IMG/VR virus record: IMGVR_UViG_3300023232_000001 | Location: 1-51,645 of that record | Source: a virus | Taxonomy: Duplodnaviria > Caudoviricetes | Length of the DNA stretch: 51,645 nucleotides | Reading direction: 5' to 3' (one strand) | Shown: positions 1 through 51,645 of the stretch, one piece after another | Layout: every line of letters begins with the position of its first letter | Numbering within the stretch: the stretch's first letter is position 1 | Translations under genes and position numbers: made by a program | The notes under the pieces: generated by a model | The model's database searches: none | Told to the model about the DNA's origin: nothing | Seen by the model: the letters and a program-made list of their open reading frames with translations, nothing else

Positions 1-53
1 ATTATATGGTAATATCACATATTATCGCATAATTTATGTGAAAGGGTGGAATT

Positions 54-296
54 ATGGCTAAAAAGTACGATGTGAGATTAAACATCTATTTGGATAAATC
101 AGAACCAAAGGACAAAATATTGATAGAGTTCTTGGAAAAGAAGTATTCAGAAGTTGGGTTTATAAAAGAAACAATGTATGCACTAGCAACAGGAGAAGCT
201 ATTCAATCTAATAAAAGTGAACTATTGCTGGAACAAGAAGTTGCAGCAGATCAAGAATTTGAACCAGTAAAAGATGCTGAGAATATAGACCTATAG
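54..296 (+). CDS. Small RHH-like DNA-binding protein, ParR/centromere-binding-like
   Basis: Alternating beta-strand VRLNIYL, two predicted helices and an acidic tail; RBS AAAGGGGTGG; next to replicon. Confidence 0.45.
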   Translation: MAKKYDVRLNIYLDKSEPKDKILIEFLEKKYSEVGFIKETMYALATGEAIQSNKSELLLEQEVAADQEFEPVKDAENIDL

Positions 297-557
297 CAAT
301 ACAAATAATACAATTTTAGGTATAGAATGTATTGCTTGTAATTATTGTATATATAAAGACAATAAGGTATATGCCTTAACATAACCACATAATATCACAT
401 TATATAGACGTACAATTACTCTATAGATGTTGCAAGGATAAATTTGTACGGTATAAGCCATACAATAGCCTTACAAACGCTTATAGTAGCCATCTATGGT
501 TATTGCTTATATCTAGCATTAATACAATATATACAAGTAATACATATACTAAAAACT

Positions 558-606
558 TGTGGATAACTTTAAATTTTTATGGATAAATCTACATTTTTGT
601 GGATAA
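558..606. promoter_or_regulatory. Three phased DnaA boxes (putative plasmid-type origin)
   Basis: TGTGGATAA at 558 and 598, TATGGATAA at 578; exact 20-bp period, upstream of rep1. Confidence 0.75.
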
Positions 607-621
607 CTAAAAATTATTATA

Positions 622-650
622 TTTACAATTGCACTAAAATTATGTAAAAT
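622..650 (+). promoter_or_regulatory. SigA-type promoter for rep1 leader
   Basis: TTTACA-N17-TAAAAT. Confidence 0.55.
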
Positions 651-684
651 GGACTTATATTAATCAGAAATTTAAAAATTTGCA

Positions 685-762
685 TAAAAAAAATAAGAGT
701 TCTCAACCGACCAAAGCGATAACTCTTATTTGTACAAACCATAGAAGGTTTTATTTACTTAC
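685..762 (-). ncRNA. Putative counter-transcribed antisense RNA controlling rep1
   Basis: Minus-strand TTTACT(796-791)-N17-TATAAT(773-768); hairpin AAATAAGAGTT/AACTCTTATTT 691-731 followed by a U-run on the minus strand. Confidence 0.55.
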
Positions 763-799
763 AAGTAATTATATATTACTTTTTCAAAAAAGTAAAGAT

Positions 800-851
800 A
801 AATCCTCCTATTTTGTATAACATTTTATGCAAAAAATAGGAGGATTTTTTT
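800..851 (+). promoter_or_regulatory. RBS-sequestering/attenuator hairpin in rep1 leader
   Basis: AAATCCTCCTATTTT (800-814) pairs with AAAATAGGAGGATTT (833-847), followed by a T-run and ATG 852. Confidence 0.7.
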
Positions 852-1730
852 ATGGAAAACAAAACTGGGGCATTCAGAAAGCCAAAAGTATATTTTAGTC
901 AAGTTAGTAATACAGCCTTAAGAGATATTAATTTAAGCTTAAAGGCAAAGGGATTATATTCACTAATCCGAAGTTATATAACCATAGAAGATTTTACATT
1001 GTACAAAACAACCTTAAAAAAACAATGCAAAGAAGGCGAAGAAGCTTTTGAAAGTACATGGAAAGAATTAAAAACAAAGGGTTATTTAATACAATATAAA
1101 TCAAAAGGAAATAAAGGGACATATGAATACGAGTATGAGCTATTGGATATTGCAGATATAGAACTTGCAACCAAAATACATGGTAGTCAAAATGCAAAAA
1201 CGTGTGAAACCAAGAAGGAAAGCCAACCCATCCACATAGGGAAAACCGGGGGGGTGGATAATATACCTAGTGGAAAACTTGGGGGGTATAATAATACTGA
1301 TCTTACTAATACTGATTTAATAGAAGATGATGATGATACCAATACACATAAAATCATCATTCTGTATACTGGTAACTTTAAAAAAACTACAACTACAGAA
1401 GCAACCTTAAAAGAATTGGCAACCACATACAGTTCTGCTGTAGTATTAGATATTGTAGGTAGAATGGTTGAATTAAAAAATGATGGCTCAGAAATAAAAG
1501 TACCAATTAGATATCTTAAAAATAGTTTAGAGAAAGAAGTTAAACCTAAAAAAGATAAAGTACCTAAAAGAACAACCCCAAAAAATAAAGATGTTAAAAA
1601 AACAAATTTTGATAATTTTGATCCTAGAGAAAAGAGTGATAGATATGCTTATTTAGAAGAGCAATGCTTATTGCAGCAAGCAAGTGATGAAGAGAAAAGG
1701 GAATTTGCTGAATTGAGAGGTGAATACTAG
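852..1730 (+). CDS. Replication initiator protein 1 (N-terminal winged-HTH, phage/plasmid Rep type)
   Basis: FSQVSN..LRD..LSLKAKGLY motif; internal G-rich repeats at about 1239-1317; C-terminus shared with rep2. Confidence 0.75.
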   Translation: MENKTGAFRKPKVYFSQVSNTALRDINLSLKAKGLYSLIRSYITIEDFTLYKTTLKKQCKEGEEAFESTWKELKTKGYLIQYKSKGNKGTYEYEYELLDIADIELATKIHGSQNAKTCETKKESQPIHIGKTGGVDNIPSGKLGGYNNTDLTNTDLIEDDDDTNTHKIIILYTGNFKKTTTTEATLKELATTYSSAVVLDIVGRMVELKNDGSEIKVPIRYLKNSLEKEVKPKKDKVPKRTTPKNKDVKKTNFDNFDPREKSDRYAYLEEQCLLQQASDEEKREFAELRGEY

Positions 1731-1767
1731 CAATTCAGTAACAACCAAGTTTTGTAAAAATAATTTA

Positions 1768-2142
1768 CTATTCGTTTAGTATTGTATAGGAATCTAGCAC
1801 TTCAAAGATTTTCAGTAATAGATCTCCCTTAGTCTCTTTTACAGAGATAAATTTCAGTAATACTTTTTTAGTATTTTCATCAAATAAATCAATTTTTTCC
1901 AACAACGTATTTGTATTTTCATCAAGTAAAGTAGCATTGTATTTTTGATTTGTTCTACCTAATAAATAATCTAAACTAACATTGAAAACAGTAGCGATAT
2001 TTAAGAGCATATCGAAGTCAGGTTGATTTGTACTATTCTCATAAGCAGTTATTGTTGTTCTTACTACGTTTAGACGAATTGCTAAATCATTTTGAGTAAG
2101 TCCAATACTTTCCCTGAGTGTTTTTAAACGTGTTCCAAACAA
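1768..2142 (-). CDS. XRE-family HTH transcriptional regulator
   Basis: RLKTLRESIGLTQNDLA...YEN...VSLDYLLGR; start refined to TTG 2142 after AAGGAG. Confidence 0.85.
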   Translation of the reverse strand: MFGTRLKTLRESIGLTQNDLAIRLNVVRTTITAYENSTNQPDFDMLLNIATVFNVSLDYLLGRTNQKYNATLLDENTNTLLEKIDLFDENTKKVLLKFISVKETKGDLLLKIFEVLDSYTILNE

Positions 2143-2374
2143 AATTTTTACTCCTTCCCGTATTCTACATAAAATTGTAATACGTGTGGAGCATAAGAAC
2201 AACAAATGCTATACAACATAACCTTACAAATGGAATTAGCTATAATACATAACATATATCAATTAGAAAATTTTATGGAATTGTGGCATAAAACGTCTAA
2301 AAAACAGTATGAAAAGACATACTGTTAAGCGATTTTTTTAGTAAAATAGAATATAGTAAAAAATTTTAAAAGAT

Positions 2375-2453
2375 AAAGAAAACACCCTGTAATGTTTAGA
2401 CTCTCAAATCAACACATTACAAGGCGCCATACCAACATAATATTAATGCTGCA
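2375..2453 (-). ncRNA. Putative antisense RNA in the leader of the RRNPP receptor gene
   Basis: Minus-strand TAGACA(2487-2482)-N17-TATAAT(2464-2459); hairpin TGTAATGT/ACATTACA 2388-2421, then a U-rich run. Confidence 0.4.
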
Positions 2454-2582
2454 TTTGTATTATAGTATAGTAACTTGAAATTGTCTACATAATATTAAGA
2501 GTTATTATACATATATTGAAATATATAACATGTATGCATTTAATGTTGGTATCTCTTTACCTAAACAGGGAGGAAATATTAA

Positions 2583-3884
2583 ATGTTCGATAATGAAATA
2601 ATATCACCAAACAGTAAAATAAAAAAAATAAGGAAACAATTTCTTAGAGCAACTCAGGAAGAAATTGCATATAATGTGTGCACCAAAACAAATATATCCA
2701 AAATTGAAAGCGGAAAACAAAAATTAACATTTTCTTTAGCAGCTGGACTTGCAAAAAACTTTAATAGAATTGCAGCCGAAAAAAAAATGGATATAGAAGA
2801 AATAACCGCCGAATGGCTGATGAAAGATGAATCAAACAAAGCAAATGAAATGTTTGAACAGATTCTTAACGAATTAAATGGAATAAATAAACTAATTATA
2901 TTCGAGGAAAGACTAGCTGATGCAGAAAGCTTAATAGAAAAACATACTATTTTAGGTAATAAAAAAATACAGTTGTACAAATTAGCATCTTTTTTTTACT
3001 TTGATAAATTTATTTACTCTAAATCTGATGAAATGTGTACTATTGGATTAAAGATATGCTTTAGCAATCAAAATTACTTAGAAGAAGCACATTTTTATGT
3101 TACTAAAGCTAGAAATAATTTTAATAAAGGTAGGTTTAAATATGCTCTAGAGCAATTAGAATATGCAGAAAGAATAAATAGGCAAGAGGATAATGAAGAA
3201 CTCTTTGATAGAATCTATTTTAACAAAGCAATAGTGTATAATAATATGAAAGAATATACTAATGCATTTAAACAATTAGACATCTTAAAGGATAAACACA
3301 ATCTAAACAAAAGGAAGCTATTAGATATAAAAATGTTATATGCTAATTGTTTGATGGATCAAAAAAGTTTTGACAAGGCCGAAAAAGAATATATAAGTAT
3401 ATTAGAACCAGCGATGCAACTTGATGATAAAGAAATACTATCATTGGCATACAGGAATTTGTCTGAATTATATCTATTACAAAAAAAATATAAAGACGCA
3501 GAAATATCTATAAAAGAATCTTTAAGGAACAATGATGAAAATAGACATCTTAATTCTGATTTAATATTTGCATCAAAAGTGATGAAAAGTGTTAATAAAG
3601 ATGCTACAATATATCTATTACAAGCACTAGATATATGCGAAAAAAAAGATAAAGAAAATTTAAGGTTAATCGAAAAAATAATATTTGAACTTATAAAAAT
3701 TTATGAAGAAAGAGACGATGAAGAAGGAATTGATTTTTTCGTTCAAAAATCATACGAACTGAATATAGACTATAGCTTAATATTACAACATCTTGCAGAA
3801 TACTATAGATATAGCAATATAGAAAAAAGTGTATATTTAAGTGAAAAATCTATGAATAAACATAACGAAATTAAAGATTTTTAA
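2583..3884 (+). CDS. RRNPP-family peptide-sensing regulator (XRE HTH + TPR repeats), AimR/Qsr-like
   Basis: N-terminal KIKKIRK..TQEEIA..CTKTNISKIESG HTH; TPR-like helices (YFNKAIVY, AYRNLSELY); 433 aa; followed by a small secreted peptide gene. Confidence 0.88.
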   Translation: MFDNEIISPNSKIKKIRKQFLRATQEEIAYNVCTKTNISKIESGKQKLTFSLAAGLAKNFNRIAAEKKMDIEEITAEWLMKDESNKANEMFEQILNELNGINKLIIFEERLADAESLIEKHTILGNKKIQLYKLASFFYFDKFIYSKSDEMCTIGLKICFSNQNYLEEAHFYVTKARNNFNKGRFKYALEQLEYAERINRQEDNEELFDRIYFNKAIVYNNMKEYTNAFKQLDILKDKHNLNKRKLLDIKMLYANCLMDQKSFDKAEKEYISILEPAMQLDDKEILSLAYRNLSELYLLQKKYKDAEISIKESLRNNDENRHLNSDLIFASKVMKSVNKDATIYLLQALDICEKKDKENLRLIEKIIFELIKIYEERDDEEGIDFFVQKSYELNIDYSLILQHLAEYYRYSNIEKSVYLSEKSMNKHNEIKDF

Positions 3885-3976
3885 AAAAAAAATATTTTTA
3901 TCGTAAATTCTATGATTATGGTACAATATTAAGTGTAAATTAGTCGACAGACTTAACTTTTCAAGGAGGTATTTTA

Positions 3977-4138
3977 ATGAAAAAAGTTGCATTATCGTTA
4001 GTTATGGGAGTTATGCTTTTAGCAAGCACAATAACAGTACAAGCTAAAACAGTAGATACTTCAAAAAGCTCAACAATAGCACCTACAACAAACTCAACCA
4101 TCTACCATCTTCAAAGCGAAAATCCAACAGGCTGGTAA
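3977..4138 (+). CDS. Secreted signalling pro-peptide, 53 aa (MKKVALSLVMGVMLLASTITVQAKTVDTSKSSTIAPTTNSTIYHLQSENPTGW)
   Basis: Not in ORF track; RBS AAGGAGG; Sec signal (MKK + hydrophobic core + VQA); directly after receptor; followed by terminator. Confidence 0.88.
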   Translation: MKKVALSLVMGVMLLASTITVQAKTVDTSKSSTIAPTTNSTIYHLQSENPTGW

Positions 4139-4142
4139 AATC

Positions 4143-4179
4143 AAAAAAACCACTATTTATTAGTGGTTTTTTTATTTTT
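4143..4179 (+). terminator. Intrinsic terminator after peptide gene
   Basis: AAAAAAACCACTA-tttat-TAGTGGTTTTTTT. Confidence 0.85.
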
Positions 4180-4188
4180 AAAACGACT

Positions 4189-4261
4189 AAAAGTTGAGCG
4201 CAATTTTGTCGTTACTCTCAACTTTTCCGATATTGTAAAATCAAGGGGAAATCTATATAAT
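4189..4261 (+). promoter_or_regulatory. Inverted-repeat operator plus promoter P1 (candidate RRNPP-receptor target)
   Basis: AAAAGTTGAG(4189-4198)-N18-CTCAACTTTT(4217-4226), 6 bp upstream of TTGTAA(4233)-N17-TATAAT(4256). Confidence 0.6.
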
Positions 4262-4345
4262 TAGCTTATAGTAAGCATTAAGAAAAAATAATGAATAAAT
4301 ATAATGAATTAAGATATAAATTCAGGAATTATTGCGGCTCCTATG

Positions 4346-4385
4346 CGAACACCAGTTTGCATTAGAGCCAAAGTTATGCTAAAAT
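4346..4385 (+). promoter_or_regulatory. LexA (SOS/Cheo) box overlapping promoter P2
   Basis: CGAAC-ACCA-GTTTG (4346-4359) overlaps the -35 of TTGCAT(4357)-N17-TAAAAT(4380), which has an extended TGn -10. Confidence 0.65.
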
Positions 4386-4414
4386 TATATATAATATTTC
4401 AGGGGGGAATTATC

Positions 4415-4522
4415 ATGAAAGAGCAGATATTTGAATTAATTAAAGATATTAATAATCCGAAAATACTAAGTCTTATACACGCATATGTAAAAGCATTAAA
4501 AGAAATAGCAGATACTAAATAG
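4415..4522 (+). CDS. 35-aa putative antirepressor (MKEQIFELIKDINNPKILSLIHAYVKALKEIADTK)
   Basis: Not in ORF track; RBS AGGGGGG; two amphipathic helices; convergent with the repressor, stops 6 bp apart. Confidence 0.65.
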   Translation: MKEQIFELIKDINNPKILSLIHAYVKALKEIADTK

Positions 4523-4528
4523 TACCTG

Positions 4529-4924
4529 CTATTTCTTTGACTCTATTATACCATCAATCAATGTTAAAATAGAATTAATATATTTATCATCTAGTTTCAT
4601 CATTTTTTGAATAAGTTCTTTTAATTTTTCATTTTTTGACAAAGATATTTCAGCAAGCAATTTTGCGATTTTTTCATCATCCTTAAATGATGTGTATATA
4701 GCTCCATTTCCTTCGAGCAACCAATTCTCACTTACATTAAATTCTCTACTAATTAATTTAATTAAAGATGTTTTTTGCTCTGGTTTAGCGAGTCTATTTA
4801 ATTCTATATTTGCAATAACCGATCGAGTAACTCCTAGTTTTTCTGCGAACTCACTCTGAGTTAACTTATTATTTTTTCTAACTTCTTTTATTCTTTCATA
4901 AGTTTCTATTGTTCTCACCTCCAA
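4529..4924 (-). CDS. CI-like XRE repressor without an S24 autopeptidase domain
   Basis: RIKEVRKNNKLTQSEFAEKLGVTRSVIANIE..VSENWLLEG; 131 aa; divergent from lytic operon; exact start uncertain. Confidence 0.85.
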   Translation of the reverse strand: MEVRTIETYERIKEVRKNNKLTQSEFAEKLGVTRSVIANIELNRLAKPEQKTSLIKLISREFNVSENWLLEGNGAIYTSFKDDEKIAKLLAEISLSKNEKLKELIQKMMKLDDKYINSILTLIDGIIESKK

Positions 4925-4933
4925 TATATATAT

Positions 4934-5033
4934 ATATTAGCACACAATGTTGTGTCAGTCAACACAAAACAAAAGCGAACAAAAAAGTGTTGACTAATAC
5001 ATTGAAAAGAAATAAAATGTGTATAAGAACACA
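4934..5033. promoter_or_regulatory. Divergent promoter switch with three operators
   Basis: Plus TTGACT(4990)-N17-TAAAAT(5013); minus TTGACT(4962)-N17-TAATAT(4939); operators TGTGT-N6-ACACA at 4951 and 5018, AGTGT-N6-ATACA at 4986. Confidence 0.75.
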
Positions 5034-5051
5034 AATGAGGGGGGTTTGTTA

Positions 5052-5222
5052 GTGAACAGTGAAAAAATATTAAGTTCAATTCCTAAACTACAGAAACTTG
5101 ACGATAAAAACATTAATTTAGTGTCAAGTGTAATTGATTCTTTTCTCGCGGTACAGGCTGTTGAACAGGCTTGTAAAAATCCATTAGCATTACAAAAATT
5201 AGTTGCTTCTATGAAGATTTAA
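5052..5222 (+). CDS. Cro-position protein lacking an HTH, similar to the repressor C-terminal domain
   Basis: GTG after GAGGGGGG; KLDDKNIN..ID versus repressor KLDDKYIN..ID. Confidence 0.7.
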   Translation: MNSEKILSSIPKLQKLDDKNINLVSSVIDSFLAVQAVEQACKNPLALQKLVASMKI

Positions 5223-5233
5223 AAACAAAATAG

Positions 5234-5509
5234 GTGATAGAGTTTAAAGAAAATTGGTTTGCATTGTTCATCTGCATTATTAGTGTTAAAAAAACATCAA
5301 TTGATAAGTCATTAATGCAAATGGGGTTGCAAGAATCAGTTGTACGCGGGAAGCAACAACACCCTAGAAAAAGTAAATATTTAAAAGAAGATGTAAATCT
5401 TCTTTTAAAACTCAAGCAAGAGGGTAAATCTAACAAAGAAATAGGACAAATTGTAGGGCTTAATAGGAATCAAGTTTATGGAGTTATAAAAATGTATAGA
5501 AAGAGGTGA
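5234..5509 (+). CDS. Small protein with C-terminal HTH
   Basis: GKSNKEIGQIVGLNRNQVY. Confidence 0.7.
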   Translation: MIEFKENWFALFICIISVKKTSIDKSLMQMGLQESVVRGKQQHPRKSKYLKEDVNLLLKLKQEGKSNKEIGQIVGLNRNQVYGVIKMYRKR

Positions 5510-5513
5510 AATT

Positions 5514-6296
5514 ATGAGTGAAAAAAATGAAATACAAATAATCGGTGTTCTATCAAAAGGTTATGGAATAATGCCTAAAATGGTTGCTTTAGATAAAAAT
5601 TTATCTCTAGAAGCAAAGGGAATTTATTCATTTCTAACTTCATTCTCAGGAGTAGGACAAGGTGTATTTCCATCAGTAGAAATAATTCTTAATTATTTAA
5701 AAATATCGGAAAAAAGATATTATAAATATAGAAAAGAACTGATTCAAAATGGTTATATAACTGTAAAACCTAGGTATTGTGATAATAAAAGAATAAGTAA
5801 TCTCTATATATTGCATATGGATAAAATAGTACCCAGTCAAATTGAACGTGTACAAATTGAAGGCGTACAAATTGAAAGCGTACAAATTGACGTCAGTAAC
5901 AATAACAACTTAAACAATAACAACTTAAACAATAACAATATACAACAACAACTAATCAAAATAGATAATGTTCTTTCAGACTTTAAAATTAAAGAAAGAG
6001 AATCGATTAAAAAATATTGTATTGAAAATAATGTTTCTTCTGTTGTTGTTGTTGAAAAGTTAGAAATATTAAAAACTATGAAAACAATAAGGAATAAAGT
6101 TGGTGCATTACTTACAGCTCTAAAAGAAGATTGGAAACCGACAAAAGAGACAAGCAATACTAATTTAAAGTTTAATAATTTTGAAGGAAGAGAAAAAAAT
6201 GAAAGATATGCTTACTTGGAGGAACAATGTTTATTAGGTCAAGCAAGTGAGGCAGAACGAATTGAATTTGATGAAATGAGAGGTGGAAGTTTATGA
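5514..6296 (+). CDS. Replication initiator protein 2 (lytic replisome organiser)
   Basis: GYGIMPK..D..LSLEAKGIY HTH; internal iterons; position in early lytic operon. Confidence 0.82.
   Translation: MSEKNEIQIIGVLSKGYGIMPKMVALDKNLSLEAKGIYSFLTSFSGVGQGVFPSVEIILNYLKISEKRYYKYRKELIQNGYITVKPRYCDNKRISNLYILHMDKIVPSQIERVQIEGVQIESVQIDVSNNNNLNNNNLNNNNIQQQLIKIDNVLSDFKIKERESIKKYCIENNVSSVVVVEKLEILKTMKTIRNKVGALLTALKEDWKPTKETSNTNLKFNNFEGREKNERYAYLEEQCLLGQASEAERIEFDEMRGGSL
5835..5939 (+). repeat. Iterons inside rep2 (putative lytic origin)
   Basis: CAAATTGA at 5838, 5853, 5868, 5883 (15-bp period), followed by AACAATAACAACTTA tandem repeats. Confidence 0.8.
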
Positions 6297-6448
6297 GTGA
6301 AAAAGAGATATTACAAAAGAAAGTAGTTGAAAGCCTGTTAATGTATGGCGGTTATGATGAAAGAACAGTTGAACTAAGTCAGCAATTAGACGTTATTATG
6401 GTAGCAGAGCAAAGAGTATCAATGGGACTCAATAAATTTAGGTGCTGA
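6293..6448 (+). CDS. Spo0E-like aspartyl-phosphate phosphatase, 51 aa
   Basis: Not in ORF track; MSEKEILQKKVVESLLMYGGYDERTVELSQQLDVIMV..; SQxLD signature; ATGA overlap with rep2 stop. Confidence 0.7.
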   Translation: MSEKEILQKKVVESLLMYGGYDERTVELSQQLDVIMVAEQRVSMGLNKFRC

Positions 6449-6449
6449 T

Positions 6450-6635
6450 ATGGCAGTACTTTCAAATTTAGTAAAAATGTCTGAAGTTCCAGAAATTGTA
6501 GAGAAATTAACCCAAGTAACACAATATAGGCATTCGAAAGCGAATAAGGACGGCAAAACTTTTGGTGAAATACTTACTGAAGAATTAAAGAAATTTGAAG
6601 AAATGGAAATACTGAAACTTGAAAGTAGAAAGTAG
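6450..6635 (+). CDS. Hypothetical phage protein
   Basis: ORF in operon with AGGTG RBS. Confidence 0.6.
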   Translation: MAVLSNLVKMSEVPEIVEKLTQVTQYRHSKANKDGKTFGEILTEELKKFEEMEILKLESRK

Positions 6636-6667
6636 AATTAAAGCTCGCATAGAAAGGGGATAGTGAA

Positions 6668-7705
6668 GTGGAATATGTAAATGACATTAGCATCAATGAA
6701 GCGGTTATTCATGTGCTAGATAGTAATGGTGAAGAGCCAATACTTAATGAATATAGCTTGGAATTGGATGAAGATACGTATAGATATATATATAGGCACA
6801 TAGAAAAATGTTTAAAAGATGATGATCTTAAGTATGCAAAGTTTAATCAAGAAATAAATATAGTCAAAGAAGTTGTAGAAGACTATTTAAATGGAATAGA
6901 CAGTGATTTGATTAAGTTATCTAAGGAGTTTGCTAGGCAATTGTTCACAATAATGAAGGGGAATGTAAATATACCTCCAGGAGATTTAATAATAGTATCA
7001 ATAACAACAGATCAAGGGCCTATGGTTGCAATACTCAAAATGGATTATGTTAAGAATTTCACCCATGATATTAAATTTGTAAATGAAAAGATAGGTGTAG
7101 GAATAATACCACAGGTTGCAGGGCTTCCTGGTAAAGGTCAAAAGATTCAGAAGGCGGCTTTCATTAAACCTATAAGGCAAGATGAAACATACAATTTATT
7201 CATCTTAGATAAGCAAAAGTCTAGTAAAGAGGATGAATATGGAGCTAACTACTTTATAAATACATTTTTAGATGCAAGTTTAATCACAAACGAAAGAGAT
7301 ATGACAAAGACTTTTTTAAGAGCATCTGAAAATTGGACTAGAAAAAATGTAACAGAAGATGCAGCTAAAGCAGAAACTATTAGAACTACAATTAAAACTA
7401 AGTTGAAGGAAGAAGATACTATAGACATAGAATCTTTGTCAGAAGAACTTTTTAGTGAAGCTCCACAAGTAAAAGAAGACTTCTCAAATTATATAAAACA
7501 ACATGGATTAAATGAAGTTGTAGCAATTGATAAAATTTGGGTAGATAAAAAACTCAGAAGAACAAGGCTGAATATTGATAGGCAGATAGATTTATATATT
7601 AACGATGATATTTATCATGATTCTAGTAAGTTCGAAATTCAAAGAAATGGTGATGGAACTATAAATATAACAATTAAAAATGTTTTGAATTATATAGAAA
7701 AGTAA
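6668..7705 (+). CDS. Nucleoid-associated protein (YejK/NdpA-like family)
   Basis: INEAVIHVLD, AILKMDY, QKIQKAAFI, ANYFINTFL motifs; 345 aa. Confidence 0.75.
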   Translation: MEYVNDISINEAVIHVLDSNGEEPILNEYSLELDEDTYRYIYRHIEKCLKDDDLKYAKFNQEINIVKEVVEDYLNGIDSDLIKLSKEFARQLFTIMKGNVNIPPGDLIIVSITTDQGPMVAILKMDYVKNFTHDIKFVNEKIGVGIIPQVAGLPGKGQKIQKAAFIKPIRQDETYNLFILDKQKSSKEDEYGANYFINTFLDASLITNERDMTKTFLRASENWTRKNVTEDAAKAETIRTTIKTKLKEEDTIDIESLSEELFSEAPQVKEDFSNYIKQHGLNEVVAIDKIWVDKKLRRTRLNIDRQIDLYINDDIYHDSSKFEIQRNGDGTINITIKNVLNYIEK

Positions 7706-7773
7706 ACAAATATTAAAAATAAGAGGCAGCAGAAGATAAAAGATATGGATATTGTGAATTTTGAATAATAGGA

Positions 7774-8496
7774 GTGTTTGATATGTCTGCCAAGAAATTA
7801 AAAGAGAATATTTTAGAAGGCCAAATTAATTTATTCGACCTTCCAATTCAAGAAATTATTAAACCTAAGGAACCAGTTACGAAGTGTGTACCAGAGGGAA
7901 ATAATTTTAATGAAATTATAAGTCTTTATGAGAAAAGTTGCAATAGAATTGTTAAACAAGTTTGCGGAGCCTTAATAATTGAACTTGAAGATAGAACGTT
8001 ATATTTCAATAAGCAAGGTGTAAATGAACTTGAATTAAAAAAAGATATGGACCTTCTACCTGCAGATGAAATTTTAATAGTTAACAAAGATAAAGAGCTT
8101 AATGATCTGCAACTTAAAAAGTTAAAAGATATTAATACAGAAAAATACATTAAGAGAAAAGGTGATGCAAATATCATAGTTCCACTGGAGGATAAAACTA
8201 TAGTTATAAATCCTAAAGGTTGGGTTATTGAATATGAACAAAAGCCTAAATATCACCCAAATGAGCTTTTTATGATCGAAATGGCTAAAGAAATCACAGA
8301 TTTGGCTACTAAGAGTACAAAAGTGGATACAAATATCACAGAATTTGCAATTAATGATTCTGTAGAAATTGAATATCAGGGAATCAAAAGCACAGGCAAA
8401 GTAGTAAGAGTTTACAACAATGGTGAAACAATAAATGTAGCTTGGGAAGGCAAAAGGACAGCATTTTACTACAAGTCAGTAAAAAAAGTATCTTAA
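7774..8496 (+). CDS. Hypothetical phage protein
   Basis: 240-aa ORF; N-terminal GQINLF resembles a clamp-binding motif. Confidence 0.65.
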   Translation: MFDMSAKKLKENILEGQINLFDLPIQEIIKPKEPVTKCVPEGNNFNEIISLYEKSCNRIVKQVCGALIIELEDRTLYFNKQGVNELELKKDMDLLPADEILIVNKDKELNDLQLKKLKDINTEKYIKRKGDANIIVPLEDKTIVINPKGWVIEYEQKPKYHPNELFMIEMAKEITDLATKSTKVDTNITEFAINDSVEIEYQGIKSTGKVVRVYNNGETINVAWEGKRTAFYYKSVKKVS

Positions 8497-8614
8497 AGCT
8501 AAATATGCAGGATTAACAAAAATGGGATTACAAACGTTAAGGTTGAAACTGCAATTTAATAAAAAGAGGGGGACTTCACTCCCTCAAAAAATTATATTTT
8601 AAGGTGGGATTAGC

Positions 8615-8989
8615 ATGGCTATACCGAAAAAAGTAATTGAATTTTTAGAGAAAAATAAAGATAAATTAAGGACACAAATTATAAAGGATATGAGGATAAA
8701 GTTTAATTATAAAAAATCAACGGCAATGACATATTATTCTCTTTATTATAAAAATACAGATGTAAAAGCTAAAATATTCGATTTTTTAGAAGAAAATCCA
8801 GAAGCAGTAACAAACAATGTTATTAAAAAATATATAGAAAAATTAGGGGTTACAAAAACCACATATTTGAAATATAAAGGTGAATATATGAATGGGAATA
8901 ATATAGAAATACTTGAAAATAAAATTGAAGATTACAAGGGCAGAGCTAGAGAGACATTTAAATTTGATGACAGTAGATTGTATGGATAA
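8615..8989 (+). CDS. Hypothetical protein, two HTH-like repeats
   Basis: IEFLEKN..KSTAMTY / FDFLEEN..KTTYLKY. Confidence 0.6.
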   Translation: MAIPKKVIEFLEKNKDKLRTQIIKDMRIKFNYKKSTAMTYYSLYYKNTDVKAKIFDFLEENPEAVTNNVIKKYIEKLGVTKTTYLKYKGEYMNGNNIEILENKIEDYKGRARETFKFDDSRLYG

Positions 8990-8992
8990 GAG

Positions 8993-9265
8993 GTGTTCGA
9001 AATGTTAAATCTCGAAGAGATACTTAAGGGTAATAAAGTAAATAAAACAAAGGAATATAAATTCAGCGAAGCATTGCAAGAACTTTTAGATAAAAGCAAC
9101 ATCATTATAACAAGTAAAAAAACTGGAGATAGTTATATAGTTTATAAATTAAAAGAAAAAATAAAACTGAAATTTTATAATTCTGTTATTGGAACATGGC
9201 AAATATGTAGCTTTCTTTCACCAGATGAAATCTTAGATAGCTGGTATGTAACCCAAATAGGTTAA
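8993..9265 (+). CDS. Hypothetical phage protein
   Basis: ORF in operon. Confidence 0.6.
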   Translation: MFEMLNLEEILKGNKVNKTKEYKFSEALQELLDKSNIIITSKKTGDSYIVYKLKEKIKLKFYNSVIGTWQICSFLSPDEILDSWYVTQIG

Positions 9266-9296
9266 GTATTAATAATAAAAATGTGAGGTGATATTA

Positions 9297-9515
9297 ATGT
9301 CAAATGAAGAGAATAGACCAGGATATAAAGCAATTTGTTGTGAATGTGGACATGTATTTCATGCATGTAAATCTATAGCTCAAGATATGGGCGTTTCTGA
9401 TGCAGGATGTGGAAGTTGTCCTGAATGTAAAACCTTTTTAAATTTAACTTTTGATGAAGAGAATAAAGAAATGAAAACTATGGAATGGCAGAAATATTTA
9501 AGTTCTAGGCCATAA
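9297..9515 (+). CDS. Small zinc-ribbon protein
   Basis: CCEC and CPEC pairs; RBS GAGGTG. Confidence 0.65.
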   Translation: MSNEENRPGYKAICCECGHVFHACKSIAQDMGVSDAGCGSCPECKTFLNLTFDEENKEMKTMEWQKYLSSRP

Positions 9516-9542
9516 TATTTAGAATTAGTGGAAGGTGATTTT

Positions 9543-10052
9543 ATGGAGATATATGATTTTTATATAACACCAGAAGAATATGAAATTGCAGAGAAAAATG
9601 GAATAAGCAGACAGATGGTAAACAATAGAGTTAGATCATTAGGTTGGAATAAGGAGATAGCATTAACTCAAGAGCCTAATGTTAGAAAGATGTTAGATAA
9701 AGAACTAGTGAAGAAAGCAGAAGAGAATGGAATTGGGAGAGAAACTCTTAGATATAGGATTAATCATGGATGGAATTTAGAAGATGTAGCAACAATTCCA
9801 CCAGTAGATACAACGGAATTAATGAAAAAATTAGGGAAAAAATCAAGAAAATATCCCATGGAACTAATTGAACTAGCAAAATCTAATGGGATAAGTATAA
9901 AGACTTTTTATGAAAGAATTCATACTTACAAATGGGATGTTGATAAAGCAGCAAATACGCCATTAATAATAGGAAAAGAAAGAGCATTAATGGGAGCAAA
10001 GGCATATAGGAAAATTTATGGAAAACCATTTGGGAATGTATCAAGAATTTAA
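9543..10052 (+). CDS. Phage protein with three HTH-like repeats
   Basis: Three copies of A..NGI....R....W....A..P. Confidence 0.7.
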   Translation: MEIYDFYITPEEYEIAEKNGISRQMVNNRVRSLGWNKEIALTQEPNVRKMLDKELVKKAEENGIGRETLRYRINHGWNLEDVATIPPVDTTELMKKLGKKSRKYPMELIELAKSNGISIKTFYERIHTYKWDVDKAANTPLIIGKERALMGAKAYRKIYGKPFGNVSRI

Positions 10053-10075
10053 TAGATGAAAGTGAGGAATATAAG

Positions 10076-10249
10076 ATGTTTGATAATAAAGAATTAACAA
10101 AAATAATGAGTATGGCAGTAAATGAAAGCGTAAATATCCAAAGGGAAATAAATGAATGTGATAATGATTTAGAAAAAGAATCATTGGAAAGAGGTTTAGT
10201 GGTAGTAAATGCTATAGGTGAAAAAGTATCTAAAATTATTAATAGGTAG
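10076..10249 (+). CDS. Hypothetical protein, 57 aa
   Basis: Not in ORF track; RBS GAGGA; MFDNKELTKIMSM.. Confidence 0.6.
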   Translation: MFDNKELTKIMSMAVNESVNIQREINECDNDLEKESLERGLVVVNAIGEKVSKIINR

Positions 10250-10270
10250 TGTAGATTGGAGTAGATCTAG

Positions 10271-10432
10271 ATGATTTCAAATGAAGATTTTAAGAAATTA
10301 TGTGAAATAGATGAAAAGATGCTTAATAATAAAATTGTTACAACTGAAGAATTACAAGAAAGAACTAGAATTATAAAAGAATTTAATAGAGAAATAGATA
10401 AAGCATATTTAAAAAATTCGAAAATAATTTAA
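10271..10432 (+). CDS. Hypothetical protein, 53 aa
   Basis: Not in ORF track; RBS GGAG; MISNEDFKKLCEID..; stop abuts cassette motif. Confidence 0.6.
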   Translation: MISNEDFKKLCEIDEKMLNNKIVTTEELQERTRIIKEFNREIDKAYLKNSKII

Positions 10433-10462
10433 TGCGTAATGCGTTTAAAGCAGGGTGATAGT

Positions 10463-10768
10463 GTGAAGCTTAAAGAGGAACTTAATAAATATTCCAAAGA
10501 AGCAATAATAGAAGCTGTAGTTAATTCAGGAATATTTATACTAAGAGGTAAAGAAATTTTAGATGAAGTCATAACTAAAGAAATAGATTTGTTGTATAAA
10601 AAGCAAGAAGAATTATTAACAGTAAAAGATGATCCTATTAAAAGTAATATGTCTGCCAAAGAATGTTTAAAGGTGATTGAGCAAAGACAAGCAAGGCATA
10701 AAAAATATATGAATATATCAAAACAAACTCAAAAATTACAAGATAAATTGTATGGTAAATATTCGTAA
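10463..10768 (+). CDS. Hypothetical coiled-coil protein
   Basis: GTG after AGGGTG; flanked by two boundary motifs. Confidence 0.6.
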   Translation: MKLKEELNKYSKEAIIEAVVNSGIFILRGKEILDEVITKEIDLLYKKQEELLTVKDDPIKSNMSAKECLKVIEQRQARHKKYMNISKQTQKLQDKLYGKYS

Positions 10769-10803
10769 TGTGTAGAAAGTACGTAGCACCAGGAGGTGAA
10801 AAA

Positions 10804-12189
10804 GTGGGATTAAAATTTGTAGATATGTTTTGCGGAATAGGCACTATAAGAATGGGATTTGAACAAGCTGGATGGGAATGTGTCTATTCAATAGAATGGG
10901 ACAAACATAAAAGGAGGATGTATGATGCTATCTTTGGGAAAGAGCCAGAAGGGGCAGATATTAGGACAATTAGACATGATGACATACCTAGCGCAGATTG
11001 CTGGACATTCGGAGCACCATGTCAAGACTTCTCAATTGCTGGAAATAGAGAAGGGCTTGAAGGAGATAGAAGTTCCCTTGTCAGAGAAGTATTTAGACTC
11101 GTTAGGGAAACTAAAGAAGAATATAGACCCCAATGGCTGCTCTATGAAAATGTTAAAGGAATGTTGTCTAGCAATAAAGGACTTGACTACCTCGAAATAC
11201 TCATTGAAATGGAGTCACTTGGGTACGATATTGAATGGCAATTGCTCAACACAAAATATTATGGAGTTCCACAAAACAGGGAAAGAGTGTTCACTCTTGG
11301 ACATCTTAGAGGCAGAGGTGGACGAAAAATATTTCCTATCAGAGGAATTACAGAATCGTCTGACATTAAGGTGATAGGAACTACTGCTGAATCAACAGTA
11401 AGAGAAGATGGTTCTATAATAATGGATAAGTCAACTAGAGCATGGGTACATGATACATCAGGAATTGTTGGTGCATTGGGTGCAATGGAGTATAAACAAC
11501 CAAAACAAATAATGGTTAATGGTCAAGTAAGCTCAGATAAAAGTCAGGCAGGAAAAATTTATAATGCAGATGGTATATTTCCAACAATATGTGCAGGAAC
11601 CCATGGTTATGCTAATGGATTGATTCAAATTGGAGAATTAGATTTAGAAGGATATAATGATTCGTCTAAAAGGGTTTATTCTAGTGATGGAATTGGAAGA
11701 ACTTTAATGGGCGGAGGTGGCTGTGCAAACGATAAAACAGGATTATATATGGTAAGAGCTGTTTTAACTCCTAACAGAATTAAAAAAAGACAAAATGGCA
11801 GAAGGTTTAAGGAACCAGGAGAACCAATGTTTACACTTACAAAGCAAGACGTTCATGGCGTAATGATTACAGAAGCTACTAAGAAAGGCTATGCAAAGGC
11901 TTATGAGGGTGACAGTATTAATTTAACAATGCCCAATAGTAAAACAAGACGTGGAAGAGTAGGTAGGAGAATTGCCAATACATTAGATACTAGTTGTAAT
12001 CAGGGTACTTTAAAACAAGGAAGAATTAGACGGTTAACTCCAAGAGAATGTATGAGATTGCAAGGTGTTTCAGACGAAGTAACAGACAAGCTTATAGCAG
12101 CAAAAATAAGTGATACGCAAATGTATAAAGGTGCTGGTGAGGCATGTACAGTGAATGTCGTTTATGAGATAGCAAAGAAATTAAAGTAA
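10804..12189 (+). CDS. DNA (cytosine-5)-methyltransferase
   Basis: FCGIG, PCQDFS, ENVKG, PQNRERVF, RRLTPRECMRLQG; long variable region; start refined to GTG after GGAGGTG. Confidence 0.95.
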   Translation: MGLKFVDMFCGIGTIRMGFEQAGWECVYSIEWDKHKRRMYDAIFGKEPEGADIRTIRHDDIPSADCWTFGAPCQDFSIAGNREGLEGDRSSLVREVFRLVRETKEEYRPQWLLYENVKGMLSSNKGLDYLEILIEMESLGYDIEWQLLNTKYYGVPQNRERVFTLGHLRGRGGRKIFPIRGITESSDIKVIGTTAESTVREDGSIIMDKSTRAWVHDTSGIVGALGAMEYKQPKQIMVNGQVSSDKSQAGKIYNADGIFPTICAGTHGYANGLIQIGELDLEGYNDSSKRVYSSDGIGRTLMGGGGCANDKTGLYMVRAVLTPNRIKKRQNGRRFKEPGEPMFTLTKQDVHGVMITEATKKGYAKAYEGDSINLTMPNSKTRRGRVGRRIANTLDTSCNQGTLKQGRIRRLTPRECMRLQGVSDEVTDKLIAAKISDTQMYKGAGEACTVNVVYEIAKKLK

Positions 12190-12228
12190 TTCGTAATACT
12201 AAGATTAAAAATAGAAAGGAAGATTTAT

Positions 12229-12594
12229 ATGAGAGAAATATTATTCAGAGGTAAAGATAAATTGGGTATTTGGCATTATGGATATTTACATGCTGATACT
12301 ATAACAGGAGCAGATGGGTATTATATAAATTCAAGAATAAGTGTTAATAATCCTGATTTTGTAGAGGTTGATGAATCAAGTGTAGGACAATCTACAGAAA
12401 TCAATGACATTGATGGGGATAGTATATTTGAAAGAATGACAGTAAATCAAAAAGGAACTGTTACTGGAGACGATACTGATTTTACTGGTGAAGTTGAAAT
12501 GTTAGAAGGCTGTTGGGTTATAAACAACCATAAAGATAATGCTATACCTTTATGGAGTGAAACGGCAGAAAACAAAATTTTAAGTGATATTTAG
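12229..12594 (+). CDS. YopX-family protein (copy A)
   Basis: MREILFRGK..W.YG..VGQ.T..DIDG..IFE. Confidence 0.8.
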   Translation: MREILFRGKDKLGIWHYGYLHADTITGADGYYINSRISVNNPDFVEVDESSVGQSTEINDIDGDSIFERMTVNQKGTVTGDDTDFTGEVEMLEGCWVINNHKDNAIPLWSETAENKILSDI

Positions 12595-12623
12595 TACACA
12601 ATACTAATATGGGAGGTAAATAA

Positions 12624-13010
12624 ATGAGTAGAGAAATTAAGTTTAGAGCATGGATTAAAAACAATAAGAGAATGGAAAGATGCATTGAAGTTAATCCGTT
12701 TTATATAGGCGATTGTGATAGATTTCATTGGAAGCATGAAGAAGTTGAACTTATGCAATATACAGGCTTAAAAGATAAGAATGATAAGGAAATATATGAG
12801 GGAGATATTATTGATGCTAGCTATATAAATCCTATGAGCAATGAAGTCATTAAAAAACATTATTTAATAGAATATGGCGAAGGTCAATACAAAGCCAAAT
12901 TAATAGGTTCAAGCCCTTATGGAGATACATGGATTAATTTTATAAATGAAAAAGGAACGGTTATAGCAAATATTTATGAGAATCCAGAGTTACTAGAAAG
13001 TGAGAAATAA
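12624..13010 (+). CDS. YopX-family protein
   Basis: REIKFRAW..LMQYTGLKDKNDKEIYEGDI..NIYENPELL. Confidence 0.9.
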   Translation: MSREIKFRAWIKNNKRMERCIEVNPFYIGDCDRFHWKHEEVELMQYTGLKDKNDKEIYEGDIIDASYINPMSNEVIKKHYLIEYGEGQYKAKLIGSSPYGDTWINFINEKGTVIANIYENPELLESEK

Positions 13011-13012
13011 CA

Positions 13013-13216
13013 ATGAATATAGGATTAATGATTGCTACAGAAAGAACTAAACAGAATTTATCTACAAAAAAGTTAGCAGAAGCAGCTGGATGCACTTCAA
13101 GAGCTATTGAATATTGGGAAAATGGCAAAAGAGGGATAAGCCTTGAATATGCAGATAAAATATTTAAAGCACTGGGAAAAACAATTACTATTGGTGTTAA
13201 AAATGATGAACAATAG
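13013..13216 (+). CDS. XRE-family HTH protein
   Basis: LSTKKLAEAAGCTSRAIEYWENGKR. Confidence 0.85.
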   Translation: MNIGLMIATERTKQNLSTKKLAEAAGCTSRAIEYWENGKRGISLEYADKIFKALGKTITIGVKNDEQ

Positions 13217-13254
13217 TTCGTAATACTACTATTTTAATAGAAAGGAAGATTTAT

Positions 13255-13617
13255 ATGAGAGAAATATTATTTAGAGGTAAAGATAGATTAGGTATTTGGC
13301 ATTATGGATATTTACATGCTGATACTATAACAGGAGCAGATAAGTATTATATAAATTCAAGAATAAGCGTTAATAATCCTGATTTCATGGAAGTTGATAA
13401 ATCAAGCATAGGACAATTTACAGGAGCCAATGACATTGATGGGGATAGTATATTTGAAAGAATGACAGTAAATCAAAAATCATCAGTACTTGGTGATGAA
13501 GATGTTAATTTTACTGGTGAAGTTAAATTTTATGATGGTTGTTTTTGGATTGATAATGGAAAAGATGCAATTCTTTTGTGTAATGAAATACGTGAAAACA
13601 AAATAATAGAAGATTAA
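13255..13617 (+). CDS. YopX-family protein (copy B, paralog of 12229)
   Basis: Near-identical N-terminal half and RBS region to copy A. Confidence 0.8.
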   Translation: MREILFRGKDRLGIWHYGYLHADTITGADKYYINSRISVNNPDFMEVDKSSIGQFTGANDIDGDSIFERMTVNQKSSVLGDEDVNFTGEVKFYDGCFWIDNGKDAILLCNEIRENKIIED

Positions 13618-13651
13618 TGCACAATACTAAAGTGCAAGGAGGGATAGAGAG

Positions 13652-14113
13652 ATGAATATAAATGAAATGGCTAAAACAATGACAAGAAGTGAATTCATGA
13701 ACTGGTATGAAGATTTTAGTGAACAGCTTTGTCCGGTTAGCTTTAATATAGAACAAACTACAATTACAGATGAAGAAAGGTGCAAAAAATATAACGGAAA
13801 CTGTATTGATTGCATTGAAGAAGCAATTAAAAATATTAAATTTGTGGATGGTATAAAATTAAAAGGTGAGATAAAGCTAGGACAACATACAACTAATAAA
13901 GATGATTATTGGATTTATGATAATGATGGATTAATCTGCGGATCATTAGGAATAAATGAAGATAAAGTTAAAGAGTTAATTAAAAGAGCAAATAAAGAAA
14001 TACCTATGGAAGTAATAAAAATTAAAGGTGTGTCAAGTCAAGCATGTCCAGTGTGCAAATATAATGTAAATTGGAATTATTGTTCTAATTGTGGCCAAAG
14101 GATTAAATATTAA
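13652..14113 (+). CDS. Hypothetical protein with C-terminal zinc ribbon
   Basis: CPVC..YCSNCGQRI. Confidence 0.7.
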   Translation: MNINEMAKTMTRSEFMNWYEDFSEQLCPVSFNIEQTTITDEERCKKYNGNCIDCIEEAIKNIKFVDGIKLKGEIKLGQHTTNKDDYWIYDNDGLICGSLGINEDKVKELIKRANKEIPMEVIKIKGVSSQACPVCKYNVNWNYCSNCGQRIKY

Positions 14114-14170
14114 TTCTACACAATACGATATCAATATGTAGATATCGTGTATTAAATTGGAGGGAAATTT

Positions 14171-14425
14171 ATGAAAGCAAAAAGAGTAAAGGAAATATTA
14201 AAAAATATAAATGAAATATTGAAAGATGTAGATGATGATTTAGAAGTATTCGTAAGAAATTCAGTTAATCCTTGTGGAAACATACAGGAATTAGAGCAGA
14301 TTGAATTATCAACCTATGGCTTCTTTGGAACAAATATACCTTGTTTAATATTAAATACTGACAGTTCTAAGAAGTTGGAAAGAAATGAAAATGATGAAGT
14401 CATTGAATTTATTACAGAAAAGTAA
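14171..14425 (+). CDS. Hypothetical phage protein
   Basis: RBS GGAGGG; between boundary motifs. Confidence 0.65.
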   Translation: MKAKRVKEILKNINEILKDVDDDLEVFVRNSVNPCGNIQELEQIELSTYGFFGTNIPCLILNTDSSKKLERNENDEVIEFITEK

Positions 14426-14470
14426 TTTGATACTACACAATTCTTATAATTGGAGAAGAAAGGGAATATT

Positions 14471-14686
14471 GTGAAAAGTAAAGAAGTGAAGGATTTAATA
14501 AAAGATTGTACAAGCAAAATGAGTATTGACATAGATCGAATACCTAAAGATAAATCAATATTAATAGCAAATGATATAGGTAAAATATTATTGAAACATA
14601 ATTTAGAATTTACATATGGAGGTATCGGTGAAGGCTTTACTGATAAAATATGTGGAATTCAATTTGAAATAAAAGTTGAAGAATAA
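14471..14686 (+). CDS. Hypothetical phage protein
   Basis: GTG after AAGGGA. Confidence 0.6.
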   Translation: MKSKEVKDLIKDCTSKMSIDIDRIPKDKSILIANDIGKILLKHNLEFTYGGIGEGFTDKICGIQFEIKVEE

Positions 14687-14860
14687 AATCAATAAAGTGT
14701 AATAGCAAGCATAGAAAGTGTGTACACACACTTTCTAGAAAAGCAGGATTCGTGTCGGACAAGTCCAACACATCTGTTTAATATTCATTAAAATTTATAA
14801 CTAAGGGTATACCCTTAAACCCAGAACAAATGAATTTTAAAAGTGAAGGTTAGGTAAAGT

Positions 14861-15211
14861 ATGAGATTATTAATGCACATATTAAAGAGAAATAATAAGC
14901 TAAATATCGATAATGAAACCCTTCCAATGGAAGAGATATCAAAAAAGTTAGAAGAAGAATTTAAAGAAGTTGTTGAAGCAGCAGAAAATTATAGCAAAGA
15001 TAAAACATTATCAAATCTGAAAGAAGTAATAAGAGAAACTTTTGATGTTGTACAGATATGTATCCTCCTTTTATGGAGATGTAATAGAGCAGCAAAGGAT
15101 TTTGATTATCCTGAATTACTTGAAGAAATAAATATTCAACATAAAGATAAGTTAATTTCAGAGAGGGAATGGATTATTGAAACTGGTATTGAAATTGATA
15201 TTAAAGAATAA
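14861..15211 (+). CDS. MazG-like all-alpha NTP pyrophosphohydrolase
   Basis: KLEEEFKEV ... RETFDVVQ (EExxE..ExxD pattern). Confidence 0.55.
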   Translation: MRLLMHILKRNNKLNIDNETLPMEEISKKLEEEFKEVVEAAENYSKDKTLSNLKEVIRETFDVVQICILLLWRCNRAAKDFDYPELLEEINIQHKDKLISEREWIIETGIEIDIKE

Positions 15212-15239
15212 AATTTTCAAACAACAGTAGGAGGAAATA

Positions 15240-15452
15240 ATGGTTAAGGAATCTGTGTTAAGAGAGTTAGATTTATCTGTATCTGATACAGATAATGATA
15301 AAAAATATATAAATAAACTAAAAAAAACAGAAGATAAAGTAAAATATTTAAGAATTATTAAGAACTATACCCAAGAAGAAGCAGCAAATTTAATAGGTAT
15401 AAGTACAAGACATGTTCAAAGAATAGAAAAAAAAATAAAAATGTCGTGCTAA
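15240..15452 (+). CDS. Small HTH regulator (sigma region-4/XRE-like)
   Basis: YTQEEAANLIGISTRHVQRIEKK. Confidence 0.75.
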   Translation: MVKESVLRELDLSVSDTDNDKKYINKLKKTEDKVKYLRIIKNYTQEEAANLIGISTRHVQRIEKKIKMSC

Positions 15453-15484
15453 ATGTCGTGTTTATGTCGTGTTCAAAGCACGAC
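15441..15484 (+). repeat. Triple direct repeat ATGTCGTG plus inverted CACGAC
   Basis: Copies at 15441, 15453, 15464; inverted copy at about 15479. Confidence 0.8.
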
Positions 15485-15622
15485 TTTTTTGTTAAGATGA
15501 TTACAATAAGTAATTATACAGGAATTTAAGTCATATTACTGATTAATATTTTTTACAGAATTAAAGGATGTCCCTTTTTATGGTTTGGGTGAACTATACA
15601 CTTTTTGATGGGAGGAATAATC

Positions 15623-16036
15623 TTGAAATCAATAGTAGATAAAGAATTAGTAAAATATTTATATATTGAAGAGGGTCTCATTCCTTCTGAAATAGCAGGT
15701 AGATTAGATTTAAAAATAGATACAGTAAAAAAGTGTATAGAGCGAAATTTAAAAAATTATTTATTGCAACATAAAAGAACTAGATATAAGAAAAAAGAAG
15801 TTGAAAAAGCAATTAATTATGAAGCTATTAGCTGTATGGGTGATAGTGCTTTTATAAAGAAAAATCCAAGCATATATAAAACAATCTCTAATGGAGATAT
15901 AATAGTGAATGTTCCAGAAGAGACTTTACCTTGGGATGTACCCAGAATGTTAAAAAATGATGATAGTAAAGAGCTGTATGAAAAGAGAGTAACTAAAAAA
16001 TATAAGAAGTCAGAAAATGAGCTACTAAGTAATTAG
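15623..16036 (+). CDS. HTH-containing phage protein
   Basis: LYIEEGLIPSEIAGRL..DTVKKCI; TTG after GGAGGA. Confidence 0.65.
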   Translation: MKSIVDKELVKYLYIEEGLIPSEIAGRLDLKIDTVKKCIERNLKNYLLQHKRTRYKKKEVEKAINYEAISCMGDSAFIKKNPSIYKTISNGDIIVNVPEETLPWDVPRMLKNDDSKELYEKRVTKKYKKSENELLSN

Positions 16037-16048
16037 TGGCTCATTTTC
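16014..16048 (+). terminator. Intrinsic terminator
   Basis: AAAATGAGCTACTAA-gtaa-TTAGTGGCTCATTTT. Confidence 0.7.
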
Positions 16049-16076
16049 TTGCATAAATTTAAAGGGGGTTGGGAAT

Positions 16077-16244
16077 ATGACAGTAAAACGTATTTTAAGG
16101 GAAAACGATGTTGGCAGCTATAATAAATTGATGAAAATTAAAGATAAAAAGAAAGATGAGAAATTAAGTGAGCGTGAAATAGAAGAGTTAATGTCTCATT
16201 CTTCCTATAAAAGACATAAGGGTGCGATGAAGCAGGTGAAGTAA
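16077..16244 (+). CDS. 55-aa protein coupled to recombinase
   Basis: Not in ORF track; RBS AAAGGGGG; ..EELMSHSSYKRHKGAMKQVK; TAATG overlap. Confidence 0.65.
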   Translation: MTVKRILRENDVGSYNKLMKIKDKKKDEKLSEREIEELMSHSSYKRHKGAMKQVK

Positions 16245-16897
16245 TGGAAGAAGAGAAAAAAAGGGATTGGGAGAAGGGAACAGCAGCACCTATTCCGGAT
16301 AATAAATATGAAAAATTCAAAGAAGAATTAAAAGAATATAGCAAAAAGTATTCGGATAGAAATTTCACTCTATTTATGTTGGCAAGAGCAACAGGATATA
16401 GATTAGGGGATCTAGTCGGATTAACTGTAGGGCAAATAGAAGATGCGCTTGATGAAGGACGTTTTTTAATTCAGGAAAGTAAGCAGTACAAGCAATGGCT
16501 ATCTAATTTAAGTAAATATCCCAATAGGCCATGCCCTAAAAAAAGAGATGCTGATATAGAAAAACCATTAAGAGATGTATTAGAAAAATATATAGCTAAA
16601 AAGAAGAGAAAAGATTTCGCATTTCCTTCAAATAAAGGAGATGGAAGTGAATATATTAGTCCAAAATCATATAGTGCAATACTTACTGCAGTTGGAAAGA
16701 AAATGAATCTGAGGCATATAAGTGGACATAGTCCTAGAAAAACATATGCGACAAAGATATATGAAAAGTCAGGGCATGATATTGAGACTGTTAGGATAGC
16801 TTTAGGACATAAAAGCATAGAGGAAACAAAACTATATTTAGGAACAAAAAATAAGATGAAAAGGGATGCTGCAAAGATGGCTGCAGAAGGAATTTAA
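16244..16897 (+). CDS. Short tyrosine recombinase (catalytic domain only)
   Basis: TGYR.GDL, HSPRKT, LGHKS..ET..Y; 217 aa, no arm- or core-binding N-terminal domains. Confidence 0.92.
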   Translation: MEEEKKRDWEKGTAAPIPDNKYEKFKEELKEYSKKYSDRNFTLFMLARATGYRLGDLVGLTVGQIEDALDEGRFLIQESKQYKQWLSNLSKYPNRPCPKKRDADIEKPLRDVLEKYIAKKKRKDFAFPSNKGDGSEYISPKSYSAILTAVGKKMNLRHISGHSPRKTYATKIYEKSGHDIETVRIALGHKSIEETKLYLGTKNKMKRDAAKMAAEGI

Positions 16898-17275
16898 GTT
16901 AATGGAAATAAATGTATAGGTAAAAAACAAACTGGTGCTTATAGTAGGGGTAAATAAAAAATATCTACTAATATAAGAGACTAAAAAAAGATATCAGTAA
17001 TTCTCCCCCTTATTACCTTTTGTAAGAGAAATGGGAAAACCTTCTTAAAGCCTTATATATCAATGCTTTTAAAGTTGTATGGTTATAAATGAAAAATCAA
17101 AAAATGAGTAAGCAAGAAATTATATATAAAACAGACTCGGTTCAACTCAATTATTTTACTCGTTACGTATTGGAGTTAAAGGGCTTACTTAGATTTCATT
17201 ATATAAAAAATTATATATATATTATTCAAGAGCAATGTGTAGATTTGACATAGTAACTTTAAGGAGGAATTAGAA

Positions 17276-18031
17276 ATGGATTTTGGAGGAAGAAAAGAAA
17301 TATTTAGAGCCTTAGTTGGTTCTCATAATTATAATTTAAATACTGAAACAAGTGATAAAGATTACAAAGTGTTTGTAGCACCAACTTTTGATGATTTATA
17401 TTTTAATAATCAATTTAGTAAATCATATATAGGACAAGTAGAGGATTTTGATGTACATGATATAAGAAAAACAAGTTCTTTATGGTGGAAAGCAAATGTT
17501 AATTTTCTTGAAGTTCTATTCTCGGAAGAAAGTTCCATTAATCTAAAATTAAATGCTGACAGTAAAAGTTGTTTAACAACCATATTTAGACATAGAGATG
17601 AAATTGCAAAAATGAACTTACCTTATCTTTATGATGCTTGTATTGGAATGCATATCATTAAAAAGAAACAAGTAGATAAAGGTACAGAGGGTACACAATA
17701 TCTACTTGAGAAATATGGATATGATACTAAACAAGCAATGCATAGTTTAAGAATACTTGATTTTCTTCATAGGTTTGCACAAAGTGACTTCAATGATTTT
17801 AAATATGCAATAAAATATGACTTGAATGACCAACAAGATTGGTATGGGAAATATCTATTATCTGTTAAAGCAGGAGAGTTATCAAAATACGAATATATAA
17901 AGGAATCTGAGTACCAATTAAAATGGATTGAGGATACTTTTAAGACTTTATATAAAGAGCAAAAACCAAATGAAGAAACCAACCAATATTTATTAAAAAT
18001 GATAAAACAAATAGTAAAGAATGAACTATAG
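17276..18031 (+). CDS. Pol-beta-superfamily nucleotidyltransferase (RlaP/Nuc-transf-like)
   Basis: GSHNYNLNTETSDKD, N.NFLEVL, GYDTKQAMH.LR. Confidence 0.8.
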   Translation: MDFGGRKEIFRALVGSHNYNLNTETSDKDYKVFVAPTFDDLYFNNQFSKSYIGQVEDFDVHDIRKTSSLWWKANVNFLEVLFSEESSINLKLNADSKSCLTTIFRHRDEIAKMNLPYLYDACIGMHIIKKKQVDKGTEGTQYLLEKYGYDTKQAMHSLRILDFLHRFAQSDFNDFKYAIKYDLNDQQDWYGKYLLSVKAGELSKYEYIKESEYQLKWIEDTFKTLYKEQKPNEETNQYLLKMIKQIVKNEL

Positions 18032-18198
18032 TAATTCGCAATACTAATAAATAGGGGAAATCAAATGAGTATCAAAATTAACGCAGAAAGAAAAAGTATT
18101 AAAAGTTATTGATATTCTATTTTAAATCTGATATATTTACAGTATCAAATAAAACGGTCGTTAGAATAAATACTATATTTTAATATGAGGTGAAAGAT

Positions 18199-18900
18199 AT
18201 GAATAAAATATATGGTTATTGTAGAATATCAACTAACAAGCAATCAATTGAGAGACAACATAGAAATATATTATCAGAATATCCAAACTCAATGATAATC
18301 GATGAAGTATTTACTGGAACAAAAATTGAAACTAGAAAAGAACTTACAAAATTATTAAGTAAGATATCTGAAGGAGATATAATAGTTTTTGATTCAGTAT
18401 CACGTATGAGTAGAAATGCTGATGAAGGATATAAACTATATGAAGATCTATTCAATAAAGGAATAGAATTAGTATTCTTGAAAGAGCAGCACATAAATAC
18501 ATCGACATATAAGAAAGCATTAACTAATAATATAGAAATGACTGGAACTAATGTTGATTTCATATTAGAGGGAATAAATAAATATTTATTAGCATTGGCC
18601 AAAGAACAAATTAAATTAGCGTTTATTCAATCAGAAAAAGAAGTCGAAGATCTTCATCAAAGAACAAAGGAAGGTATAGAAACAGCAAGATTAAATGGTA
18701 AGCAAATAGGGCAGAAAAAAGGCATTAAGATTATAACTAAGAAAAGCGTTGAAGCTAAAGAACATATTTTGAAGTATAGTAAGGATTTTCAAGGAACTCT
18801 AAATGATATTGAGGTTATGAAATTAATAGGACTTGCAAGGAATACCTATTATAAATATAAAAAAGAGTTAGTTCAAGAATTAGAAACAGATATAAATTAA
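18199..18900 (+). CDS. Serine recombinase, resolvase/invertase family (1 of 4)
   Basis: YGYCRIST..Q..RQ, DSVSRMSR, C-terminal HTH RNTYYKY. Confidence 0.92.
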   Translation: MNKIYGYCRISTNKQSIERQHRNILSEYPNSMIIDEVFTGTKIETRKELTKLLSKISEGDIIVFDSVSRMSRNADEGYKLYEDLFNKGIELVFLKEQHINTSTYKKALTNNIEMTGTNVDFILEGINKYLLALAKEQIKLAFIQSEKEVEDLHQRTKEGIETARLNGKQIGQKKGIKIITKKSVEAKEHILKYSKDFQGTLNDIEVMKLIGLARNTYYKYKKELVQELETDIN

Positions 18901-18915
18901 AGAGGGGGTTGAAAT

Positions 18916-19958
18916 ATGTTTTATCAACAGCTCTCATTATTCAATGAAATAGAAAAATGTAGATATGGAAACGCAATATTAAAATGTCAATTTTGTGGTG
19001 CTGAAGGAACAACAGATGATTTTGAATTAGATTTTATAAATAATAATGGTTTTTGGTGCCCGGATTGTGATGGACATACCTTTTTCAATAAAGAAGATAA
19101 CAATAAAAGAAAATTCACTCTTATACTAGAAGATAAAAGTAAAAGACATATAGTTCATTATAAAGCTCCTATTAAGTTTAATAAAAGGATTTCTCCTTTG
19201 CGATATCCTGGGGGAAAGAGTAAGTTAACAGATTACTTATATTCAAAGCTACAAGAAAGCAAATGTAATACATTTGTTGAGGCTTGTTCAGGAGGAGGGA
19301 GTTTAGGTTTAGCATTATTAGAAGCTAATGTTATTGACAAGCTGATATTGAATGATGTAGATTATGGAATTTACTCATTATTCTATCTTGCAGTTAATAA
19401 TCCATCTGAACTTATTAGAATGATACAAGAGATTACTCCTGGTTATTTAGATTTTTACAATGCTCAAGAAATCGTAAATGGCCAATATGATAGTTGTAAT
19501 ATACTAACTGCAGCTTGGAGCTGTTTAGTCGTAAATAGGTTAGCTTTTTCAGGTATATGTAAAGCTGGACCGCTTGGAGGTAAAAAAGATAAAAACATTG
19601 ATAAATTGTTATCAAGATGGAATTCAACAGTTTTAATTAATAGAATAAATCAAATTCACAATATGAAATCAAGGATAGAAGTTTCCAATATAGATGCAGA
19701 AGAACTTATTGAGGAAATGTATTACTTAGAAAATACAACTATCTTTATAGATCCACCATATTTTGAAATAAAGGTAAAGACCTATATAATTGTTATTATA
19801 CTACTGAGGATCATATATCACTTGCAACATTATTAGATACATTGCATATGGGAATACCTGGTGCAGATATTATTTTAACATATGATAATCAAAAGTATAT
19901 TAAAGAACTTTATTATTGGCCAATGATAGAAAAAATAAGTAGAGTATATTCAATTTGA
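18916..19958 (+). pseudogene. Dam-like (D12 class) N6-adenine methyltransferase with N-terminal Zn finger; frameshifted after DPPY
   Basis: SPLRYPGGK, DPPY; expected C-terminus (KGKDLY..DH..LA..LTYDN) continues in the -1 frame from about 19768 to TGA 19958. Confidence 0.8.
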
Positions 19959-20006
19959 TTTTAAGCAGTAACACACAATATTAATATGATAATTAATGTA
20001 TAGAAT

Positions 20007-20042
20007 AAAAGCACTTGGTAATTAAATATCAGGTGTTTTTAT
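20007..20042 (+). terminator. Intrinsic terminator
   Basis: AAAAGCACTTGGTA..TATCAGGTGTTTTT. Confidence 0.65.
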
Positions 20043-20084
20043 TGTGTACATAATTAAATTATGAGAAATTTGGAGGGTGAAATT

Positions 20085-20597
20085 ATGAAGTATTGTTATC
20101 AATGTGGAGCTAAATATGAAGGGAATCAATGTCCTAATTGTTCAAGCACAATATATACTGAAAAGCCTAATACACAAACTAGTATAAAATATCTAATAAC
20201 TGATGTAACAGGAAGTTTAGGTTTTTTAGTAAATGATTTAACTAGAGAAATGGACACATATTTAACATATGAAAGTGAAGGATATTTAACAAACAACTAT
20301 ATCTATGATAAATACAAAAATAAATGGTCAATAAGATGTATAGGGGCAACAAGGGGGCACATTCAAGTTAATGAAAATAATATAATTCAGGAAATAGAAT
20401 TATATAGGGATTCAGATTCGATATATAAATCAGAAATTAGAGAATGTTTTGAAAAGTACATTGGAATGCAGATTGAAATTAAAAATAAATTATCAATTAA
20501 TAGAGATTTTTCTCATAAATCATCCCCATTTGAAAATATAGCGGCAGCTATGTTAGAACTTATTGCAGAAAATAATGGGAGGGAAAATAATGAGTGA
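20085..20597 (+). CDS. Hypothetical protein with N-terminal zinc ribbon
   Basis: MKYCYQCG..CPNC; RBS GGAGGG. Confidence 0.65.
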   Translation: MKYCYQCGAKYEGNQCPNCSSTIYTEKPNTQTSIKYLITDVTGSLGFLVNDLTREMDTYLTYESEGYLTNNYIYDKYKNKWSIRCIGATRGHIQVNENNIIQEIELYRDSDSIYKSEIRECFEKYIGMQIEIKNKLSINRDFSHKSSPFENIAAAMLELIAENNGRENNE

Positions 20598-21054
20598 AGC
20601 TGTCCAAATAACATTTAGTATATGTGCAACAATAATAATATGTATATTGATAGTCAGTATTAATTTTAGAAATTCATTTGAAAAAGATAAGCCAAAACAA
20701 AAGGAACACGTTAATATTAAAATATGTATACCCCCAATATATCCACGTCCACCAAAACTAGGAACTGGAGCGATAATTTCATCAGAAAAAAGCGAAGAAG
20801 ATATTAAAGTATCAAATGAAAGAAGTGAAATAAAAGAAGTGAATGGAATGGAGATTGTTTTACAAAGTACTTTTATAAAAGGATATTCTAAGGAACCATT
20901 AAAGAAACATAAAAATAGAAGAATTCAAAAGAAGTGGAATAAAAAGTATGGATTTAAACCTATACCAGATCCACAAATATATTTTATAAATAATAAGATA
21001 ATGGGCCATCCTGAAACAATCAGAAAAATGCTAAAAGCAATACCTGATTTATAG
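20590..21054 (+). CDS. Hypothetical membrane-anchored protein
   Basis: N-terminal hydrophobic helix ITFSICATIIICILIVSI. Confidence 0.6.
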   Translation: MSEAVQITFSICATIIICILIVSINFRNSFEKDKPKQKEHVNIKICIPPIYPRPPKLGTGAIISSEKSEEDIKVSNERSEIKEVNGMEIVLQSTFIKGYSKEPLKKHKNRRIQKKWNKKYGFKPIPDPQIYFINNKIMGHPETIRKMLKAIPDL

Positions 21055-21235
21055 AAAAATTTAGTGTCTATAAATCATATGAATTGATAAACAAAGAATA
21101 AGAGAGTAAATTAAAGAGAAAGTGTAGATAAATAGGAGTAATTATTTATTATTAATGTCTATGATATTTGTATATGATTTTATAGACAGTTATAATAATA
21201 TCATAAGATAAGTTAATCGAAAGGGATTGATAATT

Positions 21236-21865
21236 ATGATATTTGGATATATGAGAATTTCTACACAAAAGGAAAAGCAAACAACTGACCGCCAAAGAAT
21301 AACTTTAGAGCAGTATGCAGCAGCTAATGAATTTACATTTAATGAATTAGTTGAAGAAAGAATTTCAGGAACAATTCAAGCAGATCATAGACCACAATTT
21401 TCTATGTTAAAATCAAAACTTAGAAAAGAGGATATATTAATTATCACCGATATTGATAGGCTAGGAAGAAATGCTGATGATGTTATAATGGAATTTAAAA
21501 AGCTAAAAGTTGAAGGAATAAGAATAATTGCTCTTGATACTCCTTATTTAAATGAATGGGAAAAGATTCAAGATTCTAGCATTTACAATATGATAGCAGA
21601 TATATTTATAACACTTAAGGCACATATGGCCCAACAAGAAAGAGAAAAGATAGTTTCACGTATAAATCAAGGGTTAGCGGTAGCAAAAGCTAGTGGAACA
21701 CAATTAGGGAGACCAAAAGCTGAGTTATCAGATGATTTTATAAAACAATATGATAAATTTAAAAAAGGCGAATATGGGAATATTTCAGCTAGTGGATTTG
21801 CGAAAATGTTAGGCATTGGCAGAAGTACTTTATATAAATATATAAAAATATATGATGAACAATAA
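21236..21865 (+). CDS. Serine recombinase, resolvase family (2 of 4)
   Basis: FGYMRIST..Q..RQ, DRLGR, LGRP, GRSTLYKY. Confidence 0.93.
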   Translation: MIFGYMRISTQKEKQTTDRQRITLEQYAAANEFTFNELVEERISGTIQADHRPQFSMLKSKLRKEDILIITDIDRLGRNADDVIMEFKKLKVEGIRIIALDTPYLNEWEKIQDSSIYNMIADIFITLKAHMAQQEREKIVSRINQGLAVAKASGTQLGRPKAELSDDFIKQYDKFKKGEYGNISASGFAKMLGIGRSTLYKYIKIYDEQ

Positions 21866-21868
21866 AAG

Positions 21869-21900
21869 TAAGCACCTACAAATTTCTTGTAGGTGCTTTT
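21869..21900 (+). terminator. Intrinsic terminator
   Basis: AAGCACCTACAA-attt(c)-TTGTAGGTGCTTTT. Confidence 0.85.
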
Positions 21901-22033
21901 AGTATGCTATAAGCCAGTAGAAATTCAATTTAATTTAATTTGTGAAAGTGAGGTGATTTTCCTCCACCTCACAATATATAGTATTCTACTGGTTTATTAT
22001 AAATAATATTTTTATTTGGAGGTAATTAGTATT

Positions 22034-22849
22034 ATGAGAAAACCAAGAAGCCCTAATAGGGATAAAGCATTTGAAATTTATAAAGAACATAATGGGAAGA
22101 TTACTCCAAAAGAAATAGCAGAAATGTTAGAGGAAAAATTAGTTAATGTGTATGCATGGAAGAGAAATGATGAATGGGGAATAAAATTAAATGGTAAGGT
22201 AGGAGCTCCGAAGGGGAATAAGAATGCAGTAGGCAATAAAAGCGGAGCTAAGAAAGGGAATCTTAATAATCTTAAACATGGACATTATTTTGATCCTACA
22301 AAACATTTAGATAAGTCTTTCTTAAAAAAATATCTTCCAACAGTAACCAGAAATATAATAAAAGGAACAGCTGATGCTGGACTTAATTCACTAGATATTT
22401 TATGGACTAATATCCAATTACAATTTGCTGCAGTTATAAGCAGCCAAAAGATAATGGAAGTTAAGAATAAAAAGGAAATGATAAAAGAGCTTAAAAAGAC
22501 TAAGGTTCAAAATGAAATTCAAGAAGATAAGAATGGTAATGAAGTTAAAGTTGAAGTGTATAGAGAAGAGGAATATGAATTTCAATTTGCATGGGATAGA
22601 CAAGCAACTTTTTTAAATTCACAAAGTAAGGCAATGGCCACGTTACAAAATATGATAAGTAAGTATGAAGAACTACTTCATAAAGATTGGAATTTAGCAA
22701 CAGAAGAGCAGAAGCTAAGAGTTCAGAAACTAAGAGAAGAAATTAAGATTATGACTGGTGACGAGGATACAGAAGTTCCTGATGATGGATTTATAAAAGC
22801 ATTAAATGGTTCAGCTGAGGAGGATTGGTCAGATGAAGAAAATAGCTAG
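22034..22849 (+). CDS. terS: Terminase small subunit
   Basis: R.RSPNRDKAFEIY HTH, GAPKGNKNA, LKHG; directly upstream of terL. Confidence 0.88.
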   Translation: MRKPRSPNRDKAFEIYKEHNGKITPKEIAEMLEEKLVNVYAWKRNDEWGIKLNGKVGAPKGNKNAVGNKSGAKKGNLNNLKHGHYFDPTKHLDKSFLKKYLPTVTRNIIKGTADAGLNSLDILWTNIQLQFAAVISSQKIMEVKNKKEMIKELKKTKVQNEIQEDKNGNEVKVEVYREEEYEFQFAWDRQATFLNSQSKAMATLQNMISKYEELLHKDWNLATEEQKLRVQKLREEIKIMTGDEDTEVPDDGFIKALNGSAEEDWSDEENS

Positions 22850-24164
22850 AGTAGTTTTTAAATTCAAGCAATTTTCTAAAAGACAAAGGAAGATATTGAA
22901 TTGGTGGACAGAATCTAGTCCTGTAAAAGATTATGATGGAATTATAGCTGATGGAGCTATTAGAAGTGGTAAAACTATTGCAATGTCAATAAGCTTTGTA
23001 ATGTGGGCCATGGAGAGCTTTAGTTATCAAAATTTTGGTATGTGTGGTAAAACAATAGGAAGCTTTAAACGTAATGTATGGTTTTGGTTAAGGTTAATGC
23101 TTTGGAGCAGAGGTTATAAAATAAATAAGTACTCTGAAATGGGCGATAATGTTTTTATAATAAGCAAAAATAAAAAAAGTAATTATTTTTATATTTTTGG
23201 TGGTAGAGATGAAGCATCCCAAGACACTGTACAAGGTATTACATTGGCAGGGGCATTCTTTGATGAAGTTGCGTTAATGCCTGAATCATTTGTTAACCAA
23301 GCCACAGGGCGTTGTTCTGTAGATGGAAGTAAATATTGGTTTAACTGTAATCCAAATGGACCATTACATTGGTTTAAAGTTAATTGGATTGATAAGTCTA
23401 TAGGATATTTAAGTAAGTCTGAGCAGGAAGAATTAAGAGCTAAGGACATAGCTCTTAAAAACATATTGTATCTTCATTTTACAATGGACGATAATTTATC
23501 GTTAACTGAAAGAATAAAACAACGTTATAGAAGCCAGTATATAGGAGTATTCTTCAAGCGTTACATATTAGGATTATGGGTAATGGCCGAAGGTGCTATA
23601 TTCGATATGTGGAATGAAGAAAATGAAATAACAGAAGAGCAACTACCAACAAACGTAAAAAGTAATACTAGATATATAGTTATTGATTATGGTACCACTA
23701 ATCCAATGGTGTTTTTAGATACTTACGATGATGGAGATACCATTTGGATTCCTAGAGAGTATTACTATGATAGTAAAGTGGCTCAAGCTCAAAAAACAGA
23801 TAAGCAATACGCAGATGATTTAGTGAAGTTTGTTGAGGAAGGACCACATCCAAGATATATAATATTAGATCCTTCCGCTGCAAGTTTTAAAGCTGAATTA
23901 AGAACTAGAGGATTAAGAATTAAAGATGCAGACAATGAAGTTTCTGATGGTATAAGAATGACTGCTACAATGATTTCACAAAGAAAAATTAAAATGGTAA
24001 AAGATAAATGTAAAAGATCTATAGGAGATATAATTTCTTATATCTGGGATGAAAAAGCAGCACAAAGAGGCGAAGAAAAACCAGTAAAAGTTGCAGATCA
24101 TGGAGCGGATTGCATAAGGTACCTTATTAAGACAATTATTAAACCTAGAAGATTAGCGAAATAG
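22833..24164 (+). CDS. terL: Terminase large subunit (PBSX type)
   Basis: Walker A GAIRSGKT, Walker B FFDE, NCNP, DYGTTNP, DPSAASF, DH..D..RY. Confidence 0.96.
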   Translation: MKKIARVVFKFKQFSKRQRKILNWWTESSPVKDYDGIIADGAIRSGKTIAMSISFVMWAMESFSYQNFGMCGKTIGSFKRNVWFWLRLMLWSRGYKINKYSEMGDNVFIISKNKKSNYFYIFGGRDEASQDTVQGITLAGAFFDEVALMPESFVNQATGRCSVDGSKYWFNCNPNGPLHWFKVNWIDKSIGYLSKSEQEELRAKDIALKNILYLHFTMDDNLSLTERIKQRYRSQYIGVFFKRYILGLWVMAEGAIFDMWNEENEITEEQLPTNVKSNTRYIVIDYGTTNPMVFLDTYDDGDTIWIPREYYYDSKVAQAQKTDKQYADDLVKFVEEGPHPRYIILDPSAASFKAELRTRGLRIKDADNEVSDGIRMTATMISQRKIKMVKDKCKRSIGDIISYIWDEKAAQRGEEKPVKVADHGADCIRYLIKTIIKPRRLAK

Positions 24165-24352
24165 GAAATAATGTTCAATGTGTAAAGAAAAACATTTGTT
24201 AAGACTTACATTTACATTTAACAAATCTATGGTCTTAAAATGGCTAAAATAGGTTATAAACATTAACAATTTAGTTTACAACGTTTTTCTTTACAATTAT
24301 AAAAAATAAGAATATAATTAACTCAAGAAGTGAATGAGGGGATTGAGTTAAT

Positions 24353-24952
24353 ATGATATTTGGATATTGTAGATGTTCAACCAATGAATCTAAGCAAGAT
24401 ATAAGTAGACAAGAAAGAGATTTAAAAGCATTAGGTGTTACAGAGAAAAGAAATGTATATAAAGAATATGAAAGCGGTACTAAGCTTAATAGAGTTCAAT
24501 TACAAAGGCTCTTAGATATAGTTGCTGAAGGGGACACTATTGTATCTACAGAAGTATCCAGAATTACAAGAAGTACAAAGCAGCTATGTGAAATAATAGA
24601 ATTTGCAAAGAATAAACGTTTGAGGCTTATATTTGGAACATTCATCGTTGATTGTACAAAAGAACTAGACCCAATGACAGAAGGAATGCTTAAGATGATG
24701 GGTGTATTTTCTGAGATAGAAAGAAATATGATAAGTCAAAGAGTTAAAAGTGGAGTGGCTAATGCAAGAGCTAAAGGTAAAATTGTAGGACGGCCACGAT
24801 TAACATTCAAAAAGATACCTCAGAAGATAAAAGATTTATATGATATATATGATAATGGAACTATTAGTAAAACAGATTATGCTAAGATGTGTAATGTATC
24901 AAGGCCGACACTAGATAAATATTTAAATATAATAAAAGAAGGATGTGTTTAA
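24353..24952 (+). CDS. Serine recombinase, resolvase family (3 of 4), between terL and portal
   Basis: FGYCRCST, SRITRS, GRP, SRPTLDKY. Confidence 0.93.
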   Translation: MIFGYCRCSTNESKQDISRQERDLKALGVTEKRNVYKEYESGTKLNRVQLQRLLDIVAEGDTIVSTEVSRITRSTKQLCEIIEFAKNKRLRLIFGTFIVDCTKELDPMTEGMLKMMGVFSEIERNMISQRVKSGVANARAKGKIVGRPRLTFKKIPQKIKDLYDIYDNGTISKTDYAKMCNVSRPTLDKYLNIIKEGCV

Positions 24953-24969
24953 AGCGCATCCTTCTTTTA
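24935..24969 (+). terminator. Intrinsic terminator after resolvase 3
   Basis: AAAGAAGGATGTG..GCGCATCCTTCTTTT. Confidence 0.75.
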
Positions 24970-24992
24970 TTATGTTGAAAGGAGGAAATAAA

Positions 24993-26579
24993 GTGAAAAA
25001 AACTAAAAAGTATAGAAAATATAGTAGAGATTCAAAACCTAATACAAACAACATAGCTAATAAAGCAACAAATGGTAAAACAATATCTATGGACGCTTTT
25101 TCAAATATGTTAGCCAGATTAGGAGCTGGAACTCCAAACCTCCTTGAAGGTACAGAATATTCTATGACAAGACTTACTCAAAACTTTCAGCTAATAAATA
25201 ATTTATATAGATCACATTGGATAGTTAGAAAGATAATAGATTGTGTTGCAGAAGATATGTGTAAGAATTGGATAACAATTAAAACTCAAATGGAACCGGA
25301 TGATATTAAAAGGTTTGATAGGCTACAACGTACAACTAGAGTTCAAAAGGATATATTACAATGTATTAAGTGGTCTAGGTTATATGGAGGTGCTGGAGCT
25401 GTAATAATAATCGAAGGACATGAAGATATGCTTGACCAACCATTAGATTACAGTACGATAATGCCACAATCATTTAAAGGATTAATACCATGTGATAGGT
25501 GGACGGGATTAACACCTGGAGCAAATAGGATAAATGATATTACAAGTCCTGATTTTGGATTACCTGAAACTTATCATTGGGTTGCCGATGACATAAGCAT
25601 TGAGGTTCATCATAGTAGAGTATTAAGGTTTACTGGTAGGGATTTGCCACAGATTGAAAGATACGCAGAACAACAATGGGGAATAAGTGAAATTGAACTT
25701 ATATTCGATGAATTAAAGAAAAGAGATAATACAAGTTATAATATAGCACAGTTAGTATTCTTGGCTAATTTAAGAGTATTAAAGATGGCTGACTTAGGAG
25801 AATTACTTGCAGTTGGAGATGAAGAAGCTCAAAAGGAATTATGGGATACTGTACAAGCTCAAAATACATTAATGTCTAATTCGGGCATGTACATAATGAA
25901 TAAAGATGATGATTTCCAAACACATCAATATTCATTTGCTGGACTAAATGATATATATGAATCTTTTATGTTGGATATTGCGGGTGCTGCTGAAATGCCA
26001 GTAACTAAAATATTTGGACGTGCTCCACAAGGTATGAATGCCACAGGTGATGGAGATAAAGATAATTATTATAATACCATAGAGCAAAAGCAATCAGCTC
26101 AACTAGAGCCAGCATTAGATAAGTTATTACCAATTATGTACGTTAGTGAGTTTGGTTCTGTCCCAGATGATTTAGATTATGAATGTAATCCAATAGAAAC
26201 TCCAAGTGAAGATAAAGTTGCAGAGATAATAGGTAAAAAAACAACTGCAATTAATGAACTATTTGTATCTGGATTAATTAGTCAAAAAACTGGACTAAAA
26301 GAATTAAGACAATTAGGAGATACTACAGGAATGTTTACTAATATCACTGATGAAGATATAGATAATGCTGAGGATAGTACAAACCCTATGGGAGATATGC
26401 CATATATGGGAAGCGAGGTGAACTCATATGATACCGAAGAAGAATACAGCCAAGGATTTATGGGCACCAAAGCGAAGAATCGAAGTAATGTACAAAAAGG
26501 CTTTGCGACAGATCATGAAGGGTTTAGAAGAAAAGTTAAATGGATTGACAGACTTAAAGAGTATATTAAGAACCATTAA
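24993..26579 (+). CDS. Portal protein (DUF1073-like)
   Basis: LY..W..RKIID..AEDM, RLYGG, HHSR, IAGAA..P.TKIFG..P.G..ATG..D..NYY; GTG after GGAGG. Confidence 0.9.
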   Translation: MKKTKKYRKYSRDSKPNTNNIANKATNGKTISMDAFSNMLARLGAGTPNLLEGTEYSMTRLTQNFQLINNLYRSHWIVRKIIDCVAEDMCKNWITIKTQMEPDDIKRFDRLQRTTRVQKDILQCIKWSRLYGGAGAVIIIEGHEDMLDQPLDYSTIMPQSFKGLIPCDRWTGLTPGANRINDITSPDFGLPETYHWVADDISIEVHHSRVLRFTGRDLPQIERYAEQQWGISEIELIFDELKKRDNTSYNIAQLVFLANLRVLKMADLGELLAVGDEEAQKELWDTVQAQNTLMSNSGMYIMNKDDDFQTHQYSFAGLNDIYESFMLDIAGAAEMPVTKIFGRAPQGMNATGDGDKDNYYNTIEQKQSAQLEPALDKLLPIMYVSEFGSVPDDLDYECNPIETPSEDKVAEIIGKKTTAINELFVSGLISQKTGLKELRQLGDTTGMFTNITDEDIDNAEDSTNPMGDMPYMGSEVNSYDTEEEYSQGFMGTKAKNRSNVQKGFATDHEGFRRKVKWIDRLKEYIKNH

Positions 26580-27297
26580 GAAATTTACAAAGAGTAAAGA
26601 ATTTAATGAGTATGCTGAAAGAGAAGCCATGAAGATGGTAACAAGTTTGTTTTCAGATGCAGGAAGAACATGGAGACAAGCGGCAAGAACAAACTCAAAA
26701 GGTAAAGGGATATATGAGGCTCTTAAGAATGAATTAAACGGACCTATAGGGAAATCTATAAATGAGCAAATTAAAAGAAACGCAAAATTAATTAAAAGTA
26801 TGCCAACATCTATAAGACCACAGATAACAACATTTATTGCAGAAGAAACTGAAAAAGGTAGAAGATCAAAATATATTGCGGAGGATTTATTAAACAAGTT
26901 TCCACAGATGTATGAATCAAAAGCTAAGTCAATCGCTAGAACAGAAGTTTCAAAGACTTCAACAGCATTAACAAAAGCTAGATGTGATAGTTTAAGGTTA
27001 CCAATTTATATATGGAGAACAAGTAAAGATCAACGTGTTAGAAGGTCACATGACATTATGGATGATGTAATAATATTTTGGGATGACCCACCTTCACCAG
27101 AAAAGTTAGATGGTAAAAAGTCGGTTGGGAAATATCATGCGGGTAATATATATAACTGCAGATGTTACCCAGAGCCAGTGATAAGGTTAGACTTTATTTC
27201 TTGGCCACATAAAGTTTATTATAAAGGACAAATTCAAACCATGACTAAAAGTCAATTTGAGTCAATATCATCATTACAGGTAAATATGAATTTATAG
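26428..27297 (+). CDS. Head morphogenesis/minor capsid protein (Mu gpF/SPP1 gp7 family)
   Basis: IARTE, WRTSKD.RVR.SH, YNCRC. Confidence 0.9.
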   Translation: MIPKKNTAKDLWAPKRRIEVMYKKALRQIMKGLEEKLNGLTDLKSILRTIKKFTKSKEFNEYAEREAMKMVTSLFSDAGRTWRQAARTNSKGKGIYEALKNELNGPIGKSINEQIKRNAKLIKSMPTSIRPQITTFIAEETEKGRRSKYIAEDLLNKFPQMYESKAKSIARTEVSKTSTALTKARCDSLRLPIYIWRTSKDQRVRRSHDIMDDVIIFWDDPPSPEKLDGKKSVGKYHAGNIYNCRCYPEPVIRLDFISWPHKVYYKGQIQTMTKSQFESISSLQVNMNL

Positions 27298-27349
27298 GCT
27301 AAATTAAATAAATGTAAAGGGGGAGATTATTATTTTAAATTTATATATA

Positions 27350-27787
27350 GTGACTACAAATGATAGTATCACAATAAAAAATGCAGATATGTTACAATAC
27401 CAAGTTTTAATAAAAGAGGGAGTTATTCATTTTGGCAAAGAGGTAGGAATAAATCTTAATTGCTTAATTAGTTATCAATTTGAAGAAGCAAAAGAGGATG
27501 AAACTAAAAAGAACACTGTGGATATGGTAGAGGATATAAAAGAAAAGTACAAATATTTAATAGACTATACTGGTTTTGCTTGCAATAGTGATTTGGAGAT
27601 ACTAAGTGTTGAACCAAACGTTTGTAAGTTAGCTTATGGAGTAACTTTTAGATATAAAAAAGATGTTTTAAATTTTATGATAAGAATACCAGCTAATGTT
27701 TTTGGAAATATGGATGAAGTTAATACAAAAAATAGATATATTCGTGAAAAGATAGTTGAGTATTTGGTAAAAGAAAATAAGATTTAA
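27350..27787 (+). CDS. Hypothetical protein (moron position)
   Basis: 145-aa ORF between head genes; start uncertain. Confidence 0.55.
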   Translation: MTTNDSITIKNADMLQYQVLIKEGVIHFGKEVGINLNCLISYQFEEAKEDETKKNTVDMVEDIKEKYKYLIDYTGFACNSDLEILSVEPNVCKLAYGVTFRYKKDVLNFMIRIPANVFGNMDEVNTKNRYIREKIVEYLVKENKI

Positions 27788-28043
27788 AAATAATATGTAG
27801 ATAAAATGAATAATATTCACAAATAATTAGAATAAATATGCAAAAAACTATAAATAAGTGCATAAAAATGCTGGAAGTCAATCTAAATACTTTCTAATTT
27901 AAATAAATATGAATATTTATTTCGGGAAATCAAAATTTCTCGATATAATAAAATGGGGAAATTATTTATAAATCAAGTGGTCATGCTGAAGAAAATCTAA
28001 AGCCACCATCAACAGGTAGTGGAATAAAATAGGGGTGAATGAA

Positions 28044-28250
28044 ATGACAAATAATAATTCAAAAGATACTCAAAAAGAAGATTAAATTAATATACCTGAA
28101 AATATTGATATATCTAGAGAAAGAATAAAATACATTTCTAAAAAAACTGGACTTAATCAAAAAGATGTTTTGGAAATATTAATAGCAGATGAAGAATATA
28201 CAGAAAATATTCTTAAAAAGGTATGTGGTGAATTTCTCGAAAAAGAATAA
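28044..28250 (+). pseudogene. Small ORF with in-frame premature stop
   Basis: RBS AGGGGTG, ATG 28044, TAA at 28083, then the same frame stays open to TAA 28250. Confidence 0.45.
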
Positions 28251-28283
28251 GCATGAAATCATTATGAGTGAAGGGATTAAGTG

Positions 28284-28619
28284 ATGGAATTCAATATAAT
28301 TGCAATGGAAGAGATTATAAAAGAAAGATTAAATTATTATCAGAAAGAGTATTTAGAAGAAATCGAACGTTTGATACAACAAAAGAATAAAAACTTTTAC
28401 AATGCAGAAGATGAAGAATTATTAATTAGATATGAAATAGAAACAAATTGGCTACGTAGAGTAAGAAACAGTATTCGAGATATAGAACGATTTAGGTTTA
28501 CTGATGAAGATACCCTTAGAAGTTTAATAGATGGGCTTGGAAGTGATAAAAAGTTAGTCAGATTATCATTAAATGATAGAAGAATATTAAAAGAAGTGGT
28601 GTGGGAAGAAGAGTCTTAG
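28284..28619 (+). CDS. Hypothetical protein (moron position)
   Basis: ORF with AAGGGA RBS, followed by a terminator-like hairpin. Confidence 0.6.
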   Translation: MEFNIIAMEEIIKERLNYYQKEYLEEIERLIQQKNKNFYNAEDEELLIRYEIETNWLRRVRNSIRDIERFRFTDEDTLRSLIDGLGSDKKLVRLSLNDRRILKEVVWEEES

Positions 28620-28674
28620 AAATAAGGCTTTTTATTATGCTCAAATTTCTTTGAAAGGAGGTGATAAAAATAAG

Positions 28675-29946
28675 ATGAAAGCATTTTACGGATCAAGAAT
28701 AAGCGAAAATATGACAAAGACACCAGATGGCTTTCTAGTATGTTTTAATGTGCCTATAGCAAGAACAGGTTGGTATGAGTATTTACCACAGGAAATAGGA
28801 TTAGAAGGACAACAAATAGTTAAAGTATATAGAAGTCCAGAGGAAGTCTTTAGCAAGCAAGCAATTTCATCATTTGAAGGTAAAATTGTAACCAATGGAC
28901 ATCCACCAGATTTATTAACTCCACAAAATAGTGAGTTATATATTAAAGGTGCTGTTCAAAATGTACGGAGAAGTCCAACTGAAACAGATTTATTGCTAGC
29001 TGATTTAATTATTTATAATGATGATCTAATAAAAGAGATAGATCAAGGGAAAAGAGAAGTTTCATGCGGTTATGAATTTAATTGTGTTGATAATGGCGAT
29101 GGAACATATAGCCAAGTGCAAATATGCGGTAATCATGTAGCTGTTGTAGAAAATGGCAGAGCAGGAGATCGTGTTGCAATAAAAGATTCAAAAATGAACG
29201 AGATATTGGAAGGAGAAAAGAAAAAAATGAATAAAATTAAAATTCCAAAGAAACAACGTGGACCTATAACAAATCTTTTTGCTGCTATGGGAGTTAAACA
29301 TTTTGCACAAGATGCAGAACCAGAAGAAATTGCAGAAGCTTTAGATGCATTAGCAGATGAAAGAGAAGAAGGTAATGACGAGGAAAAAAATGAACCTAAA
29401 AAAGAAGAGGAAAAAGAAAACGCAAATGATGAAGATGGAGTAGCTGCATTAACTGCTAAGGTAGATAAACTTACAGACCTAGTAACTAAGTTATTGGAAG
29501 GTAATAAAATTAACGATGAAAAACCAGAAGATGCAATTGATGCAATGATTGAAGAACTTGCAAAAGATGAAAATACAGCTGGAGAAGAAGAAGACTCAGT
29601 TACAGTTCCAGTTGAGGAAATGGATGAAGAAGCTGAAGAGGAAACAGTAAAAAGTGCTGACAGTGCAGCAATGCTTACTGCATTAAAAGCTATGAAACCA
29701 GTAATTGCTGCTATAAAGGATCCAAAAGAAAGAAAGGTTGCTTGTGATTCATTAATGGCTCAATTCAAAAAGGCTAAGAAGACTACAACTAAAGGCAATG
29801 GATACCAAGGAATATTAAATGCTCAAAAAGCTAATTCTGCATCTAAAGTTCAAAAAGCAGCAGATTCAGCGGAAAAGAATTATGCAAAAATAGATAATGA
29901 GTATGCAAGTCGTAATCCACATAAAGCAAAAAAGGGGATGAATTAA
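28675..29946 (+). CDS. Prohead protease/scaffold (DUF2213-like)
   Basis: TPDGFL..VPIARTG, EVSCGY, NHVAVV..GRAG; acidic scaffold-like C-terminus. Confidence 0.88.
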   Translation: MKAFYGSRISENMTKTPDGFLVCFNVPIARTGWYEYLPQEIGLEGQQIVKVYRSPEEVFSKQAISSFEGKIVTNGHPPDLLTPQNSELYIKGAVQNVRRSPTETDLLLADLIIYNDDLIKEIDQGKREVSCGYEFNCVDNGDGTYSQVQICGNHVAVVENGRAGDRVAIKDSKMNEILEGEKKKMNKIKIPKKQRGPITNLFAAMGVKHFAQDAEPEEIAEALDALADEREEGNDEEKNEPKKEEEKENANDEDGVAALTAKVDKLTDLVTKLLEGNKINDEKPEDAIDAMIEELAKDENTAGEEEDSVTVPVEEMDEEAEEETVKSADSAAMLTALKAMKPVIAAIKDPKERKVACDSLMAQFKKAKKTTTKGNGYQGILNAQKANSASKVQKAADSAEKNYAKIDNEYASRNPHKAKKGMN

Positions 29947-29947
29947 T

Positions 29948-30481
29948 ATGTCAGGAGCAGCAGTAGGAATTGAATTTAATTTAGGCTATGCAGGTACCGT
30001 ATCTAGATCAGTAGATACAATAATTACTCCAAGGTCAATTAAAAGTATAGTAACAGATGGAGTTGAAACAGAACCAAGTATCTTATTTGGAGAACCAGTT
30101 GCATTAAATCCAGATAACACATATTCAAGATTTGGTGCTAGTGGAACAGCTGCAACATTTGCAGGTATTTCGGTAAGAGAAGTTAAGCAGGCTACTGATT
30201 ATTTTGCAGCAGCAGGATCATATTTACCAGGTTCAATTATGGATGTACTTCAAAGAGGAAGTATGACAGTGAAGTGTAATGTTGGAACTCCTACAGCAAG
30301 TGGAAAAGTTTATATTAGAACAGTTGCAAATGCTGCAATACCAGCTGGAAAAGTAGGACAATTTGAAGCAGCAGCAGATAGTACAAATACTTTAGAAATT
30401 CCAAATTTAAGATGGAAAACTGGTAAGATGGATAGCAATAGAATTGCAGAAGTTACAATACTTACTAGAGCAAATGGATAG
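29948..30481 (+). CDS. Head decoration/cement protein
   Basis: Position before capsid; ILFG.PV, FAGI, G.VY.R motifs. Confidence 0.75.
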   Translation: MSGAAVGIEFNLGYAGTVSRSVDTIITPRSIKSIVTDGVETEPSILFGEPVALNPDNTYSRFGASGTAATFAGISVREVKQATDYFAAAGSYLPGSIMDVLQRGSMTVKCNVGTPTASGKVYIRTVANAAIPAGKVGQFEAAADSTNTLEIPNLRWKTGKMDSNRIAEVTILTRANG

Positions 30482-30493
30482 GAGGAAAGAAAT

Positions 30494-31498
30494 ATGAATT
30501 TATATAACAATGGACAAGTATGCCCACTTCCTGGTTATGCAGCTACCGCAATGGATGCTGCTGGAATTGGAAATGGTATGGCTTATTTAAATGGAGAACT
30601 TGAAAAAAGAGATACAAAACTTAATGAACCCCTTGCATCAGTAACATTTGCTAGGGATATACCAGTTAAAACAGGTGGAGGATGGGTTGAAACAACTTCT
30701 AACCTATTCGTTGATTATGCAACTACTGGTGGAAATGGAAATGGATTAATCAGAGGGCAATCAAATGATATTCCGTTAGTACAAGCAAATACTAGTAAAG
30801 ATATATTCAAGGTATTTGGATGGTCAAATGTGTTAAAGGTACCTTTCATAGATCAACAAAAAATGCAAGGAATAGGTAGATCATTAGACAGTATCTTAGA
30901 TACTGGAATAAAACTTAATTACAATAAATCAATTGATTATATGACATATAAAGGTGTTCCAGAAGAGAAAGTATATGGATTAGTTAATAATCCTAATGTT
31001 ACAGCTTCAATTGTAGCGACTGGAGCAGCCGGAACTAAAACGTGGGCAACTAAAACACCTAGAGAAATTCTAGATGATGTAAATGCTATCTTAAATGAGA
31101 CATGGAAAAATTCTGAATATGATACAAGCGGTATGGCAAATCATATTCTTATTTCGCCACAAGAGTATGCTTATATTGTTTCTAGAGTTGTAAGTGATGC
31201 TGGGAATATGTCAATCTTAAACTACTTATTAGAAAATAACATTGGAAAGAACCAAGATGTAGATCTTTATATTGCACCAAGTAGATGGTGTGTAGGTGCT
31301 GGAATCAATGGAACTAATAGAATGGTTGCATATGTTAATGATGAAAGCAAAATACTATTAGATATTCCAGTACCACTTCAAAGAGCAATGACTCAACAAA
31401 GTGTTGGTGATATGGCTTATTTAACAGGTTATGTTGCAAATATAGGTCAAGTTAAGGTGCTTTATACACAATGTATTGAGTATGCTGATGGAATCTAA
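30494..31498 (+). CDS. Major capsid protein (DUF2184-like, HK97 fold)
   Basis: 334 aa; YGLVNNP, W..KT..EI..D; position. Confidence 0.88.
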   Translation: MNLYNNGQVCPLPGYAATAMDAAGIGNGMAYLNGELEKRDTKLNEPLASVTFARDIPVKTGGGWVETTSNLFVDYATTGGNGNGLIRGQSNDIPLVQANTSKDIFKVFGWSNVLKVPFIDQQKMQGIGRSLDSILDTGIKLNYNKSIDYMTYKGVPEEKVYGLVNNPNVTASIVATGAAGTKTWATKTPREILDDVNAILNETWKNSEYDTSGMANHILISPQEYAYIVSRVVSDAGNMSILNYLLENNIGKNQDVDLYIAPSRWCVGAGINGTNRMVAYVNDESKILLDIPVPLQRAMTQQSVGDMAYLTGYVANIGQVKVLYTQCIEYADGI

Positions 31499-31585
31499 GA
31501 AAATAAAATAATTTAATATAAGCAATAATTTAAGTTTTAGTTTATCTAAGGCTTTTTTTATTGCTTAATTTTGGGAGGGAATAAG

Positions 31586-31786
31586 ATGTTATTATATTCA
31601 ACTAAAGCACTTAAATTCAAAGGTGATCAAGAAACTTTCACACTACCATGCCATTCAATTACAGATGCTCCAGAATGGGTAGGTAAAACAGATGAGTTCA
31701 AGCTGGCAAAAGATGATGGATGTTTAACAATAACAACCACTAAGAAAAGTAAAGTTGCTGCTGAAAATGGAGATTTAGACAAATAA
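31586..31786 (+). CDS. Small virion-associated protein
   Basis: RBS GGGAGG; between capsid and adaptor genes. Confidence 0.6.
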   Translation: MLLYSTKALKFKGDQETFTLPCHSITDAPEWVGKTDEFKLAKDDGCLTITTTKKSKVAAENGDLDK

Positions 31787-31807
31787 ATATAATAAGTAGG
31801 TGATTCT

Positions 31808-32278
31808 ATGTTAGGAATTGTAGCAACTGCTAGCAATATAAAAACAGGTACTAATCCACCTTATGTATCGGATGATTTTTACGCTATCTATCCTCAATTT
31901 GGTCCTGCTACAGATGAAACTTATGTTGTACCTCAAATAATTACTCAAATGTATTTGGACTTAGCTAATAATTGTATAAAGGAAGCTAGATGGCATGGAT
32001 ATTGGAAAGTTGGAATGAGTTTATTTATAGCTCATTTTTGTACTTTATACGTACAAGGTGTTGCGGATCCAGATAGTGGCGCTGCAGGAATATTAAAAGC
32101 AGGACAAGCAAGAGGTTTGGAAACATCTGTTAGCGTTGGTGATGTGTCTGTAAGTACAGATTTCAGCATTATAGCTAGTGGGATTGAAGGATGGGCAGGA
32201 TTTAAAACAACCGCATATGGACTTCAATTAGCTGGGATAGGAAGATTATTGGGTAAAGGTGGAATGTATGTCTATTAG
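31808..32278 (+). CDS. Head-tail adaptor (DUF4054-like)
   Basis: F...YPQF, LFIAH, S.SVGDVSVS, T.YG.Q. Confidence 0.8.
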   Translation: MLGIVATASNIKTGTNPPYVSDDFYAIYPQFGPATDETYVVPQIITQMYLDLANNCIKEARWHGYWKVGMSLFIAHFCTLYVQGVADPDSGAAGILKAGQARGLETSVSVGDVSVSTDFSIIASGIEGWAGFKTTAYGLQLAGIGRLLGKGGMYVY

Positions 32279-32292
32279 GAGGTGATGTATTC

Positions 32293-32865
32293 ATGTTAAG
32301 TGGTTTTACAAATGTGTCTATAACTAAAGACTTAACAAGTGATATTGTAAATTCGCTCAAAGACTTAGCAAAGAAAACTGTATGCGTTGGGGTTCCAAGC
32401 GAAGAAGATACCCAAAGAGATAATATATCTAATGCGGAATTAATGTATATCCATACAAATGGTATCAGAAATAAATCAATGATAAAAGAAATGCAACATG
32501 ATGTTGATAAGATGCCCTATAGTCAGGCACATGAATTATATGTACATGAGCATGGGTCTCCTTTGTGGCATTCTCCACCACGACCAATATTAGAACCTGC
32601 AATAGACAATTCAAAAGATCAAGTAGCTGAATTAATGAAGGATGCCGTAACTGTAGCTTTAAATGGTGGAGATATAACACCAGCCTTAAATGAAGTAGGA
32701 ATGCAAGGGCAAAATATTGCTAGAGAATGGTTTACAAATCCATCTAATAATTGGGCACCTAATTCAGAGAGAACAATAGCGAAAAAACATTCGGATAATC
32801 CCTTAATTGACAAAGGGGAACTTCGCAAATCTATAACCTATGTAATAAAGGATGGTGCTGTTTAA
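32293..32865 (+). CDS. Neck/tail completion protein
   Basis: V.VG, PPRP.L, PN...T..K...PLID.G.LR.SITY. Confidence 0.75.
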   Translation: MLSGFTNVSITKDLTSDIVNSLKDLAKKTVCVGVPSEEDTQRDNISNAELMYIHTNGIRNKSMIKEMQHDVDKMPYSQAHELYVHEHGSPLWHSPPRPILEPAIDNSKDQVAELMKDAVTVALNGGDITPALNEVGMQGQNIAREWFTNPSNNWAPNSERTIAKKHSDNPLIDKGELRKSITYVIKDGAV

Positions 32866-33227
32866 TGATTGATTTATCATTAGTTGTAACAGACCCAAGA
32901 TTTGCACAAACATTCTCAGTATATAGAAAAATTGGTGAATGGATAAAAGGAAGATTTGAACAAACAGAAATTGAAATTAAAATTGTTGGAACAATAAGCA
33001 TTGCAAGTGCTAAACAAATAGAATTCATCCCAGAAGGTGACCGAACAGGTGGAGAAATAGTAATTCATTGTGTAAAAGAACTTTATACATCTAGAAATGC
33101 ACCGAATGATTCAGGAACTGCTGATGAATTATTATGGCACGATGAAAGATATAAAATATATTCTGTTAATCCTTATAGTGATTATGGATATTTCAGTGCT
33201 ATAGGAATACGGTTGGCTAGTGATTAA
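32865..33227 (+). CDS. Head-closure protein
   Basis: Position; PEG.R, D...W....Y motif. Confidence 0.65.
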   Translation: MIDLSLVVTDPRFAQTFSVYRKIGEWIKGRFEQTEIEIKIVGTISIASAKQIEFIPEGDRTGGEIVIHCVKELYTSRNAPNDSGTADELLWHDERYKIYSVNPYSDYGYFSAIGIRLASD

Positions 33228-33781
33228 TGGCAGCTCAAGTATTAAAACTTAAAGAATTAGAAGACTTTTTTCAAGAAATAACTTGCAAAATGCTTAATTT
33301 AGATATGACCAAAAAAGAAAATCAAGACAAAGTAAGAATAGCATGGCCAACTACTGGAGCACCTTCGTGGAAAATTGACCAAGATATTGTTTTTTTAAGA
33401 ATAACTCCTGTAGATGATAAGATGGCCAGGCAATTAAATATAATCTATGATCCAAACAAAGATGACAATACCATTGCAGATAAGAAGACAGGATATACAA
33501 GAGTCCATAAGATAGATTGGACTTTATATGGTCCTAATTCATATGACAATGCAGATTTAATAAGAAATTTAATTTTTGATTATGATTATATGCTTGAAAT
33601 GAAAAAGAAGAATCTTTTCTTGGTAACAGATGTATCAATGCCCACTAGATTACCAGAACTATACAATAGCCAATGGTGGGAAAGAACAGATTTTTCAGCA
33701 ACATTTAATGAAGCGGTTATAAGAGAAAAACAAGTGCCTTATATTTTAGGCGGAAATGTACAATTAATAACTAATAGATAG
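33227..33781 (+). CDS. Tail terminator/neck protein
   Basis: Position before sheath; YGPNS, W.ER.D. Confidence 0.65.
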   Translation: MAAQVLKLKELEDFFQEITCKMLNLDMTKKENQDKVRIAWPTTGAPSWKIDQDIVFLRITPVDDKMARQLNIIYDPNKDDNTIADKKTGYTRVHKIDWTLYGPNSYDNADLIRNLIFDYDYMLEMKKKNLFLVTDVSMPTRLPELYNSQWWERTDFSATFNEAVIREKQVPYILGGNVQLITNR

Positions 33782-33794
33782 GAGGAATGTGTAA

Positions 33795-34904
33795 ATGTCA
33801 ACGTCAACTTTATCACTTAATGACATTGTAGATGTTACGGTTACTGTAGGCCCTGTGTCACAAGTAAGAACTAATTTTAATTTAGGCCTTATAATTGGTA
33901 AGTCAGAAATTATTGATATAGACACACGAATAAAAGTATATGAAAAGCTAGATGATATGACTGCAGATCATTGGAAAGGAGAGGAGCCTGAGTTTATTGC
34001 AGCAAAGATTTATTTTTCTCAAAATCCTAAGCCACGAAAAGTAGCTATAGGTAGATGGGCATTAGATGAAACTGCCATTAAAGCAGTAACAGCATGTAGG
34101 CAAGCAAATTCAGAGTGGTATTTATGTACAATTTGTGATGCTGAGAAAGCAGATATTATATCTGTTGCTGGATATATTGAATCTGCAAAACCTGAGTCAG
34201 CATATTTTTATAATACAAGTGATTCAGATGTTAAAGCAGGTGTTAAAGATAATGTAATGGAGATATTGAAAGGTAAAAGCATTCATAGAACCTTAGGTCA
34301 ATACTCAACCAATGAAAATGCGATAGTTGCAATAATGGGTTATGCCATGGGAGCGAATAAGCAAACTGCAGATTCAGCTTATACTTTAGCATTTAAAAAA
34401 GAAATTGGAATACAAACGGATCCATTAACATCAATAGAAGTGACAATAATAAAGAACTTAAATGGAAATGTTTATATAAATCGAGGTTCTGTATACAATG
34501 TATTTGAAGAAGGTACAATGGCAGATGGAACATTCTTTGATGAACTGTTAAATTTGGATATGCTAACTAACAATATACAAACTGCAGTTGTAAATGCTCT
34601 TACTTCTGAAAGTAAAGTTCCTCAAACGGATCCAGGTATGGATAAAATGTTGAATTATATTACTGAGCCACTTGAAAAAGCTAAAAAAATAGGATTTATT
34701 GCACCAGGTGTTTGGAAGACTGCCGGTGTTTTAAGTGTAAAAAATGGAGATACACTTCCAAGAGGTTATATAATATTGGCAGATTCAATTGATGATCAAC
34801 CACAAGAAGATAGAGAAAAAAGAATAGCACCACCAATTTATGTTTTAGCAAAATTAGCTGGAGCAATTCATCATGCTTCAATAGGTGTATATGTTAATAG
34901 ATAG
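33795..34904 (+). CDS. Tail sheath protein (DUF3383-like)
   Basis: IVDV.V, YFSQ.PKP, KVPQTD.G, R.APPI....LAGAIH. Confidence 0.88.
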   Translation: MSTSTLSLNDIVDVTVTVGPVSQVRTNFNLGLIIGKSEIIDIDTRIKVYEKLDDMTADHWKGEEPEFIAAKIYFSQNPKPRKVAIGRWALDETAIKAVTACRQANSEWYLCTICDAEKADIISVAGYIESAKPESAYFYNTSDSDVKAGVKDNVMEILKGKSIHRTLGQYSTNENAIVAIMGYAMGANKQTADSAYTLAFKKEIGIQTDPLTSIEVTIIKNLNGNVYINRGSVYNVFEEGTMADGTFFDELLNLDMLTNNIQTAVVNALTSESKVPQTDPGMDKMLNYITEPLEKAKKIGFIAPGVWKTAGVLSVKNGDTLPRGYIILADSIDDQPQEDREKRIAPPIYVLAKLAGAIHHASIGVYVNR

Positions 34905-34915
34905 GAGGTAATAAA

Positions 34916-35344
34916 ATGTTTAGTACTTATAGTTTTGAAGACGTAACATGTTCATTTAATCATCCAAGTGTTGGAGCAGCATCGACTACTGGTGCAGGTG
35001 TTGGAAGTATAACTACTACTATGGCTGGTGATAAAACAAACCATGATGTGGCAGCAGATGGTAGAGTAATGATATCTAAAATGGCTGGAAGTAATGGAAC
35101 TGTTGCCGTAGCATTGCAGCAAACGAGTGAATTGCATAAATTTCTAATGAAATGGTACAACTATGTTGTTACTGCTCCAGCTGCTGAATTTGCAAAAATG
35201 AATATAACAATTAAATCAGCCAATTTAGGAGATATGACAGTTTGTACAGGAGTTTCACCACAAAAATTAGCAGATAGGCCCTACCAAGCGCAAGGACAAC
35301 ATGTCACTTGGAATTTAATGTCTGCTGAAATAACACAAAGCTAG
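34916..35344 (+). CDS. Tail tube protein
   Basis: TYSF.DV, ADG, L.QTS; 142 aa after sheath. Confidence 0.82.
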   Translation: MFSTYSFEDVTCSFNHPSVGAASTTGAGVGSITTTMAGDKTNHDVAADGRVMISKMAGSNGTVAVALQQTSELHKFLMKWYNYVVTAPAAEFAKMNITIKSANLGDMTVCTGVSPQKLADRPYQAQGQHVTWNLMSAEITQS

Positions 35345-35356
35345 GAGATGTGATAT

Positions 35357-35818
35357 ATGGATATTCAAGAAAATTATAAAGATATAGAAATAAATGGTCG
35401 TAAATTTAGACTAAACAAATTGTCTGCTATGACTGGTACATTTATGATGGTAAAGCTAGTAGGTATATTAGTTCCCATGCTTGACAATATAAATATAGAC
35501 TCTTTAGATACTACAGCCTTAAAAGATTTAAACTACACACAAATTTCCAAATCATTATGTGACTTAGAAGAAAAAGAACTCAAAAATATTCAAGAAAAAT
35601 CTTTAAAAGTTGTGGAAGAATTATTACCAGCTGGATCTCAAAAGATTTTGGGTGATTATGATAAATGGGGTGTGGAAAATATTGAATTTGATATGGCATT
35701 AGTATTAAATTTAACAGTACAATCAATATGGTTCAATGTAGAAAGTTTTTTAAAAGGAAGCCCCTTGAGTTCACTACTCAAGGGGTTGAATATATCCCTG
35801 CCGAATTCGCAAATGTAA
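35357..35818 (+). CDS. Tail assembly chaperone (G)
   Basis: Position; slippery heptamer near 3' end. Confidence 0.8.
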   Translation: MDIQENYKDIEINGRKFRLNKLSAMTGTFMMVKLVGILVPMLDNINIDSLDTTALKDLNYTQISKSLCDLEEKELKNIQEKSLKVVEELLPAGSQKILGDYDKWGVENIEFDMALVLNLTVQSIWFNVESFLKGSPLSSLLKGLNISLPNSQM

Positions 35819-35979
35819 ATGCTTTTTTATATGCACCTGTCCTTGCAAAAATGTGGAAACAACATGAGGTTTGGGATGGAACATATACAGTAGATGATTT
35901 ACTAGATGCTCATGAAATACTATCAGTAACTCATGAAAATGAAAGAAGAGCACAAGAAGCTTCAATGAGGGAGGTGTAG
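35746..35979 (+). CDS. Tail assembly chaperone -1 frameshift extension (GT)
   Basis: T TTT TTA at 35746-35752 plus hairpin 35761-35785; -1 frame reads FFKRKPLEF..DGTYTVDDLLDAHE. Confidence 0.8.
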   Translation, partial: FFKRKPLEFTTQGVEYIPAEFANVNAFLYAPVLAKMWKQHEVWDGTYTVDDLLDAHEILSVTHENERRAQEASMREV

Positions 35980-35982
35980 GAT

Positions 35983-37704
35983 GTGGCTCTAGATTTAATT
36001 AAAGAATATCTTGTAGGAATTGGCTTTAATGTAGATGAAAATTCGTTAAATAAAGCGGAAGAATCTATAAGTAATGCTGATAAAACAATCCAAAGTTTCA
36101 ATAAAAATAGTACAAAAGGGTTTTCAGAATCTAATGATTCAATGGGAACCTTTTTTGAATTGTTAAAATCTTCTTCTGGAACTTTAGGTAAATTATTTCC
36201 CGAATTACAACCCTTTAAAGAGGTATCAAAAGAAATCTCATTAATCAAGAAATTATATAATGATTTCTCAAATATTAAAAAACAGCCAGCAAAAGAAGAG
36301 GCAGCACCACAACAAGAAAATAGATCTCAAAATTCAAATGCAGGCAATCCAGAAAGTAGAGGATTATCTGTAATTCCTCAAAACACAGATTTATTAGATA
36401 CATCTAAAAATCTAATAGAAAGTATATTAGATGCTAATAGTGCAACAGGGGAATTAGCATCTGAAGGTGGAAGTGCGTTTAAGTTATTTTCAAGTGGAGC
36501 TGTAGCTTCCATTGGGACAGTTGTTGCAGCGATAACAGTTTTCGTTTTGGCTGCAAAGGGGTTAGGTAAATTTCTTAATGAACTAGCGAATCAAGATATT
36601 GAATATGAAAAATTATCTAGGCAATTATGGACTACTAAAGAAAATGCAAAAGAAGTAGATATGGCATTGAAAACCATGGGAGCAACAATGCAAGACCTAT
36701 GGCTAAGTCCTACATTATTAAAGCAATTTAACCAATTGAGACAAGATTCAGCAGCTTTAAAACTTCCAAAGGAATATACAGATAATCTCAAAGTTGTACA
36801 AGGCATAGGATTGGAATTTAAACGGCTCCAACAGCTTGCACAACTAACTTTTCAATGGATAGGAAATTATATTCTCAAATATGCTGCAGAACCATTAAAT
36901 GAACTAAGAGAAACTATTCATGAATTCACAGATGGAGCAATAAAAGAAATTCCATCTATAGGAAAGGTAATTGGCTCAGTTATTGGGATTTTAATAAGAG
37001 TATTAGCAGTAATTATTAAAATTGGAGTGTTTGTATTTAAATTAATATCACCAATTTTTGCTATTATCGATTTAATAAAAGAACTTAGCAGTATTTTTGA
37101 CAATTTGCCTGAACCAGTAAAAAAAGGTTTAAAACTAATAGCAGTATCAATCCTTGCTTTAGCTTCACCAATACTACTTATAATTGGATTGATCGATGAT
37201 TTAATGAGTTATTTTAAAGGTGGTAAATCATTGATAGGTTCATTTTTTGATAAATTTGGTAAAGGGACAGACAAACTAAAGTCCCAATATAAAAGTTTCA
37301 AGGATAGTATTTCAAATTCAATGAATTCATTAACCAAAGGTTGGGATTATTATTTTGATAAAGCTAAAAAAGGATTTGACTCATTAACTGAAAAAGCAAA
37401 AGGAGCGTTTCAAAAGTTCAAAGAATGGTCAGAAGGAATATGGGGAAAAGCAAAAGATAAGATACCAGGATTAAAAACAACTGTTGATTTCTTTGTAAAA
37501 CAAAGTGCTCAAAACACTGTACCAGGCTATACAACTAGCAACAATTCTTCTAACAGCGTGACAACTGCAAATAGTCACAATCAGATCAAAAATGAAAATA
37601 CATTTCATGTTTATGGTGGGAATGATTCCAAATCAACTGCTAGCACAATAGGCAGTAATTTATCAGGAATTAATACAAGAAATTTACAAGGAGCGTTTGA
37701 TTAA
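35983..37704 (+). CDS. Tape measure protein
   Basis: IKEYLV.IGF.VD start; helical with hydrophobic stretches; position after chaperones. Confidence 0.82.
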   Translation: MALDLIKEYLVGIGFNVDENSLNKAEESISNADKTIQSFNKNSTKGFSESNDSMGTFFELLKSSSGTLGKLFPELQPFKEVSKEISLIKKLYNDFSNIKKQPAKEEAAPQQENRSQNSNAGNPESRGLSVIPQNTDLLDTSKNLIESILDANSATGELASEGGSAFKLFSSGAVASIGTVVAAITVFVLAAKGLGKFLNELANQDIEYEKLSRQLWTTKENAKEVDMALKTMGATMQDLWLSPTLLKQFNQLRQDSAALKLPKEYTDNLKVVQGIGLEFKRLQQLAQLTFQWIGNYILKYAAEPLNELRETIHEFTDGAIKEIPSIGKVIGSVIGILIRVLAVIIKIGVFVFKLISPIFAIIDLIKELSSIFDNLPEPVKKGLKLIAVSILALASPILLIIGLIDDLMSYFKGGKSLIGSFFDKFGKGTDKLKSQYKSFKDSISNSMNSLTKGWDYYFDKAKKGFDSLTEKAKGAFQKFKEWSEGIWGKAKDKIPGLKTTVDFFVKQSAQNTVPGYTTSNNSSNSVTTANSHNQIKNENTFHVYGGNDSKSTASTIGSNLSGINTRNLQGAFD

Positions 37705-38243
37705 TGGCAGAACAAATTGTAGCAACCTATTTCTCTACTTCCCTTGGCAATTTCATTTTTGATGCATATTTCAATATAAATCATGAAAGCAATTTAACAA
37801 TAACAGAGCATCCGATACAATCGGGTGCTAATATTAGTGACCACGCTTATATGGAAGCCAAGACAGTAACTTTTGAAATAGGTATGTCTGATGTGATGGA
37901 AGATATAATAGGTAAGTCAATTGCTAAGTTTAATGGTGACTCTGCTAGTAGATCAGTTAATGCATATAAAATACTTGAAAAATTGCAAAAAGAGCGATTG
38001 CCTATAGAAATAATAACCAGATTAGGCACTTATGAAAACATGCTTATAGAAACAATTTCAGCACCAGATGATAATAAAACAACTTATGGGTTAAGAGCAA
38101 CAGTTACTCTTAAAGAAATATTTGTAGTAAGTGTTACTACTGTTAAAATTTCAGCAAGACCACATAAAAGTGAACAAACTAATGAAGGTGATCAAAAAGT
38201 TCAAAAGACTGATGAAAGTATTTTGTCATCTTTTTTAAATTAA
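37704..38243 (+). CDS. Tube initiator/Dit-like baseplate protein
   Basis: ITEHPIQSGANISDHAY, T....YENMLI. Confidence 0.8.
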   Translation: MAEQIVATYFSTSLGNFIFDAYFNINHESNLTITEHPIQSGANISDHAYMEAKTVTFEIGMSDVMEDIIGKSIAKFNGDSASRSVNAYKILEKLQKERLPIEIITRLGTYENMLIETISAPDDNKTTYGLRATVTLKEIFVVSVTTVKISARPHKSEQTNEGDQKVQKTDESILSSFLN

Positions 38244-38256
38244 GGAGGGAATTAAA

Positions 38257-38580
38257 TTGTTTATAGTACCATTAACAACAAGTCCAAATCAAAAATTCAC
38301 AAGTACTATTCCAATCGATGGCAAAAAAATTAAATTTAATTTCTTTCTTAGGTTTAATACAGAGGCTAAGTATTGGGTTTTAGATGTATATAATTCTGAA
38401 AATGATAGTTTAATTGTTTCTTTAAATCTTGTATGTGGATTAAATTTGCTTGAACAGTATAGTTACTTAAACATTGGTTCTGCTTATATCTATAAAGTTG
38501 ATAATTCATTATTTGATGATATCCCAAATGAATACAATATTGGATCCGATTTTTATCTTGTGTGGGGTGACACTAAATGA
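38257..38580 (+). CDS. Small baseplate protein
   Basis: PL...PNQ.F, W..D, LV.G.NLL.QY. Confidence 0.7.
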   Translation: MFIVPLTTSPNQKFTSTIPIDGKKIKFNFFLRFNTEAKYWVLDVYNSENDSLIVSLNLVCGLNLLEQYSYLNIGSAYIYKVDNSLFDDIPNEYNIGSDFYLVWGDTK

Positions 38581-40523
38581 GCAATCAGGATTTTATAAAT
38601 AAAATAATTAATGGAGCAAAAAAAGGTTATGAAAAATATGGAATATTACCATCAGTAACTATAGCACAAGCTATAAATGAATCAGGATGGGGAGGTTCTT
38701 CTTTAGCTAGAACAGATAATAATTTATTCGGAATTAAATATCCTGGTAATCATTCACCTGATTTAAAAATTACCCAAGGAACTTGGGCCACAGATGATGG
38801 AGGATATTACGCTCATTATGAATCCTGGAGTGATTCAGTAGAAGATCATGGTTATTTTCTTAAAAATAACTCTAGATATGCAGCCGCAATTGGATTGAAA
38901 GATTCAAGTCAGCAAGTTAAAGCTATAGCAGCGGCTGGATATGCAACTGAATCAGATTACTATTCAATTACAATGCAAATATTAAACGAAAATAATCTTA
39001 CTCAATATGATAATGGAACCTATGTTGGTGGAGATAGTGCAAATAGTAACTCAGATGCATTAAATATAGAAGCTACTAATTATCAAGTTGTAAAGAATAG
39101 TAAAAAGTATAAAGATATTCTTTTTGGAAGAAGATATCGGATAACAGTAAGCGATGAAAATGGTGATGGAATGGATGTTTCTGAATTGAGATGTACTTTT
39201 AATATTGTAAAAACAATTCAAATGCAACCAAACATGAGCGAAATAACTATTTATAACTTAAATGCACAAACTGAAAATTCTATTATGACAAGTGGAAAAA
39301 GAGTTACTGTTGAAGCTGGCTATGAAGGAACACAATTTGGATTAATATTTGATGGAGATATATTACAAATATTAAGAGGTAGAGAAAATGGGACAACATT
39401 CACTTTAACTATTACAGCATTAGATTCAGATAGAGCCATTAATTTTGAAATAGCAAATTATTCTATTGTAAGAGGGCAAACAGCAAGAAATATTGTTGAA
39501 CATATTGTAAATAAAGCACAAAATCCTATTGATTTAGGGAGTATTTCTGATAGATTAAATGGCCCTAAACTTACAAGAGGAAAAGCAATGTTTGGAAAAG
39601 CTTCCGACTACTTGAGACAAATTGCAAAAACATATGAGTTACAACATTATACTGATGATGGAAAATTAAATTTAATTCACTTAGATGATTTACCAAAAGA
39701 TGAGATTGTTGAGTTAAGTACTGATAGTGGATTGCTAGGTACTCCCGAACAAAGTGATTATGGAGTAAATGGACAATGTTTATTAAATCCTCAAATTAAG
39801 TTAAACAGTCTTATTCATATAGATAATAGTCTAGTAAGAGCAAAAAGAATCGATATCAATGGTTCAAATGCAGTTCCAAGTGGTGGAATTTCTTCAAATG
39901 ATAGTAGCGGTACTAATACACGAAATAAAATTATAGCTGAAGCAAAACTCATATGTGATGATCCTAATATTCAATATTCTGAAGAAAATAGAGGACAAAC
40001 CATCGATGGAATAACCTATTGGGATTGTTCTAGTTTTGCAAAGCATTGTTATGAAGTTGCAGGACTTTCTATAGTTGATATAACAGGGCCTCAATATAAG
40101 CAAGTGGCCAACAGTGGAAAATTTAGTTTACAATCTGATGCATTACCAGGAGACTTGGTTTTTTGGGGTACAGGCGATGCATGCACTCATGTAGCTATTT
40201 ATGCAGGTGATGGATATGTTTATGCTGCAAGAGGTATCGATGGAAAGGCACCAATTGACCAAGTTGCATATCATGCCTTATATGGAGATCCTTCGTTTGG
40301 TAGACCTAAGTGTCTTATTGATGCTGATGGCGGGACTTTACCAAGTGCAAACAATAGTAACAGTTCTACTGATTCACAGACTCTATTTAGATCTTTAGAT
40401 AAAGATGGAATATATAGAGTTATTAAGATTACTTATGAAGGAGATACAAGAGGAGACCCATGGTACTTAAATTTCGAAACTATTGATCAACTTGGCGGTG
40501 CAATGGCTGCAGTATCCAGTTAA
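38577..40523 (+). CDS. Baseplate hub with GH73 glucosaminidase and NlpC/P60 domains
   Basis: AQAINESGWG..NNLFGIK..GYAT; hub motifs ITIYNL, EAGY, IFDG; DCSS..PGDLVF..HVAIY. Confidence 0.85.
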   Translation: MSNQDFINKIINGAKKGYEKYGILPSVTIAQAINESGWGGSSLARTDNNLFGIKYPGNHSPDLKITQGTWATDDGGYYAHYESWSDSVEDHGYFLKNNSRYAAAIGLKDSSQQVKAIAAAGYATESDYYSITMQILNENNLTQYDNGTYVGGDSANSNSDALNIEATNYQVVKNSKKYKDILFGRRYRITVSDENGDGMDVSELRCTFNIVKTIQMQPNMSEITIYNLNAQTENSIMTSGKRVTVEAGYEGTQFGLIFDGDILQILRGRENGTTFTLTITALDSDRAINFEIANYSIVRGQTARNIVEHIVNKAQNPIDLGSISDRLNGPKLTRGKAMFGKASDYLRQIAKTYELQHYTDDGKLNLIHLDDLPKDEIVELSTDSGLLGTPEQSDYGVNGQCLLNPQIKLNSLIHIDNSLVRAKRIDINGSNAVPSGGISSNDSSGTNTRNKIIAEAKLICDDPNIQYSEENRGQTIDGITYWDCSSFAKHCYEVAGLSIVDITGPQYKQVANSGKFSLQSDALPGDLVFWGTGDACTHVAIYAGDGYVYAARGIDGKAPIDQVAYHALYGDPSFGRPKCLIDADGGTLPSANNSNSSTDSQTLFRSLDKDGIYRVIKITYEGDTRGDPWYLNFETIDQLGGAMAAVSS

Positions 40524-40542
40524 TTAGTTAGGAGGTAATAAT

Positions 40543-41154
40543 TTGACTAGAAATATCCCGGAAATAATTGGATCAGAAGATGAATTTTACAGAGGACTTG
40601 GTGACACTTGGAATAGTGTTTTAAGAGTTGCATGTCCTGGAATAATTCAAAGTTTTAATCCGAAAGAACAAACAGTAACTGTACAACCAGCAATAAGGGA
40701 ACATCTAAAAAAAGAGGATATGTCAAAAGAATGGACACAACTTCCTTTGTTATTAGATGTTCCTATTTATTTCCCTAGAGCAGGGGAGTATAGCTTAACT
40801 ATGCCTGTAAAAAAAGGTGATGAATGTCTTGTTGTTTTCCTTGATTCATGTATGGATGCTTGGTGGAGCTATGGAGGTATTCAAAATCAAATAGAAAAAA
40901 GAAGACATGATTTAAGTGATGCTGTTGCTTTTGTTGGAATATGGTCTCAACCTAATGTACTTCCTAATTATTCAACAGATTCCTGTCAATTAAGAACTGA
41001 TACTGGTGAAGCTTACATCGAATTAAAAGGTAATGACGTTAACATAGTTGCAGGTAATGTTGATATTTCAGCTAATCAAATAATACTAGATGGCATAGTT
41101 TGGGATTCACACAGTCATACATGTCCAGATGGTGCAACTAGCGGCCCACATTAG
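40543..41154 (+). CDS. Baseplate central spike (Gp138-N-like)
   Basis: PGII.SF, LP.L.DVP..FP, GDECLV.F, RRHDLSDA, C-terminal HSH. Confidence 0.85.
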   Translation: MTRNIPEIIGSEDEFYRGLGDTWNSVLRVACPGIIQSFNPKEQTVTVQPAIREHLKKEDMSKEWTQLPLLLDVPIYFPRAGEYSLTMPVKKGDECLVVFLDSCMDAWWSYGGIQNQIEKRRHDLSDAVAFVGIWSQPNVLPNYSTDSCQLRTDTGEAYIELKGNDVNIVAGNVDISANQIILDGIVWDSHSHTCPDGATSGPH

Positions 41155-41165
41155 GAGGTGGTATT

Positions 41166-41523
41166 TTGAAATATCGCATTTTAGATGAAAATGACGATTA
41201 CTCATTTGGGTAGAGGTCAACAAAACTTAACTTATGGTATTTTTGCAGTTAGTCAAGCAATAAAAACAAGGTTAAAGCTTTTATATGGTGAATGGTGGGA
41301 AGATATAGAAGATGGATTGCCACTATTTGAACAAATATTAGGTAAATTGTCATCAAGTAAAGACTTAACTATAGTTGATTCGAAAATAAAAGAAAGAATT
41401 ATTGGAACGCAAGATGTCACTTCAATAGAAGAGTTTTCAAGTACATGTAAAGAAAGAAGATACTCGTTTGAATGCACAGTAAATACAAAGTATGGAAGTA
41501 TTTCGATATCAAATAATTTATAA
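41166..41523 (+). pseudogene. Baseplate wedge/sheath-initiator protein with apparent 1-nt frameshift
   Basis: RBS GGAGGTG + TTG gives MKYRILDENDDYSFG then TAG; removing one G at 41208-41210 joins RGQQN..RLKL..GEWW. Confidence 0.75.
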
Positions 41524-41541
41524 GAAAGGAGATGTGCTCTT

Positions 41542-42717
41542 ATGGCTTATTTTGCGCCTTTTATTGACCAAAGTGGATTCCATATGCCAACATATTTGGA
41601 CATTAGAAATAAACTTATAGACGATGCAAAATCTATTTTTGGCCAAGATATTTATTTAGAAAATGATAGCCAAGACTATCAATGGATAGCTACTGTATCC
41701 GAAAAAATTTTCGATGCATTTCAAGCTACACAATTAGTTTATAACAATAGAGGGCCATCAAGCTCTATAGGAAGTGCATTAGATGGAATAATAAAGATAA
41801 ATGGAATCAAAAGAAAATCTGCAAGCTATAGCAAATGTACAGTAACAATTAGTGGTATAGCCGGGACAATAATTAAAAATGGAGTTGTATTAGACAAAGG
41901 TAATATAAAATGGAATTTACCAACACTAGTAACAATTCCAGATAGTGGTCACATTCATGTCCTTGCAACTTGTCAAATAGCTGGTCCAATAGTTGCAAAT
42001 TCTAGTGAGTTAATTAGCATATATAATCCTACTTATGGATGGAATGGTGTTTATAATGCTGAAAGTGCAGAATTGGGTTCAGAAAAAGAAACAGATAGTA
42101 AATTAAGAAAAAGACAATCAGTTTCTACAGCTCAACCAAGTCAAACATTATTAGAGGGTACAAGTGGATCAGTTGCTCAGATTAAAGATGTTACTAGGTC
42201 TAGGATTTATGAAAATGACACTAATCAAGTCAATTCTTTAGGATTGCCACCACATTCTATAACTTGTATTGCTGAAGGTGGAAATAACGAAGATATAGCT
42301 GAAGCAATTTTCATTCATAGAGGTCTTGGCTGTTATACAAATGGAGATATAACAATTAACGTAACAGATACAAAAGGTCAGGTAACTCCAATTAGATTCT
42401 TTAGGCCAACTTATAAAGATATTTCTGTAACTCTAAATATTAAAGCTTTGAATGGGTATACAACTGCGACAACAGAAAATATAAAAGAAAAGATACTGAT
42501 ATATTTAAATTCAATGACAATAGGAAGTAAGTTAGAAGTATCTAGTTTGTGGGGGGTTGCTCTACAAACCATGCCTAATTTAGCCGACCCTATGTTTAGT
42601 ATTACATCCATTACAGCAGGAATAGTAGGAGAACTTCAAGTGGCAGATGAGGTACCTGTATCTTATAAAGATGTTTGCAGAGGGAATATTGCTAATATTA
42701 CTGCAAATGTAATATAG
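41542..42717 (+). CDS. Baseplate J/gp47-like protein
   Basis: G..LD, ETD..LR.R, YENDT, GLPPHSI..EGG. Confidence 0.9.
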   Translation: MAYFAPFIDQSGFHMPTYLDIRNKLIDDAKSIFGQDIYLENDSQDYQWIATVSEKIFDAFQATQLVYNNRGPSSSIGSALDGIIKINGIKRKSASYSKCTVTISGIAGTIIKNGVVLDKGNIKWNLPTLVTIPDSGHIHVLATCQIAGPIVANSSELISIYNPTYGWNGVYNAESAELGSEKETDSKLRKRQSVSTAQPSQTLLEGTSGSVAQIKDVTRSRIYENDTNQVNSLGLPPHSITCIAEGGNNEDIAEAIFIHRGLGCYTNGDITINVTDTKGQVTPIRFFRPTYKDISVTLNIKALNGYTTATTENIKEKILIYLNSMTIGSKLEVSSLWGVALQTMPNLADPMFSITSITAGIVGELQVADEVPVSYKDVCRGNIANITANVI

Positions 42718-42727
42718 GAGGTATGTC

Positions 42728-43459
42728 ATGTCAATAGATAAATATTTAGATAATATAACATCAGAACATAGGGATAAACCTAATTTCATTGGGTGGTTAA
42801 GTAAAAGTTTAAATATTATAGATCATACTTATTTAACAATAAAATCTATTGATTCTAATTTTGACATTGATTATGCAATTGGTGCTCAATTAGATGTTTT
42901 AGGTACCATAATAGGACGAAATAGAACCCTTACTTTTCAACCGTTACATGGATTTACGCCTGTTTTAAGTGATGAATATTATAGATTAGTTTTAAAAACA
43001 AAGATAGCTCTTAATAACTGGGATGGTACAATTCCAGAAATATATAAAATCTGGGATAACATTTTCGGTAGTGATGATGATTTAGATTTACAGATAGAAG
43101 ATAATCAGGATATGAGTTTTAATGCGTATATAACTGGTTATGTGGATCAAATACAACAAGATTTAATTCAACATGGGTATATAATCCCCAAACCTGAAGG
43201 GGTGAGAATTAATTATGTAGGTCGCTCCAAAGTACCCTTTAATGTTTATTCTGCAATGGTTGTCTCAGGATGCCAAACCCAAGTTATAACAATGGATTTA
43301 GACCAAAGCGAATATATTAAATTCACTGAATATCCAGTTATGGTTGTACAACAAATAAAAACTGAAACTATAAAATTATACACTGAAAAATTTAATTATA
43401 TTACAAATGAAAATTATAGTTATATTACAAATGAAAATGGAGATAAATTAATTTTCTAG
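42728..43459 (+). CDS. Baseplate wedge protein (DUF2612-like)
   Basis: FDID.A.G.QLD.LG, L.D..YR..LK.KI..N.WDGT, PKP.GV. Confidence 0.82.
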   Translation: MSIDKYLDNITSEHRDKPNFIGWLSKSLNIIDHTYLTIKSIDSNFDIDYAIGAQLDVLGTIIGRNRTLTFQPLHGFTPVLSDEYYRLVLKTKIALNNWDGTIPEIYKIWDNIFGSDDDLDLQIEDNQDMSFNAYITGYVDQIQQDLIQHGYIIPKPEGVRINYVGRSKVPFNVYSAMVVSGCQTQVITMDLDQSEYIKFTEYPVMVVQQIKTETIKLYTEKFNYITNENYSYITNENGDKLIF

Positions 43460-43477
43460 GGAGGTGTATGCTAAAGA

Positions 43478-45301
43478 ATGAATTTGAGAACTAGTGAATT
43501 TCCCATTATAACTCCAAATGAAAGAACTTTAGTAATGGTTAATCATGATGGAAATTCGAGAAATGCATATCTAAATGATATTAGGGATACTCCTTTAAGA
43601 CGAGAAGTTGAAGCAGCAAGAAAAGGTGAATCAACTTTAGTAGATAAGATAGATAGTATTGACTTATCTATTTTACAAATAATTTCAGGATTAAGTACTG
43701 TTTATACAAAAGAAGAAGTAAACAAAATATTAAGTGATCTTATTGGTAATTCTCCAGAATTACTTAATTCATTAAATGAATTGGCTGCTGCATTAAATGA
43801 TGATCCTAATTTTTCAACCACAATAATGACTTTATTAAGTAATAGAGTTGAAAAAGAAACTGGAAAATCATTGATCTCTATTGCTGAATGGGAAACTGTA
43901 AAAAGTACTCTTCAGACATTAAATGCCACAGTAACATCTGATAATACTTTGGCAAAATTTTCTGATTTAACATATCAGACCGCTCAAGGTACAGCAAATG
44001 CAATAATATTAATATTACCACCATTACAAAATGGATATCCAGTAAACTTTATTGCAGCATATAATAATGAGGGATTATCTACAACTATTAATGACATAAA
44101 ATTATATAAACCAAATTCAACAAATCCAACAAAATTAATAGCTGGAAAAGCTTATACAACTTGGTACGATTTAAATAAAAACTGTTTTTTTTTGCAAGCT
44201 AGTGCAGAAGGTAATACCATAAAATCTCATGTGCTAGCTGGAGATATTTATAGTACAGATGAAGATACTGGTTTAGTAGGTGAAATGCCTGATAATGGAG
44301 CAGTAATTATAACACCAGATATAATTACTAAATCCATTCCATTAGGATATCATCCAGGTACAGGATATGTACCTGGAGAACCTAATCTAATATCAGACAA
44401 TATAAAAGCTAATAAAAGTATATTTGGTGTAACTGGAAAAAGTAGCGTTGTTGATACATCTGATGCGCTAGCAACAGCTGCTCAATTATTACTTAATGTT
44501 TCAGCATATGTGAATGGTAATAAAATCATTGGATCTATGCCTAATAATGGTGCAGTTACAATAACACCAGGAACAACAAATAAATCCATTCCATTAGGAT
44601 ATCATCCAGGTACAGGATATGTACCTGGAGAACCTAATCTAATATCAGATAATATAAAAGCTAATAAAAGTATATTTGGAATATCTGGGAAAGCAAGTGT
44701 TGTAGACACCACTGATGCGTCAGTTGCTGCAAGCCAAATGATAACAGGAACAACAGCCTATAAAAATGGTACGAAAATTACAGGCACTATGCCTTATGTT
44801 AGTCCTGATATATCAACTCATAAAAATGCAGTTAATATTTCAGCAGGTATCTTTAGTGGTGATGGTGCTAATTATGCATATACTCAGGTTCATAATGGTA
44901 ATTATTTAAATGGCATAGACTGGTATAGAAGTTATCAGCCATATTTATTAGCACAATATATATTAAGTGGTGCCAATATATTTGGTGTTGCGGGGAGTGC
45001 TACGATACAAAATTTAGGCGGGTACCAGGCGACTTGGGGTTCTGGAACGATACCAGGAAGTGGTTCTTATACAGTCAACACTGGCGGAGTTCAGCCTAAA
45101 TTCATTTTATGTCGTATAAGCTCATTTATTTATGTGTATAGTGCATCATTTCCAACTGCCAGTGGTTACCGTTTGGATAATACTACCTGGTATTCTGAGA
45201 CTACCAATGCTAACTACAAGATAACACTAACATCAACAGGGTTTATCGTTGGTAACTTCTCAGCAGCGAGTTCACCATTAGTCTATACAGCTTTTTATTA
45301 A
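43478..45301 (+). CDS. Tail fibre/receptor-binding protein 1
   Basis: P.LL..L.ELAAALNDDPNF motif; 84-aa internal repeats with NI.A.K.IFG; variable tip. Confidence 0.8.
   Translation: MNLRTSEFPIITPNERTLVMVNHDGNSRNAYLNDIRDTPLRREVEAARKGESTLVDKIDSIDLSILQIISGLSTVYTKEEVNKILSDLIGNSPELLNSLNELAAALNDDPNFSTTIMTLLSNRVEKETGKSLISIAEWETVKSTLQTLNATVTSDNTLAKFSDLTYQTAQGTANAIILILPPLQNGYPVNFIAAYNNEGLSTTINDIKLYKPNSTNPTKLIAGKAYTTWYDLNKNCFFLQASAEGNTIKSHVLAGDIYSTDEDTGLVGEMPDNGAVIITPDIITKSIPLGYHPGTGYVPGEPNLISDNIKANKSIFGVTGKSSVVDTSDALATAAQLLLNVSAYVNGNKIIGSMPNNGAVTITPGTTNKSIPLGYHPGTGYVPGEPNLISDNIKANKSIFGISGKASVVDTTDASVAASQMITGTTAYKNGTKITGTMPYVSPDISTHKNAVNISAGIFSGDGANYAYTQVHNGNYLNGIDWYRSYQPYLLAQYILSGANIFGVAGSATIQNLGGYQATWGSGTIPGSGSYTVNTGGVQPKFILCRISSFIYVYSASFPTASGYRLDNTTWYSETTNANYKITLTSTGFIVGNFSAASSPLVYTAFY
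44329..44679 (+). repeat. 99-bp near-identical direct repeat (44329-44427 and 44581-44679)
   Basis: One mismatch by eye; 252-bp period. Confidence 0.9.
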
Positions 45302-45310
45302 TTTTGGAGG

Positions 45311-45610
45311 ATGATTAAAATGGATACATTAATTATTTATGATAACAATGGGAATATATATGTGCAGATGTCAGGAACTTATTCAGTACCTTCTGGTGGA
45401 ATACAGTTTTTAGAGATAGAAGTTCCAGAAGGAAAAACAATATCTAAGATAGATGTTACAGTTACGCCACATAGTCCAATTTATGAAAATATGACAGAAA
45501 CACTAGAACAAAGTATGAAAGTATTAAAAAATGAAAGTGAATTACTTAAAGGTTGTGTAATGGAATTGGCTGATATTGTATATTCGTCAACAACAAGAAG
45601 TGGGGTGTAA
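45311..45610 (+). CDS. Tail fibre chaperone-like protein
   Basis: TLIIYD..G.I, EVPEGK; follows fibre gene. Confidence 0.65.
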   Translation: MIKMDTLIIYDNNGNIYVQMSGTYSVPSGGIQFLEIEVPEGKTISKIDVTVTPHSPIYENMTETLEQSMKVLKNESELLKGCVMELADIVYSSTTRSGV

Positions 45611-45613
45611 AAT

Positions 45614-45739
45614 TTGTATTTAGTTGAGTTATATTGTAAAGAAATAAGAGAAAAGAATAAAACAATGGAGGATGTACCAATAGGATTAAAATCTAAAGTA
45701 CAGGAAGAACTTGATAAAGATGTGAAAGATGATGAGTAA
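45614..45739 (+). CDS. Small CD1375-like protein (copy 1), 41 aa
   Basis: Not in ORF track; YLVELY..TMEDVP.GLKSKV. Confidence 0.6.
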   Translation: MYLVELYCKEIREKNKTMEDVPIGLKSKVQEELDKDVKDDE

Positions 45740-45797
45740 AAGAATACTTTATCATCTTTTATTATTTATATATTTTTTAGTGAAAGGGAGCGATATT

Positions 45798-45938
45798 ATG
45801 AAACCAAGTTATTTAGTAATGCTTTTTACAAATGAAATAATGGAAGGGAATATCACAATAGAAGATGTACCTGCAGGACTTAAATCAAAAGTAAAATCTT
45901 ACTTAGAAAGTTTAGGGTATGACTTTAATGCAAAATAA
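45798..45938 (+). CDS. Small CD1375-like protein (copy 2)
   Basis: YLVMLF..TIEDVPAGLKSKV; RBS AAAGGGAG. Confidence 0.65.
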   Translation: MKPSYLVMLFTNEIMEGNITIEDVPAGLKSKVKSYLESLGYDFNAK

Positions 45939-46006
45939 ACAAGATTATAAAGGCACTATCAAAAGACTAAAAAGTCTTTTTTTATTTCTTTAGGAAGGGG
46001 ATATTT

Positions 46007-47485
46007 ATGGCAAAGTTTAACAATATGATTATTACAAATAAAGGTCAGAATCTTTACACAAAAGTTCAGGCTGGAGCAGAATTACATTTCACAAAAATTA
46101 TGATTGGTTCAGGAGTAATTGGGAGTATAAATCCAGCAACATTAACAAGATTAATCGAACCTAAATTTGATGGTGGAATTCAATCAATAAGTCCAAATAC
46201 TGAGTTAAAGACTGCTACAATAAGCGTAATGATAAATAATTCAAATGTAATTGAATCTACTTATGTTTGTGAGATGGGATTATTTGCAGAAGATCCAGAT
46301 GACGGAGAAATTTTGTATGGATATACTTCAGCAGATAATTATGGAGATTATATAGCTCCAGCAACAAGTGGTCCTTATAGTTGGAATTATCAAATTATAG
46401 CAGCAGTAGGAAATGCCAGCAATGTAACAGTAGAATTAAGTAATTTAACTTATGACTATGGTGTGATAAGTACTAATACAACACTTTTCTATTTAGCTGG
46501 AGGAAATCAAAAAGAGATTAATAAATCAATTGATAATCTATTTAGGACATACTTAACATCTAATAGTGGTAACATCTATACAATTACAACTTCTAACATA
46601 ACTGCATTAAGTTTAAAGGATGGATTTCCACTTAGTTTAAAAATTAATGCTAATAGTTCTGGTGCTGCAAGTATAAAAATAAATTCATTGAATGCTATAT
46701 TATTAAAAAAAGCTAATGGTTCAGATGTAAAATTATACAAAGATGGTATCTATTCATTTAAATATAATGAAACTACAAAAAATTTTATGTTACAGGGTGA
46801 AGGGGGTGGTGGAGATGCAATAGCAGCACAATTATTAATTAATAAAAAAGCAAATGTTGATGCTGGAGATATAGTTGGCACAATGCCTGATAATGGACCA
46901 CTAAATGCTCAATTGCCGATAAACGGTATATATGAAATACCAGCCGGATATACTCAAGGTGGAAAAGTAACTCAAAGTATTCCAACAAAAACAGCTGCAA
47001 CAATTACTCCTAGTACAGTTGATCAAGTAATAGCAGCAGGACAATATATACAAGAACCTCAAATTATAAAAGGTGATCCTAACTTAATACCAGCAAATAT
47101 ACCGCTAAATAAAACTATATTTGGAGTTACAGGTACAACAGAAATGTTTAAACACGAAATAATATCATCTAGTTATAAACCAGATGGTCTAGGGCATGGA
47201 GTACAGATGGCATTTCAACTATTAGGGACTCCTGTTGTTATAATATTTGCCGGATGTATAATGTTAATAAATCATAATAGAATAATAATGGAACATCCAA
47301 CTCTCCAAACAAGTGCTGATGTAGCTACAGGTAGCGATGGCATGTCTACTTATCGCGCAAGTTTTAATCAACCAATGAATGAGAATTACATTAGTTACGA
47401 TGAAAGGACAAAAATATTTACGCTAGATTGTTGGCTACCGCTTGGAGATCCTTTTCAAATAGAATATTATTATTTACCTAATTAG
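46007..47485 (+). CDS. Tail fibre protein 2 (baseplate-anchoring N-terminus)
   Basis: ITNKG..FTKI.IGSG, EMGLFAEDPD.GEILY, NFMLQGEGGG. Confidence 0.82.
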   Translation: MAKFNNMIITNKGQNLYTKVQAGAELHFTKIMIGSGVIGSINPATLTRLIEPKFDGGIQSISPNTELKTATISVMINNSNVIESTYVCEMGLFAEDPDDGEILYGYTSADNYGDYIAPATSGPYSWNYQIIAAVGNASNVTVELSNLTYDYGVISTNTTLFYLAGGNQKEINKSIDNLFRTYLTSNSGNIYTITTSNITALSLKDGFPLSLKINANSSGAASIKINSLNAILLKKANGSDVKLYKDGIYSFKYNETTKNFMLQGEGGGGDAIAAQLLINKKANVDAGDIVGTMPDNGPLNAQLPINGIYEIPAGYTQGGKVTQSIPTKTAATITPSTVDQVIAAGQYIQEPQIIKGDPNLIPANIPLNKTIFGVTGTTEMFKHEIISSSYKPDGLGHGVQMAFQLLGTPVVIIFAGCIMLINHNRIIMEHPTLQTSADVATGSDGMSTYRASFNQPMNENYISYDERTKIFTLDCWLPLGDPFQIEYYYLPN

Positions 47486-47614
47486 ATATTAATGTTTCAC
47501 AATAGGAGAAAGGTGCGTAGCAAGTAAACAAAATATATAATCAATATTAGAGGACTTTCAGGAGTCTTTTTTTGTTGCTTATCTTTATAAAATTTGAAGT
47601 AAGGAAGGTGACAC

Positions 47615-48028
47615 ATGGAAAATATATCAAAGTACTTTAAAACATTAATCGTATTATTAGGCACTGCTTTTACTTGGTTGTTTGGGGCATGGGATACTGC
47701 GTTAGAGGTTCTAGTAACATTTATAGTTTTAGACTATTTGACAGGAGTAGTCAGAGGATATGTAGATAAAAAATTAAGTTCAGATGTAGGACTTAAAGGA
47801 ATTGCCAGAAAAGCAGTTATTTTTTCAGTTTTAATTGTTGCTGTATTGCTAGACAGATTAATAAATTCAGGAACATGGGTATTTAGAACAATGACTTGTT
47901 ATTTCTATATAGCAAATGAAGGCTTAAGTTTAATAGAAAATGCAATAGGATTAGGTGCCCCAGCACCACCAAAGTTAAAAGAAGCATTAGCACAATTAAA
48001 AGGTGGAAAGAAAAAAGAAATTAAATAG
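47615..48028 (+). CDS. Holin (phage holin 4/toxin-secretion type)
   Basis: DYLTG, SSDVGLKGIARK, NEGLS.IENA..G.P.P..L. Confidence 0.9.
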   Translation: MENISKYFKTLIVLLGTAFTWLFGAWDTALEVLVTFIVLDYLTGVVRGYVDKKLSSDVGLKGIARKAVIFSVLIVAVLLDRLINSGTWVFRTMTCYFYIANEGLSLIENAIGLGAPAPPKLKEALAQLKGGKKKEIK

Positions 48029-48082
48029 TAGCTAACGCTGCTCTTTTATAATACAAAAAATAAGAAAAAGGTGGAATGTAAA

Positions 48083-48523
48083 ATGTTTATTATTAATTTA
48101 GAAGCGAGAATGAAAAATAAAAATTGGTGGATACAAATTGTTTCAGGAGCAGTGTTAATTTGTGCTTATTTCGGATTAGACTTAACTAAGTACATAGGAA
48201 AAGATTGGGCAAACTTAGTAGGAATTATTTTTTCTATACTAACATTGCTTGGTATAACTGTAGATAATTCTACGAAAGGATTAAGTGATCAAGTTATATC
48301 TAATACAACTGTAGAAGCTATCAAAGCAGCAGAGACTAAAGAAGAAGTTAAAATAGAAGCTTCAACCACTGTGATAAATAATACAGTTACCGAAAATAGT
48401 CAATCTACACAAATAGAGAACTTAAATGCTTCATCAAAAATTGTTGTAGATAATCCTGAAAATATACAAGCTATAGGACACGAAGTTAATCCAATTAGTG
48501 CAACTTCACCAAGTTCAAACTAG
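48083..48523 (+). CDS. Second holin (phi LC3-like) with long hydrophilic C-terminal tail
   Basis: IN...R.KNK.WW, LGI.VD.ST.G.SD. Confidence 0.8.
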   Translation: MFIINLEARMKNKNWWIQIVSGAVLICAYFGLDLTKYIGKDWANLVGIIFSILTLLGITVDNSTKGLSDQVISNTTVEAIKAAETKEEVKIEASTTVINNTVTENSQSTQIENLNASSKIVVDNPENIQAIGHEVNPISATSPSSN

Positions 48524-48539
48524 GAAGGAGATAATAAAA

Positions 48540-49328
48540 ATGAGTAGCAAATGGAAATGGTGCCTTGAAAAAGATGATGAAACATTACAAGCTGGATGGG
48601 TTCGAATCGGTGACTATTGGTATTATTTAAAAACTAATGGGACAATGGCTATTGGCTGGATTAAGCATACAGATGACCAATGGTATTACTTAGATGATGG
48701 TACTGGTAGAATGGTTACTGGGTGGAAAAAAATAAATGATAAATGGTATTATTTAAAATCAGATGGTTCAATGGCTGCTAATACTACTATAGATGGATAT
48801 AAATTAGATATAAATGGAGTTTGGCAAGAAAATATATTATCTGATGCTGGAGCAGATTATATTGGACGGTGGGAAGGTTTTTGGGAAAGAGCAAAATATG
48901 ATCCTTGTTATCCAGGAGTAGACAAATATATAACAATAGGATATGGTACAACGGTGGAAGCTAGACCAGATGCATTTCCAAATGGAATTGATTCAACTTG
49001 CACAAAAGAACAGGCTATGAAATGGGTTATAGAAGAAGGACAAGAAAAAGCTGAAACCGTAAAAAATGATCTAGATAGCAGAAATATTACTTTAAATCAA
49101 AATGAAATGGATGCATTGATTTCATTTTCTTATAATTGTGGTGCAGGATCTCTATTAAGTTCTACATTATATAAAAATATTATAAATGGCATAAGAGATG
49201 CAGACACAATAACTTCTAATTTCTTAGCTTGGAATAAAGCAAATGGAAAAGTAGAACCTGGATTAACAAGAAGAAGGCAAAGTGAAGCAAATCTTTTCTT
49301 AAATGCCGACTATACAGGAAATAATTAA
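48540..49328 (+). CDS. Endolysin: cell-wall (choline)-binding repeats + GH24 lysozyme
   Basis: WYYL...G.M..GW repeats; WEG..TIGYG, NQNE.DALISF.YN.G, GL.RRR..E. Confidence 0.92.
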   Translation: MSSKWKWCLEKDDETLQAGWVRIGDYWYYLKTNGTMAIGWIKHTDDQWYYLDDGTGRMVTGWKKINDKWYYLKSDGSMAANTTIDGYKLDINGVWQENILSDAGADYIGRWEGFWERAKYDPCYPGVDKYITIGYGTTVEARPDAFPNGIDSTCTKEQAMKWVIEEGQEKAETVKNDLDSRNITLNQNEMDALISFSYNCGAGSLLSSTLYKNIINGIRDADTITSNFLAWNKANGKVEPGLTRRRQSEANLFLNADYTGNN

Positions 49329-49347
49329 AATTAAATATTAGAGTTTT

Positions 49348-49391
49348 AAAGGGCAGTATGGAGATTTATTTCTCTGTACTGCCCTTTTTTA
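49348..49391 (+). terminator. Intrinsic terminator after lysis cassette
   Basis: AAAGGGCAGTATGGAG..CTCTGTACTGCCCTTTTT. Confidence 0.85.
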
Positions 49392-49437
49392 TTGCCTATT
49401 ACATGTAAAAATATTACAATATTATTAGGGTGATGTT

Positions 49438-49635
49438 ATGGGTGTAAAAAATAAACTTAAAGAGATTCGAATGAGAGAGTATGCTATGAATCAAAAGGAA
49501 TTTGCAGAATACCTGGATATAGGGATTACTACATATTGTAATTGGGAAAAAGAAACTAGTAGGCCTACTTTAGAGAAAGCTATAGAAATAGCTGATAAAT
49601 TAAAGAAAGATATAAAACAAATTTGGTACCTATAA
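49438..49635 (+). CDS. XRE-family HTH protein
   Basis: NKLKEIR..MNQKEFAEYL.I..TTYCNWE..PTLE. Confidence 0.88.
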   Translation: MGVKNKLKEIRMREYAMNQKEFAEYLDIGITTYCNWEKETSRPTLEKAIEIADKLKKDIKQIWYL

Positions 49636-49739
49636 CAATAGGTGCCATTTTTTATTTTTGAATATAATTTTAAACTTATGAATTAAATTCAAAACATTTG
49701 AATACATATATAACAAATGATTTAAAAGGAGACATTGGA

Positions 49740-49898
49740 ATGGAAAGGTTACGTATTGTACTGGAATTCAGCAAATGGAAGATAGAAGACTTACAGTTAT
49801 TTAGGGAACTAAATAAATATAGTAATCCAGCAGCACATGCTAAAGATGCTCTTAAGGGATTGGTCCCATTGCCAACATTGGATACTAAAAAAAAATGA
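49740..49898 (+). CDS. Small RHH-like protein
   Basis: LRIVLEF strand plus helices; same pattern as ORF 54-296. Confidence 0.5.
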   Translation: MERLRIVLEFSKWKIEDLQLFRELNKYSNPAAHAKDALKGLVPLPTLDTKKK

Positions 49899-50000
49899 TT
49901 AAACAGTAAAAGAGACGTGCATTGTGTGCACACTGGCATTCTTTTTATCTCTTTTAGGGGGATAAATATTTTTAAATAGCAGTGGGGGAGTGGTAAAAAA

Positions 50001-50213
50001 ATGTTTGAAGATATAAAAGAAATTATAAAATTATTCTTTGAAACTAAAAAAGACAAGTCTTATGATCCATACAGAGATGAAAAAATTTATGTTCGAGTTA
50101 CTTCAGATGAAAAAGATATGATTAAAAGATTAGCTAAAATCCAAGGCCGAGATGTATCCAATTTTATACGATGGCTGGCATTAAATAAATACTTGAATGA
50201 TTTTATAAAATAA
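50001..50213 (+). CDS. RHH protein (MobC/antitoxin-like fold)
   Basis: RDEKIYVRVT.DEK..I...A......S.FIR. Confidence 0.7.
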   Translation: MFEDIKEIIKLFFETKKDKSYDPYRDEKIYVRVTSDEKDMIKRLAKIQGRDVSNFIRWLALNKYLNDFIK

Positions 50214-50428
50214 TTTATAAAATAAAAATGTATGCATCAGATTATTTGTTAATCAATGTATACATTTTTTATTTTGTTTTAATAGACTACACTCTAAAAC
50301 AATAATTAAATTATAGCTATAACTTGTTTATTTGAAGTTGTAAAATGCATTTATAAATAAATGTTTAAAGAATATTAAAGGTTTTTGGCAGCCTTTGTAT
50401 AAATAGTTATATGAAGGGGGTGAAAATT

Positions 50429-50668
50429 ATGCCAAATGCTAATACATTAGATCAAAGAGTTACAAAACTTGAAAAAGAAGTTGCTTATTTAAGATTTCAA
50501 AATAATGTTCTAATTAATAAAGATGATAATGAAGTGCTTTCTGAAATTCGAGAAAAATTGATTCATGAAAAAGAAAATTGGGAAAAAGATGATAGCGTAT
50601 TTCAAAAAGGGAAACTAGAAGATTTAGAAGGAAAAATTAAATTTGTAGAAAAGTTTATAAAAAAATAG
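50429..50668 (+). CDS. Hypothetical coiled-coil protein
   Basis: RBS AAGGGGGTG; own terminator 50675-50706. Confidence 0.6.
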   Translation: MPNANTLDQRVTKLEKEVAYLRFQNNVLINKDDNEVLSEIREKLIHEKENWEKDDSVFQKGKLEDLEGKIKFVEKFIKK

Positions 50669-50832
50669 CTTTCATAGAACTCTAGAGATAGAGTTCTATT
50701 TTTTTTGTATCAAAAACAATGGTTTTATATCTCATATATAACAAAAGTGTCAAATAAACTATTTAGCAAAATGTTTAAGATGCAAGTGTCAAAATATATT
50801 GACCAATAGATTAAATGACAGTATAATCAAAG

Positions 50833-50860
50833 TATCAATTAATCTATAGTTTAATTGATA
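50833..50860. promoter_or_regulatory. Putative 28-bp res subsite of resolvase 4
   Basis: TATCAATTAA-N8-TTAATTGATA; related GT(A/G)TCAAA half-sites at about 50707, 50748, 50786. Confidence 0.55.
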
Positions 50861-50883
50861 TATAATAATATGAGGTGGATAGT

Positions 50884-51552
50884 ATGAGTAATTATTTTAG
50901 CTACATGAGAATATCAACAAAAGAGGCATCGGATAAACAAAGTTTTAACAGACAAGAGAAGAGTTTAAAAGCATATGCAGAAAATGACAAAATTGAATAT
51001 ACACTAAGTTTTAAAGATGATTGTACAGGCTCAACATTCAACAGACCTAATTGGATAAGGTTAGAAAGTTTACTCCATGAAGGTGATACAATTATATTTA
51101 AAGAAATATCACGTTTCACAAGACAAGCAGAAGAAGGCTATAAAAAATTCATGGAATTAATGAATAAAGGAATTAATCTTATCTTTATAGATAATATGAC
51201 CGTTTCAACTGATTATATAAAGAATTTAACAAGGGTAGCACATGAACAAGATTTAGTGGCTAAGACTGCATTAGAAAGCACTATAAAATTACTATTAATA
51301 GTTGAATTGGATAGAGTACAGAAAGAGCGTGAGATAATTGTTAAACGCATAAAACAAGGTATTGATGCATCAAACAAAAAAAGTGGTAGAATTAATGGCA
51401 ACTTAGATAAAATGTCTAGTGAGTTGAGAAGTGATATAGTTGAGTTTGTAGGAAATAGAAGTATTAAACAAATTGATTTGATGAATAAACACAATATCAG
51501 CAGAAATACATTAAAAAAATATGTTGAAATAGTTAAAAGTGAGGCTAAATAA
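50884..51552 (+). CDS. Serine recombinase, resolvase family (4 of 4)
   Basis: FSYMRIST..Q..RQ, ISRFTR, SGR, SRNTLKKY. Confidence 0.92.
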   Translation: MSNYFSYMRISTKEASDKQSFNRQEKSLKAYAENDKIEYTLSFKDDCTGSTFNRPNWIRLESLLHEGDTIIFKEISRFTRQAEEGYKKFMELMNKGINLIFIDNMTVSTDYIKNLTRVAHEQDLVAKTALESTIKLLLIVELDRVQKEREIIVKRIKQGIDASNKKSGRINGNLDKMSSELRSDIVEFVGNRSIKQIDLMNKHNISRNTLKKYVEIVKSEAK

Positions 51553-51581
51553 AAGGGTACCTAGTATATGGTACTCTTTTT
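51551..51581 (+). terminator. Intrinsic terminator
   Basis: AAAAGGGTACC..GGTACTCTTTTT. Confidence 0.75.
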
Positions 51582-51645
51582 CATATACAATATTATAAAA
51601 TACAAATTAAATACATTGTATTGTATTGCAAATACACTGTATTAA

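Follow-up and report, generated by a model that had tools for sequence, protein, structure and literature searches.

A QssR-type peptide cassette ahead of an SOS-boxed small gene and a convergent repressor: a probable phage signalling switch outside the AimR family

A QssR-type peptide cassette, a small gene and a short repressor probably constitute a phage-to-phage lysis-lysogeny switch in which the peptide would turn a predicted anti-repressor off. Such signalling between kill and dormancy is likely, since a peptide gene and a predicted receptor directly precede a likely anti-repressor gene with an SOS box. The window, i.e. the whole stretch of DNA analysed, is a 51.6-kb temperate phage with recognised terminase, portal, capsid, sheath, holin and endolysin genes, the host of which is likely a soil or peat Clostridium. 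As judged from sequence, the locus (Table 1) is best read as the phi106 type of the Bacillus 'extended arbitrium' logic, reassembled around a QssR-type receptor. The HTH and TPR receptor gene, the unannotated propeptide, the terminator, the promoter region, the 35-aa ORF and the convergent repressor with its operators, all claimed by the first-pass annotation, are present, and the arbitrium-like order proposed there recurs with different repressors and matches the aimR-aimP-LexA box-aimX-aimC design of phi106.

Table 1. Features of the peptide cassette, the repressor module and their surroundings.
Position	Strand	Feature	Evidence or detail
1768..2142	-	Accessory XRE regulator, divergent from receptor	HTH_3, E 9e-13
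2583..3884	+	QssR-type RRNPP receptor, HTH and TPR repeats, 433 aa	Pfam, family identity, model
3919..3956	+	Propeptide promoter TG-G-TACAAT, then candidate operator 1 TTAAG-N18-CTTAA (3929-3956)	
3977..4138	+	Predicted secreted propeptide, 53 aa, ends HLQSENPTGW	Signal-peptide profile; L028 relative
4143..4173	+	Intrinsic terminator behind propeptide	-15.9 kcal/mol
4189..4226	+	Candidate receptor operator 2, TTGAG-N18-CTCAA, A/T flanks	Repeat, motif scan
4233..4261	+	Output promoter P1, TTGTAA-17-TATAAT	Near-consensus; same spacing to symmetric site in related loci
4347..4385	+	LexA-type SOS box GAAC-N4-GTTT (4347-4358), overlapping the -35 of weaker promoter P2 (4356-4385)	
4415..4522	+	Helical 35-aa ORF, predicted anti-repressor, AimX-like role	Family profile, upstream SOS box
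4499..4538	.	Hairpin between convergent 35-aa ORF and repressor	-19.9 kcal/mol
4529..4924	-	Short XRE repressor, 129-131 aa, helical C-terminal domain, without self-cleavage domain	
4934..5033	.	Divergent promoters with candidate repressor operators TGTGT-N6-ACACA	At 4951 and 5018
5052..5222	+	56-aa first gene of early lytic operon, without HTH	Resembles repressor C-terminal helices
5514..6296	+	Replication initiator-like gene, early lytic operon	HTH_36, PHROG replication-initiation matches

The receptor matches TPR_12 (E 3e-8) and, weakly, HTH_19 in Pfam, and its AlphaFold model (mean pLDDT 93) consists of an N-terminal HTH followed by a long helical repeat. NprR is the best structural match of this model (Z 26.2, 337 aligned, rmsd 7.1), a rank it shares with generic TPR proteins; NprR and Rap are among the best 50 structural matches listed, again level with generic TPR proteins, and NprR, PlcR and RapJ are found among the profile matches to solved structures. 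Domain, model and structure matches together predict an RRNPP receptor of the cytoplasmic type. Over its full length it is 45-50% identical to four proteins named C. saccharoperbutylacetonicum, and 46% identical to that of L002/L053, a locus arranged like QSS5; receptors 55-76% identical to it occur in P0003-P0005. By the published threshold for QssR membership (identity of 30% or more across 80% of the length; PMC10075063), it falls into the QssR subfamily, as judged via the four named proteins and L002/L053 in place of the reference AGF59421.1. On the other hand, it shares 25.6% identity over 74% of its length with the C. acetobutylicum plasmid regulator, and Qsr-like rows, 25-30% identical, form a separate clade in the receptor tree, which comes from a fast search and places L176 and L208 on long branches; receptor and propeptide lie outside the Qsr subfamily (at least 30% over 80%; propeptide Pro at -5). 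By HMM the receptor groups with neither of two AimR proteins, and by tree it lies outside the Qsr clade; of the Qsr/Qsp-type receptor initially proposed for an arbitrium-like switch the arbitrium-like reading holds, while the C. acetobutylicum type gives way to QssR.

Two AimR proteins were compared directly, and by sequence the receptor is not detectably similar to either: profile comparison gave a probability of 1.7% for phi3T AimR and 0.8% for Waukesha92 AimR, and the receptor HMM scored them at 0.7 and -7.9 bits, with Qsr-like receptors at 78-134. AimR was absent among the 35 solved-structure sequence matches and among the matches listed by Foldseek and VIA-align. A single-sequence receptor scan of viral contigs returned zero matches, and a query of 50,697 phage records none at E 1e-5 and five weak Rap-type matches at E 1. 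The accessory XRE regulator belongs to the phage backbone, outside the peptide cassette; it is 51% identical over 84 aa to an XRE protein encoded next to the repressor module of L060, a phage without the cassette.

The propeptide gene, preceded by the ribosome binding site AGGAGG at 3964, encodes an N-terminus of basic character and a hydrophobic core, in which the Kyte-Doolittle mean over 11 residues reaches 2.58, followed by VQA and a polar spacer. A short ORF with a signal-peptide profile, as judged by composition, adjoins the receptor as in RRNPP systems, and a short signal-type ORF stands beside the receptor in 15/15 receptor rows from L001-L014. The propeptide is predicted to give rise to a signal of 6-10 residues from its C-terminus. 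That of L028 ends HLQSEDPTGW, and a scan with a degenerate motif modelled on this terminus gave no matches.

Paired receptor-type operators and a LexA-type box had been overlooked in the first-pass annotation. The symmetric motif TTRAG-N18-CTYAA occurs twice in the whole window, both times at the cassette. The operator 1 region is a direct repeat with 4194-4227 and its site is also found in L028; it is a weak family feature, as some perfect repeat is present in 10 of 17 propeptide promoters, seven of them in register, at a high chance rate. Operator 2 lies 11 nt ahead of the -35 of P1, a geometry shared by 13/17 QssR-like loci, in which a perfect 5-bp inverted repeat with a 17-19-nt spacer ends 10-12 nt before the promoter (chance 0.011 per position). 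In L028 and in run X4 its half-sites are altered symmetrically to TTAAG/CTTAA. A terminator between P1 and the 35-aa ORF was not found, and the candidate LexA-type box upstream of this ORF, as in phi106-type loci, matches the clostridial consensus (PMC4234289).

The 35-aa ORF scores 42.6 bits against the profile of its own family, built without it and without its closest relative. An SOS box lies at most 150 nt upstream of 32/39 distinct family ORFs (17/23 sequence clusters), against 43/1934 other ORFs, and the family (32-44 aa) faces short non-cleavable repressors convergently in clostridial and gut phages. Pfam and NCBIfam gave no match for the ORF of the window, and one relative has a single weak match to an unnamed PHROG. 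Complex prediction for the repressor and the 35-aa protein scored 0.01 and 0.04 (mark 0.32), the fold of the partner being uncertain, and speaks neither for nor against binding. The hairpin between the two convergent genes is likely a bidirectional terminator. Among the top Foldseek rows of the repressor are SinR/SinI (E 5e-4) and the AimC repressors 9sf2 and 9iaq (E 3e-3 to 5e-3), weak matches driven largely by the HTH. As in extended arbitrium, a small ORF behind the propeptide and a convergent short HTH repressor without cleavage domain are present; a divergent Cro-like HTH gene in the manner of aimL is found in L028 and L176, not in the window. A further candidate repressor operator, degenerate with two mismatches, lies at 4986.

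The 56-aa ORF was considered as Cro and rejected, as it has no HTH and resembles the repressor C-terminus (43% over 30 aa, E 9e-6 pairwise); its relatives occupy the same position in seven other aligned loci. Behind it follow a weak HTH gene at 5234-5509 and, at 6293-6448, a Spo0E-like ORF with a weak match (E 0.004) below the cut-off. Neither an integrase beside the repressor nor a ParM match in the window was found.

By sequence comparison the locus is a mosaic. L028, the receptor of which is 75% identical, has the peptide cassette in common with the window as far as the operator, with the same operators, a perfect SOS box and a 20-aa ORF, which counts for the switch; its DNA similarity to the window extends to 4226, where operator 2 ends, and no further, and its repressor, accompanied by a divergent Cro, is akin in the HTH alone. 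L060 lacks both receptor and propeptide but carries the module of ORF, repressor and mimic, 72% identical in DNA over 4389-5222. A contig of run X4, from another study, spans 3531-5600 unbroken with 93 differences, so that an assembly chimera at the junction is excluded. The five-part layout recurs on two further elements, the 36.7-kb phage-plasmid L176 and the ICE-like L208, the receptors of which are 27-28% identical.

According to the mechanism that we propose, the propeptide would be exported and trimmed to a fragment of its C-terminus around (LQS)ENPTGW, which would be re-imported. While peptide is scarce, a receptor dimer on operator 2 would activate P1, and the 35-aa protein would bind the C-terminal helices of the repressor, block its oligomerisation and free the early lytic promoter; with abundant peptide, the receptor would release the operator, the repressor hold and the phage stay or become dormant. 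LexA at its box would provide DNA damage as a second input, and the 56-aa mimic of the repressor may commit the phage to lysis. The likely origin of the circuit is the insertion of a QssR-type cassette ahead of an anti-repressor/repressor module that was already under SOS control. In favour of the activator sign, overexpression of qssR raised downstream spo0E-like transcripts (PMC7206700), and in favour of the sign of the switch, the QspB peptide counteracts QsrB (PMC7376267).

Several observations count against the switch. QssR effects on qssP changed sign with the medium (PMC7206700). The full layout was found in just 4/80 receptor rows screened and 2/26 QssR-like rows, with a convergent HTH gene in 8/80; 11 QssR-like rows have a spo0E-like output gene instead. 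Of 85 receptor loci, 10 were dropped for a missing complete receptor ORF. L001 and L003, with HTH genes cut at the record ends and 20-23-aa basic ORFs, and L012, with a 19-aa ORF and a 74-aa XRE nearest to accessory XREs, were counted as partial layouts, and L187, with a 358-aa protein and the small ORF missing, was set aside. An SOS box is absent at the equivalent place in L176, L208 and L012. In several relatives, L004 among them (-22.5 kcal/mol), the 'operator' can be drawn as a terminator hairpin of high stability. The 35-aa family resembles the repressor C-terminus no more than weakly (hhalign probability 20%; BLAST gave no alignment). The GAACACCAGTTT box also precedes spo0E-like genes and is thus not switch-specific. 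Finally, a QssR-like receptor was found in 0/98 repressor-relative loci, so that the ORF-repressor module works without one.

This commonness of the module without any receptor, together with the overlap of P2 and the SOS box and the many contexts of QssR-like cassettes, prophage ends included, would suit a passenger cassette, the 35-aa ORF being driven solely by LexA-controlled P2 and the peptide system idle or acting elsewhere. We regard this as rather unlikely, as the same cassette precedes two different repressor modules at one identical point, operator 2 and P1 are kept facing the ORF with no terminator found in between, and the operator half-sites vary symmetrically. Manipulation of the host, i.e. 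of sporulation or solvent formation through host promoters or cross-talk with host peptides, could be expected from the nearest characterised family, which affects solvents, motility and sporulation (PMC7206700), from prophage-borne Qss5, proposed to hijack sporulation (bioRxiv 2021.07.15.452460), and from the weak Spo0E-like ORF. As the chief function it is very improbable, as operator 2 precedes the 35-aa ORF and not spo0E, the operator motif is confined to the two cassette sites within the window and most spo0E-linked propeptides end DPH, DPY or DAQ, not PxGW.

The peptide may also control the switch by another route, namely anti-termination at operator 2, an RNA antisense to the repressor, or a reversed sign, in which the peptide-bound receptor activates and high density favours lysis. 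NprR, the best structural match of the receptor, is activated by its peptide, which would fit the opposite sign; operator 2 can fold weakly as RNA into a hairpin followed by U's (-10.3 kcal/mol), and AimR is reported to act through anti-termination. Such routes are improbable given the distinct terminator upstream of operator 2, the near-consensus promoter at a fixed distance downstream, the strong hairpin between ORF and repressor and the dispensability of antisense in Bacillus extended systems.

The literature examined limits validated peptide lysis-lysogeny signalling between phages to Bacillus AimR systems. If true, a non-AimR receptor wired to arbitrium logic in Clostridia would show convergent circuit assembly, with L028 and L060 marking the junctions. 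The switch construct is small (about 2.7 kb) and the candidate peptide short, and the 32-44-aa SOS-controlled genes beside non-cleavable repressors are an overlooked family of gut and soil phages. More doubtful, if conceivable, is the reading that clostridial phages and conjugative elements built arbitrium-type communication independently and repeatedly by joining RRNPP cassettes of the QssR clade and its relatives to exchangeable pairs of anti-repressor and repressor; the chromosomal Qss-spo0E systems of solvent formation and sporulation, still carrying the operator, promoter and sometimes SOS box of the cassette, would then be domesticated phage cassettes, which offers a phage origin for the Qss systems of solvent-producing clostridia.

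Among known systems, LexA-controlled anti-repressors of non-cleavable phage repressors likewise combine an SOS box and a small gene beside a protease-less repressor, and SinI/SinR is similar to the 35-aa ORF in size and pattern of the helical hairpin; the 35-aa ORF, from the 32-44-aa clostridial family, differs in matching neither Pfam nor NCBIfam, and its binding is predicted. With Qsr/Qsp of C. acetobutylicum (PMC7376267) the locus shares an HTH-TPR receptor with the propeptide downstream, and Leu at -9 and Trp at -1 of the peptide; the resemblance to QspB first noted is loose only, as QspB7 (AEPTWGW) has Pro at -5 and the phage peptide at -4, and the receptors differ in identity and clade as given above. 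Closer are QssR/QssP of C. saccharoperbutylacetonicum (PMC7206700), Qss5 included (bioRxiv 2021.07.15.452460), with the same receptor family, a 52-53-aa propeptide, a conserved block of operator and promoter and, at some of the loci, the same SOS box, although their output is spo0E and that of the phage an anti-repressor candidate facing a repressor.

From the extended arbitrium aimR-aimP-aimX-aimC-aimL of the phi106 type the locus differs in its receptor, for which no similarity to AimR of phi3T or Waukesha92 was detected, in its clostridial host group and in a repressor mimic, not a Cro-type HTH, at the aimL position; moreover, aimC/aimL are reported to be rare outside arbitrium, whereas the clostridial anti-repressor/repressor pair is widespread without a peptide system. 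In phi106, AimR and LexA are integrated at aimX, the small protein of which binds the repressor C-terminal domain (for both, bioRxiv 2025.11.23.689978; bioRxiv 2021.09.20.460909). Gene order and orientation are the same in the phage locus, as are the terminator behind the propeptide, the LexA box ahead of a tiny ORF, the replication genes downstream and a short repressor without cleavage domain, which by its model appears structurally near AimC and SinR.

Every part listed in the first-pass annotation could be located in the window where it had been placed, on the record of a 51.6-kb temperate phage with packaging, contractile-tail and lysis genes, whose host, judged from relatives, would be a Clostridium; metagenome runs with pieces of the region come in most cases from peat. 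Neither an integrase adjoining the repressor nor a ParM match was found in the window. Recombinase genes are present, one resolvase gene sitting between terminase and portal, and a replication-initiator-like gene lies on either side of the switch, the two resembling each other at the C-terminal end.

Coordinates of the probable switch and of further features of the window
Feature	Position	Remark
Receptor, 433 aa	2583-3884	HTH-TPR
Repeat copy 1	3929	directly past -10 of propeptide promoter
Propeptide, 53 aa	3977-4138	
Repeat copy 2	4194	past terminator; end 11 nt before TTGTAA-17-TATAAT
TGTCG/AGTCG in operator spacers	3940-3948, 4207-4213	
P1	4233-4261	
SOS box	4347-4358	GAACACCAGTTT
35-aa ORF	4415-4522	
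XRE repressor	4529-4924	convergent
56-aa gene	5052-5222	
Replication-initiator-like genes	852-1730, 5514-6296	
Resolvase/invertase genes (four)	18190-18900, 21227-21865, 24353-24952, 50875-51552	
Small tyrosine recombinase	16244-16897	
Perfect palindromic SOS box	13208-13219	directly upstream of YopX-like ORF
YopX-like ORF	13255-13617	

The receptor has 102 hits, of which 101 are near-full or partial relatives (39-76% identity), including four named C. saccharoperbutylacetonicum proteins (45-50%). The receptor of locus L002/L053, 46% identical, is accompanied by two spo0E-like genes and, from translations judged by eye, by an adjoining solvent operon, the arrangement of QSS5 in PMC7206700; the C. 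acetobutylicum plasmid regulator reaches 25.6%. A quickly built tree with 50 receptors places the window receptor within a QssR-like clade (SH-aLRT 96), separate from the Qsr-like rows (100). AimR, represented only by phi3T and Waukesha92 from named records, gave probabilities of 1.7% and 0.8%, respectively, against the receptor-family profile and reached 0.7 and -7.9 bits in the HMM comparison, versus 78-134 for Qsr-like receptors. PMC12700828 groups QssR with NprR and Rap and places AimR in another clan, and NprR is the best structural match of the receptor model, level with generic TPR proteins. Because of these identities, the tree, the AimR scores, the clan placement and the NprR match, the protein is classed, by sequence and model, as a QssR-type RRNPP receptor and not an AimR; of the Qsr/Qsp-type receptor proposed initially, the RRNPP assignment stands but not the Qsr affiliation. 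At L029 (6001-9193), a receptor 53% identical is followed, with no propeptide found, by a gene for 526 aa that looks like one for plasmid replication.

A propeptide of 50-64 aa follows the receptor in all 15 receptor rows of L001-L014. That of L028, the locus sharing the cassette, ends in EDPTGW, and the same N-to-D change was deduced for sequencing run X4 from listed differences, the surrounding changes being synonymous; against L028, non-synonymous codons number 7 of 18 in the spacer and two in the last 12. The likeness to QspB claimed for this C-terminus is loose, since the proline lies at -4 and not, as in QspB7 (AEPTWGW; PMC7376267), at -5. The Waukesha92 AimP (L247, 1948-2094) ends in SEPGGGGW, like the (D/N)PxGW ends of phage-linked QssP-like peptides, despite receptors without sequence similarity.

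TTRAG-N18-CTYAA, overlooked previously, has two copies in the whole window, both at the cassette. Of 17 QssR-like loci, 13 have an inverted repeat with perfect 5-bp arms, 17-19 nt apart, whose end lies 10-12 nt upstream of a promoter like that behind copy 2; three of the other four have one mismatch and one lacks the promoter, and the half-sites vary from locus to locus. The chance expectation for this geometry is 0.011 per position, for a pattern derived by inspecting the same, mutually related loci; because of this relatedness and post hoc derivation, and because some QssR-like loci have a strong terminator hairpin as their repeat, the spacing shows conserved geometry, not binding. TGTCG or AGTCG is frequent in the operator spacers, also of several QssR-like promoters, and is close to the Spo0A box consensus TGNCGAA. 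The box at 4347, likewise overlooked, fits the clostridial LexA consensus (PMC4234289); five LexA-type sites were observed in the window against 1.66 expected, and a lone box would therefore be weak evidence.

L028 is 81% identical to the window over 2459-4226, up to the end of operator 2. Beyond that point L028 has a promoter of its own, followed by a perfect SOS box, an ORF of 20 aa, a terminator, then a repressor whose likeness is confined to the HTH, and a Cro; in a contig from run X6 the likeness to the window stops at the same base and continues L028-like. The 42-kb phage L060 shares 72% over 4389-5222, with the small ORF 71% identical and one mismatch in the SOS box (by eye), and lacks the cassette. 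A contig from another study spans 3531-5600 unbroken. Thus one cassette feeds into two different repressor modules, and L060 has one of these on its own.

A cleavage domain is absent from the repressor, whose model has three C-terminal helices and retrieves SinR/SinI and two arbitrium AimC structures in the top Foldseek rows, with weak E-values. Among 98 repressor-relative loci (58 distinct repressors), 44 have a convergent small ORF, 32 of these with an SOS box; by family profile, an SOS box lies within 150 nt of 32/39 distinct family ORFs versus 43/1934 other ORFs, and by cluster in 17/23. With itself and L060 left out of the profile, the window ORF reaches 42.6 bits. Because the non-cleavable repressor has an SOS-boxed small neighbour, the pair fits an anti-repressor pattern, with predicted binding. 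The 56-aa lytic-side gene resembles the repressor C-terminus, and its relatives occupy the same position; such an HTH-less mimic of the C-terminal helices, not Cro, is the first lytic-side gene also in L060 (4697-4867) and L140-L145. In gut and clostridial phages (L016-L025, L060-L145) there is a widespread family of such ORFs, 32-44 aa long, each lying next to a short XRE repressor in convergent orientation and in most cases preceded by an SOS box; they are likely LexA-controlled anti-repressors, often too short for annotation.

Anatomy, family placement, mosaic junctions and SOS-box enrichment are established, and the cassette probably drives the anti-repressor of the lysis-lysogeny switch: the propeptide would be exported and processed, the peptide-free receptor would bind the operator and activate P1, and the anti-repressor would counter the repressor and affect lysis. 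That the cassette is a passenger is unlikely; a QssR-like receptor was found in none of the 98 repressor-relative loci (called with 1.5 kb of flank in six), a point in favour of a passenger, but one cassette precedes two different repressor modules. Peptide control by another route or of opposite sign is improbable, even though NprR is activated by its peptide. For the preferred reading, the sign is based on the operator position, on the raised spo0E-like transcripts upon qssR overexpression (PMC7206700) and on the counteraction of QsrB by QspB (PMC7376267). With two promoters, P1 and P2, ahead of the ORF, damage and low peptide may be required jointly, as in phi106, or either may be enough. 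Manipulation of the host is the least probable reading; prophage-borne QssR systems are already on record, proposed as sporulation hijackers (bioRxiv 2021.07.15.452460).

Among 80 receptor rows (75 loci, the closest receptors P0003-P0005 lying outside this comparison) a convergent HTH gene lies within 1.3 kb in eight, and four show the full layout, namely the window, L028, L176 on a phage-plasmid and L208 on an ICE-like element, the last two with receptors 27-28% identical and without the SOS box. Against generality, a spo0E-like gene lies downstream in 11 QssR-like rows (Pfam Spo0E match in 3/3 tested), some with the same SOS box. The GAACACCAGTTT box before spo0E-like genes of QSS5-type loci (L002 7769-7780, L004 about 8508, L053) suggests that DNA damage is an input to these sporulation regulators and that the block came from a phage. 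The phage-plasmid (L241/L242, G176:C2, 36.7 kb) has a ParM-like gene and a complete receptor-propeptide-44-aa ORF-repressor-Cro-initiator series, its propeptide ending in DDPAPW; the ICE-like element (L243/L244, G328:C45, 870-902 kb) encodes the receptor, the propeptide, an ORF of 83 aa and the convergent repressor alongside an integrase, a MobL relaxase and a coupling protein. Prophage-end cassettes (L001 7397-8306, L003 7399-8277) precede a basic ORF of 20-23 aa and then an HTH gene in convergent orientation, which starts at the record end and is possibly cut by integration.

The feature is real and well-formed, and likely an arbitrium-type switch whose receptor is of the clostridial QssR type; layout, mosaic and SOS-boxed ORF support the arbitrium-like switch first proposed, with the receptor reassigned. 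A QssR-type system connected to a phage repressor was not found described in the available literature, of which supplementary tables, e.g. of PMC10075063, may list such loci. The extended arbitrium module, described in a survey of Bacillus genomes whose available text does not mention clostridia (bioRxiv 2025.11.23.689978), has a similar working logic, whereas the window receptor lies outside the AimR family.

Follow-up and report, generated by a model that had tools for sequence, protein, structure and literature searches.

We propose, with moderate confidence, that two-armed Xer-type sites act as exchange points for the accessory genes and tail-fibre tips of Clostridium phages, likely by means of a phage XerA-like recombinase which is absent here and would be borrowed from a co-resident or co-infecting phage. 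The window, i.e. the whole stretch of 51,645 nucleotides that was analysed, carries 11 co-oriented copies of the site, all on the + strand and at gene boundaries. The array, the extra sites and the neighbouring recombinase gene are as follows.

10430..10458, + strand: site 1 (core 10433), start of the array, with left arm, overlap (10442-10447) and right arm.
10463..10768, + strand: cassette ORF of 101 aa without Pfam or PHROG match, whose stop lies within the left arm of site 2.
10759..10787, + strand: site 2, a clear two-arm copy with overlap TGTAGA; rank 2 in the arms-only model; peat contig break at 10771.
10804..12189, + strand: cassette encoding a C5 cytosine DNA methyltransferase, likely with a GTG start at 10804.
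10922-11374: ORF nested in the +1 frame inside the C5 cytosine DNA methyltransferase gene.
12187..12215, + strand: site 3; contig break at 12201.
12229..12594, + strand: cassette with a YopX-like ORF that shares 90% identity with 13255-13617 across 264 nt.
12592..12620, + strand: site 4; contig breaks at 12607 and 12610.
12624..13216, + strand: two-gene cassette, YopX (PF09643) and an HTH_3 protein.
13214..13242, + strand: site 5; contig ends at 13228 and 13235.
13255..13617, + strand: cassette with the second YopX-like paralogue.
13615..13643, + strand: site 6.
13652..14113, + strand: cassette ORF of 153 aa without family match.
14114..14142, + strand: site 7, the sole window site whose local hairpin is strong (z -3.2).
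14171..14425, + strand: cassette ORF of 84 aa without family match.
14431..14459, + strand: site 8, end of the main array; a contig match begins at 14436.
14471..14686, + strand: terminal ORF of the array, likely with a GTG start.
16244..16897, + strand: catalytic-domain-only tyrosine recombinase of 217 aa, without SAM domain.
18032..18060, + strand: extra site past an RlaP-like nucleotidyltransferase gene (17276-18031), the best-scoring copy of the window.
19969..19997, + strand: extra, weaker site past the D12 methyltransferase region; contig breaks at 19977 and 19986.
47493..47521, + strand: extra site between a tail-fibre gene (46007-47485) and the holin; rank 1 in the arms-only model.

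The initial annotation had listed eight cores, and all of them are found at its coordinates on the + strand, at or just past stop codons; its list missed the inverted right arm and the copies with cores at 18035, 19972 and 47496. Its motif, TAR-TNCRYAAT-AC, matches in full at only four of the eight sites and is the left arm of a two-armed 28-base site, composed of an 11-bp arm, a 6-bp overlap and an 11-bp inverted arm. The unit it described, motif followed by RBS and ORF, has to be redrawn, the conserved half being the 3' end of the upstream gene instead: each unit consists of right arm, RBS, one or more ORFs, stop and left arm. A window match at 7631 sits within an NA37 gene and was left out of the site count. 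PADLOC matched only the methyltransferases and the HTH protein in the window, and a locus search with the protein encoded at 14861-15211 returned no relatives.

The bare 8-mer TNCRYAAT is common, with 19 matches on the + strand and 27 on the - strand of the 51.6 kb, and it is placement, rather than rarity, that marks it out. It occurs at 10 of 78 gene ends, whereas 2000 shuffles average 0.48 and never exceed 5, the motif having been picked post hoc. Out of sample, across 142 non-redundant related loci, 50 of 405 matches fall inside gene-end windows where 12 are expected, with offsets peaking at +1, -6 and +4, as in the window; the reverse-complement control gives a weaker excess (47/888). A matrix trained on the relatives only recovers seven of the eight window sites, and the eighth, at 10762, ranks second of 103,232 positions under the arms-only model. 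The contrast between upstream and downstream positions (105/1146 vs 1/1079) is partly circular, the matrix having been trained upstream.

The second arm is the left arm inverted, so that the two mirror each other, and it is found at a fixed spacing: CG occupies positions 20-21 in 27 of 100 sites, compared with a mean of 0.95 at positions 24-45, and played no part in training. The consensus match likewise peaks at the right-arm spacing, and still does so when only the 52 sites with at least 45 nt before the next start codon are considered. The strict site-first scan yields only 6 loci, and the looser one fixes parts of the right arm; the 28/28 GCG codons at tail-gene sites were therefore dropped as circular evidence.

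Several observations point to exchange at these sites. In relatives, homology is interrupted at 43 of the 46 gene ends that carry the motif and at 127 of the 492 that do not. Breakpoints, crossover mapping, filled/empty pairs and the two-arm geometry all back the earlier suggestion of recombination sites bounding exchangeable cassettes. The crossover map of early arrays comprises 47 left-sharing pairs (18 groups), 31 right-sharing pairs (15 groups) and 235 baseline pairs, counts that are not phylogenetically independent. At positions 9-11, left-sharing and right-sharing pairs alike reach an identity of 0.91-1.0, compared with 0.45-0.67 at baseline; the left-sharing pairs drop to baseline at position 15, and in the right-sharing ones positions -1, 1 and 3 are close to baseline. 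Partner sites have positions 9-14 in common, while the left arm tracks the upstream gene and the right arm the downstream gene, and the exchanges map to the central 6-bp overlap. At site 4, relatives retain the gene upstream and switch partner within the site.

Three exact filled/empty pairs correspond to cassettes of 1224, 2967 and 339 bp. In contigs from the peat metagenome, 9 of the 20 listed non-adapter loose ends fall inside the window's sites, these sites making up 5.8% of the stretch. Among the junctions listed, which come from contigs only, none is that of a circle excised at site boundaries; no RNA data set was listed as a carrier, and a back-joint from 12405 to 12203 in one contig was rejected as a circle because its start is not at a site. 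Strong sites at both ends are found in only 1 of 54 simple indels between related loci, which suggests that most change proceeds by replacement or other routes.

These junctions could also be conserved stop-to-RBS linkers recombined by ordinary homology or microhomology, with phage annealing proteins as in the modular-linker and PeSL models and without a dedicated recombinase. In most partner pairs, 7-10 contiguous bases (positions 5-14) are the same, a stretch usable by microhomology too; up to about 10 contiguous bases are common to partner sites, the stop codon usually lies within or before the left arm, and most site-bearing phages are without the candidate enzyme. Nevertheless, linkers would leave unexplained the inverted right arm at exact spacing and the near-perfect palindromes which related sequences carry within tail ORFs, where Ser at the site is TCG in 11 of 11 cases even though TCA is allowed and TCG makes up 6% of these codons. 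Variable arm positions moreover segregate with one flank only, and the enzyme adjoins sites in two genomic contexts, so that we consider the linker explanation rather unlikely.

The tail genes are the second of these contexts. In other phages the site flanks the C-terminal modules of tail fibres, and 28 in-frame sites are found in 18 tail genes, where they mark the junction of conserved and variable parts and a second copy lies at or after the stop. The site at 47493..47521 occupies the same position as in the cultured phage TPELB_ph1. The in-frame copies fit poorly with the alternative offered by the initial annotation, that of RNA-processing or antitermination signals. Such signals, or operators of a dimeric regulator similar to MrpR/SPBRE, with breakpoints as a secondary effect, would suit an early operon punctuated by sites, and MrpR is indeed described as a repressor with a tyrosine-recombinase fold whose target is a repeated phage element (PMC10516654). 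The sites, however, are placed not at promoters (29 promoter-like matches vs 29.0 expected, i.e. chance level) but at gene ends and within tail ORFs, both candidate enzymes retain the catalytic residues that MrpR has lost, and binding alone predicts no 6-bp exchange zone. Rfam gave no match. We judge a regulatory role very unlikely as the primary explanation.

Two tyrosine recombinases, in both of which the catalytic R, HxxR, H and Y are invariant, come into question as the enzyme. The initial annotation pointed to the nearby catalytic-only recombinase of 217 aa (16244-16897). Its R53, H162, R165, H189 and Y198 are invariant, and it adjoins arrays in many relatives, at least one site being present in 58 of 81 loci. 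Short tyrosine recombinases without SAM domain can be active. Sites and enzyme nevertheless each occur without the other: the gene lacks neighbouring site arrays in phiCD38-2, HM T and CP51, most site-first loci have no such gene within 10 kb, it is present in only 3 of the 25 loci found by searching with the XerA-like enzyme (missing from 22), and none was seen beside tail-fibre sites. Score-14 "sites" 55 bp before this gene are stretches of the preceding ORF's coding sequence that merely resemble the site, and were dropped. The 217-aa protein is thus probably not the cognate enzyme, and we regard the contrary as highly improbable.

The best candidate is a full-length XerA-like recombinase with SAM and catalytic domains, a pairing suggested by its position. 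Its closest solved relatives are archaeal XerA (PDB 4a8e, 5hxy) and XerD, and its members score 204-214 bits, just below the NF040815 cut-off of 220. In relatives, its gene closes such arrays on their downstream side or, in cultured phages, comes directly after tail-fibre sites. Loci with this gene show 26 sites upstream and 1 downstream (4 before the removal of coding look-alikes) and, in the enzyme-first set, upstream sites in 20 of 25 loci, with 52 upstream and 1 downstream, an asymmetry which partly reflects the early-array location; these 52 same-strand sites compare with 2 minus-strand matches. Among low-GC loci, a site lies at most 500 bp upstream in 31 of 67, compared with 6-11 of 67 at shifted spacings; among higher-GC loci, only 2 of 44 exceed the 95th-percentile control, and around distant XerA-like genes, de novo searches for two-arm sites of another kind gave mostly noise. 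In TPELB_ph1, a Terrisporobacter phage, the XerA-like gene (product XAO13717.1) lies 206 bp after a site located at the stop of the preceding gene.

The presence of gene and site is associated overall (15/15 vs 43/66, p=0.004), and the association vanishes within a clade (13/13 vs 25/28, p=0.54). Of 47 site-bearing records, only 5 carry the XerA-like gene, and 7 of the 25 that are near-complete have no tyrosine recombinase at all. The XerA-like gene is absent from the window, where the position that it holds in relatives (about 14471-14686) is taken by the terminal ORF, so that the array looks like an orphan served in trans.

Arrays in phages without a recombinase would also be accounted for if host XerC and XerD acted on the sites, as on the dif modules of Acinetobacter. 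The 11-6-11 geometry is identical, and the outer left arm resembles the XerC arms in Table 1 of PMC13141974. An XerD-type arm is absent, however, the two arms mirroring each other, and every site points the same way, in contrast to dif modules. Unverified dif-like candidates from five Clostridium genomes score at or below 0 on the site model, with a pattern at chance level; the host dif search gave matches at control level, and the Kono supplements have no entry for three Clostridium names. Outside prophage-like regions, the site is nearly absent from host chromosomes. Host Xer action is, in our view, distinctly unlikely.

With the phage XerA-like recombinase as the preferred enzyme, we envisage binding of this enzyme to both arms, with strand exchange within the overlap, whose identity would set which sites pair; sites 12592-12620 and 18032-18060 are one pair with matched overlaps. 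A cassette, running from right arm through RBS, ORF and stop to left arm, could move by excision and insertion, and more often, presumably, by two crossovers between phage genomes. Cassettes would be expressed by read-through from the early operon, and the window's array would use an XerA-like enzyme from a co-resident or co-infecting phage. More tentatively, at somewhat below an even chance, we hypothesize that Firmicutes phages share an integron-like system in which a minority of phages carry an XerA-type recombinase that works in trans, trading single-gene cassettes of early arrays and swapping receptor-binding domains in frame inside tail genes, through one 28-bp site family with the 6-bp overlap as address code.

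The source of precise gene-boundary mosaicism in temperate phages is a long-standing question, debated between linker and illegitimate recombination. It becomes testable by plasmid assay now that a 28-bp site is defined, its 6-bp exchange zone mapped and a candidate enzyme named. Given the in-frame junctions at tail sites, the turnover of accessory genes and the changes of host range in clostridial phages of gut and soil could share one mechanism; if the shared system hypothesized above is real, much of the mosaicism and host-range change of these phages would be site-specific, rather than due to random or homologous recombination. The site may serve as a marker for accessory cassettes, and a new recombinase-site pair could be of use in AT-rich Firmicutes.

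A literature search found no paper matching this site and cassette system, which shares features with several known ones. Integrons and CALINs, as described in PMC9024848, are arrays of promoterless cassettes with a recombinase at one end, many arrays lacking the enzyme. The window likewise shows co-oriented promoterless cassettes, with precise gain and loss at sites. "Integron-like" holds as an analogy, whereas attC features and IntI were not found. The attC sites are folded single-strand hairpins with RYYYAAC and GTTRRRY boxes. Such R boxes occur in 0 of the 11 window sites, which are short and two-armed and of which 1 folds strongly, with two more at about z -2, and TIGR02249 (IntI) gives 25 bits for the window enzyme and 70-97 for the XerA-like ones, with a cut-off of 265.

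PeSLs of T4-type phages, according to PMC2839356, combine a promoter with a stem-loop and are thought to recombine by homology. Like other modular linkers, they are repeated elements where phage accessory genes swap, but the sites described here have recombinase-site geometry and neither promoter nor terminator, promoter-like matches being at chance level and no + strand terminator being found within 10000-15000. The MrpR/SPBRE pair of SPbeta also joins a tyrosine-recombinase-fold protein to a repeated element in a Firmicutes phage; in the account of PMC10516654, MrpR has lost catalytic residues and represses, whereas both recombinases considered here keep theirs, and the sites serve as points of exchange.

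The pdif sites of Acinetobacter, in the description of PMC13141974, are 11-6-11 sites used by host XerC/XerD, with crossover in the site, partners that need identical or near-identical 6-bp spacers, and possible exchange by two crossovers. The phage sites are also 11-6-11, bound accessory genes and show crossover in a shared 6-bp spacer. Nevertheless, pdif modules lie between inversely oriented sites with distinct XerC and XerD arms, whereas the phage sites are all direct, have mirrored arms without an XerD arm, occur in phage genomes, also inside tail ORFs, and have a phage-borne candidate enzyme. The site arrays are thus neither an integron nor a pdif module. Archaeal XerA/dif, as presented in PMC5357621, consists of a single recombinase and an 11-6-11 inverted-arm site, often next to its gene; the closest family and structure matches of the candidate enzyme, which in relatives is full-length with catalytic residues intact, are to this system. 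There, one site resolves chromosome dimers, whereas here many copies bound variable genes.

The window, one virus record of 51.6 kb, has the gene organization of a temperate Clostridium-type phage, with genes for replication, a run of small early genes, and genes for terminase, portal, capsid, baseplate, tail fibres, holins, and lysin. For its 217-aa tyrosine recombinase, the named relatives come mostly from Clostridium and related genera, and the public runs that best hold the window sequence are peat metagenomes. The relevant features, and others of the same genome, are:

10430..14459: early-gene array with eight sites
cores 18035, 19972, and 47496: further copies of the site, the last between a tail-fibre gene and a holin
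16244..16897: 217-aa catalytic-only tyrosine recombinase
18190-18900, 21227-21865, 24353-24952, and 50875-51552: four separate serine resolvase genes
18065-18112: RBS and 15-codon ORF downstream of site 18035, followed by a resolvase gene; possibly a truncated cassette
18916-19958: D12 adenine methyltransferase (top PADLOC match PD-Lambda-5_B), which appears frameshifted close to its 3' end (ORF ending at 19836, short ORF running on to 19958)
10922-11374: 150-aa ORF nested in the +1 frame of a C5 methyltransferase gene, with no Pfam match
2583-4138: TPR protein gene, then a 53-aa gene (hydrophobic N-terminal segment) and a terminator-like hairpin, which we take to resemble a peptide quorum-sensing receptor/peptide pair
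852-1730 and 5514-6296: two replication-initiator-like genes that resemble each other at their C-terminal ends

All eight array positions assigned in the initial annotation to a motif TAR-TNCRYAAT-AC were confirmed. The bare 8-mer TNCRYAAT is frequent in the window (19 on the plus strand, 27 on the minus strand), but of 78 gene ends, 10 carry the motif (picked post hoc), where shuffling gives a mean of 0.48. In order to avoid the circularity of a window-only test, we gathered 186 loci by anchoring on the neighbouring 217-aa recombinase and reduced them to 142 representatives plus the window. The proposed enrichment at gene ends holds in the representative loci, with 50 of 405 motif matches at gene ends (12 expected), at the offsets seen in the window. 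A matrix trained without the window finds seven of the eight array sites, together with 18035 and 19972, and an arms-only model ranks 47496 first and 10762, the copy missed by the matrix, second among 103,232 positions.

Alignment of 106 distinct gene-end copies reveals an inverted copy of the core exactly 8 bp past it, in positions outside the training. The dinucleotide CG occupies the mirror position in 27 of 100 sites; at other positions the count is about 1. The right-arm consensus match is maximal at this spacing, and remains so where a start codon follows only at a distance, so the right arm is not a ribosome-binding site. The motif is half of a larger site, which the crossover map described below defines as 11-6-11 with a central overlap, the geometry given for XerA sites and dif in PMC5357621 and PMC13141974.

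As proposed, breakpoints among relatives concentrate at the motif: where alignments at 85% identity or higher cover a gene end, an alignment end lies near 43 of 46 motif-bearing ends versus 127 of 492 without motif, the related loci not being independent. In the early arrays, site pairs sharing only the upstream flank are alike through position 14 and at baseline at 15. Where the downstream flank alone is shared, similarity stays close to baseline at the variable left-arm positions (-1, 1, and 3) and rises at position 9. Both classes agree at positions 9-11 and 14 (0.87-1.0 versus 0.45-0.67 at baseline), with mismatches between paired sites tolerated at overlap positions 12-13. Exact filled and empty forms were found for three cassettes; between loci L197 and L265, the empty site combines the first site's left arm and the second site's right arm around the overlap, which is identical. 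Of the 54 simple indels found in the anchored loci, just one is bounded by strong sites on both sides, so other routes of change exist and gene replacement appears commoner than clean insertion. Among the 24 of 104 loose ends listed for peat contigs, four are presumably library adapter and 9 of the other 20 fall inside window sites, which make up 5.8% of the stretch. No excised-circle junction at site boundaries occurs among these listed ends, from contigs, which drop rare forms.

A site-first scan of viral contigs yielded 136 loci, with many matches lying within large tail-region genes in one reading frame (28 sites, 18 genes). Often a further copy in direct orientation lies at the stop codon or beyond it, leaving a C-terminal module between two sites; identical module starts are found behind differing upstream sequences. 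The serine codon at the in-gene arm is TCG in 11 of 11 cases, TCA being permitted. The overlap is TAAAGA in 26 of 28 in-gene sites and TAAAAA in 39 of 53 non-genic ones, a split that would favour exchange over excision and could also reflect codon constraint. Five loci of higher-GC phages (L373, L484, L499, L389, L483) carry two-arm site-like sequences with other overlaps in or after tail-like genes; the family of sites may reach further than Clostridium.

Partner sites have as many as ~10 contiguous bases in common, and they could possibly be plain linkers used by homology-based recombination, as treated for phages in PMC2839356; nevertheless, linkers leave the mirrored arm and the in-gene palindromes unexplained. 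The sites are a real, recombination-associated family, and site-specific tyrosine recombination, whichever the enzyme, is the likely process.

The adjacent 217-aa enzyme, suggested initially as possibly serving the sites, has intact catalytic residues and lacks the SAM domain. This assignment is not supported, since the enzyme is present without arrays in phiCD38-2, HM T, and CP51, and no copy lies within 10 kb of most site-first loci. In 15 of 81 long loci, the array has a full-length XerA-like recombinase (~335 aa) at its downstream end, and 19 loci with this gene have 26 sites upstream and one downstream. Loci found from the enzyme (at least 44% identity) have upstream sites in 20 of 25 cases (52 upstream, one downstream, two on the other strand), with the 217-aa type of recombinase in only three of 25. 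When low-GC loci are sorted crudely by gene size, 36 of 48 with a small-gene context and 11 of 19 with a tail-like one have upstream sites. In 31 of 67, the upstream site is at most 500 bp away, a signal that mostly disappears when the spacing is shifted. In the cultured Terrisporobacter phage TPELB_ph1, a near-perfect site begins where the large gene preceding the XerA-like gene stops, phiCp-D has a weaker site 76 bp upstream, and three distant loci break 238-239 bp upstream, at similar arms with a different overlap. Higher-GC loci mostly stay below the control threshold (only 2 of 44 exceed it), and the association of gene and site within a clade is not significant.

The link is positional, and we somewhat favour this XerA-like enzyme as acting on the sites. 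Its gene is absent from the window and present in only 5 of 47 site-first records, so it would act in trans, most arrays being orphaned as are CALINs (PMC9024848); 7 of 25 near-complete site-first records lack any tyrosine recombinase. Remnants of 36 and 32 aa in locus L216 (13310-13420, oriented) and record G039 suggest repeated loss. A GC-rich hairpin ends the array ahead of the XerA-like gene in three loci (L016, L031, L111), and at window 14674 the peat contig X7 runs on into a similar hairpin past the last array gene. In three higher-GC gut phage loci (L400, L401, L410), a variable segment 63 to ~1350 bp upstream of this gene lies between inverted half-site-like repeats, perhaps a form of the system with sites in inverse orientation.

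Host XerC/XerD is another possible enzyme, as the outer part of the left arm is similar to XerC arms of pdif sites (PMC13141974), but the site lacks a XerD arm, its orientation is direct, and putative dif-like candidates score at or below 0 on the site model. One such candidate host dif recurs in five Clostridium genomes (L417-L421). Kono et al. (PMC3025954) report failed dif prediction in two clostridia, and their supplementary data gave no match to three Clostridium names. A role as MrpR-like operators (PMC10516654) is weakened by the intact recombinase active sites and by promoter-like matches no more frequent than chance.

Full-text searches for such a system, in a library with few subscription papers, gave no match or papers that, by their titles and abstract openings, concern other systems. 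The initial term "integron-like" is apt for the way of working and not for membership: the phage site system works like integrons and like dif modules, yet it belongs to neither.
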